Assembly: GCF_023055435.1 (NCBI RefSeq)
Contig: NW_025964001.1
Location: 40,052,001 to 40,116,000, forward strand
Length of the DNA stretch: 64,000 nt
From: Haliotis rufescens
Taxonomy: Eukaryota
Reading direction: 5' to 3'
The notes beneath the pieces were generated by a model, which saw only the letters and a list, made by a program, of their open reading frames with translations, ran no database searches and was not told the origin of the DNA. This document shows, in pieces, positions 1 through 64,000 of this stretch. A program made the position numbers and the translations under genes. How positions within the stretch are numbered: position 1 is the stretch's first letter; each line of letters starts with the position of its first letter.

Positions 1-249
1 CTCTAAAGTTGTCTGAACAGGGTAACACTATTTAAAACCTTAGTAAAGATTTCAAAATGGTTCTTGGTAGACGTGGGGGACATTTCCAAATTTGACGCGT
101 CAGTGACACAAATGATATCCGATGCAAATCCCTATTTGACTTGTAATATGTACCCGTGTTTTTTAGGAAATAATTGATTTGACTTTGCATGTGTTTGTGA
201 CGAGTACAACTGCTGGGACAGGATGCGGTCATCTTTTCGCGAACACCAT

Positions 250-615
250 GTGGCCCTTGGCTGGTGTCATCACTATTTGACGTTGATTCATAAACACATG
301 TTTATGATATAGTCGGATGTGTACAATGCACTCTTGTGCATATTTACCCTCATCGTTATCAGGTATGTACAGTATATGGACAGGCATCGTGATCCCTGAC
401 ATTAAAATGTGTAGATCTTTTCAACGCCGGTCTTCTATTGTAGTCATCGTCCAGTAACGGATATTTTGTCTGAAAAAAATGCTGTTCAAACTTGTGTCAA
501 TGGAAAATACATCCATAATCGTAAAACAAAAAGCTCCATTGTACGATTCCGACTACACCAAAAGCATGTGTTTATGAATCACTGTCAAACAGAAATGACA
601 TCAGCCGAGGGCCAC
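250..615. mobile_element. MITE-like element with ~50-bp imperfect inverted termini
   Basis: gtggcccttggctggtgtcat...gattcataaacacatg (250-300) is an approximate reverse complement of catgtgtttatgaatc...atgacatcagccgagggccac (565-615). Confidence 0.6.
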
Positions 616-958
616 TACATCGTTGTTTAAGTCAAAATGGAGAGCTGAACGTGAACACCATATTATATAATGAACAGATGGCCACAGGGTATGACCTGGC
701 TGATTGTGTACTATCGTACTCTGATAGCGTAAAGGTGCTTATGTTGTCGATCACTGGTTTGCCTAACACAGACTCTGGGCATTACATGACTCCGTACAAT
801 AGCTGGATTATTACTGGCCGCGGCGTAAAACAGCATTCATTCACTCACTTTGAATATCATCCTTGACATGGAAACACCATCACATATTGTATAATACGCC
901 CAACATAGCCATTGTTCTCCAGACCAGTATCACCTTTGGGAAGGTCACGAAGCTTGCC

Positions 959-1234
959 GGGGGCGCGGGTGGACCAGTCGTCTAAGGCGCCGCGATTCGC
1001 TGTGCAGAGTTGCGTCCCTTGGGTACGCCAGAAATCTTTGATTGTTGGTTCGAATCCCGGTTTGCCCCTATTATGTTTCTAGGTATGTCAGCACCATACC
1101 CGTGCTCCTGGGTTTCACCGAACTGGTAAACGTCTGAGACCTGCATCACTTCGGGCTTTCCTCCCACATTAAGCTGACACGCCGTGATATAGCTGAAATA
1201 CTGTTAAAAGCGTCGTTAAACCCAACTCACTCAC
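959..1234 (+). mobile_element. tRNA-derived SINE family A, full length, (TCAC)n tail
   Basis: A-box-like TGGACCAGTCGTCTAAGG and B box GGTTCGAATCC; flanked by TSD tcaYgaagcttgcc (945-958 / 1235-1248); further copies near 11780, 31363, 49075, 50776, 51690 and 53914. Confidence 0.9.
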
Positions 1235-3687
1235 TCATGAAGCTTGCCACACATTCGTGATGTCATCTGACAGGTTTAGGCTGCCAGAGTGTTGGGATAC
1301 TGTCGTCAGTCAGTGTGAAAGTATACGAGTAAACGTAGTGGAAGCGCTATGACCGCTTTGTGATTTGTTTGTTTGTTGCTTAACGTCGCACTCATCAGTA
1401 TTCCGGCTATATGACGGCGATCTGTAAATAATCGAGTGTGAAACGAGACAGGAAAATGTTCCACAATACAATGTTAGCGATTAAACGATCGCAACTGCCA
1501 TACAACGACAGTTGGTAGTGCTATGATCGCTTCGTGAAACTGATCTGTATTTTCAGGCCCGCCAACACTTTATACCCGCAAACGTCTTCGTGTACCTTGG
1601 CGTACTCGTCTTTCAGAGACCTGTGAACTCCTTCAACGCATACATCGTAGTTAATCGCAGAACTATACAGCCACCCCTTGAATGTAGGATATTGATGTTT
1701 TAGACTGCAATCGAATTGGGGACCCTGTGCTGTCTTTCCAACTGTGGTCGTGAACACCAAAGCGACATCGTTCACTTGACATCAGCATCGTGAACACCAA
1801 ATGGCGGGGTTACTCTATCCAACCAGATTGGACCAGATGGTCAGGCTCTTTGATTGTGTGTTATTGTACCTCGACGACATAGGACGTTGTTCATGATATC
1901 AACCCTGGTTTGTCTGACCGACTCAAATATTAACAGGCCCCCGTGATATAGCTGGAATATTCCTGACTTTTAAAACAACAAACAAAGGAATAAGCCCTTA
2001 TTTCAGTCACAGAATGATTAAAATCTTTGGTCAATAAAAAACATGTCGGAGATATTCTAAATCAATATGTACAATTCCCCTCCTTCAACCCTTCTCCCTC
2101 GATATCCTCCTCCAACCCTCATCCCTCGATACCATCCATCAATCCCCTCCCTCAATCATCTTCAACCCCCGTGTATCCCCATCCAACACTGCCCGTCTAA
2201 ATCAGTGTGCCATCTTCCTGAGTGTGCCCAGTTTCTGCCCTGAAAGTCATTCCCCTCGATGCTCATAAATAAATTAGTCTCGTTTTCCCAATTAGCAAGT
2301 CAAACCCCCCTTATTTACGCAATGGGCCTGTCCTTGGTCAGTGCGTGTTTAGGCCGCGGTATCCATGGAGGTGCGTCAGTATTGTCCTCATGTCCGGTCA
2401 CTCGACCGCGGGCGCTGAATCACCATGGATGCTCCCCACAGCTGTATAAGGGAAAATAATCACATCTCGGACTTGACAAAGAGTATTGGCAAAAAAATCG
2501 CCATCACATCACGGATTTAATGAGTGCATTGGCGTGCTCGGACTCTTCTCTATATGGCCAGTAATCGATAGTACGCTGGACCAGGGGCCGGTACAGTCCC
2601 GCCGTGGCCACATGGACCTCCGCTGACGTAACTCCGTAATGGCGTAAGGCTGAATAGCGGTAATTGACAGTGGTCGCCCAGTAGTGCTTATTGATATTGT
2701 GTCTACAGGGCGAGATCGATGATCACATTATGACGGATTATCAACAGAGGCCACGTGTTAAATCTTTGTGTAATGACCCTTGAAGGCTTTGTCGACTCTG
2801 ACGGTAGGTTTACGCCGAAGCAGCTCAGTGTGTCGAATGAAAGGTACTATTCAGGTGACCAGTGGTCAGTCAGTAGGTGGTATAACGTGATATATTGTCC
2901 ATTGACGGCATACCACGCGTACAGATCCACGAGACGGGTCAACAGTGCCCGAAGGTCAATGATTGATTTTACTAATGGCTTACGTCATTGGAAGATAACG
3001 TCATATCGCTGTTAATCAGCAGAATGGCTGTGGAATTGATCAGAAGAACATTAGTTTACAGTCATTCATTCAGAGCTCTGGACACAACGTGTTTATGGAT
3101 TATGTATATATAAGGAACGTCAAGGCCAACACAGATATGTATAACTCCTCCACAGAACGAGGCCATATACGGTTAGACTTGCTCAAGGCGTGAATTATTA
3201 CTTTAAATAATAATTTCTAGATTATATAACAAGTTGACCCTATAAAAGACTGGCGTTCTTAGAGAGTACTGTCCGCTTATCTAGACTTGCCTATTGTAAG
3301 GATAAAATTACTAAACACCTATAGACTTCTCATTCAGTGCAGCTTTGGAGAAAGGCTAGGATACGGTGAAATAAAACGAGAGCACATATTGAGTAAGACT
3401 TTCAAATAATCGACAATTTATCGGACGATCTGGTTACAGAACAATTAGATCAACATTGTCGTAAATTACATCGCAAGTGTGTGTTTGTGGGACTCTTGTG
3501 ATCAGTCGTGTAGAAACTTAGGTTGCTTTGACCGACTGAAACAGAGATGTGTACATTAGTCAGACGTTCGTACCGGTCGAATATACACTTAACAATGTTA
3601 CATCTATATTGACACACAGAGATGACGTGTTTGAACAAAGGAGTTGTGGTAAACATGGTCTTGTGTCGGCGTTCGTCTGACGTCCCC

Positions 3688-3864
3688 NNNNNNNNNNNNN
3701 NNNNNNNNNNNNNNNNNNNNNNNNNNNNNNNNNNNNNNNNNNNNNNNNNNNNNNNNNNNNNNNNNNNNNNNNNNNNNNNNNNNNNNNNNNNNNNNNNNNN
3801 NNNNNNNNNNNNNNNNNNNNNNNNNNNNNNNNNNNNNNNNNNNNNNNNNNNNNNNNNNNNNNNN
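3688..3864. other. Assembly gap (N run)
   Basis: Run of n; followed by a Meta-type SINE fragment (3865-3940). Confidence 0.99.
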
Positions 3865-6800
3865 CCAGACAGGGTAACAACAAGTACTGTATTTTGGTAT
3901 GACGTAGCAGGGATCGAATCCCCTACTTTCCGTAGTCCGGGCCTGGTTTGGAAAGGTTAGGACTTCTAAATGGTTAAACTTTGAAAAGCCGTTAACATCT
4001 GCTCCTATATAATTAACTGGTAGAATAAACTGGCGTTACCTATTTAAAGTCTTTTCATTTCCTTTAGGGAGTGGGGATATCAATATAACCCCGCTGTAGC
4101 ATTGTCGTAGAACATAAGAACGCTGACAAAGTATCGAACCGAGTTACAAGCGAACACTTTCCCCACAAGGCTACCCTAATCTTAACTCAAGAGATGGACC
4201 ACTCGAGTGACAAACTACATCATTCGCACACGCAACATCTATACACACGCAATCAACGCACTGACACGAAGGCAACACGCACACACACACACACGCAACA
4301 TTTCTAACGTGTTGCTTGACAGAGCATTTCCCAGATAATGCTTGATTTCCGCCACATTTCCCCGCGAGGCCGCGTTTGTCCACTAACCAAAACGTCCCCC
4401 ATCACATGCTAACCTAGAAACACCAGCCTGTACACTGTGGCAGGTGTGCATTGATCGCTCACCAAGCCCCGTCCATGTCATCAGCCCAGCACAGCCCGTC
4501 AGCGTGCTCCCTATACATGAGGTTTACAGGGTATTCCCAGTAGGCAAGCATTCCATTTTCTTAGTGAATCCACTGGTATAGTGGTGGTGTGTACACACAT
4601 CAACAAAATATTAGAAATAGAATTAAACCATCAATGTCAGAATGTCATAAGTCATACATGCATGTATGAATTCAAAAGACCTAACGCAGACGCTTATACC
4701 AGCAGCATCATCAAATATGAATACATATTAAAAGTGCAAACGTTTTCGCCGTTCAAACATCACAGCCTGGCCAATGGGCTCGTTTTTGCGAAGAACATGA
4801 AAACTTATCAATAGTTCCTATCTTTAACGCCATAAAACTACGATTTCGTTTTATTGTATTATCATGAACAAACAGGGCGTCTATATCTTTCTGTGAACAC
4901 GAATTTCTACCGTTTTCCTCTTCTGGTATGAGTTTAAGCCAACATGACAGGGATAATGTTACAGCCATTAAACGGTTCCAAAACGTTGTATTTCTGTATA
5001 TTATCGGTAATTGGCTATTTGTACTCGACTATATGTTACCTTGGTGACCTGCGCTGCCAGTGTCCTTCAGAATCCCAACTGGCGTGATGCTAAACTATGA
5101 CGTTACATGACCTGTATTAACGTGGCTGTTGTATATTATGCATATGCTCACATTTACGTTTTATATGAAGTATTAACGATGTATGTGATGCATCAGAGAT
5201 GGAATCGAAGTCCATTTACTGGACATAAATCATTCAGTCAGATTCCCCATAGATAAAACTCTAGCCTCGATATATAATTCACTGGCTGTTTCTATATGTT
5301 ACACAATAGACATTCTCCACTATATCGCCCAATGTTTATGTCCGTTGTATATTGATAAAGCAGGTTACATGCTGCCCACGTCAATGTTCAATAGGCAACA
5401 CGGGGGACAATGGTGAAGAAGCAGGCTATCCTGAATTAAACTACTTTTCCTATCGGGTTATACGCGCGACACTGGCCATGCGCCACGACCTCATCCAGGA
5501 ACGCATTCAACACGCCGACATTAGGCAACAGCGGGCTTTTATGACGAAATAAAACTAAATTGAAGCTCATTGTTTGTTAGAATCAATGGTATTCAAATAA
5601 GCTTAGCTGCTAGCCGTTTGGCTCCCCGTGCTGAGATCTGAAGAAGCTGACAATGAAAGGGAGATAATCTACGGTTACTGTTATATGATTATGATTCATA
5701 CCATCTTCCACGGCAGTCGGCCGTCTCTGGTTCAATCCCCTTTAATTTTGCGTGACTGAGTTGCAGAAGGAGGTATTTGACTTTTATTCTAAAGGTTTTA
5801 GAAGACAGCAAATTGTGGTTATACCTAGCTATACTACCATAACAGTTTGTCCTAACTCGTAAACAATATTTCTAAATATGGTAATAAATGTTGCATTTTA
5901 AAAGAAAATCGACAATATGCCAAGAAAACAATTCTTTCTTATATCGGACGATCACGCCATGTAAGTCAGTACAATATGGCTACATATGTTAAATCATACA
6001 TCGTACATAAAGATTTCATAAGTAACTAACTACATCAATGCCAATATGTACATCAAACACGTATCTAGTGGTAAAACCCGGACACACGTTGTATTCAAAA
6101 CCCGGATCGAACCTTCTGATTAGGGAACACCGCTCAGACATGGGTTTTAGCTGCATTTACACCCTAGTCCGTATTAGTTGATATGTGGCTTTTTATGTCG
6201 CCCTGTAAACATGGTGTGTTTTTGTATTACATGCCCAATGCCAGAGGGTTTCGACAGGGATCCTGTACTCTCAGTGCTGGGATCAGAGGGTGGGTCCTGC
6301 CCAATAAAGTGTTGCCGGCGTCTCATCTGTTCCAGACTGATTGCGTTTTACTTGAGGACGGTTATTATCTGCAGTGGTTGTAGTGTTTTATCAATGACTT
6401 AATGAAGCTGGAGCGGACACACAAATCAATGGCCGGCCACTAACGAGAGACCGGCAGGCGGAACTCGCTGTAGATATGTTGTCAGGCAAATATTACCAAC
6501 TGTCGTCAGGATGAGAAGTGATACGGAAAAAAACGGTATAGATTTATCATAACATGGTTCTAAGTTGATGCGTTACAGTTTTTGGCTTGATGAGAGATCG
6601 GCAGTACACTATAAGATACAGACGATGCGGACAGAGAGGCGCTCAATACAAATTATAAATCCATAGCGCTATGGAAATGTTCAGTGTTATTGAGTAGTCA
6701 TGAGACTCGCCACAAGAAAGATGCTTTGTCCACTCATAGAACTGGAGTACTTTATTGATTCATTTGTGTATTATTCTTAGATTTACTTTAAAGATTTCCG

Positions 6801-7068
6801 ATGCATCTTGTATATTCCAGCTTTTGACCCAAAGCCCTGACTTAACGATCACAGCGTTCGTCACAGAAGATCTCTTCACTGTGACGGACTGTCACGAAGG
6901 CGTGGCGACGGTCAGTGAGGAATGAATGAATGAAGAAGCAAAGACTAAAGATGAACATGTAATGATTATTAATGTTATTGCCTGCGCTTTACGATATTAA
7001 TATAATGAAAGATGTGTCACTAAGTCACATTTGGGGAAGGACATGCGGAGTAAAGGCTTTAAAAGATA

Positions 7069-7800
7069 GACAGAAGAGCTAAGTACTGTAAAGGAAAGAG
7101 AGAAGGGTAATGTACTTCAAGGGGAGGACAGAAGGAGTGAGAACATTAAGAGATGGACAGAAGGGCTAAGTACTGTAAAGGAAAGAGAGAAGGGTAATGT
7201 ACTTCAAGGGGAGGACAGAAGGAGTGAGAACATTAAGAGATGGACAGAAGGGCTAAGTACTGTAAAGGAAAGAGAGAAGGGTAATGTACTTCAAGGGGAG
7301 GACAGAAGGAGTGAGGACGTTAAGAGATAGACAGAAGAGCTAAGTACTGTAAAGGAAAGAGAGAAGGGTAATGTACTTCAAGGGGAGGACAGGAGTGAGG
7401 ACGTTAGGAGATAGACAGAAGAGCTAAGTACTGTCAAGAAAAGAGAGAAGGGTAATGTACTTCAAGAGGAGGACAGAAGGAGTGAGGACTTTAAGAGATA
7501 GACAGAAGGGCTAAGGTACTATAAAGGAAAGAGAGAAGGGGAAGGCACTTCAAGGCAGAAGGGTTAGGTTCACTAATTCAAGAGAAAGACAGAAGGGATA
7601 TTTACTTTAAGGGAAAGAAGAAGGCACAAGTATCTTAAGGGATAGACAGAAGGGATATATACATTGAAGACAAAATGGGTTTAATTGAAAGATAAGGAGG
7701 ACTTATTACATTAAGGAAAAGACAAGAAGGGCTCATCACATTAAGGGATAGACAGAAGGTATAAATAGACAGAAGGGATGTGTACTTTTAGGGATAGACT
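7069..7800. repeat. Purine-rich minisatellite, 87-bp unit made of three diverged 29-mers
   Basis: aagtactgtaaagg recurs at 7081, 7168, 7255...; about 5.5 units, then degenerate 29-mers. Confidence 0.9.
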
Positions 7801-9551
7801 GAATGTAGTTTAAGGACGGAACACGAAAACAGAGAGACAACAAGAGGGAGGAGCTGAAGGGACACACATAATAAACCCGGAATAAATGATTGACAAAAGG
7901 TTTGAGAACAAGAGGAGAGTTTTTATTGTCACGGGCTGGCAGCGATCCAGACCTATAATCTAGGTGTAAATTTTGTCAGTGTTGCTATATCTCCGATAAT
8001 ATCACATTTAATGCCACACAGTGCCACTCGTTTTCTTCTCATAATCCATGTCAGGTTAGGTTTACTACTAATTGTCAGTCTTAGGCTGGCATCGTCACGT
8101 GTCAGCGATCCAGCTGCCGCCGCAGCTAACATCATTTGATCAGATTTTCAGATCATAAAACAGTACCTAAATATTCCCTTACGCTGAATATATCTAAATA
8201 GTTTACACCTAAACACGAACATACACAGTCTGGTTGGAAATTACAGCGACTAGACTCTCCGACCATTGATAAATGTCGATCAGTGAGGCTGTGCATACTG
8301 AAACCTCGTTTATCCGAACATCTAGTTCCGGGTGAAATTATGGGCGCGTCTATGTATGGTTAAACGGAGACCACTACGGAGAAATTATTCTTTTATCCGG
8401 ATACGTGTTAATTCAGTTTTATTAGCCAGTGTGATAAGCATAAAATCGAACCCCGTTAATCCAGGTAAAAGTGAATGCCAATTACACAGGACAGTAAGAG
8501 TGAAACCGGATTAACGGGTTTTTTAAAGGAGGTTGAACTGTTTCCTTATCTCAAGGGCCACGTAAGTCCAGATTAACGGGTTTTGCCGTAAGCTTATCTT
8601 GGGGTCTTATCTCAACTAGCAGCTTCACAAATTGTAAACTTGTATGGTCGGGAATGAGAAAGAATCCGAGGGTATGTGTGGCAGGAGAACCCGCTCACTA
8701 CCAGTTCTTTGAAATATCAAAAGAAAGTAAAGTCATATGACAAAAAAGATGTTATGAAAGATTAACAATAGTCCTATAAGTAAAAGCGGGTGTTAGTTAA
8801 CTTCTTTTAAAGTCATATGAAAAAAAAAAAATCTATGTTGGGTGTTCTTTAACTTCTTTTGAGTAGCATACGCCATCATACATTGTAGTGGGCTTCATAA
8901 TTCATAGTGCGTCAAATCAGGTAGTGATAAGAGTACCATCATAATCAGTTGGTACATCTACATTTTATTGAGCGTTCCTGCATATTAAACATGAATAATT
9001 CATTCAGTCCAGTTATCAGTCCATCCTATCAAGGCGGGTCTGATAGATTGACCACGTTCCCATGACGGGGCAGCTGTACAGGTAGGATAATCTGGACATT
9101 AACACACATCCCAGCGTCCATCACACGCCTGGGTGAGTCATCTAGCACCACCCAGCGTTCTGCGTGACCAGGTAATGACCACCTCTGGCCAGCACGCTCA
9201 CGTTGCCCCAGGTGCTTGCTGTTGATGAAGATATGATTGGTCGTTTGTGATTGGGGTCATCATGACAACGTCCCAGCCAGGTAAGATCATAGGTAGTGAT
9301 CAATCACCATTGCCGTCCTCCGAGAGCTTTTTAAGTAGCTTCAGTGTGATGCTGACGACGATTAACCTCATTTCTTATGTTTCCTTTCGTCCAGTGACGT
9401 CTCATCCTTGTTATTCCAACGTGTCTGCTAATCAATACGACGTCTCTGCTAATCCGTGCGACGTCTCCACTCCGACCTTATTAAACCACTATCTTTGTAC
9501 AGGTATTCTTTAATCTGAGGCAAGTGACTTTGTGCGAAATATGACTTTGTT

Positions 9552-9735
9552 CACCCAACAGTTAATGGGTACCCGGTAGGATGATATTAATAATAAGGCT
9601 ATTTATATAGCTCAAAGTCAACATCAATGAGGGACATGCTCAATGCGCAATGGTGAAATGGTGATGTGACTGTTCACCGTCTAGCGCCTCACAGGCAGCT
9701 TGGGTTGTATACTCCCCAGGGAGCTGAGAAAGAAA
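9552..9735 (+). mobile_element. Degenerate Nin/Deu-type SINE remnant
   Basis: aatgggtacccggtaggatg...gcagcttgggttgtatactccccagggag; related pieces near 12860, 43560, 43980 and 47900-48100; family assignment from recalled motif only. Confidence 0.45.
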
Positions 9736-9829
9736 ATGGAGTACAACGATTTGGCTGTATGTTGGGGGTACATTTATAACGCTAATTGCCATTACGTGCA
9801 TGTTCGGTGTACGGTTTTCGGTAGGACGT

Positions 9830-10299
9830 TTTGTTTGTTTGCTTTTGTTTTGTTTAACGCCGCACTCAGCAATATTCTGGACAAGACAATCCAGTGATTG
9901 GCATCACGAGCATCGATCCACGCAACTGGGATACGATGACATGCATTAACCATGTCGGCGAGGCTGACCACCCGATCCCGTTAGTCGCCTTTTGCGACGA
10001 GCATAGTCGCCTTTACGGCAAGCATGGCTGGTTGGTTGGTTGGTTTGTTGTTTAACGCCGCACTCAGCAATATTCCAGCTATATGACGGCGGTCTGTAAA
10101 TAATCGAGCCTGGACCAGACAATCCAGTGATTGATATCATGAGCATCGATCCACGCAATTGGGATCGATGACATGTATCAACAAAGTCAGTGAGCCTGAC
10201 CCCCCGATCCCGTTAGTCGCCTTTTACAACAAGCATCGTCGCCTTTTACGGCAAGCATGGGTAGCTGAAGACTTATTCTACCCCGGATCCTCACGGGTC
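9830..10299 (-). mobile_element. SINE-like family B, partial dimer bounded by one TSD
   Basis: Two successive copies with (AAAC)n tails; cggtaggaMgt duplicated at 9819-9829 and 10300-10310. Confidence 0.85.
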
Positions 10300-10592
10300 C
10301 GGTAGGAAGTGACAACACGGAGTCGGTAGCATGGGTTATAAACAAATTTGCTTTATATATATACACACAAATAGATATGTGTTTTAAACATATTTATTCC
10401 CCAAATACATTTGAAACTGGACTACCAGCAGATATGTACAAGAAGCACAATGTGCCGGGTTAGCACATGATGGTCGTAGTGGGTTGTTGGTGCTCCGGAA
10501 CACCTAGCCTTATGCTAGCAGGCTAAGGGTAAGACCTTCTCTCTTCGTCTCTGGACCAAGGCTGACATGGATGAAGTCATACAAATAACAGT

Positions 10593-10756
10593 AGTGAGTG
10601 AGTATGATTTTACGCCGCTTTTAGCAATATTCCAGCAATATCATGGTGGGGGACACCAGAAATGGGCTTCACACATTGTACCCATGTCGGGAATCGAACC
10701 CGGTTCTTTGGCGTGACGAGCGGACGCTTTAACCACTAGGCAAAAACACCGCTCCC
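10593..10756 (-). mobile_element. Short tRNA(Asp-like)-derived SINE family C
   Basis: Reverse complement of the copy at 58396-58556; B box and (TCAC)n tail. Confidence 0.85.
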
Positions 10757-10915
10757 TGACATATAACAGTCAGTAATGAGGAGGGACATAATTGCACAGA
10801 TTGTCCATTGCTGGTCACAACCTCATCCACAAATATTCGTGCTGTAGAAATCGAATCTTGACCAGACAAACATGTGGCTAATAACATGAACACCTATGCC
10901 CTTCAGACACGATAG

Positions 10916-11117
10916 TAGTCTGTCTTACAGACCCTGATACACATATATATCAAATACAGCCCATGCAAGTCTATAGTGTTTGGCAAGTCTAGATTACTGC
11001 AATAACTGAAAATGAAGAGAGTCACTGGGTTCCCTTCTATTATATTTTTATCAAGATAACTGAACAACTGTTTTTTTCTGTACGCTATGTTCATTTCAGT
11101 GACTAGATGTTAGTCTA
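10916..11117. mobile_element. ~200-bp non-autonomous DNA transposon, TAG...CTA ends, 9-bp TSD (Academ-like)
   Basis: TSD acacgatag at 10907-10915 and 11118-11126; second copy at 29887-30087. Confidence 0.8.
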
Positions 11118-11599
11118 ACACGATAGCGACAATCTGCCATGGCACCTATTGTTTCCACCCACTCCCCGTTTTCATCAGCTCCTAAGGCAATAATAAGTAC
11201 AATACTGGGTACCTACTGTCCATCATGAGGTGAGTGTGTGTTTGAGGCTTATGTCTGCTTTTGGCTCTCAGGGGCGAAGTGCAGTCAAAGATAAGATAAG
11301 ATAATGAATTATTATTTTTTAAAGGCTCACACTCAGTAGAGGCACTGGTGGCCCAGTCGTGTCCAACTCGTGTTATTCCGGGACAAGCCGAATAGCGACT
11401 CGTGCCCCTCTCGTGGCCATTTTTGTGACCGGGTTCCGCCTTAGCGCAAACGGGCATGCCTAAAACAATTGTAAACTCGTTGCGTAATGGTTCACATATT
11501 ATTTCCCAATGTATTATATATATTTCAGATGCAATTTAAAACACATTGGGACGTGCGGGATTATACAGTATGACTGAACACATTTAACTGTGTCTTGGG

Positions 11600-11779
11600 T
11601 ATATTTCTAGATGCAAGATATGTAAAATCAAAAATTATTTCTGAGGGATTCTTTGACGAAGAACTTGAAATCATACGCGCATTCTGATTGGTTTGTCGTA
11701 TTTTCGCACATAACATTCACCGATAGGGGGGCGAGACTTCTTGCAGGTTACGGAAAGGGGCGAGTGGTGACGAATGACT
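11600..11779. repeat. Interspersed repeat fragment, unclassified
   Basis: Reverse-complement copy at about 23263-23430 (gtcattcgtcaccactcgcccc...). Confidence 0.65.
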
Positions 11780-12050
11780 GGTGGCCCAGTCGTCTAAGGC
11801 GCCGCGACTCGCTGTGCAGAGTTGCGTCCCTTGGGCACGCCAGAAATCTATGATTGTTGGTTCGAATCGGTTCGCCCCGATTATGTTTCTAGGTTGGTCA
11901 GCACCATACCTGTCCTCGTGGGTTTTCATCGAAGTGGTAAACGTCTGCGACCTACATCACTTTGGGCTCTCCTCCCACATTAAGCTGACACGCCGTGATA
12001 TAACTGGAATACTGTTAAAAGCGGCGTTAAACCCAACTCACTCACTCACA
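11780..12050 (+). mobile_element. SINE family A
   Basis: Close match to 959-1234, ends in (TCAC)n. Confidence 0.9.
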
Positions 12051-12413
12051 CTCAATAACATACACCAGACATTCAATCACACAAATGGATTGGCAGTAGC
12101 GGTCAGGTATGTGGGGTTGCCTATCGCGCATAAACTTAGGTTTGAACCTCATGCGTGTTTATTCCAGGGTCTTTGTGTCTCCTCGCTGTTATAAGTCTGT
12201 GTTAAATTCAACTACACAATCCACCTGTGATATTTTTTTAAATGTGAGTGCAAGATGCTGAATCGTTCAAAAGCTACGTAGTGTCGAATCCGTCATGGCT
12301 ATACGTTCCATGGCTACACTGTCGATAAAGATAAATTGTAATGTTAAAAAGTCAAATAAAAGGTGAGTATTGTAGTCAACAAACTGAAAAAGTTGGAGGA
12401 ATGATGTTGGATG

Positions 12414-12536
12414 ATAAATAAAATCTCACTCTTGTGTCTTTTGATATCAAATATATCAACACTCGTTGATAAAAGAGTTTTCCCACTTTTATCAACTTGT
12501 GTTGATATATTTGATATCAAAAGACACTCGGGTGAG

Positions 12537-12587
<51 letters not shown>

Positions 12588-12590
12588 TTA
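12414..12590. repeat. ~120-bp palindrome (MITE-like) abutting (CT)n(TA)n microsatellite
   Basis: aatctcactcttgtgtcttttgatatcaaatatatcaacac...gtgttgatatatttgatatcaaaagacactcgggtgagatt. Confidence 0.8.
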
Positions 12591-12737
12591 TATATATATA
12601 TACCCTTGTATATTGCTAATCACCTATCAGCGCCAAATATATGTTGGCTTCTCTAGTTAATTTCCAGCTTTTGTTGTTCTTATTAATTTTGTTGATCTTA
12701 CATGTACATATATACGCTCTCTGTCTCATGGCATTCA

Positions 12738-12815
12738 TTTACCTGATGAAGGAGTAAGCATGTACTCCTAAACGTTGTGTTCCTCATAATAAAGAAGTTG
12801 ACATCCATAAAATCT
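12738..12815 (+). mobile_element. Penelope-like element 3' end with degenerate minimal hammerhead ribozyme
   Basis: CTGATGA (12743-12749), stem ggagta/tactcc, TAAAC in place of GAAAC, GTT, then AATAAAGAAGTTG..ATCCATAAAA as in the copies at 23.5 and 27.2 kb. Confidence 0.7.
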
Positions 12816-14304
12816 CTTCCTTATTGTGACTTTGTTCGAAAAACTATACATCTAGTAGTACATGGGTACCCGGTAGGATTAGCTGAGAAGATGTGTACGA
12901 CGTGAGAGGCGTTCTTTCATCACAAGTACATGCACAAGTACATCACCAGTAGTCCTAGGTCAAGAGTTCGACCTGACCCGCCGTCCGAGACAACAAACAT
13001 GACACATGGGCTCAGGGGAAACATAACTTCATGTCACAACATAATTGTCTTGACACGAGCGATTCAGTGTAACACCATCCCGCATAGAAACGGAGCCGTT
13101 GGAACTGAACGATGGTCAAACAATCCAGTGTGGGACCGGGGTCACGCAACAAACCCATTACCAACGTGGGGTGGTCAGTATTTTATAACTCCCCCGGGCA
13201 ATCGGTAATTAAGTGGGTCACAGTTGCAACATCCGCGGCTTAGCGTGCAAGGCCCGTGACAGCCGTCAATATTACTATACGGCCTTATCGACCGGTCTGT
13301 CCACCCTGTCTAGGCCAGGACTGTTATAGCTTAGTCATAAATCCGCCCTGTCCTCGGTTGACCCGCCGCTGTCAATGGAAGCCATTAATGACGTAACCAC
13401 CATCCTAAGTCGCGCCCATAACTGATGGAGACCCGAATCAGCAAGCATGTCTCAGTGTGGCTCTGCTATGTGGAGTTAGTCACTGTGATAAATATATGCA
13501 AATATTACAAAGCCTTGGCCAAAGTCGATGAAACTTGTGCTTCAGTCTCGCTATGCATCGACTGATGTAAGGCCAGCTATTGTGAGTTAATAATGAGCCT
13601 AAACGCCACATGGAAATCCTAGGACAAGTGTAGCTCCACCCCGAACTCTGGGTATACAAATAGTCTGAGGTCACAGTGACCTGGCTCACGGACCGGGGTA
13701 TATAGATCAAGCTGGTTGTTGAGTAAACACGGGCCAGCTTGTATGTATCCCACTGTCAACTCTCACCTAACAACGCTGCAAGGTCACGCTCACAAGCGAC
13801 GCGTCGAGTCGGGTGCAAGGGAATTAATCAGTCCCTAGGGAAGCTCCTCACACTTGGAAACAATGCTACATATTGCTCACCGTGTCTGTTCTTGCTTCTC
13901 CTTTTTTTTAACGGTAAACTTAACTTTGTTCTTGGTTACTGGGAGCAAATGACTTGCTAAGAACGCCACAAACGATGTACATGTTACAATGAACGGGCTC
14001 AGGTTTGTTTAGGGGCTGACAGTTAGTCTGCGCCACTTGGGTGAGACAATGTATTTGCTGTGGACAAGGTCACGCCGAAAGTGTCGATCCCTCAAGTAAC
14101 CTGTTGGGTCGATATTCTCGACACATGTAGCCGGAACTCAGGTTGGTGGGTCGGACGTTCAGGACGCTGGGGGTGCTGGCTCTCGATTCAAGATATTGAT
14201 GTTCGGCGTCCTCTGATAAACAGTTTCAACACACCAGCTACTTGGACTCAGCCTTACACTGGATGGGTTCAGAGAGTTCGGAATTATTTCAGCCATAAAT
14301 GGAC

Positions 14305-15625
14305 TGGTTTGGGTGGGTTATACACTGGTTAGGGAAGATCATACACTAATTTGGGTGGGTTATACACTGGTTGGGGTAGATCATACACTGGTTTGGGTGG
14401 GTTATACACTAGTTAGGGCGGATAATACACAGATTAGCGTGGATCATACAATAGTTAGGGTGGATCATACGCTGGTTAGGGTGGATCATACGCTGGTTAG
14501 CTTGGATCATACGCTGGTTAGGGTGGATCATACGCTGGTTAGGGCGGATAATACTTTGACTGGTTAGGGTGGATCATACACTGGTTATGGTGGATCATAC
14601 ACTGGTTAGGGTGGATCATACACTGGTTAGGGTGGATCATACACTCGTAAGGGTGGATCATACTCTGGTTAGGGTGGATCATACACTGGTTAGGGCGGAT
14701 CATACACTGTTACCGTGGACCATACACTGGTTAGGGTGGATCATACTCTTGTTAACGTGGATCATACACTAGTTAGGGTGGATCATACACTGGTTAGGGT
14801 GGATCATACACAGGTTAGCGTGGATCATACACTGGTTAGGGCGGATCATACACAGGTTAGCGTGGATCATACACTGGTTAGCGTGGATCATACACAGGTT
14901 AGCGTGGACCATACACAGGTTAGCGTGGATCATACACTGGTTAGGGCGGATCATACACTGGTTAGGGCGGATCATACTCTGGTTAGGGCGGATCATACAC
15001 TGGTTAGGGCGGATCATACACTGGTTAGGGCGGATCATACACTGGTTAGGGCGGATCATACACTGGTTAGGGTGGATCATACACTGGTTAGGGCGGATCA
15101 TACTCTGGTTAGGGCGGATCATACACTGGTTAGGGTGGATCATACACTGGTTAGGGTGGATCATACTCTGGTTAGGGCGGATCATACACTGGTTAGGGCG
15201 GATCATACACTGGTTGCGTGAATCATACACTGGTTAGGGTGGATCATACACTGGTTAGGGTGGATCATACACTGGTTAGGGTGGATCATACACTGGTTAG
15301 GGCGGATCATACACTGGTTTGCGTGGATCATACGCTGGTTAGGGTGGATCATACGCTGGTTAGGGTGGATCATACACTGGTTAGCGTGGATCATACACTG
15401 GTTAGGGTGGATCATACACTGGTTAGCGTGGATCATACACTGGTTAGGGTGGATCATACACTAGTAAGGGTGGATCATACACTGGTTAGGGTGAATCATA
15501 TATTGGTTAGGGTGGATCATACACTGTTACCGTGGACCATACACTGGTTAGGGTGGATCATACACTGGTTAGCGTGGATCATACACTGGTTAGGGTGGAT
15601 CATACACCAGTTAGGGTGGATCATA
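14305..15625. repeat. 21-bp minisatellite ggatcatacactggttagggt (~60 copies)
   Basis: Direct reading; gives 7-aa periodic ORFs (DHTLVRV). Confidence 0.97.
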
Positions 15626-16420
15626 GACAGATTAGGTCGGAATATTTCTAACAGATGTAAATCATCAGCTTGTTATTCTTTAAATGAAGTATTGCACATA
15701 CCAGGTACCCACAAAGGCTTGTGAAGGGGTATGGCTTTGTGTTTCTGTTTCAACAGGAAAATTTGAAACAGACAAGTTGTAGGAAAGTATCGTTTACTGA
15801 TAACTTATATCAAAATTCACACGGTTCCTGGCTACACAGTAAGTTTATGAGTGGTTGACGATATCAGTTTTAAGGGTGCTTAAGCATGGCTTTGTTCGAG
15901 TGAGGCTACACGTGCGGCAATGGCGGTAAACTTGCATGGTTTATTAAACTTAACACATTGTAAGAACTTGAGTTAACAGTTGAGCGCCCCCGGTTGTGAT
16001 ATCATCACCGTCATGTCGCTGAAAGGAGCCTCCACACGCGATGTGCCGCTACCGGTGCCGTGAGCCGCTGAGGTATCGATGTTGGAGTTGCTATCAACAC
16101 TCGCCGTGGTGCTGGTGTAAGCACTTGTAGTTTATGGACTTCACACGAGACGACTGTCGACACACGGGAGCTGTTGTCACGGGGGACTCTCGTATCCCTG
16201 AGCCATTGTTATCCTAATTCTCTGGCAGTTTACTTAAAGCAGGACCTGTCGGTAGTGTAGCTCTCATTGTTTGTCAGAAACTCGTTTTTATCACAGGCGT
16301 TAGGTGACGGATTATTTTATATTCATGCAAAATATTTATTGTTGCCCCAAATGGAGAAAATTGTCACGTTGAGCTTTTCAGCAAGCAAGCTGGAAAAAAG
16401 AAATTCAATACTTTAAATTT

Positions 16421-18790
16421 TACGTGTTGTAGCTATATGTTACTTGTTGTTACGTGTTGTTACTTGTTGTAGCTGCATATTACTGCGTGTAGCGTGTTGC
16501 ACGTTGTCGCTGCTTGTTACATGTTGTAGCTGCAAATTACTGTGTGTAGCGTGTTACACGTTGTCGCTGCTTGTTACTTGTTGTAGCTGCATATTACTAT
16601 GTGTAGCGTGTTACACGTTGTCGCTGCTTGTTACTTGTTGTAGCTGCAAATTACTGTGTGTAGCGTGTTACACGTTGTCGCTGCTTGTTACTTGTTGTAA
16701 CTGCATTTTACTGTGTGTAGCGTGTTACACGTTGTCGCTGCTTGTAACGTGTTGTAGCTGCTTGTTACGTCTTGTAGCGTGTTACACGTTGTCGCTGCTT
16801 GTAACGTGTTGTAGCTGCTTGTTACGTCTTGTAGCGTGTTACACGTTGTCGCTGCTTGTAACGTGTTGTAGCTGCTTGTAACGTGTTGTATCTGGATGTT
16901 ACGTGTTGTAGCTGCTTGTTGCGTGTTGTAGCTGGATGTTACGTGTTGTATCTGCTTGTTACATATTGTAGCTGCTTGTTACGTGTTGTATCTGCTTGTT
17001 ACATATTGTAGCTGCATGTTACGTGTTGTATCTGCTTGTTACATATTGTAGCTGCTTGTTACATGTTGTATCTCCTTGTTACGTGGTGTAGCTGCATGTT
17101 ACGTGGTGTAGCTGCATGTGACGTGTTGTAGCTGCTTGTTACATGTTTAGCTGCATGCTACACGTTGTAGCTGCACGTTACGTGTTGTAGCTGGATGTTA
17201 CGCATTGTATCTGCACGTTACCTGTTGTAGCAGCATGTTACGTATTGTAGCTGCATGTTACACGTTGTAGCTTGATGTTAGGTGCTGTAGCTGCACGTTA
17301 CGTGTGGTAGCTTGATGTTACGTGTTGTAGCTTCATGTTACATGTTGTAGCTTCATGTTACGTGTTGTAGCTTCATGTTACATGTTGTAGCTGCATGTTA
17401 CGTGTCGTAGCTACATGTGACGTGTTGTAGCTAGATGTTACGCGTTGTAGCTGCTTGTTACATGTTTAGCTGCATGCTACACGTTGTAGCTGCACGTTAC
17501 GTGTTGTAGCAAGATGTTACGCATTGTATCTGCACGTTACCTGTTGTAGCAGCATGTTACGTATAGTAGCTGCATGTTACACGTTGTAGCTTGATGTTAG
17601 GTGCTGTAGCTGCACGTTACGTGTTGCAGCTGCATGTTACGTGTTGTAGCTTCATGTTACATGTTGTAGGTGCACGTTAATGTTGTAGCTACATATGACG
17701 TGTTGTAGCTGGATGTTACGCGTTGTAGCTGCTTGTTACATGATTTAGCTGCATGCTACACGTTGTAGCTGCACGTTACGTGTTGTAGCAAGATGTTACG
17801 CATTGTATCTGCACGTTACGTGTTGTAGCAGCTTGTTACACGTTGTAGCTGGATGTTACGCGTTGTAGCTGCTTGTTACTTGTTGTAGCTGCATATTTCT
17901 GTGTGTAGCGTGTTACACGTTGTCGCTGCTTGTTACATGTTGTAGCTGCATATTACTGTGTGTAGCGTGTTACACGTTGTTGCTGCTTGTTTCTTGTTGT
18001 AGCTGCATATTACTGTGTGTAGCGTGTTACACGTTGTCGCTGCTTGTTACATGTTGTAGCTGCATATTACTGTGTGTAGCGTGTTACACGTTGTCGCTGC
18101 TTGTTACTTGTTGTAGCTGCATATTACTGTGTGTAGCGTGTTACACGTTGTCGCTGCTTGTAACGTGTTGTAGCTGCTTGTTACGTCTTGTAGCGTGTTA
18201 CACGTTGTCGCTGCTTGTTACATGTTGTAGCTGCAAGTTACGTGTTGTAGCTTCATGTTACATGTTGTAGGTGCACGTTAATGTTGTAGTTACATATGAC
18301 GTGTTGTAGCTGGATGTTACGCGATGTAGCTGCTTGTTACATGATTTAGCTGCATGCTACACGTTGTAGCTGCATGTTACGTGTTGTAGCAAGATGTTAC
18401 GCATTGTATCTGCACGTTTCGTGTTGTAGCAGCTTGTTACACGTTGTAGCTGGATGTTACGCGTTGTAGCTTCTTGTTATGTGTTGTAGCTGCACGTTAC
18501 GTATTGTAGCTGCATGTTACTCGTTGTAGCTTAATGTTACACGTTGTCGCTTGATGTTAGGTGCTGTAGCTGCACGTTACGTGTTGTAGCTGTTCGTTAC
18601 GTGTTGTAGTTGGATGTTACACGTTGTAGCTGAATGTTACGTGTTTTAACTGCATGTTACGCATTGTCGTTAAATCTTACGCTTTGTAGTTGAATGTTAG
18701 TGTTGTACTGAACTTTACGTGTTATAGCTGCATGTCATGTGTTGTAGATGGATTGTATGCGTTGTAGCTGGATGTTGCGCTGTGTAGCTG
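16421..18790. repeat. ~20-bp minisatellite gttgtagctgcatgttacgt with 57-bp higher-order blocks
   Basis: Direct reading; 19-aa periodic ORFs at 16444 and 17920. Confidence 0.95.
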
Positions 18791-18873
18791 AATGTCACTA
18801 GTGTATGATTTATGAAACGAGTGCGTACCTGTTGCATACACTTTCCGAAGAAATAAGAATAATGAAATGGTTC

Positions 18874-18879
18874 TTTATT
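18874..18879 (-). terminator. Candidate polyadenylation signal of the DUSP gene
   Basis: First minus-strand AATAAA I could find downstream of the DUSP stop; followed by a T-rich tract. Confidence 0.4.
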
Positions 18880-19500
18880 GATTAGACTAGACAATATATT
18901 GAGTAAACCATTGTTAATAAACAAAAAAAAAATCACATTCTGATGATGGACACACATAAACATATCAGTTATCATGCAGTTCAGTGAGGTCAAAGGTTAA
19001 TATAAATACTTGGAGATTCCATACCCGAGATGAAAATGGACAAACAACATAAATAATCGGTACCCGTCCAAACGATCACATGACACAAGCAGCCAGCCAC
19101 CGACCAGTGACTAACTTGCCTCACAAGCCGAGTCCCGGTCGAGTCAGGAACTATATGCATTTGTATGTATATCTATATACGCACCCAAATATATGTATAA
19201 CTATTTACATTACACGGACAAAACCACAGGAACGCGTAAACCATAATATGTAGTTCCATTAGGAGGTAAACTCAAATACAGTCAAATACCACTATGTCGA
19301 AATTGAAGGGTCCAACGTAATACTTTGTGTTATCCGAAGTTCGAATACGAAGCACAAATCTTTTACTTCGAGACACGTCAAAGTTCGACACCATGGTGTT
19401 TTACTGTACTTCCAGATCTGAAATAGAAATATAACATAACGCGCAGTAAATATAACGTAGTGCGGTAGACAACACCGCTTTAACACTGGTACACCGATAC

Positions 19501-20957
19501 GATCTTCAGCCAGAGAGCACATACAATCAAGTCTTCAGTCAGAGAGCACATAGAACCAAGTCTTCAGTCAGAGAGCACATACAATCAAGTCTTCAGTCAG
19601 AGAGCACATACAATCAAGTCTTCAGTCAGAGAGCACATACAATCAAGTCTTCAGTCAGAGAGCACATACAATCAAGTCTTCAACCAGAGAGCACATACAA
19701 TCAAGTCTTCAGTCAGAGAGCACATACAATCAAGTCTTCAGTCAGAGAGCACATACAATCAAGTCTTCAGTCAGAGAGCACATAGAACCAAGTCTTCAGT
19801 CAGAGAGCACATACAATCAAGTCTTCAGTCAGAGAGCACATACAATCAAGTCTTCAGTCAGAGAGCACATACAATCAAGTCTTCAACCAGAGAGCACATA
19901 CAATCAAGTCTTCAACCAGAGAGCACATACAACCAAGTCTTCAACCAGAGAGCACATACAACCAAGTCTTCAGTCAGAGAGCATATACAATCAAGTCTTC
20001 AACCAAAGAGCACATACAACCAAGTCTTCAGTCAGAGAGCACATACAACCAAGTCTTCAGTCAGAGAGCACATACAATCAAGTCTTCAACCAGAGAGCAC
20101 ATACAATCAGGTCTTCAACCAGAGAGCACATACAATCAAGTCTTCAACCAGAGAGCACATACAACCAAGTCTTCAACCAGAGAGCACATACAACCAAGTC
20201 TTCAACCAGAGAGCACATACAATCAAGTCTTCAACCAGAGAGCACATACAATCAAGTCTTCAACCAGAGAGCACATACAACCAAGTCTTCAACCAGAGAG
20301 CACATACAATCAAGTCTTCAACCAGAGAGCACATACAATCAAGTCTTCAACCAGAGAGCACATACAACCAAGTCTTCAACCAGAGAGCACATTCAACCAA
20401 GTCTTCAACCAGAGAGCACATACAATCAAGTCTTCAACCACAGAGCACATACAATCAAGTCTTCAACCAGAGAGCACATACAACCAAGTCTTCAACCAGA
20501 GAGCACATACAACCAAGTCTTCAACCAGAGAGCACATACAATCAAGTCTTCAACCAGAGAGCACATACAATCAAGTCTTCAACCAGAAAGCACATACAAC
20601 CAAGTCTTCAACCAGAGAGCACATACAATCAAGTCTTCAACCAGAGAGCACATACAACCAAGTCTTCAACCAGAGAGCACATACAACCAAGTCTTCAACC
20701 AGAGAGCACATACAATCAAGTCTTCAACCAGAGAGCACATACAATCAAGTCTTCAACCAGAGAGCACATACAATCAAGTCTTCAACCAGAGAGCACATAC
20801 AATCAAGTCTTCAACCAGAGAGCACATACAATCAAGTCTTCAACCAGAGAGCACATACAATCAAGTCTTCAACCAGAGAGCACATACAACCAAGTCTTCA
20901 ACCAGAGAGCACATACAACCAAGTCTTCAACCAGAGAGCACATACAATCAAGTCTTA
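19501..20957. repeat. 29-bp minisatellite tacaatcaagtcttcaRYcagagagcaca (~50 copies)
   Basis: Direct reading; cagtc variant on the left, caacc variant on the right. Confidence 0.97.
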
Positions 20958-21433
20958 CACAAATGCGTGTAAACTCTTCTCGCGTCATGAAGCCGGTCAG
21001 TAAGAACATTCCTGAGTTATTAACCAATACAACGTGTCTTTAACCAATGCGTGTAGTAAACTCTTCTCGCGTTATGAAGCCAGTCAGTGAGGACATTCCT
21101 GAGTTATCAACCGGCACCACGAGCATTGAGGATTCAGATCATTGTTGCACGGAGCAAGGGAGCTTTCCACCAATACCAGTCGTGGGGCTTCGTGTTTCAC
21201 ATCACGGTTGCCAGATGAAGTCACGTGATACAAGCCATCAGCCAGTGGTCCCGTCTTATTCTATAAATCTTGTCCCTCAATAATAGTTAGGTCGAGTCTG
21301 AGCGCGCCCCGAAACTTTTGCTTACCAAAAGGACGTCACACGTGAGTTCTGAGTTTTTGCTGCAGAATTCCTGCACCCGAGTGACATGTTTCCTTATACG
21401 GATCTCCAGTCTTTGGCGTGGGGTGTGACACCA

Positions 21434-22042
21434 TCAAGCAAAATACACCTGCACCAACATCAGAACCAGGTGAAACAGCCACATGGTCCCTAGTTCTCCC
21501 ATCCAACCATGCCGGATCCTCATCTCCGTATCCCTCTGGTACACCGAGGGCTCCATCCCACAGATGTAAGGCAGCATCTCCACCGTGCTGTGGTCGTGAT
21601 ACAGCTCCTCGAAAGCCACCAGACTCGCCCAGAAACTCCTATTGGGGTAAATTACCTCCCTTGCCTTATAGACCTTCCGATAAGCCTGCTTCAGGGTCAT
21701 GTGGTGGTGCTTCACGAGGTAGGCGATGCACACGGTGGCAGAGCGACTGACGCCAGCAATACAATGAACCGCAACCCTACCTCCTTGCCTCGCCACCTCA
21801 TCCACGTGGTCGACCAGAGACTCCAGGTGGGGCAGGATGTTCTCGGTGACAGAGTCTCTCAGGGACACACGTTTGATCATCAGGTCATCCTGTGGGTACT
21901 TCAGGTCCTGGAGCTCCGTGGCGACGTTCAGGATGTGGGTGATGCCATGCTCCTCCAGGGACCTTTCCTGGGTCACCCCGCCCACGCTGCTAAGATACAC
22001 GTGTTCGGTTATCTCCGCTACCTGGTTAGAGAAGTAACGCAT
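21434..22042 (-). CDS. Atypical dual-specificity phosphatase, DUSP14/18/21-like (202 aa), single coding exon
   Basis: VHCIAGVSRSA catalytic motif, LRDS acid loop, AYLVKH...IYPNRSFWASLVAFE, and STVEMLPYICGMEPSVY resembling the DUSP14/18 C-terminus; the ORF track starts at a TTG, first ATG is 22042 (acaATG), in-frame stop at 22124-22126; 5'UTR acceptor tctattgtag at 22303. Confidence 0.92.
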   Translation of the reverse strand: MRYFSNQVAEITEHVYLSSVGGVTQERSLEEHGITHILNVATELQDLKYPQDDLMIKRVSLRDSVTENILPHLESLVDHVDEVARQGGRVAVHCIAGVSRSATVCIAYLVKHHHMTLKQAYRKVYKAREVIYPNRSFWASLVAFEELYHDHSTVEMLPYICGMEPSVYQRDTEMRIRHGWMGELGTMWLFHLVLMLVQVYFA

Positions 22043-22466
22043 TGTGGTGGGCCTGAAGACAGTCTTAATATGGTCTGCGAGGGACGCCAGCGTCAATATT
22101 TTCAATAAATTTTCAAATGCTGATTAGGTGATCTTATGGTGAGGTTGGCTGTGTTCAGTGAAAATAAGTGGATACACTATCTGAATTGCTGGCACTGTTT
22201 GAGGATACCCCACGTAGGCTCATCCTTGATGTCTGTTTATGACTTTGGTCATCAAAACTGCCGTCTTTCGTTGCTTGCGTTGACAGTGATGGAACGTCAG
22301 TCCTACAATAGACAGATATAGGTCAATGTAGGGTACTTATTCCTAAGGAAGGAATACGTAACTGAACGTAACGAATGCATACAAAAATATTTCTACGATT
22401 AAACAGTTTCATAAAAATTCACATAGTATTATCAATACAGAAAGTCCACAGAACCCCCTGCAATTA

Positions 22467-22690
22467 CCGGTTAGAATTGGTCTTCAGCAACCCATGCTTG
22501 GCGTAAAAGACGACTTAAGGATCGGGTGGTCAGGCTCACTGACCGGGTTGATGCATGTCATCGTATCCCAATTGCGTGGATCGATGCTCATGATATCAAT
22601 CATTAGATTGCCTGGTCTAGACTAGATTATTTCCAGACCGCCGTCATATATCTGGAATACTGCTGAGTGCGCGTTAAACAACACACACAT
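22467..22690 (+). mobile_element. SINE-like family B copy (inverted partner copy at ~22915-23135)
   Basis: Matches the family B sequence at 24984. Confidence 0.8.
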
Positions 22691-23493
22691 TCTTGCGTCA
22701 TCCTGCCCCGACGGTGTTGGCGGTTGCTGATGTATTCAACCACTGGGTTGACCAAGACTCGATCATTTACGGCCGTCGAGATAGAGCTCGAAAATTTCCA
22801 AGTGGTGCGTAGACCAACTTCATAATTTTCAACAACTCAAATCACCAGGAACGATTCTGTGGCGTTGTTAGCAAGGAGCGGTGGGTAGACTAGCGGACAA
22901 AGCGTTTGCTCATCACTTGTTGTTTTTTTAAACGCCGCACTCACCAATATTCCACCTAAATGATCGCAATTGTAAATATCGAAACTGGGCAAGACAATCC
23001 AGTGATTGATATTGTGAACAACGGTCAACGTCGTCTGGGTACAATGACACTCAATCAGCCAAGTCACCGAGCCTGCCCACCCAATCCATTTGGTCGCCTC
23101 TTACGACAGCATAGGTTCAGCCGAGAACCATTCTATTATTTTCAATGTACCTCTCTAACATATGAAGTATATTTCTTATGTTCCCCGCTCGAATTGCCGA
23201 ACTGTTGGCTTCACATTTGCAACATACCAACCGCAATTTCATATCTTGAAATAGTGTCAGGCGTCATTCGTCACCACTCGCCCCTATCCGTAACCTGCAA
23301 GAAGGTTCGGCCGCCTATCGATGAAAGTTTTGTGCGAAAATACGACAAAGCATTCAGAATGCGGTCTGACTTCAAAGTACTTCGGTCAAAGAATCCTCCA
23401 GGAATATGTTTTGATTTTACATACGTCTAGTATCTAAACATATACCCACGTAATGTAACACCATCACCTACCAAATTACTAACATGATGATTT

Positions 23494-23757
23494 AGTTTGT
23501 TCATAGGCATGTCCCAGAAGGTGACGGATGACAAAGTAGACACAATTTATGGATAACAACTTCTGTATTTTACTGTAATGGCGACGTTTCGGTATGGTTT
23601 GGACTGGACGTGGGTCTAATCTGTGGTGTGTGTATCTTAGTGTGCAGTTTGTTGTCGGCCTGGGTCTGGGCAGTGCGTAGGTGTAAGGCTCTATACCGAA
23701 ACGTCGCCATTACTGTAAAATAAAGAAGGTTTTATCCATAAACTGTGTCTACTTTGA
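23494..23757 (-). mobile_element. Truncated Penelope-like insertion: 64-bp inverted arms plus ~38-nt tail
   Basis: Arms 23532-23595 / 23693-23756 contain ccGAAACGTC and AATAAAGAAG; tail similar to 27644-27682; gatgattt duplicated at 23486-23493 / 23758-23765. Confidence 0.8.
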
Positions 23758-24983
23758 GATGATTTGGGTTGTTCAAATAAAATTAATGATGGTGTCATGC
23801 AGTGTTTGAGATTCAGAAGGTAGACTCAAGTGAACTACATTGAAGTGGAACATCCTGAACATTTTAATGATCTTTTCCGGGGTTTTATGACCAAAACGTC
23901 CTCATGCTCTAACTGAAATATTTAACCAATGAATACAACACAAATATAGCTAGAAACATTCAAATTGTTTTTTCATTGTTAGAAAACATGTCTCTTCTCC
24001 AGATAGCCTACTTCTAACAAAGACAATGACATATGTTTTGTTTTTGTTTTCAAAGACACTTGCTTTTTTGTCACAACAGAAATATGAGTCCCCTATCGAA
24101 CTCTTTGGCCGTTCATATCAGAGCGCTTTAGCTATGATAACGTTAGCATTTTCTGCCCGACAACCGCTTTGACAAATCCGTGAGATCTACCGACAAACAA
24201 ATCTAAAGCAGAGAGCCGAGGTTAACATATTTTACGTGTGCTTCATACAATAATTGCTGTTCCTCAGCGTGTGTACAGCCTGCTACTACACAACGCGAGT
24301 CTCGTCTGGCCTCAAATAGTCTTTTATCCAAGCTAATTTAAACTTTGATTTAAAATATATTATTTCAAACTTGTTTCGTTGAAAAACCCAAACCTTTAAT
24401 ACGAAACAACACAAAGGGAAGTAACTCAGGTTGTGGATATCTTTTACAGAATAAATAAGTTTTAAGTCAGTTTTTAAGTACATCAACGACAAACGTAAAA
24501 GTAAAAGAAGTTGATGGGTTTTTTCTTGTCAGAATGGGATAATGTTATCGACCCCAGTTTCAATTCGGCCTAACCGCAATGGTGTCCAACTCCATACATA
24601 CCGGCGGGGTCGTTTCCTGTTGCAGTGTCTAGCAAGGCAAATGTGAACACGTCAACTAAAACAGATGCGATTAAAGATTTTCATTCTGGTGATCCGATAC
24701 CTGTCGTCGGCACATTGGAATTATCATTCCATTGCTTCGACAACAAAGCCTTCCTCCAACTTTCACGCTGATGGTGGCGACTAGGACATTAAGTGGTGTT
24801 GGGTTACCTCCCTTTGACCATACCATGTATAATTTGGAGCATGAGTTGTTTTTGTGTAAAACAATAATACCCATCATTTTCGAATGTTCTAATGTCATAT
24901 ATTACTAATGCATTCAAATGGTTAACATGAATGTATAAAAATCTAAAACAAAATATATCTTGTTAATCAAGTAGCATACAATC

Positions 24984-25640
24984 GACCCGTGAAGATCGGG
25001 GTAGAATAGGTCTTCTGCAAACCATGCTTGCTGTAAAAGGCAACTGTGCTTGTCGTAACAGGATAGGGTGGTCAGGCCCGTTGACTTGGTTGATGCATGT
25101 CATCACATCCAAATTGCATGGATCGATGCTCATGACATCAGTCACTGGATTTCTGGTCCAGGCTCGATTATTTACAGACCGCCGTCATATAGCTGGAATA
25201 TTGCTGAGTGCAGCGTTAAAGAACAAACAAACAAAGCAATCACTGAATTGTCTGGTCCAGACTCGATTATTTGCAGACCTCCGTCATATAGCTGGAATAT
25301 TGCTGAGTGCAGCGTTAAACAAACAAACAAACAAAGCATACAATCACTGGATTGTCTGGTCCAGACTCGATTATTTGCAGACCGCCGTCATATAGCTGGA
25401 ATATTGCTGAGTGCAGCGTTAAACAAACAGAGCATACAATCACTGGATTGTCTGGTCCAGACTCGATTGTTTGTAGACCGCCGTCATATAGCTGGAATAT
25501 TGCTGAGTGCAGCGTTAAACAAACAAAGCATACACTCACTGGATTGTCTGGTCCAGACTCGATTATTTGCAGACCGCTGTCATATAGCTGGAATATTGCT
25601 GAGTGCAGCGTTAAACAAAAAAAACAACAAAAAAACAAGA
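24984..25640 (+). mobile_element. SINE-like family B full copy followed by four tandem ~100-bp copies of its 3' end
   Basis: Starts GACCCGTGAAGATC right after agcatacaatc; that flank sequence recurs between the tandem units. Confidence 0.9.
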
Positions 25641-26098
25641 ATATTGAGTTAATTACCAAGAATGTACTATTTCTTTTCAAGATTTGTCACATATTTGTAA
25701 AATTTGCTATAAATTACAGCACCTGAGTTGTAACTTGATTAAGGTATTCTGACCTAATGTATAACAGTCTTGTCAATTATCATCTATTATTAACAACTTG
25801 TTGATATATAAATTATAACATAATGAAATGAATACAGTTGATAAACAAGCAGACATATAGACACAACCATCTGGAACATTTGTTTGCACTTTGTTTTGTG
25901 CGTATTCATTTCAATTTATTTTGTGACCTTAATGTCAAATATAATTCCTTATGAGACCCGTATTTATTACTAACAACTTTTGTTTTGCAAAACCAAATCA
26001 TAAAGTATGACATTCATGACAAAGAGGGTATTTATGCATATGCTTTGAAAGGAAATATTAGAGAAAAACCTGGCCCAACATGTTAATGACTTGTACAA

Positions 26099-26442
26099 GG
26101 TGAGGTGAGGTGAAATGGGGTTTAACATCGCGTCCAAGATTATTGCACTTATATAGTGACGTGTGTGTGTGGCTGCTTGTACTAGTCCGGACTGATGCCA
26201 ATTTATAAATAGTGCTAGCTCACTGAGATACCATGCCGCAGTTTAACATGAATACCCCACTCAGACACAGTATACTGACTCTGAGCCGACCAGTCCTTGT
26301 TTTAGCCCCTTAATGCCGAGCGCCAGACAGGGTAACAACAAGTACCATCTTTTAACGTCTTTTGGTATGACGCGGCCGGGGATCGAACCCAGGACCTTCC
26401 GCTCTCCGGGCGGACGCTAGACCACTAGACCACGCAGGCGGT
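26099..26442 (-). mobile_element. tRNA-derived Meta/MESC-domain SINE (family D)
   Basis: B box GGTTCGATCC; CATACCAAAAGACGTTAAAAGATGGTACTTG central domain; (TCACC)n tail; TSD tgacttgtacaa 26087-26098 / 26443-26454. Confidence 0.88.
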
Positions 26443-27244
26443 TGACTTGTACAAAATGGGTACCCAATAATAATCATAATAATTATTTTCAGGGGGGGGG
26501 GGGGGGGGGGGGGGGGTGGAGTTCTGAAAAAATAATCAATCCCCTGTAATACTGAATCAAATGTTATATATGGCTCGCATTGTAGTAACAGAAATAATGT
26601 GCCCTTTTTTGCGTCCAAGTGTACAAAGAATATACTTCCTTATATGGACACATGTATGGGAAAACAATGCTTGAGCTCCTTAACATTAATAAAATATATC
26701 TGATCTCCAACAAAAGGCCAAGATACCCCAGTCAAGCATGGTATTTCTGACTGCTGATACAAGAACCAAATACGACTCTCATCTCAAATACAGAAAAAAA
26801 CAAGGTTTAAATATTAAGTCACATTATCTCATACCACATGTCCCTGAATTTATATGAACCAAAAGGATTTAAAGGCCCTGACAGGAAATACCAATATTTG
26901 TCAACAGAGTATAATCAGGTTTGCTTTTTTATATAAATGTTACTCTTAAACTTATCAAGCATGAATGGAGTAGGCTTATATGTTATTCAAGCACATGATG
27001 TAAGTCACAAAATATTTGGAATCAGGAGAAAACAGAAAAATACATGGTGCTAAAACCACTGCAATAATATTTGCATCAGCAATATTGCAGCCACATACCG
27101 ATAAGAACAAGTTAACCATAACAAAATACCTGTTAACAAAGGACAGTAAAACAGTCGGGTAAATATCACAGTTTAGGATATAAACATTATTCTATCAGGA
27201 TAGACACAATTTTATGGACAACAACTTCTTTAATACTGTAAAAA

Positions 27245-27284
27245 GCGAAGTTTCGGTATAGATCCTTATACCGTTGTCAAGCAA
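27245..27284 (-). ncRNA. Minimal hammerhead-like motif, U3:A8 core variant
   Basis: Minus strand gc TTGACAA c ggtata aggatc tatacc GAAAC; the other arm has GAAACGTC (27588-27595). Confidence 0.6.
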
Positions 27285-27494
27285 GACTGAATGAGGGACA
27301 TAGTGCAGAATATATATAGCAAGTGGAGGATTAACAGTAGAGGCATAACAGTAGAGGATTAACAGTAACAACAAGGGCATACATGAGTGGGATAACATAG
27401 GTAGGTGTGACAACAAGGATGATGCTATCACAACACGATGGACAGAAAACACATAGCTAGAAGCCAATGGGGCATGAAGCCAATAAACAGGTGA

Positions 27495-27563
27495 TTATTG
27501 TTTGATGAGTTCATAGTAGGCGGATTGGATGAAATAGCCTTGATCTCTGTTGATTGTTGGGTT
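27495..27563 (-). pseudogene. C-terminal remnant of PLE GIY-YIG endonuclease ORF (NPTINRDQGYFIQSAYYELIKQ*)
   Basis: Translated by hand; the P-x-(L/I)-N-R-D-x-G motif is typical of the end of Penelope/Poseidon-type ORFs. Confidence 0.75.
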
Positions 27564-27918
27564 ATAACGGTATAAGGATCTATACCCGAAACGTCGCTTT
27601 TTACAGTATTAAAGAAGTTGTTATCCATAAAATTGTGTCTATCTTGTCATCCGCCAACTTCTAAGTAATGCCTATCAAACAAATTATTCTATCAGCCTAG
27701 TGGTTGCTTGGTTTCGTGTAATGCCGCACTCAGCAATATTCCAGCTATATGACATCGGTCTGTAAATAATCAAGTCTGGACCATACAATCCCGTGATTAA
27801 TATCATGTATGAATTAACAATTAGCTGAGACCCCAGAAACTGAAGTTAGACCACCTGACTGGGAATTATGGGGACAGATGGACTTAATTAGTGAAAGAGT
27901 ACATATCATTTCTCAAAA

Positions 27919-28881
27919 TCAGGATAAGTTTATACAAATTCTTTTGCAATGATGGTTCTTGAAATTGTGCTCGTTGGTGAAGAAGCCACCACAAGTACTG
28001 CATTTGGATATGTGGAACTGTTTGACGCACGATTGTTCCGTTCTCAACAGGAAGTTCTTTAGGGTTGGAGGCACATGTACTTGTGATAGATAATTCACTC
28101 TACACTCTAGGATACAGTCAACGGCTATCTGCATTAAGCTGCTCACGGATTTGACATAATCCAAGCTTTGAAAGTGATGAACGTTGAAATGTTCATTATA
28201 CCATGGGGTAACTTCTGAATACATATCAACACGATTGTGGCGTTTACTCAAAGCTGAGAAAATGGCATCCTTGCCCTCAGTGCAGACTGACATAGGTGGT
28301 GATACAAGATTACAGTTTCCAGTAACATCTAGTACTTGAAGATGTGAGAGTTTTAACAGACTTGTTGGTAGGTATGTAAGTGTGTTGTGTTTGAGGTATA
28401 GTTCTTCTAAAGTTGGTATATATCCCATAATAGGAGATATTTCCGACAAACAATTTGATGATAAATCACACACTTGGAGATGTTGTAGGTACACAAGTGT
28501 CCATGGAATTTCCCTCAGTTTATTCTCTTGAAGACGAAGTATCGTCAGGTTATGAAAGTTGCTGATGGTCAGGGGAATGTTTTCTACTGATGATTGCGAC
28601 AAGGTTATTTCTATTGCAGATAGGGGATTCCCGTGTTTTTCCAGTGCTTTTTTTAAATCTTTATCTTCTGACACATTGGAATTAACACTTTTCTGGCGAT
28701 GGTTGACAACTTCTACAAAAGTGATGTTGTTTATGAGTCTTGCTTTGTCTGGAACAACATTCGTCACATCCTGATCATTGATTTGCTGGGCTTCTGGAAC
28801 TTCATTGTCGTCGTCTTGTTCATCAGCGATCGGCAGAAATGGGAAAGTGCGTTTGAGACATTGTTTAGCACGTTTTAGCAT
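27919..28881 (-). CDS. Leucine-rich-repeat protein with C-terminal SOCS/BC-box-like motif and zinc-finger-like motif (320 aa), single coding exon
   Basis: About five 23-aa LRRs (LxxLxLxxNxLxxIP) and a cap (GNCNLVSPP); VSSLMQIAVDCIL...VPPTLKNFL; CSTCGGFFTNEHNFKNHHC. Confidence 0.88.
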   Translation of the reverse strand: MLKRAKQCLKRTFPFLPIADEQDDDNEVPEAQQINDQDVTNVVPDKARLINNITFVEVVNHRQKSVNSNVSEDKDLKKALEKHGNPLSAIEITLSQSSVENIPLTISNFHNLTILRLQENKLREIPWTLVYLQHLQVCDLSSNCLSEISPIMGYIPTLEELYLKHNTLTYLPTSLLKLSHLQVLDVTGNCNLVSPPMSVCTEGKDAIFSALSKRHNRVDMYSEVTPWYNEHFNVHHFQSLDYVKSVSSLMQIAVDCILECRVNYLSQVHVPPTLKNFLLRTEQSCVKQFHISKCSTCGGFFTNEHNFKNHHCKRICINLS

Positions 28882-29311
28882 TATAAATACTGTATTTGTT
28901 AACTCCCTTCAAATAAGAGTCTACTTTCCGTCACAACAAATTACGGAGACACGGCCTGAACAGTTCACTCACCTCTTATAGTCTTATCCACAAATGTCAG
29001 TCCAACTTAACATCTGAACTCCCACTGTTGTCTGTTGTAGTAACTTGTACACAGTCTGATCTGATCTGAACGGTCTGGGCTCAACAAGTGTCGTTTTTCA
29101 TAAGAATAAGAATTGTCAGTGCCCCAAACCGTAGAGAAATTGTGAGTCTTTGTCCGTATACTATGGTGTACGTGTCCCCGTGTGAAGTGGCAGTTATGAC
29201 ACTCGCTGCACATTATAACTTCGTTATCAGCTTATATTTGGTACGTGAGTAACCCCTGTTTACTTCCGTGTTTAGAGCTTGTGTACATGCGCAGTTCAAA
29301 CTTCCTCCAAT
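28882..29311. promoter_or_regulatory. Bidirectional promoter between the LRR gene and CCDC32
   Basis: Divergent ATGs 430 bp apart; ETS-like ACTTCCG 29262-29268; NRF1-like TGTACATGCGCA 29282-29293; YY1-like AATATGGCGGC over the CCDC32 ATG. Confidence 0.65.
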
Positions 29312-29459
29312 ATGGCGGCCGAAGATATTGAACAGCCACCGGCTCCAGCCATGAATGACCCGTGGGCACCCCAACCCCCGTCTAACGTGACTGTGATGCC
29401 GTGCCCGGTTGACCCTATACATCAACTTATCAGTTCTGACAAGTATATCGAATCCTTAG
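29312..29459 (+). CDS. CCDC32: CCDC32 orthologue, coding exon 1
   Basis: MAAEDIEQ...DPWAP...SDKYIESL; donor G|GTATGC at 29460, phase 1; resembles the CCDC32 DSEVYLASLEKKL motif. Confidence 0.82.
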
Positions 29460-29886
29460 GTATGCCCAACTCTGTTGGCTCAGATACATTCTGGAGAATC
29501 AGGGGGCGTGGCCATTTGCAGAACGAACTAATGATACCGTGACTTTCACGCCGCCGATCCTGCGTTCCTCTTCGATCATTAGGGTTATTTATGTTAGCCC
29601 CTGGATCCTTGAATGAAAGTACAGGCGAACATATTCTGTTGCGGTTCCAAATATATTCAATCTCATTCTCAGTTTGTTGATTAGCTTTGTTTTACCCACT
29701 GCGATGTAACTGTGTACAGATATATTCTCCATCACGAAACATCAGTGCTGATGTCACAACCGTTAAGAGTGGACTTTAAGCTATTGTCTCTTGTGTATCA
29801 GTGTGTAACTGGTTCTGCACCAAATTAGATGTCAGATGTCATGTCGATATATATTCCTTCAAGATATCTACGTACAGTGTGATTAT

Positions 29887-30087
29887 TAGTCTGTCTTACA
29901 GACCCTGATACAAGTATATATCAAATGCAGCCTATGCAAGTCTATAATGTTTGGCAAGTCTAGATTACTGCAGTATCTGAAAATGAGGAGAGTCACTGGG
30001 CTCCCTTTTATTATATTTTGATTAAGATAACTGAAGAACTGTTTTTTCTGTATGATATGTTCATTTCAGAGACTAGATGTTAGTCTA
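29887..30087. mobile_element. Second copy of the TAG...CTA ~200-bp DNA element, in CCDC32 intron 1
   Basis: TSD tgtgattat 29878-29886 / 30088-30096. Confidence 0.8.
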
Positions 30088-30652
30088 TGTGATTATAGAA
30101 GCTGTTCGCAGCTCAATAGTATTGTCAAATCTTGATTTACCCAAAGATGTATATAGATTTTGATTTACCGAAGACATAATATTTAGTATCGCTTCACCGA
30201 TCGCGCATGCCTCTTCGATCCTAAGGGTTTGTTTTGTTAAGGTTAGGGTAGCTTTCTTCCAACTCTATCCTTAGCCCTTGGATCCTTGAATGAAAATAGT
30301 GACAAACATATTCTTAATCGTCTCCCAATGTTCCAGCAACCAGAGGAAGGCAGTTGTCCTCTCTTATAAGCTCAAATCTTTTGGATATTGTTTGTAGCAG
30401 CTATGAAGTGAAATTGTCTGCCTGATTGAGACACCACTTCGGCACAATTCAAAGCACAGTTAATGACATATCACTTCAAAATTGATTGTCTGGTCCAGAC
30501 TAGATTATTTACAGACGGACATCATACAGTTGGAATATTGCTGAGCGCGGTGATAAACAACGAACAAACCAACCAAAATCTTTTGATAATTGTTCCAAGT
30601 CAGTCAGCTCTTCAATGTCATACTATGTCTTAGTCATTCTTAATTATTCCAG

Positions 30653-30894
30653 AGAAAAAACTAAACAGACTGAAGGGCCGTGCACCTCGTGAACCAACAG
30701 CCCGAGATATTGTCCAGTCCCTGTCAAAATTGCGAAATGATCAAATGGAGCGTTTCCTGAAGGAGGAGTCATGTCAGACACAAGCTGTCCACTTAGCAAG
30801 TGGAGGAGAAGCCGCATCAGCATCATACATCCAGCGTCGCCTCTACCCGGAGAAACAGGCTGTCACTGGAGATGAAGTTGTAGAGTTGTTGCAG
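30653..30894 (+). CDS. CCDC32: CCDC32 orthologue, coding exon 2
   Basis: Acceptor ttccAG 30651-30652; (E)KKLNRLKG..PTARDIVQSLSKLRNDQMERFL...IQRRLYPEKQAVTGDEVVELLQ parallels EKKLRRIKG..TSKDMLRTL..RFL..KRWLQPDKVAVSTEEVQYL as I recall it for CCDC32; donor CAG|GTGGGT. Confidence 0.88.
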
Positions 30895-30917
30895 GTGGGT
30901 CTCATCACTAGTGATGT

Positions 30918-31649
30918 CATCTTCCCTAGGGAAGGGAGTTTACTGACTAAAAAAGTCCAGTTTTCACCTCTGCCAAACTAGGCTGGAATTTCTGGGCTCG
31001 ATCGTAGCGCCACCTGTGGTTATTACTAGTTGTGTCCCATCTTTGCCTCTCCTACCGACCAATCAGATTCCATCTCTCATATCACTTACATTTGCTTCAA
31101 ACAAACTGGCGGTGCCCAAACAAGAAGATTTGATAGATAATCAAGACATTTATTGTAATAAAATGGGTCTCACCTCACAAAGTGCATTAAATCACTTGAG
31201 CACCTTCATTAAGAACATGGAAGGATTTTGATAAGATTGGTCGATGCCCAGTTGAAAGCACACATGTTCTGCAAATCCTGCAGTCAACTGAATTCTCCAC
31301 GTCAGTCTCCATGCTGTTAAAATGTCAATTTCGTGAAACGATTTTGTTTGGGCTGTGCATAGTGAGTGAGTGAGTGAGTGAGTTGGGTTTAACGCCGCAT
31401 TTAACAGTATTTCCAGTTATATCGCGGCGTGTCAGCTTAATGTGGGAGGAAAGCCCGAAGTGATGTAGGTCTCAGACGTTTACCACTTCGGTGAAACCCA
31501 CGAGCACGGGTATGGTGCTGACAAACCTAGAAACATAATCGGGGCGAACCGGGATTCGAACGGCTGTGCATAGACTCGTTAGACCAGCCAAAATATGACT
31601 CCATAATTTACACCTAGTTCAGCAAGGGTGGAAACTGAACTTTTACAGT
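30918..31649 (+). mobile_element. Long-TIR MITE (CATCTTCC... family) with nested SINE
   Basis: Homologous to 33834-34346 and 50247-50728; right TIR truncated. Confidence 0.8.
31363..31561 (-). mobile_element. 5'-truncated SINE family A inserted in the MITE
   Basis: TSD ggctgtgcatag 31351-31362 / 31562-31573. Confidence 0.9.
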
Positions 31650-32258
31650 TTGTTATATCATATAAGAAATATATGACTTGTGGTGTCATTTATTTCTTAA
31701 ATACCACCTGCAAAGGATGAATGAATGACTTTTGACCTATTCCACAGCCACTATGAAGTCACTGCTATATAAACATAATATTATGGTAGATTTTTTGAGA
31801 ACTTGCACTAATATCATCATAAGTCATAAGCTACAATGTATTATATATTTGTTTCTACCATCTATTTGATAATCAGTTATGATAAATACCTATTTCTGTC
31901 ATTTGAAGAATTTTGAATTCTATCAAACTATGAAAATATGAGTTGTTGCCTGTTACTGATATGTTTGTTTTTGTGTTATATCCCAGTACTCTGGCGAATC
32001 AGATTTTAATTTATTAGAAACTGTAAACTCAACTTTTTGTTTTGGTAAGACTTGAAGTGTAACATGCATGATTACTGAAGGCTGAAGATCAGCTGTATAT
32101 GCTTTAGGAACATGACTATAGTACTATTACTATATATTTACTTAAGTACTTGGAAGAACTATAAGTTTTATAATAATCTTTTTACAAATTTATTGTTGGC
32201 TCATTTGTTCAACAAAAAACATATTTAGCTCTCTTTGTCATGTAAGCTTCTTGTACAG

Positions 32259-32513
32259 GCTGATGCCCTAGCAAACAGAATTGCAGAAGAGCAGGAGCTC
32301 GAGGAACTAGCTGCAGGAAATGCCACTGCTGCCATGGTGATATCAAAGACTGGGTCAAGGACTAAAGGGGAGACAACTGATTCAGCCTCAGAGCCTGTTT
32401 GCATGGCAACTGATGTTGCAGAAGTGCAGATATTAAGTAGTCCGAGAAAAGAAGATCTTTCGGGAGCTTCCAATGTAGACAGTGAACAGGAAAATAGTGA
32501 GAACAAGACTTAG
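32259..32513 (+). CDS. CCDC32: CCDC32 orthologue, coding exon 3 (spliced product 214 aa)
   Basis: Acceptor cttcttgtacAG 32257-32258, phase 0; ADALANRIAEEQELEEL...ENKT*; AATAAA at 32993-32998. Confidence 0.75.
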   Translation, partial: ADALANRIAEEQELEELAAGNATAAMVISKTGSRTKGETTDSASEPVCMATDVAEVQILSSPRKEDLSGASNVDSEQENSENKT

Positions 32514-33259
32514 ACTAGAAAGAAGACATGAGAGCATCATCAGAACTTATGCCGGTACGTTGAGATGTTTCCTGATGAGTTTGATGCTGTGATGTATGAT
32601 GACATTGTCATGACTTCTGTGAGGTGTCTGCTGTTGCATCATCTTGTCACTGTACAGTAGAAGAAACTCGCTGGAGCAGGAGGTTAGACAGCTATCTAAT
32701 AGAAACTGGTGATTTTAGAATCTCATAGTCTTACAGGATAAGTCCACATAGATGACATGTATAATACCATGGACAGTTTGTGTTGTCAACATGATTCACT
32801 TTTCATGCAGTGTTCATTCATACCAGCCTAGTGGGCCACTTGTGGTCCAGTTGTGGAAAGAGTTGTGTCCCTTAGCTGCCCCAGAATCCTTTGGTCATGG
32901 GTATAAACACTGAGATTTTTTTTTTACCAGTCTATACTTAATCTTGTGGGTTTCTTCAAGTGGCAACCATCTGTGACCTGCACCACTTTTATAATAAACT
33001 AAACTGAAAATATTTTGCCCATTACGAGCTTGTGGTTCATCAGTGACAAATAGACCGTTTTCCAGTAAACACATGGTATGACTTGGAGCTTTCTGTTCAC
33101 TTCTTCTACATGTTAGACTCAGGGCTTGTGACCTGTCTATTCAATTAGTTTAGAACTACCATGGACAGACTGTGTGCCCCCATCCATCTCCAACACCGGC
33201 TTCCATGTGCTTCACTTGAAGTCTTAGAGGGGATATCCATGTCAGCATGTTAAATTGTG

Positions 33260-33505
33260 GACCGGGTTAGAATAGGTCTTCAGCAACCCATGCTTGCCGT
33301 AAGAGGTGACTATATTTGTCGTAAGAGGCGACTAACAGGATTGGGTGGTCAGGCTCGCTGACTTCGTTGATGCATGTCATCGTATCCCAATTGCATAGAT
33401 CATGATATATCAATAGATTGTCTTTTCCAGACTTGATTATTTACAGACTGTCATCATATAGCAGGAATATTGTGGAGTGCTAAGTTAAACAACAAACAAA
33501 CAAAT
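33260..33505 (+). mobile_element. SINE-like family B copy
   Basis: Matches the family B sequence, (AAAC)n tail. Confidence 0.85.
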
Positions 33506-33833
33506 TTTAAACTGCGGTGTGGTATCTCAGTGGACTATCACTGTAAAACTAACATTAGTGTATGAACATCACTATATGCAATATGGTACTTGTTTTTATT
33601 ACCCTGCTCAGTAGTAGGCTCAGAGTCAGTACCGGTATACTGGGTATGAGTGTGGAATCCATGTTAAACTGCGGTATTCGCAAGGGCTAAAATTAACTTT
33701 GCAATGGATGCTTATCATATGTGCAGTGTTGGAAGCATCAGGTATTTTTACATGTTGAAACATTCCATGCATCTAGATCGAAGTCAGTGCACATGGCACA
33801 CTGCACACAATCTTGCTGGCACAGGTCAAAGGG

Positions 33834-34346
33834 CATCTTCCCGAGGCAAGAGAGTTAACTGACTTTAAAAGTCCAGTTTCCATCCTTGCCGAACTTGGCT
33901 GGAATTCCTCGGCTCGATCGTAGCGCCACCAGTGGCTGTTTGGACTTATATCCCTTCTAAGCCTCTCATATGGACCAATCAGATTCCATCACTTGCATTT
34001 GTTTCAATCAAAATGGCGGCGCCCAGTCAAGACAATCTGATCGATAATCAAGATCTATATTGTCATAAAATTGGTCTTACATCGCGAAGTGCATCAAATC
34101 ACGTGAGCACCTTCATTATAAAATTGAAAATGTTTGAAAAATATCTGTTGACAACGAGTTGGCTGTGCACATGCTTTGCAAATCCTGCAATCGACCGTCA
34201 TCTGCACAACAGTTTACGAACTAGATTTCGATTTCGTTGCGCGATTTTTATTGGACTATGCATAGACTCGTTAGTCCAGCAAAAAATGTAACTCCATAAT
34301 ACAAGCCTAGTTCAGCAAGGGTGGAAACTGGACTTTTTGGAAGATG
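33834..34346 (+). mobile_element. Long-TIR MITE, CATCTTCC...GGAAGATG, 9-bp TSD
   Basis: TSD gtcaaaggg / gtcaaatgg (33825-33833 / 34347-34355); inner inverted repeat aaaagtccagtttcca..cttgc.gaact. Confidence 0.82.
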
Positions 34347-34754
34347 GTCAAATGGTGATTATTGTGTGAACATAGTCACATGTTGTTGTGTAATATTGGA
34401 TCATGTTTGGATCATCAGGGTTTGATTGTGGTGTGATTTGTTGATGCATCAATCTACCGTGGTGATCATCACTCAAGAATAAAGTTCTTCTCTATGTTTC
34501 AGATTTGTTGTTTTTGATTAAAAATGGTGATTTTTGTCATGAATATATTTGTCATGTTTGTCTGCTTCAAAAGAAGAGTTTTTACCTGGCTGTATACAAC
34601 GTTTATCATTTGGTTGTATGTGCTCCCATTTCAATGAGCAGAAATGTTTTATTGCACAGATTATGGATAAAGTTCATTAGGTGGGTATTCTGTAAACCCA
34701 GGCCTTTTTCCGTCATGGATATAATTATTGAAGTCCATCGGTATCCTTATGCAG

Positions 34755-35030
34755 ACAGACCACCTCTGTGGCCTTATGGTAGAGGGTCCACCTGGAGAGT
34801 GAAAGGTTAGGGGTTCAATCCCAGGCTGTGTCATACCTAATGACGTTAAAAGATGGTTGTTGTTGTTACCCTGCCTGGCACTCAGCGTTTAGGGACTAAA
34901 ACAAGGACTGGTCGAATCAGAGTCAGTATAATGTATCTGAGTGGGGTATTCATGTTAACAAACGGCATGGTATCTCAGTAGGACGGCACTAAAAGATCGG
35001 ACTAGTGGAAGCAGCCGCACACATGCCTAC
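34755..35030 (+). mobile_element. Meta/MESC SINE family D, diverged
   Basis: Homologous to 26099-26442; further diverged copies at ~39325-39662 and ~54343-54620. Confidence 0.78.
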
Positions 35031-36009
35031 ATGTTCTAGTGGATAGAGCTTCTGCTTGCAGAGAGGGAGGTTCAGTCCTCTGCCCATGTCATAGCAATTA
35101 CCCTGCCTGGTGCTTGGCATTATTATAAAGGGGAAAAAACAAGGACTCAGTGGCTTGGAGTCAGTATGCTGTGTCTGAGTGAGGCATTCCACCCTACCCC
35201 ACCAACACACACAGAGTGCATGCATGTCACTATGTAAGTGCAGTAATCTTGATAGCGCCGTTTCACTCCATTTCACATCACCCCATGCTTCCCTTACTTG
35301 ATGAGGTATTGCTGATACTGTATGCACTCCTTCTCACTTCTTTTGCCAAAAGAACCAACCACACCTACAGGACCACAAGTCCAGAGTTCTAGAGATTCAA
35401 GGCGGCAATCAAACAATGAAACAATGTTTATTTTGCTTTAATGCCAAAAATAGTCACATATATATTGGAAAGCATTTATGTGGTTTAATGTTATCACTTG
35501 ATTTTATATATCTGTGCATGCTTTTCAATGGTCCACAATGACCTTTTTCTTCATGTGAAACCCTTCCAAGTAATGGTCCGTGTAAATAGAGTTACTTCCC
35601 TTTACCTACTGGCTTGTTTTCATTTCAGAAGTTTATAGAGGACCTCAGTGTTAAACCCAGCTCACTCAGTCACCCCTTAAATGCCAGGTCACACATATCT
35701 GGGTCTAGTACAGGTGTATCTATGTATGCTGTGGGGATCCTGGGAGTAGGATAGGCCCCAGGTACCGCATGCCTATGACAGTTACCTCCCATGTACTGTA
35801 TGGATCACTGGCCTCTCTCTCTCATGTGTAGTGGCTCCCTCCCTCCCTTCCTCACTCACTCACGCTAACCATTAGATAATGGAAACAAGCTCATACTTCC
35901 TAAATACATGAGTAGCAAACATTGCTTGATATAAGGAATAAAGAAATTGCCATGTGTTTTAAAAGCAAAAAATGTGAAAATGATCACAGTTGCGTTTGCT
36001 TTTAAATAT

Positions 36010-38672
36010 ATGTATCAGTCCTGTCACATCTATATCAATTCAGCCACATGTGCCTCAGTCTAGTTACATATATATTAATCCAGTCAAATCTATATCAATC
36101 CAGTCACATCTATATCAATCCAGTCATATATATACCAATCCAGTCACATGTGCATCAATCCAGTCACATGTGCATCAAACCAGTCACATATATATTAATC
36201 CAGTCACATCTATATCAATCCAGTCACATCTATATCAATCCTGTCACATTTATATCAATCCAGTCACATCTGTATCAATCCAGTCACATCTATATCAATC
36301 CAGTCACATCTATATCAATCCTGTCACATTTATATCAACCCAGTCACATCTGTATCAATCCAGTCACATCTATATCAATCCAGTCACATCTATATCAATC
36401 CTGTCACATCTATATCAATCCTGTCACATCTGTATCAATCCAGTCACATCTATATCAATCCAGTCACATCTATATCAATCCTGTCACATTTATATCAATC
36501 CAGTCACATCTGTATCAATCCAGTCACATCTGTATCAATCCAGTCACATCTATATCAATCCAGTCACATCTATATCAATCCAGTCACATCTATATCAATC
36601 CTGTCACATCTATATCAATCCTGTCACATGTGCATCAATCACATCACATCTATATCAATCAAGGCACATTTATATCAATCCAGTCACATCTATATCAATC
36701 CTGTCTCATCTGTATCAATCCAGTCACATCTATATCAATCCAGTCACATCTATATCAATCCAGTCACATCTATATCAATCCTGTCACATCTGTATCAATC
36801 CAGTCACATCTATATCAATCCTGTCACATCTATATCAATCCAGTCACATCTATATCAATCCAGTCAAATCTATATCAATCCTGTCACATCTGTATCAATC
36901 CAGTCACATCTATATCAATCCAGTCACATCTTTATCAATCCAGTCACATCTATATCAATCCTGTCACATCTGTATCAATCCAGTCACATCTATATCAATC
37001 CTGTCACATCTGTATCAATCCAGTCACATCTATATCAATCCTGTCACATCTATATCAATCCAGTCACATCTATATCAATCCTGTCACATCTATATCAATC
37101 CTGTCACATGTGCATCAATCACATCACATCTATATCAATCAAGGCACATTTATATCAATCCAGTCACATCTATATCAATCCTGTCTCATCTGTATCAATC
37201 CAGTCACATCTATATCAATCCAGTCACATCTATATCAATCCAGTCACATCTATATCAATCCTGTCACATCTGTATCAATCCAGTCACATCTATATCAATC
37301 CTGTCACATCTGTATCAATCCAGTCACATCTATATCAATCCTGTCACATCTGTATCAATCCAGTCACATCTATATCAATCCTGTCACATCTATATCAATC
37401 CAGTCACATCTGTATCAATCCAGTCACATCTATATCAATCCTGTCACATCTATATCAATCCAGTCACATCTGTATCAATCCAGTCACATCTATATCAATC
37501 CCATCACATCTATATCAATCAAGTCACATCTATATCAATCCAGTCACATCTTTATCAATCTAGTCACATCTATATCAATCCTGTCACGTGTATATCAATC
37601 CAGTCACATCAATATCAATCCAGTCACATCTATATCAATCCAGTCACATCTATGTCAATCCTGTCACGTGTATATCAATCCAGTCACATCTATATCAATC
37701 CAGTCAAATCTATATCAATCCAGTCACATCTATGTCAATCCAGTCACATGAGCATTAATCCAGTTACATCTATATCAATCCAGTCACATCTGTATCAATG
37801 ATATCACATCTATATCAATCCAGTCAGTCACATGTGCATCAACCCAGTCACATCTATATCAATCCAGTCACATATATATCAATCCAGTCACATCTGTATC
37901 AATCACATCATTTCTATATCAATCCAGTCACATATATATAAATCAGCCACATATATATCAATCCAGTCACATCTATATCAATCCTGTCACATCTATATCA
38001 ATCCAGTCACATCTGTATCAATCCAGTCACATCTATATCAATCCCATCACATCTGTATCAATCCAGTCACATCTATATCAATCCCATCACATCTATATCA
38101 ATCAAGTCACATCTATATCAATCCAGTCACATCTATATCAATCCAGTCACATTTATATCAATCCTGTCACGTGTATATAAATCCAGTCACATCTATATCA
38201 ATCCAGTCACATCTATATCAATCCAGTCGGATCTATATCAATCCAGTCACATCTATATCAATCCAGTCACATCAATATCAATCCAGTCACATGTTTAACA
38301 CTCCAGTCACATCTATATCAATCTAGTCACATCTATATAAATCTAGTCACATCTATATATATCCTGTCACATCTATATCAATCCAGTCACATCTATATCA
38401 ATCCAGTCACATCTATGTCAATCCAGTCACATGAGCAGTAATCCAGTTACATCTATATCAATCCAGTCCCATCTGTATCAATGATATCACATCTATATCA
38501 ATCCAGTCAGTCACATGTGCATCAATCCAGTCACATCTATATCAATCCAGTCACATCTGTATCAATCACATCATTTCTATATCAATCCAGTCACATATAT
38601 ATAAATCAGCCACATATATATCAATCCAGTCACATCTATATCAATCCAGTCACATGTTTAACAATCTAGTCA
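36010..38672. repeat. 20-bp satellite cagtcacatctatatcaatc (~130 copies) with a 480-bp internal duplication
   Basis: Direct reading; the variant block at 36601-36720 recurs at 37081-37200. Confidence 0.97.
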
Positions 38673-41030
38673 GGCACTTGTCTCAGTCCTAGACACAAGA
38701 TACCCAACATGACTGTATTTGGCACACATGCAGGCGTATTACGGTAAATACTAATTTTAGGTATGATGTTAATCTGCTTCATCTCTTCATGCATAATGTA
38801 TCTGTGACACTCCAGGTGTGAGAAAGACATGTATCTGTGACACACTTCTCCAGGTGTGAGACTATCTGTGACGTACAGGTGTGACAGCGTGACGGTGAGT
38901 CACTCAGAGCGGCTGCAGCACGACAGTGGTTACAGCACTGCTCACCTGTCAGAGGCTCCAGTTGCACCAGATTAGGCCGGGTGTCAGCTACCTTATACCC
39001 GACCTTGTGGTTTCGCACACAACCTGGTATCTCTACACTACTTGTAAGCGTTTGCCAAGATATATCTCTTTAAACAAGTTCGAGATAAAAAAGTTCTCAG
39101 CCAATACACACAATAGTGTGTTTTTTACGTGAAAATGTGCTACCTGGAATTTAATATTCTGGTCTTGATGCCAGGGTACCTTTGTTGCATGTTTTCCCGG
39201 ATCTTTTGCCAAGATGACTCACCACGTTTCAACAATTTGATGAACCATTCGTCCTGATTATTGTACTTGTTAAGTAGTCAGCACTTGTATCAATGTTCAT
39301 ACTCCTTCTCCAGATGCTTGACTGCCTCTGGTAAAGTGATGTCCACCCGGAGAGCAGAAGGTCGAGGGTTCAGTCTCCGGACACATCATACCAAAAAATG
39401 TTAAAAATGGTATTTGTTGTTACCCTGCCTGCGCTCGCCTCGGCTCAGGCTGAAACAAAAACTGACCGGCCAGAGTCAGTATACTGTGTTTGAGTAGGGT
39501 ATTATTGTTAAACTGCGACTTGGTATCTCAGTGGGTTAGCACTATAAAACCGCATCCGTCCAGACGAGTACAAGAGCGTGCACACACCGATGCACCTATA
39601 AAACCTATATGTGTGCAATAATTTTGGACTCGACATTAAATAAGATTTTAACTCACCTCACCAGATGCCGAGAAGGCAGAATGGAAACACTATTACCCCT
39701 GCATGTTGAAAAGCAAGCCTGTTTGGCTGAAATAGGTTATTAGTAAATGCTGTTTTAACCTGTTAAACCTGGCCAAGTCATCTGATGGCCATCATTGTAT
39801 ATCTCACACAGTAAGGAGCATTCTTGTGGAACATTGGTTTGGTCCCACTGTTTTCCTTTACAGACGTTTTAGGAAAACAAAGACATTGTAGTCTGGATTT
39901 TGTCCAATGAAAATATAAACATAATTTTGAATATGAACACATATATATTTGGCATATTTGTGAGGGTTGGATTTTTCAAATGCAGAACTTCTTACTATTT
40001 TCACAGCTGACCTATTTCTGGCTTAGTTCACAAGACCAAAGATACACAGTAATCCAAATACATATAATACATATACATATCCAAATATGTGAATATAACA
40101 CAATGCCTAGCAGAAAGGTAATTTGCTTGAAATGGTAAATAATCATGTCTGGAGATGTGTTATCACAATATCATATTTTTATTGACCAAATTTGTTCACC
40201 TGAAGCAGTACGATATATTTTCTACTGCACGTAATCGAAAAAATATGTTTTTCCAAAATCCTGCATTCCTGAAGGGGGAGTGCGCATAATGCTTGGGTGT
40301 TCACTACAGTCAAGACAATATGCTATGTACTTCTGTTAGAGAACAGTTTGGTCTTATATGAAGTGTTGCAGTGACCAGATACTATCCATGAGAATATAGC
40401 AGATGAGAATTATTTAGATTACCGGTATTTCTGAATGGGCTGAAATTCAATTTTGTTAGAGAGTAATATTTTTGTTGTCATTATTTTCTTTCAGACTTGA
40501 AGTTCATTTTCAAGAAAGCGAACAAATTGTCATTATCATTTTTTCACAACTGGGATTTTGACAAAATACCTGCACTATTTCTTATAAACCTATAATTTTG
40601 TAAATTTGTTAGAAATTATACTCATTGAACTGAACTGGTATTTTTCCCTGTCATGATGAGAATTGTTTTTGAGAAACTATGTGATGTCTAACTGATACGA
40701 GGCGTTATGTCGACAAATAAAACTATAAAACTATCTATAAAACAGTGGTTTTTACCATGTTCTGTAGCACAAATTCCTCAAGCCAGACAATCACAAAGCT
40801 ACCAGAATGACCTGACATTGCACAAATCTTGACAATTGTATTTATACACTTAAATACCAACAGGCTTAACGGTTTATTGCATGACATTTAACATTTTATT
40901 GTGTGAGCGGTATATCTTTTCTGCAAACTCATTTATTTTGTGCAGATAATAACGCCGTGCAATGAAACACGATATTGGATATGTCGGCTGTATTACAATA
41001 TTAACTCACCCAGTGACTCATGGTTAAAAG

Positions 41031-41553
41031 CCCCGAGGGGATCTGGGTGAGAACTGCTTCCCAGTAACCTATGCTGGTCTTAAGGTGACTTAAAGGAGCA
41101 GGTGGTCAGGCTCGGTGACTTGGTTGATAGTGTGTACTTGTACTCCGATGGCATGAATCATTGCTAACAATATATACCCTGGATTGTCTGATCTAGACTT
41201 GATTTAGTCAGATTGATTTAGAGGAGGTGTCATATCACTGGAATATTGCTACGGTCATCATTAAACAACGAACAGACATGGGTAGGAGTCATCTGACACA
41301 AAACTTGGGAAAATTAGGTCTTCAGCAACCAATGCCTGCTGTAAAAAGCGACTATGCTTGTCGTAGAGGCGAATAATTGGATCGGGTGGTCAGGCTCGCT
41401 GAATTGATCGATGCTTGTCATCGTATCCCATTTGCGTAGATCGATGTTTATGATGTTTAATCACTGGATTGTCTGGTCCAGACTCGATTATTTACAGATT
41501 GACGTCATATAGCTGGAATATTGCTGAGTGCGGCGCTAAGCAACAAACAAACA
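41031..41553 (+). mobile_element. Two adjacent family B copies (old 41031-41275, younger 41315-41553)
   Basis: Both align by eye with the family B sequence. Confidence 0.75.
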
Positions 41554-44101
41554 TCTGTCACAAGGGGTTTGTCCTCAATACTTGATGACAATTAACCTGA
41601 TATTACATAAAAATACAATATGGGTAGTTGTCCAACCTTTGTTACATTTTGTGAAACAGCATGAGGTGCCAAGTGGTCAGTGGTGGTGAGATCATTGTGC
41701 AGAGTTGCATCCCTTAAGTGTGCCAGGATTTGCTGATCATAGATTTGCCTTGATACTGAGCCTTGGTCTGTCAGCATCAGGAACAAGCTAATGAATTTCA
41801 CCAAGTGATGACCTTTGTTGTTACTCCTACATCAAGCTGACACTCCAATATCACTCAAATACTCATTCAATATGAATTTTGTCAGTATTATTTTTTTAAA
41901 TTGTTTCAAAATTGATGCCTTTCTATGAATCACAACACTTTGCTTGATTGATTAAATAGAGGATTCATCACGAGTGTTTTTTAATATGGGAAATATCAAC
42001 CGAGTCTTAGTTAATCGGTATTTGCCGAGCCTTTGGATGAATTCTATTTATCGTTTTCACATTTTTGCTTCCCAATTAAGGAATAATTGCATTAAACATT
42101 AACATCAGCAACTTGTCGAAATCTTACGTATAGATCGTGCGTAGTGATACATGTTTTCCATAGCCGTGTAAACCAAAATAAACAACCTCTTAACTCCTTT
42201 ATGACATATTCCTTCGCTGAGAAAAAAAGTTCCTCGGATTATTTTAAACAAAATACTTAAACAGACTTTTGCAGAATAATTAAAATAATGTCTCCAACAT
42301 CAAAGGTATCCATGTTGTTTGTAAACACCTACTCACGTGCACCGGCGAAAAAAGTCCCACTTCTGGTTATCTAATTTGCATATCTAATTTGCATACTTAT
42401 GTCATTGGGGTATGACATACATGATTTATGTCATAAGCTTATGTCATGGATAAATGCTTTAGTTAAATGATAAAATACTTTATGCTATGAGAGAAATATT
42501 TTTGACAAAATAAGATCACTCTCAAGCAATGACCCTTGAAACCATTTACATGGTATCGGAAACCAAATGTTGTAGGCTCTTAAAGTTCATGCAGGTGTTA
42601 TCTACAAATCAACAATATGTTTTTCAATTATGTAAGTCAATATGTATAATGTACACCTGGGCTCCATTCCACAAAATCTGTCATAAGTGTGTATTAAAGT
42701 GTGGGATTTTGAATGTCTTAGCACGACAATCGCTTTGTGGAACAGGGTAGTAGTTGTGAATTATAGAGCAACACAATGCACTGACATATAGGAGCTGTAA
42801 GAGTTGTCCCCCTTAGACTGTACTATCCAAGAAAAACCATCCTTAGAAAAACAAAAAAAACTGCAAAAGCAATAAATATGAATATAAATAGGCTAAAAAC
42901 AGTGAAGACAGTAAGGGCTATTGTGAGAGGGATTAAAGCAAGCAGTCTCAAAGAAACGGCAACTTTAACAGTTAACACCTCAGAAGTGATATTTGAAAAA
43001 TGTCATTATATTTTCTGTCATTACTGGCATTAGGTATTTTCAAATAACCACCTTGAGTGAAGTATTCACTTGTTTAAGGCAGATCTACTCTAGGTAGGAG
43101 GACAGAGGAATTCAAGAGGAAGCAACCAGACTGTATTTATGACTATTTCGCCTCCTTCAAGAAGCTGTTAAACTATTACATTATTCCTCTATTCGCAGCT
43201 GTGTCTCACGTGTATGAGACACCGGCCAGCTGTTGTCCAAGGTGACTCGTTGTGTTCATAACACATTGTCAGATTTCAAACATAGCAACCAATGAAATGC
43301 TTTCTTGCAAATAACGTTAGTTTGAATTTCTATTGTCACCTGACATTGAAATTCTCCTATTCACATGAATAGGAACTAGAGAAACTATTCATAAATGAAT
43401 CTAAATCATTTTTAGATTGTAGCTCCACATTCGTTGTCACAGTATATATTGTCATAGAAATAATGTGCATATTCATAATGCACCAAATCAACACTCTAAA
43501 GCATGCTGATAATGTTACATTATTACTCTGGTCAGTGGATCAGTGTGCACTCGATCGTCATTCTCAGCTCCCTGGGGAGTATGCATATTGTTTTATTGTA
43601 CAGTGAAACTTTGTTAATCTGAGAGGTACTGTTCTCAATGAAGTCGTCCATATTAACACATTTAGGATATATACCAATCTTGGGTATAGTGTAATATCCC
43701 TTGTGTTTTTTTCAGACTTTCCTCACAGAAAACATACAGGAAGAGGGGTCCAGTGGAACTGAGTTTGACAGTTTACTGAATATTTCCATGATCGCTTTAA
43801 TTCTGTCTTGTACAGATATACACTTCAGCATTTAGGGAATGTTCACTGTAGGTAGATCATTTAAGGCTTGAAAATCGTGTTATATACAGTAGAAACATCT
43901 GGCACATTAACTGTACATCTGTATTTCTTTCCCCCACTCATCTGCCATTTGGTTTGTCACTTGGCCTTTAGCACCTATAGGCTGCTTGGGTTGTATACTC
44001 CCAAGGGAGTTGAGAATGATAACTGGAATGCAACTGGATCGCAACCGGATCCACTGGTCAGGGAACAAATAGAACAACATTTGAGCAGATACTAGTACCT
44101 A

Positions 44102-44245
44102 NNNNNNNNNNNNNNNNNNNNNNNNNNNNNNNNNNNNNNNNNNNNNNNNNNNNNNNNNNNNNNNNNNNNNNNNNNNNNNNNNNNNNNNNNNNNNNNNNNN
44201 NNNNNNNNNNNNNNNNNNNNNNNNNNNNNNNNNNNNNNNNNNNNN
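44102..44245. other. Assembly gap (N run)
   Basis: Run of n. Confidence 0.99.
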
Positions 44246-46280
44246 CTCTTTCGTAAGACAAGGTTATAAATGGATTTGGCTCCATTTATTATATAATGCT
44301 TTTTTTCACGCACAGGAATTTCCTTTAGAACCTGATAATAAGAGCTGATCTGGTTGGGTACAGTTTTAGTAGAATATACGAAGTGGTTCACATCATAGTA
44401 GCAATAAACATAAGCAGCAATAGGCCCCACCATGCCTGTATGGCAGTAGATAATAAACATATTTACCACTCAACTTGGATCCAATATTAATAAATTCATG
44501 TAACATTTGTGTGTCACTATGATTGAAAAATTGTTAAGAGCAAATATTAACTGTCGAGCAAAAGAAAGGAAACACTTGAAAATTGGATTAGACCCAAAAT
44601 AACAAACATTATCAAAACATTACAAGGCTGAAAACTCGCTGAAAATTGGATTAGACCCAAAATAACAAACATTATCAAAACGTTACAAGGCTGAAAACTG
44701 TCGCTGAAACATTGCAAACTTAAGGTCTTAAACACAACTATGCATGATACCGGTATCAAATACATGACCATCGAATAACCAATTCTTGTTTGTTTCCTTT
44801 TAAGGCACCATCAAACATGAGTGTGTTCTGTCTTTGCCCGGTAGTTTATGTAACATACAATATACTGGGATGCAAAATGACAAGAAGCTATAAAGTCAAT
44901 ACACATCTTATAATGCCACAGTGACTGCCACCGTCAAACACTGTAGAGCTGTAAAACCATTTGTAGATGTGTATGACTGGGCTATGACTCAGAAACTTGA
45001 TAATAAATGCTGAACTATTACAATACTGTGGTCACGTAATGTACGAATGTAGTAGATTTTATAGTCGCTAGATACGCAGAATGGCACATTGACAAGCAGC
45101 AATAGTAGTGGTTATTGCATATAAGTGTCACTTATTGGCAGTAAATTACAGTGACTTACATCGGAGTCCTTCATGCAGGGAGGCAATATTCGAATGTGAG
45201 TCATGCTGGCCAATTTAACTTCTTAGTTACAGCCTATATACTACACAAAACAAGGGTGGGACCGACCATTTAATATTCTTGAGGTGGGGTGGGAAGGGGT
45301 TGGATTTTATCCCCCCCAAATTGTCTCAGAAAATGCTTTAATAAAAATTTTATGCTTCTGACTGTTAAAAAAAGACTCAGTCACCAAAAATACATTGTTG
45401 AAAGATGTTTTTTTAAAAATATTTTGGCTCATACATGTAGTTTAATTAAAAGATCTAAAGAATCCGGTTTTGCAGCTGAAGCTGACAAAATATCTAGTCG
45501 CATACAAAATCGTAGCTCCCTCCTAGAATATCAAATGGTTCATCACTTAAAGAACATGAACAAATGGAAGGCCGCTTGTTGCTGAACCCACCAGCCATGA
45601 CAAAATAACTATGGTAATGTGAAAAAAATCGGGTGTTCTTTAACTTCATTTGAGTAGTATATATGTGTTTTTTGTTTCATCAAATGTTGGCTAACAATAG
45701 GCAGTTAAAGAAATATAAAATGAGTTCTGTTTGAACTTTGTTTGGGGGATTCAAGTTTGTTTTTATACTTTGTCCTTATTTGGAGTTTGGATATGTGGAT
45801 ACGATCTGACAACATGTTCAAAGCTTGTGATAGATATGAGAGTATTTCAGTGCTGATTTTTAGAGGATATAGCTGTCTATTTGCTGGGTAGGGCTACAAC
45901 ATGGAGATTGGTTGTAGAAACAAGATCCATATGTAACTGTCTGCACATACTTTCTAAAATCATAAGAGCAATATATCGGGCAGGGACGAGTCCAAATTTA
46001 CTACCCAGGTACCCGACCCCCTATTACCTGACCCTACCCAGGTACCAGCTGTAGGTCTCAAGAGTTGGGAAGAAAATGTTTTATTGGGAATTGTTTTAAC
46101 GCAGCCCTGGCAAAAAACTATTGAGATACATGTATCAAACAATCAGATCATGGGTACACTGAAGTTCACTGAAGCTATATCTTTACTTAGACAAATACAA
46201 GTCAAAGGAATGTGTGCATCGTCAGAAAGAAATGTGAACATTAGCAACTTGTAGTGTCACCACTGGGCTATAGTGAGTTT

Positions 46281-47550
46281 ACTGTGGGTACCTGGGTCCT
46301 ACTCAGGATCCACCCGACCCGAGTTCCCCAGCCCTACTATATAGCATTAATGACATCTGTATTCAATGTTAAATTATATAATATATCACATAACGTAACT
46401 GTGGGTACCCGGGTCCTACTCAGGATCTACCCGACCCGAGTTCCCCAGCCCTACTATATAGCATTAGTGACATCTGTATTCAATGTTAAATTATATAATA
46501 TATCACATAACGTAACTGTGGGTACCCGGGTCCTACTCAGGATCTACCCGACCCGAGTTCCCCAGCCCTACTATATAGCATTAATGACATCTGTATTCAA
46601 TGTTAAATTATATAATATATCACATAACGTAACTGTGGGTACCCGGGTCCTACTCAGGATCTACCCGACCCGAGTTCCCCAGCCCTACTATATAGCATTA
46701 GTGACATCTGTATTCAATGTTAAATTATATAATATATCACATAACGTAACTGTGGGTACCCGGGTCCTACTCAGGATCTACCCGACCCGAGTTCCCCAGC
46801 CCTACTATATAGCATTAGTGACATCTGTATTCAATGTTAAATTATATAATATATCACATAACGTAACTGTGGGTACCCGGGTCCTACTCAGGATCTACCC
46901 GACCCGAGTTCCCCAGCCCTACTATATAGCATTAGTGACATCTGTATTCAATGTTAAATTATATAATATATCACATAACGTAACTGTGGGTACCCGGGTC
47001 CTACTCAGGATCTACCCGACCCGAGTTCCCCAGCCCTACTATATAGCATTAATGACATCTGTATTCAATGTTAAATTATATAATATATCACATAACGTAA
47101 CTGTGGGTACCCGGGTCCTACTCAGGATCTACCCGACCCGAGTTCCCCAGCCCTACTATATAGCATTAGTGACATCTGTATTCAATGTTAAATTATATAA
47201 TATATCACATAACGTAACTGTGGGTACCTGGGTCCTACTCAGGATCCACCCGACCCGAGTTCCCCAGCCCTACTATATAGCATTAGTGACATCTGTATTC
47301 AATGTTAAATTATATAATATATCACATAACGTAACTGTGGGTACCTGGGTCCTACTCAGGATCCACCCGACCCGAGTTCCCCAGCCCTACTATATAGCAT
47401 TAGTGACATCTGTATTCAATGTTAAATCATATAATATATCACATAACGTAACTGTGGGTACCCGGGTCCTACTCAGGATCCACCCGACCCGAGTTCCCTA
47501 GCCCTACTATATAGCATTAGTGACATCTGTATTCAATGTTAAATTATATA
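46281..47550. repeat. 117-bp tandem array (~11 near-identical copies)
   Basis: actgtgggtacc at 46281, 46398...; gives the 39-aa periodic ORF. Confidence 0.97.
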
Positions 47551-48526
47551 AGGACATGACCTCGTAAGGCCGGGCTCCGCTATCCTGCATGATAGCGGAA
47601 CTTGAAATTAAGACGAGATGATATTTGGATGAAATGGTCGCGGATGTGGAGGTACTGGTGGACTCCTGAAAATTAGCTTAACTCCTGTTAAGCAAACCCA
47701 ATGTAATAACCGCTGCCCTAAAACAACCGTTGCCAAGCAACCCAGGTTGCTTACCAATGCAGCAACCACTGCTCTGCATCTACCGTTGCCAAGCAACCCA
47801 TGTTTCTATGCATCTAGCACTGCCAGGCAAGCCAAATACTGAGCGAGGGCAACATGGGGCTGACACCTTCCACTTTCTACAAGAGATTCCAATCCAAAGT
47901 GATTGGGTACCCAGTAGGATGAGATGGTAGTGTGACTGTTAACCTGCTATTGCCTCACAGGCAGCTTGGGTTGTATACTCCCCAGGGAGTGAAAATCTAG
48001 TGCACACGGATCCATTGACCGGGGTAAAAATAACGTAGCACCATGAGCATTTACTTGAGTGGAATTTGGTGCATTATGAATGGAATTATTATTATCATTA
48101 AAGTACAAAATGGCTGCTATTGTGATGAATAAATATATTCACCTTAACATTTTTTTCACATTCTTGAATAGATATTTTCTTGACTTCTCTTTCTCAATAG
48201 ATGTTGTTGTAAGAAACATTTTTTTCACTGAGATGTTATCAGTGACAGTGTATATCTATTATTGCCCACATGAAGCGAGTTTATTTTGAATTTTGAATTT
48301 TGCTGAAATAAAATTAAATTGTTTCAGAATAGTTGATTCATATACAGTTTCAGAGGCTTAAGTTTCAAAGTGTCTAGGTAAACAAATTAAGGCAGTGTCA
48401 GTAGTTCCTTTCTTCATATGTCAACTCCAAACAGTTAGCGTCCAGGAAGTGAGGTTTCCAGACGGAACAAGTTCCAGAATAACATTGTACACATCTGGTG
48501 GTAGAGGAGAAGCAGTATATAAAATC

Positions 48527-48640
48527 AGGTCCCCATTTCACAAAGCTATCTTAGCGCTAAGGTGATCGTAATTGCCATACCCTAACATCAACCTATGGCT
48601 GTCGTAGCGCTAAGATCGCTTTGTGCAACAGGGCCCAGGG
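48527..48640. mobile_element. ~110-bp palindromic MITE
   Basis: cacaaagctatcttagcgcta ... tagcgctaagatcgctttgtg; related remnants near 1490-1545 and 42657-42750. Confidence 0.65.
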
Positions 48641-48770
48641 CTCTTTGTGGGAGGTGTGGCGCAGTAGTCTAATGGTTAAAGTCAGACTGAGCGAGCACCT
48701 GGGTTTTATTTCCCAAATGGGGACAATTGTGGAGTCTTTCTTTGTGCATCTCCCAAAGCAAGTTTCTACC

Positions 48771-49410
48771 CTTTGCCGAATTATGGAGTTATATTTTGGC
48801 TGGACTAACGTGTCTATAGATGCAGATTTTGGTTGACTGCAGGATTTGCAAAGCATGTGTAACGCCAACTCAGCGTCAACAGATATTTTCCAAATCTTTT
48901 AATTTTTTTAATCAAGGCGCTCACATGATTTGATGCTCTTTGCAAAGTGAGACCCCTTTTATCACAATATAGATTTGAATTATTGATCAACTAGGTTGGG
49001 ATTTCTGGGCTCGATCAGAACGCCATCAATGGATTCTACCTCTCATATCACTTGCATCTGCTTCAAACAAAATGGGGGGCACGGGTGGCCCAGTCGTCTA
49101 AGGCGCTGCGATTCGCTGTGCAGAGTTGCTTCCCTTGGGCACGCCAGAAACCTATGATAGTGAGTTCGAATCCCGGTTCGCCCTGATTATGTCTAGCACT
49201 CACTCACACACTCACTCACTCACTCACTCACCCTACAACCCACTCACTCTACCATCCACTCACTCCCCTACAACCCAATCACTCACTCACTCACCCAACA
49301 GCTCACTCCCTCACCCAGCCACTCACCCACCTACCCACCCTACCACTCACTCACTCACTCTACCACCCACCCACTCACTCACTCACTCACTCACTCACTC
49401 ACTCACTCAC
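48771..49410. mobile_element. MITE fragment (CATCTTCC family) + SINE A head + expanded (TCAC)n microsatellite
   Basis: 48771-49074 matches the MITE body; 49075-49197 SINE A head; 49197-49410 degenerate TCAC repeats. Confidence 0.7.
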
Positions 49411-50246
49411 AGGTACAACTGCAACAAGTAAACAATACAACAGTGGACACCATTTCACCTATTCACCATAAAACACAATTAGAAAACAAGGTAACTATGG
49501 AGATAAATTCAAACAAATGCAACTAGATACAAAGTACAAACCAACTAGAAATCAGTTATATTGTTTTATCCTTGGACATATCTGTATAACGTGCCTGTAA
49601 ATCACATATTGGTTCTGATCACATAAAAAGCTGGAGCCCAAAGTCATTAGGCTCCGGTAACACAGGACAGCAGTGTGACACCTTAAGTACAGCCTATAGC
49701 TGACGCAGACCTCAGCACGTCAGTGAGTACTGCAGTATATAAAGTTAAGTTTCGCCATTCTGTGAAACATTCCTACAGGTGTTTCTGACAATGTAGAAAA
49801 TCCATAAGGCAAACTTGCTGAAGCAGGGCGCTATGTCAATATCATCTGGAGCTTGTCAAGTAACAGTTTCCATTTTAGGCCTTCACTGAGGTCAATGGTT
49901 CTGCTAATATTGTATTTGAATGCTTTCAGAGGACTGTGATGAGTCAAAGCTGAGAACACTCTATATCTTTGTGGGGAATCTGTAGTCTAAAGACTTCCCT
50001 GAGGCTAGATTGTGATAAAGGTTATGAGGGGACTCAAATCTATTCATTCACAAAAACCACTGCTTGACTCACACCTTGGAATACATGTTAACCCTTGATT
50101 TGTCATGTTGAATGATGATATTTTAACCTTTACACTGTCATCATGCATTGGTTTGTACATCTAGTAATGCATGTACACCAGCCATACATGCAGTGTTGTA
50201 GTATTGTCTCTACAGTGGAGATATCTCATATTAACCCTCCTTCACC

Positions 50247-50728
50247 CATCTTCCGAACTGCAATTATGGAGTTATATTTTGGGTGGACTTACGAGTCCTA
50301 GCATAGTCTAATCAAAATCGCGTAACGAAAGCGAAAGCGTGGGTAAACAACATGGATTTCAATGTGCAGATTTCAGTTGACTGCAGGATTTGCAATTGAT
50401 GTGTACTGTCAACTGGGGGATGACATATAGTTTCAAAACTTTTCATATTTTTAATCAAGGTGCTCATGTGAAATGATGCACTTCACATGGAAAGACTTGT
50501 TTTATTTCAATATATAGATTGTCTTGGCTTGGTGCCGCCATTTTGTTTGAAGCAAATGCAAGTGATATGGGAGGTCAAATTTTATTGGTCTTTAAGAAGG
50601 CATAGAAGGGACATAACTCATAATAGCCACTGGTGATGCTGCAGTCAAGCCCAGAAATTCAAGACTAGTTCGGCAAAGGTGGAAACTGGACTTTTACAGT
50701 CAGTTAACTCCCTTGCCTCGGGAAGATT
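50247..50728 (-). mobile_element. Long-TIR MITE (CATCTTCC family), 9-bp TSD
   Basis: TSD tccttcacc 50238-50246 / 50729-50737; one arm internally deleted. Confidence 0.82.
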
Positions 50729-50775
50729 TCCTTCACCATGCAGGTATCTCATATTAATCCTCTTTCACAATGCAG

Positions 50776-51064
50776 GGGCACGGGTGGCCCAGTCGTCTAA
50801 GGCGCCGCAATTCGCTGTGCAGAGTTGCATCCCTTGGGCACGCCAGAAACCTATGATTGTGGGTTCGAATCACGGTCCGCCCCATTTATATTTCTAGGTT
50901 TATCAGCACCATACCCGTGCTCGTGGGTTTCACCGAAGTAGTAAATGTCTTAGACCTGCATCACTTCGGGCTTTCCTCCCACATTAAGCTGGCACGCTGT
51001 GATATAACTGGAATAATGTTAAAAGCGGCGTTAAACCCGACTCACTCACTCACTCACTCACTCC
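50776..51064 (+). mobile_element. SINE family A, full length
   Basis: TSD ttcacaatgcag 50764-50775 / 51065-51076. Confidence 0.9.
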
Positions 51065-52051
51065 TTCACAATGCAGATGTCACTATGCACATATCCGTAT
51101 TAACCATGTTAGAACATCACACAGGCACCATGTTAACAACAAGTAATGTTCAAAAGTCACTAGGTGGTTTAAATAAACAACCCAAAACACAAGTTATGTA
51201 CTACAAGCAGGAAACATCTTGTCTGGATGAAAATAATTAAATTTTAAACTTTAAATTTTTTCTCAGTCTTTATCCATTATATGTAACAAGGTCATAGCTT
51301 GATATTTCCAGGTATTTCTTCTGTCTGTCAATATGTTTACAATGTCAGTACACAATACAGTCAGTCTCCAGTGTGTATACCACACGGAGTTAGTCAGACT
51401 TTATGTACCTGCGTACAGGTGTGAAGGGGGTGAAGCAGTACGCTCACCTGCCCACTGTCTGTACCATTGCAGTCAACAGTCAGCACAAGGTTATACTGGC
51501 TGACTCACCTGCATTATTGCATTACAATATTAAGGTTTTAAATTTTTCACCTGGTGTTGTATTTTTCTGTTGGCCTAGATAAAAGGGCTTGGTATGAGTG
51601 ATGATGAGAGATTATGTAGATAATACAACTGCCTAGGCAGCCTTTGGAGAAATTGGCTGGTAGTGATTTGTAAGATCCTGTACTTTTATTGGGGGTACGG
51701 GTGGCTTAGACGTCTAAGGCGCCACAATTTGCTCTGCAAATCCTGTTATGTTTCCAGGTTTGTCAGCACCACAAATGCTCATGGATTTTACCACAGTGGT
51801 AAATGTCTGAGACCTGCATCATTTTTGGCTTACTTCCCACATGTTGTGATATGACTGGAATACTGTTCAAGGTATTTTTTGTTATGAACTATAATACAGT
51901 TCCTACAAATTCTGAGTAATGAAGGTACAGGTGCCGATATTTTCTTGTTCTCAATAAACAATATTAATTAAGAATAACTTAAAAATATTGTTTTATATTT
52001 GCCAAGTATATCATGGTATATTGTGCAAAGGAATAAATAGGTTAAATAGGT

Positions 52052-52684
52052 TCTAGCTAGTGTGGGAAGGAAGGCCTAGACAGTTGTAGTTAGTGTGGGA
52101 AGGAAGACCTAGACTGTTCTAGTCAGTGTGGAAAGGAAGACCTAGACAGTTCTAGTCAGTGTGCCAAGGAAGACCTAGACTGTTCTAGTCAGTGTGTGAA
52201 GGAAGACCTAGACAGTTCTAGTCAGTGTGGGAAGGAAGGCCTAGACTGTTCTAGTCAGTGTGTGAAGGAAGACCTAGGCAGTTCTAGTCGGTGTGGGAAG
52301 GAAGACCTAGACAGTTCTAGTCAGTGTGGGAAGGAAGGCCTAGACTGTTCTAGTCAGTGTGAGAAGGAAGACCTAGACTGTTCTATTCGGTGTGGGAAGG
52401 AAGACCTAGACAGTTCTAGTCAGTGTGGGAAGGAAGGCCTAGACTGTTCTAGTTGGTGTGGGAAGGAAGACCTAGACAGTTCTAGTCAGTGTGCCAAGGA
52501 AGACCTAGACTGTTCTAGTCAGTGTGGAAAGGAAGACCTAGACTGTTCTAGTCAGTGTGAGAAGGAAGACCTAGACAGTTCTAGTCAGTGTGGGAAGGAA
52601 GACCTAGACTGTTCTAGTCAGTGTGGGAAGGAAGACCTAGACTGTTCTAGTCGGTGTGGGAAGGAAGACCTTCCAGAGAGCTAG
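52052..52684. repeat. 33-bp minisatellite ctagtcagtgtgggaaggaagacctagacWgtt (~19 copies)
   Basis: Direct reading; 11-aa periodic ORF. Confidence 0.95.
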
Positions 52685-53913
52685 TGAGGAATGAATGCCA
52701 TTACCTTTTTCAATAACACCACAGTGTTTTGTCAAGTAGAAACAGATATTCTGCTCTCCGGTAACCTGCAGGTAATCTCACACATAAATCACTGACTGTG
52801 TTACCCCTGATGGGTGTGAGATAGACCCATGTCGACTGCAGTGTGGTAATCGGTGATTGTGTTGTGCCCCTGTCACGGCATCAACACCAACATCAAAACT
52901 ATCTCTTTCATCAACTTCAACTGTTTATCCTGTATTTACCTCAGCATTGATTGGTAAATTGTAGACATTCTGCGCAGAGTCATCGGTAAATACTTTGTGC
53001 AGTTTTTGCCTCTTGCTTGCTGGGTTCCCCTGTTGTATTGAGAAACTTGTGAGACTGGATTAAGACGAAATGATCCTGTCTACTGTTTGTCAGTGGACTA
53101 AGTAGTCGGATGTCGGATCCTGCAGTGTGCTGAAGGATATATATGACACTTTTTTAACAGTTAATGAATTTTTAAAATAAATGTTCTGTTTTTGTAGTGA
53201 TCAATTTTGCATACCAAACTCTTTTAGTCCACAAAAGATAACCATCACGATCCATCATTGCTCTCCAGCTGCTTTGAATAAGTTTGAAAATAAAAACTAC
53301 TTTTTTAAAAACAATTTTGGTGCATGCTTTCACTATTCCTTTATAAGCGAGTCCAACTTAATTTCTTGTTTCACTGAATTTCTTGATCAATATACCAAAA
53401 GGCACGAGGCAAAATGAAAGAAATGTCAAATGTTGTCAAGGTTTATTTTAGAAAACAATACAAGCAGAATGTTGGCAAAAAATATTTTCGATCAAACACG
53501 TTTTTAATTTTTCTTTTACTATTTTAGAGCAGTCACTTTTTACAGAGATAGACAGATGAGAGAATCAAGGAAGTGTAAGCTAGATATATGTCAGTGTCAA
53601 ACACTGGGGAGGGTAGAGTCACCTGGTCATTTAACTCTAACTTTATGGTATCTGTGTGATTTTTATGATAACAAATTACGCTGACAGTCTCTTTACGAGA
53701 TAGTGAAGGAATTACAACCGCTCCAGCATGTGACATGTTACATTTTGTGAGAGGCAACATCTGAAAATGTTTAGTCGGCCTATTCTGATAAAATAACATT
53801 GATTATTAAGATTTGTGGAATATGTATGTAATTAATGTGAAACACAAATATGACGTTGCATTTTTCTAGTTATTGTATCTATATACCTTGATAGCAACTT
53901 TTCTAAATAGTAA

Positions 53914-54194
53914 GGGAGCAAGGGTGGCCCAGTCGTATAAGGCGCCACAATTCGCTGTGCAGAGTTGCGTCCCTTGGACACGCCAGAAATCTATGATTGT
54001 GGGTTCGAATCCCGGTTCGCCCCGGTTATGTTTCTAGGTTTGTCAGCACCATACCCATGCTCGTGGGTTTTCACTGAAGTGGTAAACGTCTGAGACCTGC
54101 ATCGCTTCGGGCTTTCCTCCCACATTAAGCTGACACGCCGTGATATAACTGGAATAATGTTAAAAGCGGCGTTAAACCCAACTCACTCACTCAC
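53914..54194 (+). mobile_element. SINE family A, full length
   Basis: TSD tctaaatagtaa 53902-53913 / 54195-54206. Confidence 0.92.
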
Positions 54195-54754
54195 TCTAAA
54201 TAGTAAAGTCAATCACTGGCATCACTCTTCAGGGCATCAGCAGTATTTATGAGCAGCAAATAGTTAATAAAGCATTAAGTGGTATTAAGTGATATCTCAC
54301 ATGTTTTACAGGACTAGCAACTTCTTCTTCCTTCTTGCCGGACGGACCACTTCCATGGTCTAGTTGTAGAGCGTCCACCTAGAGACCATCCACCATCCGC
54401 ATCATACCAAAAGACATAAAAAGATGGTACTTGTTGTTGTTGGTGCTCAGCATTATAAGGGGCTAAAACAAGAGCTAGTCGGCTTGGAGTCAGTATACTG
54501 TGGCATGGTATCTCAATGGGCTAGCACTATAAACTCAACATTAGTCTGGACTAGTACAAGCAGCCACACAAACACAAGTGTAATTATCTTGAATGCAACG
54601 TTAAACACCATTTCATGCCACGTCGCCTTCTTGTTGCCGACTACGATGTTCGATGTTGAGAACAAACAGGGCCTTGAATTCATTCATACCAGCTTGTACC
54701 AGGTTCTATGAAAAAGTTTTGTTAAAATTAATTGTTGAGCATTTAGTCTCCAGC

Positions 54755-55070
54755 GCCACATTTGATGATTGTGATGTTTTTGTTTATTTGTATGTGTGTT
54801 TATCAATAACCTGAGACCTTTTGCTGATGTAGCTTAAGGGGATTGTTTTGTGATAATAATTGTTAATTGTGCCACATTTGATGATTGTGATGTTGTTGTT
54901 TATTTGTATGTGTGTTTATCAATAACCTGAGACCTTTTGCTGATGTAGCTTAAGGGGATTGTTTTGTGATAATAATTGTTAATTGTGCTACATTTGATGA
55001 TTGTGATGTTAATCTTTATTTGTATGTGTGTTTATCAATAACCTGAGACCTTTTGCTGATGTAACCTAAG
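54755..55070. repeat. 116-bp tandem repeat, 2.7 copies
   Basis: gcYacatttgatgattgtgatg at 54755, 54871, 54987. Confidence 0.9.
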
Positions 55071-58040
55071 TGTTATCTTATCTTATCTTCTCTCTTTGAC
55101 ATTGATATGTTCAGGTGTAAATTTGTCCGATGCTGATATTCTGTCACAAGGTGGACAGCATGTGATTCACAAGTTTCAAAACCTGTTTGCATCCATGCCT
55201 TAGAGATGGCTCATACGTATTGTAAACATCATGTACTAGATATCATGGAGGCTGTACACTTCAATCAGGGACCAATGATGATACACAATAACAGCTTCAT
55301 CTAATAATGTGTTATTTGTCACAGACAGTTTACTCTCAAATATCAGGGCATGCATGATTCATAATAATAAATTCAACTGAATCTTTCACATCTCCGCTGA
55401 ACACTCCTTTCAATCTTTCATATTTCAAACTTAACCCAATGTGAAAATTTCAAGCATTCATAATACCCGTAATATGAAACCTAACATTATTTAGATTTAT
55501 ACCTACAAGGTTATCAATTTACTATTGTAAGTTGATAAAACAGGTGTATTGATTCAAATGGTTTTCCCTCTTTACATAGATGGTGTTTGTGCAGACGTGA
55601 TACATCATTCGAAATCAGTGTTTGAATATGTTTCGTTTTAGGGTAAATGATTTTCAAATGAGTCAGAAGAAAAGGGATTAGTGGCTTTAATAAAAACAGT
55701 ATCATAAACCCTGTTTATGTAAGTCTGGTTGTATAGCCAGTGGCTGGTAGGGTTTCTCGCATGACTGAAGTTCATCACACTCATGGCAAGGAGATCGGAT
55801 ATGAATCATGTGCAGTTTTCCAAATTTCTGACTAAATGTCTGAACAATTATTTAACTTTTGGATAAGTGTCCTTATGGAGGTGTGAGACATAGGTCTGAC
55901 TATAATGGTGGTAGGGGTGGGGTCAGATTGGAGTATTGCCATCACACCCTGGTACTATGAAGGGTGGTGCCTGGTTCAGTCAGGCGTTCCAACTTTAATG
56001 CGGAGAAAACAGAACGCCGAGACTCTAGATTGTGTATAATCACACAGGAATTCTCTTGATGTGTCCTCATGAAGAAACCTTTGAACCCAATCTATAGGTC
56101 ACACATTTTTATCTCAAATTTTACAAATTTTTCATACCAAATAACTTTAGACAGTTGAAATAAAAAATAAAATACAGGTGTGTACCTCCAGTATTATATG
56201 TAAGGCCTTGCATTTTTTAGATTAGTTTATGGATCCGCAACCAAAAAGGTCTTTATATATGATAAAGATTGATAAATAATCCAAGGTTTTTTTATTTGAC
56301 TCAAACAGAATTTTTTCAATGATGAGTTATCATTACAAGTAAGATTTTAGATTTATAATATTTACAAGGATTATATATTTATCAACTACCGATTCAAATC
56401 AAACTATAAGATGATTAATAAAAATCGTGTACGATGCATTTTTTAGGGTGACCTTCCGATCAAAGTTTTCAGTATCAAAATCCATTACTACTAATAATAA
56501 AAAGGCTGTTCATTACTGGTCAGTGAGATGTTGGGGGTTGGTTTAGTGGAAAAAATAAATGTTAATAATGTTTAGTGTTTTGTCAGTTGCATGTGTAACT
56601 GGTCCCATCGTAGTATCCTAAGCAAGTTACACTGCAGCACATTACCCTTACAAGTTGAATTGGGTAGATTTGCTAAACCTATCACGCCTTTACAGGATAG
56701 AAATTATGTAATAATAACGCTGTAGAAGATGAGATACATTTTCTCATTAATTGTCCATTTTATTCTGACTTAAGATATGATTTATGGTTGAGAATTATAA
56801 AGTCTGATCCTATATTTGTTTCATTCTCTCCTGTGAACCAGACAGTGTTCTTAATGAATTGTAACACGTATATAAAACCTCTTGCCGCACTTATTTAAAA
56901 AATGTTTGCACGTAGGCAGCATTTCATTATTTAAAATTGTATTCCTTTTTTATTGTGTTTCGCAATCCTGTAAGTTATAATTCTATTATGTAAATAATGT
57001 TTTTCATTGTTCATTGTGTCTCATAGGCCTTTTATGGCCTGATTTTATGTATTTTATGCAAGTTTTTATGTCTAATGTGTACACATACAACATGTGACAC
57101 ATAAATAATATATTTTCTTCTCTTTTTTTTCTTCTTTTGTACCTGCATCGGAGAAGGCTTTATTCTGTTACGAAGAGAATTCCAGTGGCCACATATTACC
57201 AACAATGTATTTGACCAATTACTTATTGTAAAAAATTTGTATCAGATTTGTACTTGTGTCTTTTATTTTTCCAGGAAGTAGTTGATCAAAGTTGGAATGG
57301 TAGAGCAGATGAAAATAAACCTAAACCATTTTATTTTTTCGGTCAGTAAAATCGGTAAACCAGAAAATAAAAACTTGTGACCTTGTTTTCAGCTTCATTG
57401 TCTCTGCACAACCAGGACAAATAGAATGATACAGTGTTAAGTTGGGACAGCTGTGGTTCAATTCCCCGCCTTCTGCCTTTCAATAAAGAACACCAAGGAT
57501 TTGTAGGCATAGACGTGTGGCAATAACTCGCAACTAATGAACAATCTCTGTGACATTATGTGACCTACAAAGCAATTCCTTGTATGATACGCTGTGATAC
57601 AAATGGTATGAATTGAGTAATTCCACAGTATAAAAACCTCGGTCATAACTTTTGTTGAAATAAAATTTGAATTTAGGTGTGTGAACGATCCAATTGACAT
57701 GTACTCATATAACATTACTATTTGTTCATAGAGAATTCAAAATATGTTAATGTGTTTTTTCTTAAAATGTCTTGGGCCTTATATATAATTGTCTAGTAAG
57801 AGACGGATCAATAAAAATACCTGAAATTAGAAGACAAAAAATATGACTTTTGATAATTTTTATTTTTGCCAACTTTGTTTGACAATTTTGTGAAATAAGA
57901 AAATACAAGATGTTGCCACCACTTTTCATAAGAAATAGTTAATAAAATGTTAAGAAATAGTTAATAATATGTTTCAAAACCTTTATTTAAAAAAAACAAA
58001 ATAATAAGATATCTTCCGATATCTTGCCATGTTAAAACTT

Positions 58041-58313
58041 AACTAATGTTATATTTGGGATAACACTTTCTTAGTAAAGTACAGATTCTAGTACTTTTTT
58101 GGTTGAGTCCCGTCCGGGATTCGAACCCACACCTGCCAGGTGAGGCACCTAATCGCCAGCACACAAAGTCAGCGATCTAACCCACAGGTGTGGGTTCGAA
58201 TCCCGGACGGGACTCAACCAAAAAAGTACTAGAATCTGTACTTTACTAAGAAAGTGTTATCCCAAATATAACATTAGTTACATTTGACCACTTTCTAAAT
58301 GGCATTGTGTATT
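58041..58313. mobile_element. tRNA-headed element with 95-bp perfect inverted arms, 34-nt tail and 13-bp TSD (PLE-type architecture)
   Basis: Arms 58041-58135 / 58185-58279; B box GGTTCGAATCCC in both arms; TSD catgttaaaactt 58028-58040 / 58314-58326. Confidence 0.85.
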
Positions 58314-58395
58314 CATGTTAAAACTTGTTTGATTTTTTATTCATTAGTAGCAGTACTAACATGGAAGTTGAACATTATTATTTATTCTTTTTCGA

Positions 58396-58556
58396 GGGAG
58401 GTCGGGTAGCCTAGTGGTTAGAGCGTTCGCTTGTCACGCCGAAGACCCGGGTTCAATTCCCGTCATGGGTACAATGTGTGAAGCCCATTTCTGGTGTCCC
58501 CCGCCGTGATATTGCTGGAATATTGCTAAAAGCGGCGTAAAATGTCACTGGCTCAC
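58396..58556 (+). mobile_element. SINE family C, tRNA-Asp-like head
   Basis: TAGCCTAGTGG A box; cgcttGTCacgccgaagacccgGGTTCAATTCCC; TSD tattctttttcga 58383-58395 / 58557-58569. Confidence 0.9.
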
Positions 58557-58872
58557 TATTCTTTTTCGACCACCTACATTGAATTTTAGACCAATTTATT
58601 TGTGAAACAACTTATAAAAAATAAAAGGCCTAAAGTTGTTTCTAACGTTGCATCATGAACTGCACATTTTCCTTTAATTATTTTTTTTCATGATTAGAAT
58701 TGAATGAAAACATATGTTCCCATTTCCTGGGCCAAATTTGATTCATCACATCTGCTGATGGTTAGACATTTTAATATTATCAGTGTTTTGTATTAAGAAT
58801 GTGTGAGTTGAGTGTTTATCTTTTTTTTCAGAATTATTCAAACTATATAAATCAATCCTATGATCTGAGGTA

Positions 58873-59220
58873 CCGTATTCGACGTAATAAGCGCCCAGGG
58901 CGCACTCAAAATTAGAAATAGGGGTCTCTTATTAGAACGTTATTTTGGTGAAAAAAACAGAGTTTAAAGATAAATTTCATAAATGGTTTATGCTGACAGC
59001 CTGAAATGTTTATATATGACAGATATATCTTTCCAGGATTTAATTGCCCATAATTAAGGGTGCATATAACACACGAGTGCGTATTATACATGAATAAATA
59101 GGTCTTGTGTACATTGAGCAATCTGAAGGGGTGCTAACTGGGATTGTTCACTAGCCATAATATTAGCAAATATGGTCGTGGGCGCTTATTAGAGCGGGGC
59201 ACTTATTACATTGAATACGG
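58873..59220. mobile_element. pogo/Tigger-type MITE with TA TSD
   Basis: TA|CCGTATTCgacgtaataagcgcc ... ggcacttattacattGAATACGG|TA. Confidence 0.8.
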
Positions 59221-60374
59221 TATAATGACTTGTTACATATGGTTACAAACTGTTTGTATTCAAATAGCAAATTAAAAATATGTTTGTAATTGTGTTTTCT
59301 TCTTATGTTATTTTTGTTTTCAAAATAAGTAATACAGGACCATTATATTTTCTTATTTCAAAGATGTGTCTCAGTTAAAATTTGCAAAAGATTTTTTATT
59401 GAAATATTTTTGTTATTTTTTTATTTCACTAATTCCACTAAGGAAAACCTTACAAGCAAGAAAATAAATTGATCCGACTTGAATAAAAGGAAAGAAAGTA
59501 AGGTTAGTCAATTTGTGTCTCCAATACCATGTTGAGAGATAATCCTAGATAGATTCCAGAGCATTTTAGATGTTCATCCCAACTTTCATGCCAACTATCA
59601 TGTGGGAATTCTGGGTAAAATTAGGTCCCCAACTACCTTGCTTGTCACAAGGCGACTAACATGAATCCGTGAAGCAGGCTCTGAGATTTGGGTGATTGTG
59701 CTATGGCACCCCGATTGTGTGGGATGTTGCTCATGATATCAACCACTGGTTTGTCTGGTCCAGATTATTTACAGGTAGCCATCCTGGAGTATGCTGAATG
59801 TGGCTTAAACAAGAAATAAATGCCAGATACACACCTCGTCTTTACTGCAAACTAAATGAAATCTGTGACATCTAAATATTCCTTACATAATTTATTTAGA
59901 CTGAATATCGTAGCTGCAAACATATTCCATCTCAGAAAGAAACAATAATTTGTAAATAAAAAACATACTGTGTATACTTTTGAAGTTTGGAAGTCGCAGT
60001 GTGACATTATCACCAGCGATGATGCAGCAGCGATGACCAAGCTGTGCATTAATCAGGCTGATCAAGACCCAGCATTATGTCTGTTATCTGTGTGGGAACA
60101 ATCAGACAAAGATTGACTTACATACCATCGGTATCAATATGAGTCATAACACAGATAAAAGCAACAATACCTTGTCATGTTCGTCCTAGCAAGGTCATAG
60201 AGAACAGTTCTTGCTGGGTCATCTACAATAAGGTTATCAAGATAAGAACTGGCTATCACTTACTGAAGAGTGTCATGGAGAGTCATGCCATCAGATCTTG
60301 AAAAGGTCAGGATAGGGTTGTCTGAAGAAAGTTATATCGATGAGCCTTTAATAACTGGTCATAGCTTTTCATGA

Positions 60375-61165
60375 CAGCCTTGTTGTTGTCATCAGAATAA
60401 GCATAAGGTCGTGTGAAAAACTATCGCTGTTGTCATCTGAATGACGTTATAATGCCAAAGCTTGCTGTTGTCATCTGAATAATGTTTTAATGCCAATACT
60501 TGCTGTTGTCATCTGAATAAGCATAAGGTCGTGTGAAAAACCATCGCTGTTGTCATCTGAATGACATTATAATGCCAATACTTGCTGTTGTCATCTGAAT
60601 AATGTTTTAATGCCAATACTTGCTGTTGTAATCTGAATGACATTATAATGCCAATCCTTGCTGTTGTAATCTGAATGACATTATAATGCCAATACTTGCT
60701 GTTGTAATCTGAATGATATTATAATGCCAATCCTTGCTGTTGTAATCTGAATGACATTATAATGCCAATCCTTGCTGTTGTCATCTGAATGACATTATAA
60801 TGCCAATCCTTGCTGTTGTAATCTGAATGACATTATAATGCCAATACTTGCTGTTGTCATCTGAATAACGTTTAAATGCCAATACTTGCTGTTGTCATCT
60901 GAATAAGCATAAGGTCGTGTGAAAAACCATCGCTGTTGTCATCTGAATGACGTTATAATGTCAAAGCTTGCTGTTGTCATCTGAATGACGTTATAATGCC
61001 AATACTTGCTGTTGTCATCTGAATAAGGGAAAAGTGCCAAGCCTTACCGTTGTCTTCTGAATAACGTTATTATGCCAAGCCTTGCTGTGACCATCTGAGA
61101 AAGGTTATAATTAGACTTGCTGTGGTCACCTGAATAAGGTTATAGTGACTAGACTTGTGGTCATC
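60375..61165. repeat. ~38-bp minisatellite cttgctgttgtcatctgaatgacattataatgccaata
   Basis: Direct reading, with periodic longer variant units. Confidence 0.9.
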
Positions 61166-61179
61166 AATGAAACATACCA

Positions 61180-62850
61180 ACACACCATGCAGTCTCCTTC
61201 TCACAGAGCATCCAGTCTCCTTCTCACAGACCATCCAGTCTCCTTCTCACACACCTTCCGGTCTCCTTCTCACACACCATCTGGCCTCCTTCTTACACAC
61301 CATCCAGTCTCCTTCTTACACACCATCCAGTCTCCTTCTCACAGACCATCCAGTCTCCTTCTCACAGACCCACTCAACTCTTTCTCACACACCATCCAGT
61401 CTCCTTCTCACAGACCATCATGTCGCCTTCTCACAGACCATCCAGTCTCCTTCTAACAGACCCACTCAACTCTTTCTCACACACCATCCAGTCTCCTTCT
61501 CACAGACCATCCAGTCTCCTTCTCAGAGACCATCCAGTCTCCTTCTCACAAACCCACTCAACTCTTTCACACAGACCATCCAGTCTCCTTCTCACAGACC
61601 ATCCAGTCTCCTTCTCACAGAGCATCCAGCTCCTTCTCACAGACCACCCAGTCTCCTTCTCACAGACCCACTCAACTCTTTCTCACACACCATCCAGTCT
61701 CCTTCTCAGAGACCATCCAGTCTCCTTCTCACAAACCCACTCAACTCTTTCACACAGACCATCCAGTCTCCTTCTCACAGACCATCCAGTCTCCTTCTCA
61801 CAGAGCATCCAGCTCCTTCTCACACACCATCCAGTCTCCTTCTCACACACCATCCAGTCTCCTAACAGACCATCCAGTCTCCTTCTCACAGACCCACTCA
61901 ACTCTTTCTCACACACCATCCAGTCTCCTTCTCACAGACCATCCAGTCGCCTTCTCACAGACCATCCAGTCTCCTTCTAACAGACCATCCAGTCTCCTTC
62001 TCACAAACCCACTCAACTCTTTCTCACAGACCATCCAGTCTCCTTCTCACACACCATCCAGTCTCCTTCTCACAGATCATCCAGTCTCCTTCTCACAGAC
62101 CATCCAGTCTCCCTCTCACAGACCCACTCAACTCTTTCTCACAGACCATCCAGTCTCCTTCTCACACACCATCCAGTCTCCTTCTCACAGACCATCATGT
62201 CGCCTTCTCACAGACCATCCAGTCTCCTTCTCACAGACCCACTCAACTCTTTCTCACACACCATCCAGTCTCCTCACAGACCATCCAGTCTCCTTCTCAG
62301 AGACCATCCAGTCTCCTTCTCACAAACCCACTCAACTCTTTCACACAGACCATCCAGTCTCCTTCTCACAGACCATCCAGTCTCCTTCTCACAGAGCATC
62401 CAGCTCCTTCTCACAGACCACCCAGTCTCCTTCTCACAGACCCACTCAACTCTTTCTCACACACCATCCAGTCTCCTTCTCAGAGACCATCCAGTCTCCT
62501 TCTCACAAACCCACTCAACTCTTTCACACAGACCATCCAGTCTCCTTCTCACAGACCATCCAGTCTCCTTCTCACAGAGCATCCAGCTCCTTCTCACAGA
62601 CCATCCAGTCTCCTTCTCACAGACCTACTCAACTCTTTCTCACAGACCATCCAGTCTCCTTCTCACAGACCATCCAGTCGCCTTCTCACAGACCATCCAG
62701 TCTCCTTCTTACAGACCCACTCAACTCTTTCTCACACACCATCCAGTCTCCTTCTCACAGACCATCCAGTCTCCTTCTCACAGACCATCCAGTCTCCTTC
62801 TCACACACCATACATTTCCCTTCTCACAGACCCACCCATCTCCTTCTCAC
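61180..62850. repeat. 23-bp minisatellite cacagaccatccagtctccttct with interspersed variant unit
   Basis: Direct reading. Confidence 0.95.
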
Positions 62851-63377
62851 AGGCCACCAATGATTGTCCCTTACTTCTTTTTATAATGGCTAAAACAATG
62901 TGCAACCTTAGACCTAGCCATCGCAGAAATAGAAGAAGTGTTAGGAGCTGACCCTGTGAATGTATTGGTTAACTAGCGCAGGCTGTCTCTACATGTGCTC
63001 CCACTCTCTATGAAGGAAGTGCAGTGTAAGGAGACACACTTACATGAAGATACACACTGAAACCCAGGTCTCTATCTGACCCTGCGGTGGCTGTAATCGT
63101 TGCTGTCACAGTGGAGCTGTCAGCATCACTGACGATGCACATTCCAGCTGATAACCTCCTCATCAGTTCAATTATTTCCGATAATTAGATCAGGTCACAG
63201 TTTATATGCTTCAGGATTAACATTTACATATTCATTCAACAAACTGGGACAAGTGATGACAAGTGACAACCACTAGACCAAAGTATTCCATTATATGAAA
63301 TAAATTAAATCAGTGTATTGAATAAATGCAACAGAAAATCTTGATGAAGCAGGTCAATTTATGTACTACTCAAAAGA

Positions 63378-63722
63378 GGTGAGGTGAGGTGAAATGGGGT
63401 TTAACGTCGCGTCCAAGATTACTGCACTTATATAGCAACGTGCATGTACGTGTGTGTGTTTGTACTAGTCCGGACTGATGCCGATTTATAGTGCTGGCTC
63501 ACTGAGATACCATGCCGCAGTTTAACATGAATACCCCACTCAGACACAGTATACTGACTCCGAGCCGACCAGTCCTTGTTTTAGCCCCTTAATGCTGAGC
63601 GCCAGACAGGGTAACAACAAGTACCATCTTCTAACGTCTTTTGGTATGACGCGGTCAGGGATCGAACCCCGGACCTTTAGCTCTCCGGGCGGACGCTCTA
63701 CCACTAGACCACGGAGGCGGTC
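63378..63722 (-). mobile_element. Meta/MESC SINE family D, inserted into a Tc1-like TIR
   Basis: TSD ctactcaaaaga 63366-63377 / 63723-63734; the empty site tactactcaaaagaagttaa..aacacccg matches reverse complements near 8840-8868 and 45630-45660. Confidence 0.88.
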
Positions 63723-64000
63723 CTACTCAAAAGAAGTTAATGAACACCCGATTCTTTCATATTACTATAGTTAATCTGTCATGGCATGACATGATTTGTA
63801 TAATCCTTTATAAATAAAAAATCCCAATCATTTATACAGCTGACCTTTTATTTTACAACAACGAAAAGAACAGCAGCATGTGATGTTTAACTATTGCTTT
63901 TAACCATCATGTACTCTACCACCACACCTATTTAGTAATGACATGATTATCTCCCTTTGCTCATAGGTCTTAGAACTCTTGTCCACTTGAACAGTCAGTT

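Follow-up and report, generated by a model that had tools for sequence, protein, structure and literature searches.

The inverted element at positions 58041-58313 of the window (the whole 64,000-nt stretch of Haliotis rufescens DNA that was analysed) is an inactive, dead insertion of a retroelement family, here designated T, which is young, abundant and non-coding. On the evidence of the comparisons described below, T is probably a tRNA-promoter element copied in trans by the RT/EN of a lineage of Penelope-like elements (PLEs) that includes PLE-R, the family found at 27.6 kb of the same window, and would in this sense be a SINE-like parasite of PLEs. T insertions carry the published signature of GIY-YIG PLEs, as defined in PMC8557442, which consists of an inverted copy, a pseudo-LTR, a one-sided tail of 30-40 bp and a TSD.

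Structure of the window element

A script check returned the segment 58041-58135 as the perfect reverse complement, over 95 nt, of the segment 58185-58279. These inverted arms are separated by a 49-nt spacer (58136-58184), a 34-nt tail (58280-58313) is present on one side only, and the 13-mer CATGTTAAAACTT is found in identical form at 58028-58040 and at 58314-58326, as a 13-bp TSD. The original prediction had described exactly these arms, spacer, tail and TSD, and its coordinates agree with the script to the nucleotide. In other copies the 3' terminus of T itself has the sequence ...TATTCAT, so that the TSD here may comprise 10 bp instead of 13, corresponding to just the last 10 nt of the left copy. 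A repeat search found no long inverted repeat other than the 95-nt arm pair within 1 kb. A chance palindrome can be dismissed, given that the sequence has at least 2,400-3,500 first-look matches in the genome and that TSDs are absent from displaced-flank controls.

When mapped on the family unit, the window element reads as two 5'-truncated copies of the 297-nt unit T, arranged head to head with their junction at 58184/58185 and with arms 98% identical to the full-length unit L033:953-1259(-). The longer copy lies on the minus strand (58041-58184), extends from approximately T128 to T273/274 and has no tail, and the shorter, inverted copy lies on the plus strand (58185-58313), extends from T179 to T307 and is tailed. 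The 49-nt spacer corresponds to the stretch of T that is found in the longer arm and missing from the shorter one, and the 34-nt tail is an ordinary part of the unit (T274-T307). The tRNA-like reading that had been proposed for the minus strand is real, but in the window copy it is truncated: the longer arm, starting at about T128, has lost the A box and keeps the 3' two thirds of the tRNA-like module. A B box is kept in each arm, at 58117-58127 on the minus strand in the longer one and, according to a sequence check, at 58193-58203 on the plus strand in the shorter one. Neither ARAGORN nor Rfam detected a tRNA inside 58041-58313.

Copy number and insertion architecture of family T

The unit was revealed by the near-identical longer copies L031, L032 and L033, and the 307-nt segment L033:953-1259 (minus strand) was taken as the T reference. 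The tandem period of T is 297-298 nt, since this reference begins and ends with the same 13 nt (ATTGTGTATTCAT). A search of the 1.33-Gb genome with T yielded at least 3,518 first-look candidates, and the best 40 scored candidates showed 93-100% identity to the reference; as the genome searches score the best 40-150 candidates, all T counts are lower bounds and the sample is biased towards young, long copies. T is short (<700 bp), non-coding and present in high copy number, as SINEs are.

Grouping of 97 T matches by locus resulted in approximately 40 loci with a full-length unit, and the insertion architecture was counted in these. In 28 of them, a partial or complete T copy is located upstream on the same strand. 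The starts of the upstream partial copies are scattered between T19 and T271 (T26, 59, 84, 88, 103, 116, 122, 146, 148 and 158, and further on T202-203, 227, 234, 239, 246-248 and 261-271), a 10-nt overlap is found at each partial-tandem junction, and the arrays reach up to approximately 2.9 units (C90:772281-773125, C605:37367398-37368310 and C587:1720588-1721490). The internal tandem junctions always hold the tail, which runs into T14 onward (L031; L084, with a period of 298 nt), indicating that the tail is part of the T unit and not an addition to it. Several sense copies begin at T1-T6, and secondary clusters of 5' ends are observed at T1-T6 and at T246-248.

An inverted 5'-truncated copy is present on the 5' side in 17 of the approximately 40 loci, starting anywhere from T32 to T263. 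In the two-armed copies that were examined in full, the long arms start at T87-T146 and the short arms at T168-T221, and these copies have one tailed end and variable junctions, as seen family-wide. A single inversion junction common to all copies was obtained with the palindromic hairpin as query and was rejected as an artefact of that query, the junctions being variable when T itself is used. Family-wide, almost all insertions combine a tailed outer end that stops at T307 + CAT with a tail-less one that stops at T273-279. Among 13 resolved loci, 12 have one outer end at T304-307 and the other at T273-278, such that a sense array ending at T307 is accompanied by an inverted copy ending at about T276, and a tailed inverted copy by an array ending at T277-278; the exception, C68:30991237-30991652, is apparently tailed at both ends. 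TSDs of 7-16 bp (median 12) were found at 15 of 23 independent T loci and at none of 23 displaced-flank controls, and at L033 a TSD encloses a complete T unit.

Variable-length inversions, a constant tail at one end and TSDs, which the original prediction had named as the features to be looked for in other copies, were thus all seen across the family and favour mobilisation of the PLE type. The features that had been named as speaking against it did not appear: no microsatellite or poly-A tail was found on T copies, and the arm lengths vary from copy to copy, unlike the fixed-length TIRs of a MITE.

The conventional tRNA-SINE next door, at 58396-58556 of the window (TSD TATTCTTTTTCGA), served as a control, and no adjacent inverted pair was detected for it among 34 matches in the genome DNA examined. 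An Rfam tRNA match at 58400-58471 belongs to this separate, ordinary SINE adjoining the window element.

The element at 27.6 kb and the PLE families of the genome

The element at 27.6 kb, with which the window element had originally been compared, is indeed a PLE, 5'-truncated in the window, whose longer relatives have RT and a GIY-YIG-type C-terminus upstream. By its match to the PLE-R family, it is made up of a tail-less 5'-truncated copy that includes the end of the ORF and the 3' UTR (27199-27563, minus strand) and of an inverted 5'-truncated 3' end with a tail of about 36 nt (27566-27682, plus strand); the 13-bp TSD ATTATTCTATCAG (27186-27198 and 27683-27695) flanks 27199-27682. In 4 of 30 fetched loci (L058, L063, L067 and L077), an open frame lies upstream of the 27.6-kb sequence, always at the same distance from it. 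An RVT_1 domain was recognised in this frame (E = 3e-10), and the frame's C-terminal block can be aligned with the GIY-YIG endonuclease of a second PLE family (..VYK..C.CG..YVGET..R..EH..). Because this RT and GIY-YIG frame lies upstream in the longer copies, PLE-R is considered to be the 3' part of an autonomous-type PLE that is mostly 5'-truncated.

The starts of PLE-R copies are spread over positions 305-1216 of a 1,593-nt reference, their ends fall at 1554-1558 (tail-less) or 1590-1593 (tailed), and their TSDs measure 10-16 bp, with a median of 13. T and PLE-R have an insertion signature in common: their TSDs are of the same length, their tails of similar length and their 3' modules collinear. 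A 723-aa open frame is found in one genomic PLE-R copy, at 98% identity, a PLE-R copy that looks intact lies within C223:23590000-23594500, and the genome holds many PLE-R sub-lineages at 47-65% aa identity; the closest public proteins are from H. cracherodii (98%) and H. rufescens (89%). A related family, R2, is found at 23.5 kb in the window. At C583:14081906-14082535 and C157:4935827-4937830, as judged from coordinates only, T copies face PLE-R-like RT fragments head to head; by a rough estimate, one such T/PLE-R adjacency among the listed loci would be expected approximately 2e-3 times if the elements were evenly spread.

Twenty GIY-YIG loci (PF01541) were also examined and set aside, as BLAST aligned them neither with T nor with the 27.6-kb element. 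These loci correspond to two families, PLE-A and PLE-B, whose tails are unrelated to that of T. PLE-A has RT and a Pfam GIY-YIG domain, carries a canonical hammerhead and inserts in (TA)n, and PLE-B is 41-47% identical to PLE-A, with intact 789-aa frames in copies at such identity.

Comparison of the 3' ends of T and PLE-R

The resemblance between the 3' ends of the window element and of the 27.6-kb PLE had been noted by eye. Taken as sequence homology this alignment is weak, but it is specific to the lineage, collinear and includes a covarying stem. Shuffle tests on the last 70-90 nt of T and PLE-R gave z = 1.3-3.0, with p ranging from 0.007 to 0.15 depending on the scoring. Under identical scoring, the last 80 nt of T reached z 2.8-3.0 (p ~0.008) with PLE-R and z 2-2.4 (p = 0.02-0.04) with the R2 family, and showed no resemblance to PLE-A and PLE-B (p = 0.16-0.87). 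Profiles of 21 T ends and of 16 PLE-R ends, compared by nhmmer in both directions, gave no match at E < 1. MAFFT, run unguided, produced the same alignment of T and PLE-R as had been drawn by eye.

The spacings in T and PLE-R are equal, comprising the stem arm, 23 nt to the tail-less terminus, and then 9-11, 8 and 19-20 nt. T and PLE-R each have a pre-terminal motif (AGAAAGTG and AGAAGTTG, respectively) whose complement (CACTTTCT and CAACTTCT, respectively) lies within the tail, and the tail-less terminus often ends in ..CAT in both families. In the MFE folds of both T and PLE-R the two motifs pair as an 8-bp stem that would bridge the tail-less terminus; in the window element, its 5' arm lies at 58249-58256, corresponding to T243-250, and its 3' arm, within the tail, at 58289-58296, corresponding to T283-290, both on the plus strand. 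Two stem pairs are not the same in T and PLE-R, and in each of them the change is fully compensated, from A-U to G-C in one and from G-C to U-A in the other. In an alignment of eight sequences, 87.5% of the stem cells are paired, versus 39-56% with the partner slid, and the covariation score was reached by 1 of 500 column shuffles, for sequences that are few and related. The fold energies of the 3' ends of T and PLE-R are not unusual (z = -1.9 and -0.9, respectively). There is thus moderate evidence, from alignment and folding, that T and PLE-R may have a common 3' recognition module, which does not name PLE-R itself as the partner.

No T-PLE similarity was detectable outside the last ~80 nt. 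Since the similarity is confined to this segment, T is a chimera rather than a PLE with a replaced ORF, and the original proposal that a Pol III head had taken the place of the ORF and hammerhead part of a PLE is not supported. Among the PLEs sampled, which include a minority of the sub-lineages at 47-65% aa identity, none had a T-like 3' end at the level of identity seen between SINEs and LINEs.

The tRNA-type module of T

An A box (TGGCTGAGTGG) that fits the consensus TRGCNNAGTGG perfectly is located at T121 in all seven full-length units, and a B box (GGTTCGAATCC) is located at T187 in six of them; a pair with A followed by B would be expected by chance approximately 1e-6 times per random 300-mer of T's composition. 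The tRNA-derived module that had been claimed is present, with A and B boxes at consensus, in the longer T copies. ARAGORN predicted that T113-209 forms a cloverleaf of 97 nt labelled Thr(tgt), whose variable arm is long, whose T arm and acceptor stem are good and whose D arm and anticodon stem are poor. The Rfam tRNA model gave no match to T, even at E up to 10. Considering that the A and B boxes and a cloverleaf are present and yet the Rfam tRNA model is silent, the module is judged to be tRNA-derived, degenerate and of indeterminable isotype, and the Leu-type label originally given to it is not confirmed, ARAGORN calling Thr(tgt) with a long variable arm.

The module had also been described as a head at the 5' end of the element. 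This does not apply to the full-length units, in which it occupies T113-209 of 297 nt, but it does describe most of the older copies that were read. These were retrieved with the hairpin as query, a selection that favours no start upstream of T128, and their long-arm 5' junctions were read by eye. Of 12 independent loci in which the copy's long arm reaches T128, ten start within T108-121 (T108, 109, 111, 114, 115, 117, 117, 120, 121 and 121) and the other two at T87 and T127, a clustering with a probability of approximately 1e-8 under a uniform spread over T1-128 (hand binomial). A run of T4-6 at T103-107, found in 7 of 7 units, is the only conserved sense-strand run of at least 4 T (one full-length unit has an extra T4 run), and it sits directly upstream of the tRNA module, 1-6 nt before the T108-121 cluster of 5' ends. 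Since these head-first older copies begin just beyond the T-run but no further than the A box, their ends lie where a type 2 Pol III promoter would be expected to start transcription.

L010 is the sole copy observed to lack the tRNA module, and no relatives with the same deletion were found in the genome. In the full-length units, approximately 110 nt precede the tRNA module, including a T5 run that would be expected to act as a Pol III stop. Because of this internal T5 run, an RNA extending from T1 to T310 would not be a simple Pol III product, and a model with a permuted transcript is needed if Pol III is to provide the template.

Proposed mechanism and alternative explanations

We tentatively propose, as a possibility still open to considerable doubt, that T is a ribozyme-free, Pol III-driven PLE parasite whose DNA unit is circularly permuted and whose tail is the segment between two cDNA starts. 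Transcription by Pol III would begin at about T108 and, where the source copy is a full or partial tandem, end at the T-run (T103-107) of the unit that follows. As this amounts to exactly one period, the 297-nt DNA unit would be a circular permutation of the transcript, and this permutation would imply that only copies with an upstream promoter-bearing partial unit yield a complete template. The RT/EN of the PLE-R lineage would then recognise the 3' stem-loop module in trans, and the cDNA would begin not at the 3' end of the RNA but at the module, either at its end (T310) or at the stem loop (~T276). Two staggered GIY-YIG nicks could each prime synthesis, giving two outward 3' ends that differ by the tail, and the two cDNAs would meet at variable 5' truncation points. 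Copies of more than one unit might be produced by template jumping from end to end, with T108 joined to the U-run of a different RNA, or by rolling-circle copying of circularised RNA, and T1-107 may derive from the transduced 3' flank of an ancestral master copy. The sense starts at T1-T6 are outside what this mechanism predicts without extra assumptions.

It is also conceivable, although we regard it as unlikely, that T depends on PLEs and that its tRNA module is a passenger, that is, a captured tRNA or SINE fragment, the T1-T310 template being made by Pol II or by read-through, with no involvement of Pol III. Such a passenger would be in keeping with the internal position of the module, with the T5 run inside any T1-T310 RNA, with the several copies that start at T1-T6 and with the lack of a match to the Rfam tRNA model, and both animal retrozymes (PMC7761336) and the non-autonomous Chlamys elements (PMC8557442) manage without promoters of their own. 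However, a passenger does not agree well with A and B boxes kept at consensus in 6-7 of 7 full-length units, with the location of the sole conserved sense T-run 1-6 nt before the T108-121 cluster of 5' ends, or with the fact that the tRNA-less variant L010 did not spread. Arrays that repeat at 297-298 nt through the whole unit, the complete unit inside a TSD at L033 and the lack of any PLE-like coding sequence adjoining T in 34 T-centred loci (L001-L033 and L084) make it highly improbable that T is simply the 3' UTR of an unsampled autonomous PLE, seen as 5'-truncated copies, even though this is exactly what the 27.6-kb family proved to be and the sample covers a minority of the PLE sub-lineages at 47-65% aa identity.

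Two other explanations dispense with PLEs altogether. An ordinary LINE-mobilised tRNA-SINE with inversions generated by twin priming would account for the tRNA-type promoter, and TSDs of 10-16 bp and 5' truncation are also LINE and SINE traits, but there is very little chance that T is of this kind. Twin priming inverts an upstream segment and does not duplicate the 3' end, whereas both arms of T hold the same 3' region; moreover, a poly-A or microsatellite tail is absent, the partial tandems and the one-sided tail are non-LINE traits, and the adjoining conventional SINE shows no such features. The window copy alone resembles a hairpin with TIRs and a TSD, and could by itself be taken for a MITE or foldback DNA transposon with terminal inverted repeats. 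The family as a whole makes such an origin almost inconceivable, since each copy has arm lengths and junctions of its own, an inverted arm is missing from many copies, the ends are asymmetric owing to the tail, and partial units occur in tandem.

Relationship to known systems

A descriptor scan detected no hammerhead on either strand of a T dimer; as positive controls, the same descriptor recovered CUGAUGA...GAAA in PLE-A, CUGAAGA...GAAA in PLE-B and a U3-A8 variant in PLE-R. The negative Rfam hammerhead search on T is uninformative, because Rfam misses the plain CUGAUGA...GAAA ribozyme of PLE-A. An antisense hammerhead-like reading of T was likewise rejected: the motif CUGACAA does occur, but it shows a C3-A8 mismatch, and GAAA has no helix II beside it. 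Rfam matches of T to mir-1265 and similar families were rejected as merely inverted copies. Since it has no hammerhead on either strand, T is not a retrozyme and differs from the schistosome Sm-alpha element.

In other respects, the Sm-alpha/Sj-alpha elements of Schistosoma resemble T in being short, non-coding and high-copy, with a tRNA-derived Pol III promoter (PMC2770079). In Sm-alpha, as in the model proposed for T, the unit is permuted with respect to the transcript and a complete template can come only from a tandem of two or more units, a logic that was described for this schistosome element in PMC6765202. Both Sm-alpha and T are found in PLE-rich genomes. The same permuted-unit logic has also been described for PLEs themselves. 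The differences are that in Sm-alpha an active hammerhead cuts the multimers, whereas none was found in T, and that Sm-alpha belongs to a flatworm and T to a mollusc; no PLE-type inversion-and-tail signature was found for Sm-alpha in the literature searched.

Animal non-LTR retrozymes are, like T, small, non-coding and tandem-prone, are thought to use the RT/EN of PLEs and have been proposed to be non-autonomous PLE derivatives (PMC7761336; bioRxiv 10.64898/2026.07.22.740005). They contain type I hammerheads and are said to be promoterless (PMC7761336), whereas T shows the reverse combination, with no ribozyme and a promoter that appears to be of the Pol III type. The non-autonomous Chlamys elements (MRC1, Chlamydomonas) share with T the pseudo-LTRs and the 3' similarity to an autonomous PLE (PMC8557442), but no tRNA or Pol III module has been reported for them, and they belong to another PLE clade, with an N-terminal EN, and to another kingdom.

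Classical tRNA-SINEs, such as those of the mollusc families (PMC4758252, PMC11481361), have in common with T an A/B-box promoter, short length, the absence of coding sequence, TSDs and the use of an RT in trans, and many older T copies start at the tRNA head as these SINEs do. T differs from them in its PLE-type scars, in the absence of an A-rich or simple-repeat tail and in the internal location of the head in the full-length unit. Its 3' resemblance is to a PLE, in contrast to the LINE partner of classical tRNA-SINEs.

Implications for SINEs and Penelope-like elements

SINEs are defined by their partnership with LINEs, and we know of no SINE class with a Penelope-like partner in current repeat classifications; likewise, no tRNA-promoter SINE with a PLE partner was found described in the literature searched. 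Gastropod PLEs were without detailed characterisation according to a 2024 survey (PMC11203168). T copies resemble hairpins and MITEs and seed false miRNA-like calls, and are for this reason easily misannotated in mollusc genomes. If the reading given here is true, an element such as T, promoter-bearing, ribozyme-free and present in thousands of young copies, would show that the PLE machinery can be hijacked as the LINE machinery is.

To our knowledge, there is no accepted mechanism for PLE integration. As T is both small and abundant, its insertions would give an unusually clean readout of this process, in the form of two outward 3' ends separated by approximately 34 nt, the inner of which is bridged by a stem, together with variable inversions and partial tandems. 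If the permuted-transcript reading is also true, a natural substrate of 300 nt would expose the mechanism by which PLEs integrate.

Copies of T in duplicated and possibly composite loci

T is the 297-nt non-coding family with a tRNA-type promoter and insertion scars of the Penelope-like element (PLE) type. One T insertion with identical flanks was found repeatedly, either on one contig or across contigs (L023-L026 and L018 at G000:C124:8.31-8.42 Mb; L017 and L020-L022), and these copies did not insert independently but were multiplied along with their surroundings by segmental or tandem duplication. The insertion at L028:1486-1760 is tail-less at both ends (T276) and has no direct target-site duplication (TSD), its 15-nt flanks being reverse complements of each other. 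At two further loci, G000:C583:14081906-14082535 and G000:C157:4935827-4937830, T copies lie head to head with reverse transcriptase (RT) fragments resembling PLE-R, the PLE family of the 27199-27682 element, with gaps of 64 nt and about 1.4 kb. Judged by their coordinates, these pairs could be chimeric insertions, with one arm from a PLE and the other from T.

PLE families and hammerhead motifs

The window contains a second PLE-type insertion (23489-23756), with 64-nt inverted arms and the tail on its left side, belonging to R2, a family related to PLE-R that shares about 83% identity with its 3' end. Another PLE family of the genome, PLE-A (L035-L053), encodes RT and a Pfam GIY-YIG domain, has a tail of about 35 nt and is located, for most copies, in (TA)n microsatellites. 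Roughly 100 nt before its end, PLE-A has a hammerhead of canonical form, CUGAUGA...GAAA (e.g. L041:1860-2070 oriented), which the Rfam hammerhead models missed at E up to 1. In the PLE-R 3' UTR there is a hammerhead-like motif (UUGACAA, 6-bp helix II, GAAAC; L067:1770-1800 and window 27270-27300, minus strand) that the descriptor used for the scan picks up only with a 1-nt offset. This candidate has the same covariation in its core, U3-A8, as has been reported for PLEs of schistosomes.

Other repeats and probable host frames in the window

A conventional tRNA-derived SINE of about 161 nt lies at 58396-58556, with an Rfam tRNA match of 31 bits at 58400-58471. It sits between the two copies of a perfect 13-bp TSD, TATTCTTTTTCGA (58383-58569 including TSDs). 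The genomic DNA sampled contains 34 matches related to it, of which the majority are head-complete and none has an inverted partner. Additional tRNA-like matches at 52480-52564 and 26375-26433 (ARAGORN 'tRNA-Pyl(cta)'; Rfam tRNA sub-threshold, 25 bits, minus strand) are probably more SINE heads or tRNA pseudogenes.

A tandem array of five to six repeats of ~96-104 nt occupies 25122-25626, and related solo copies occur 2.5 kb upstream (22518-22690) and, inverted, directly past the PLE-R insertion (27713-27798). Open frames on the minus strand are probably host gene exons: 21434-22105 encodes a dual-specificity phosphatase domain (E = 9e-34), and 27919-28881, at a distance of 237 nt from the PLE-R insertion, encodes leucine-rich repeats.
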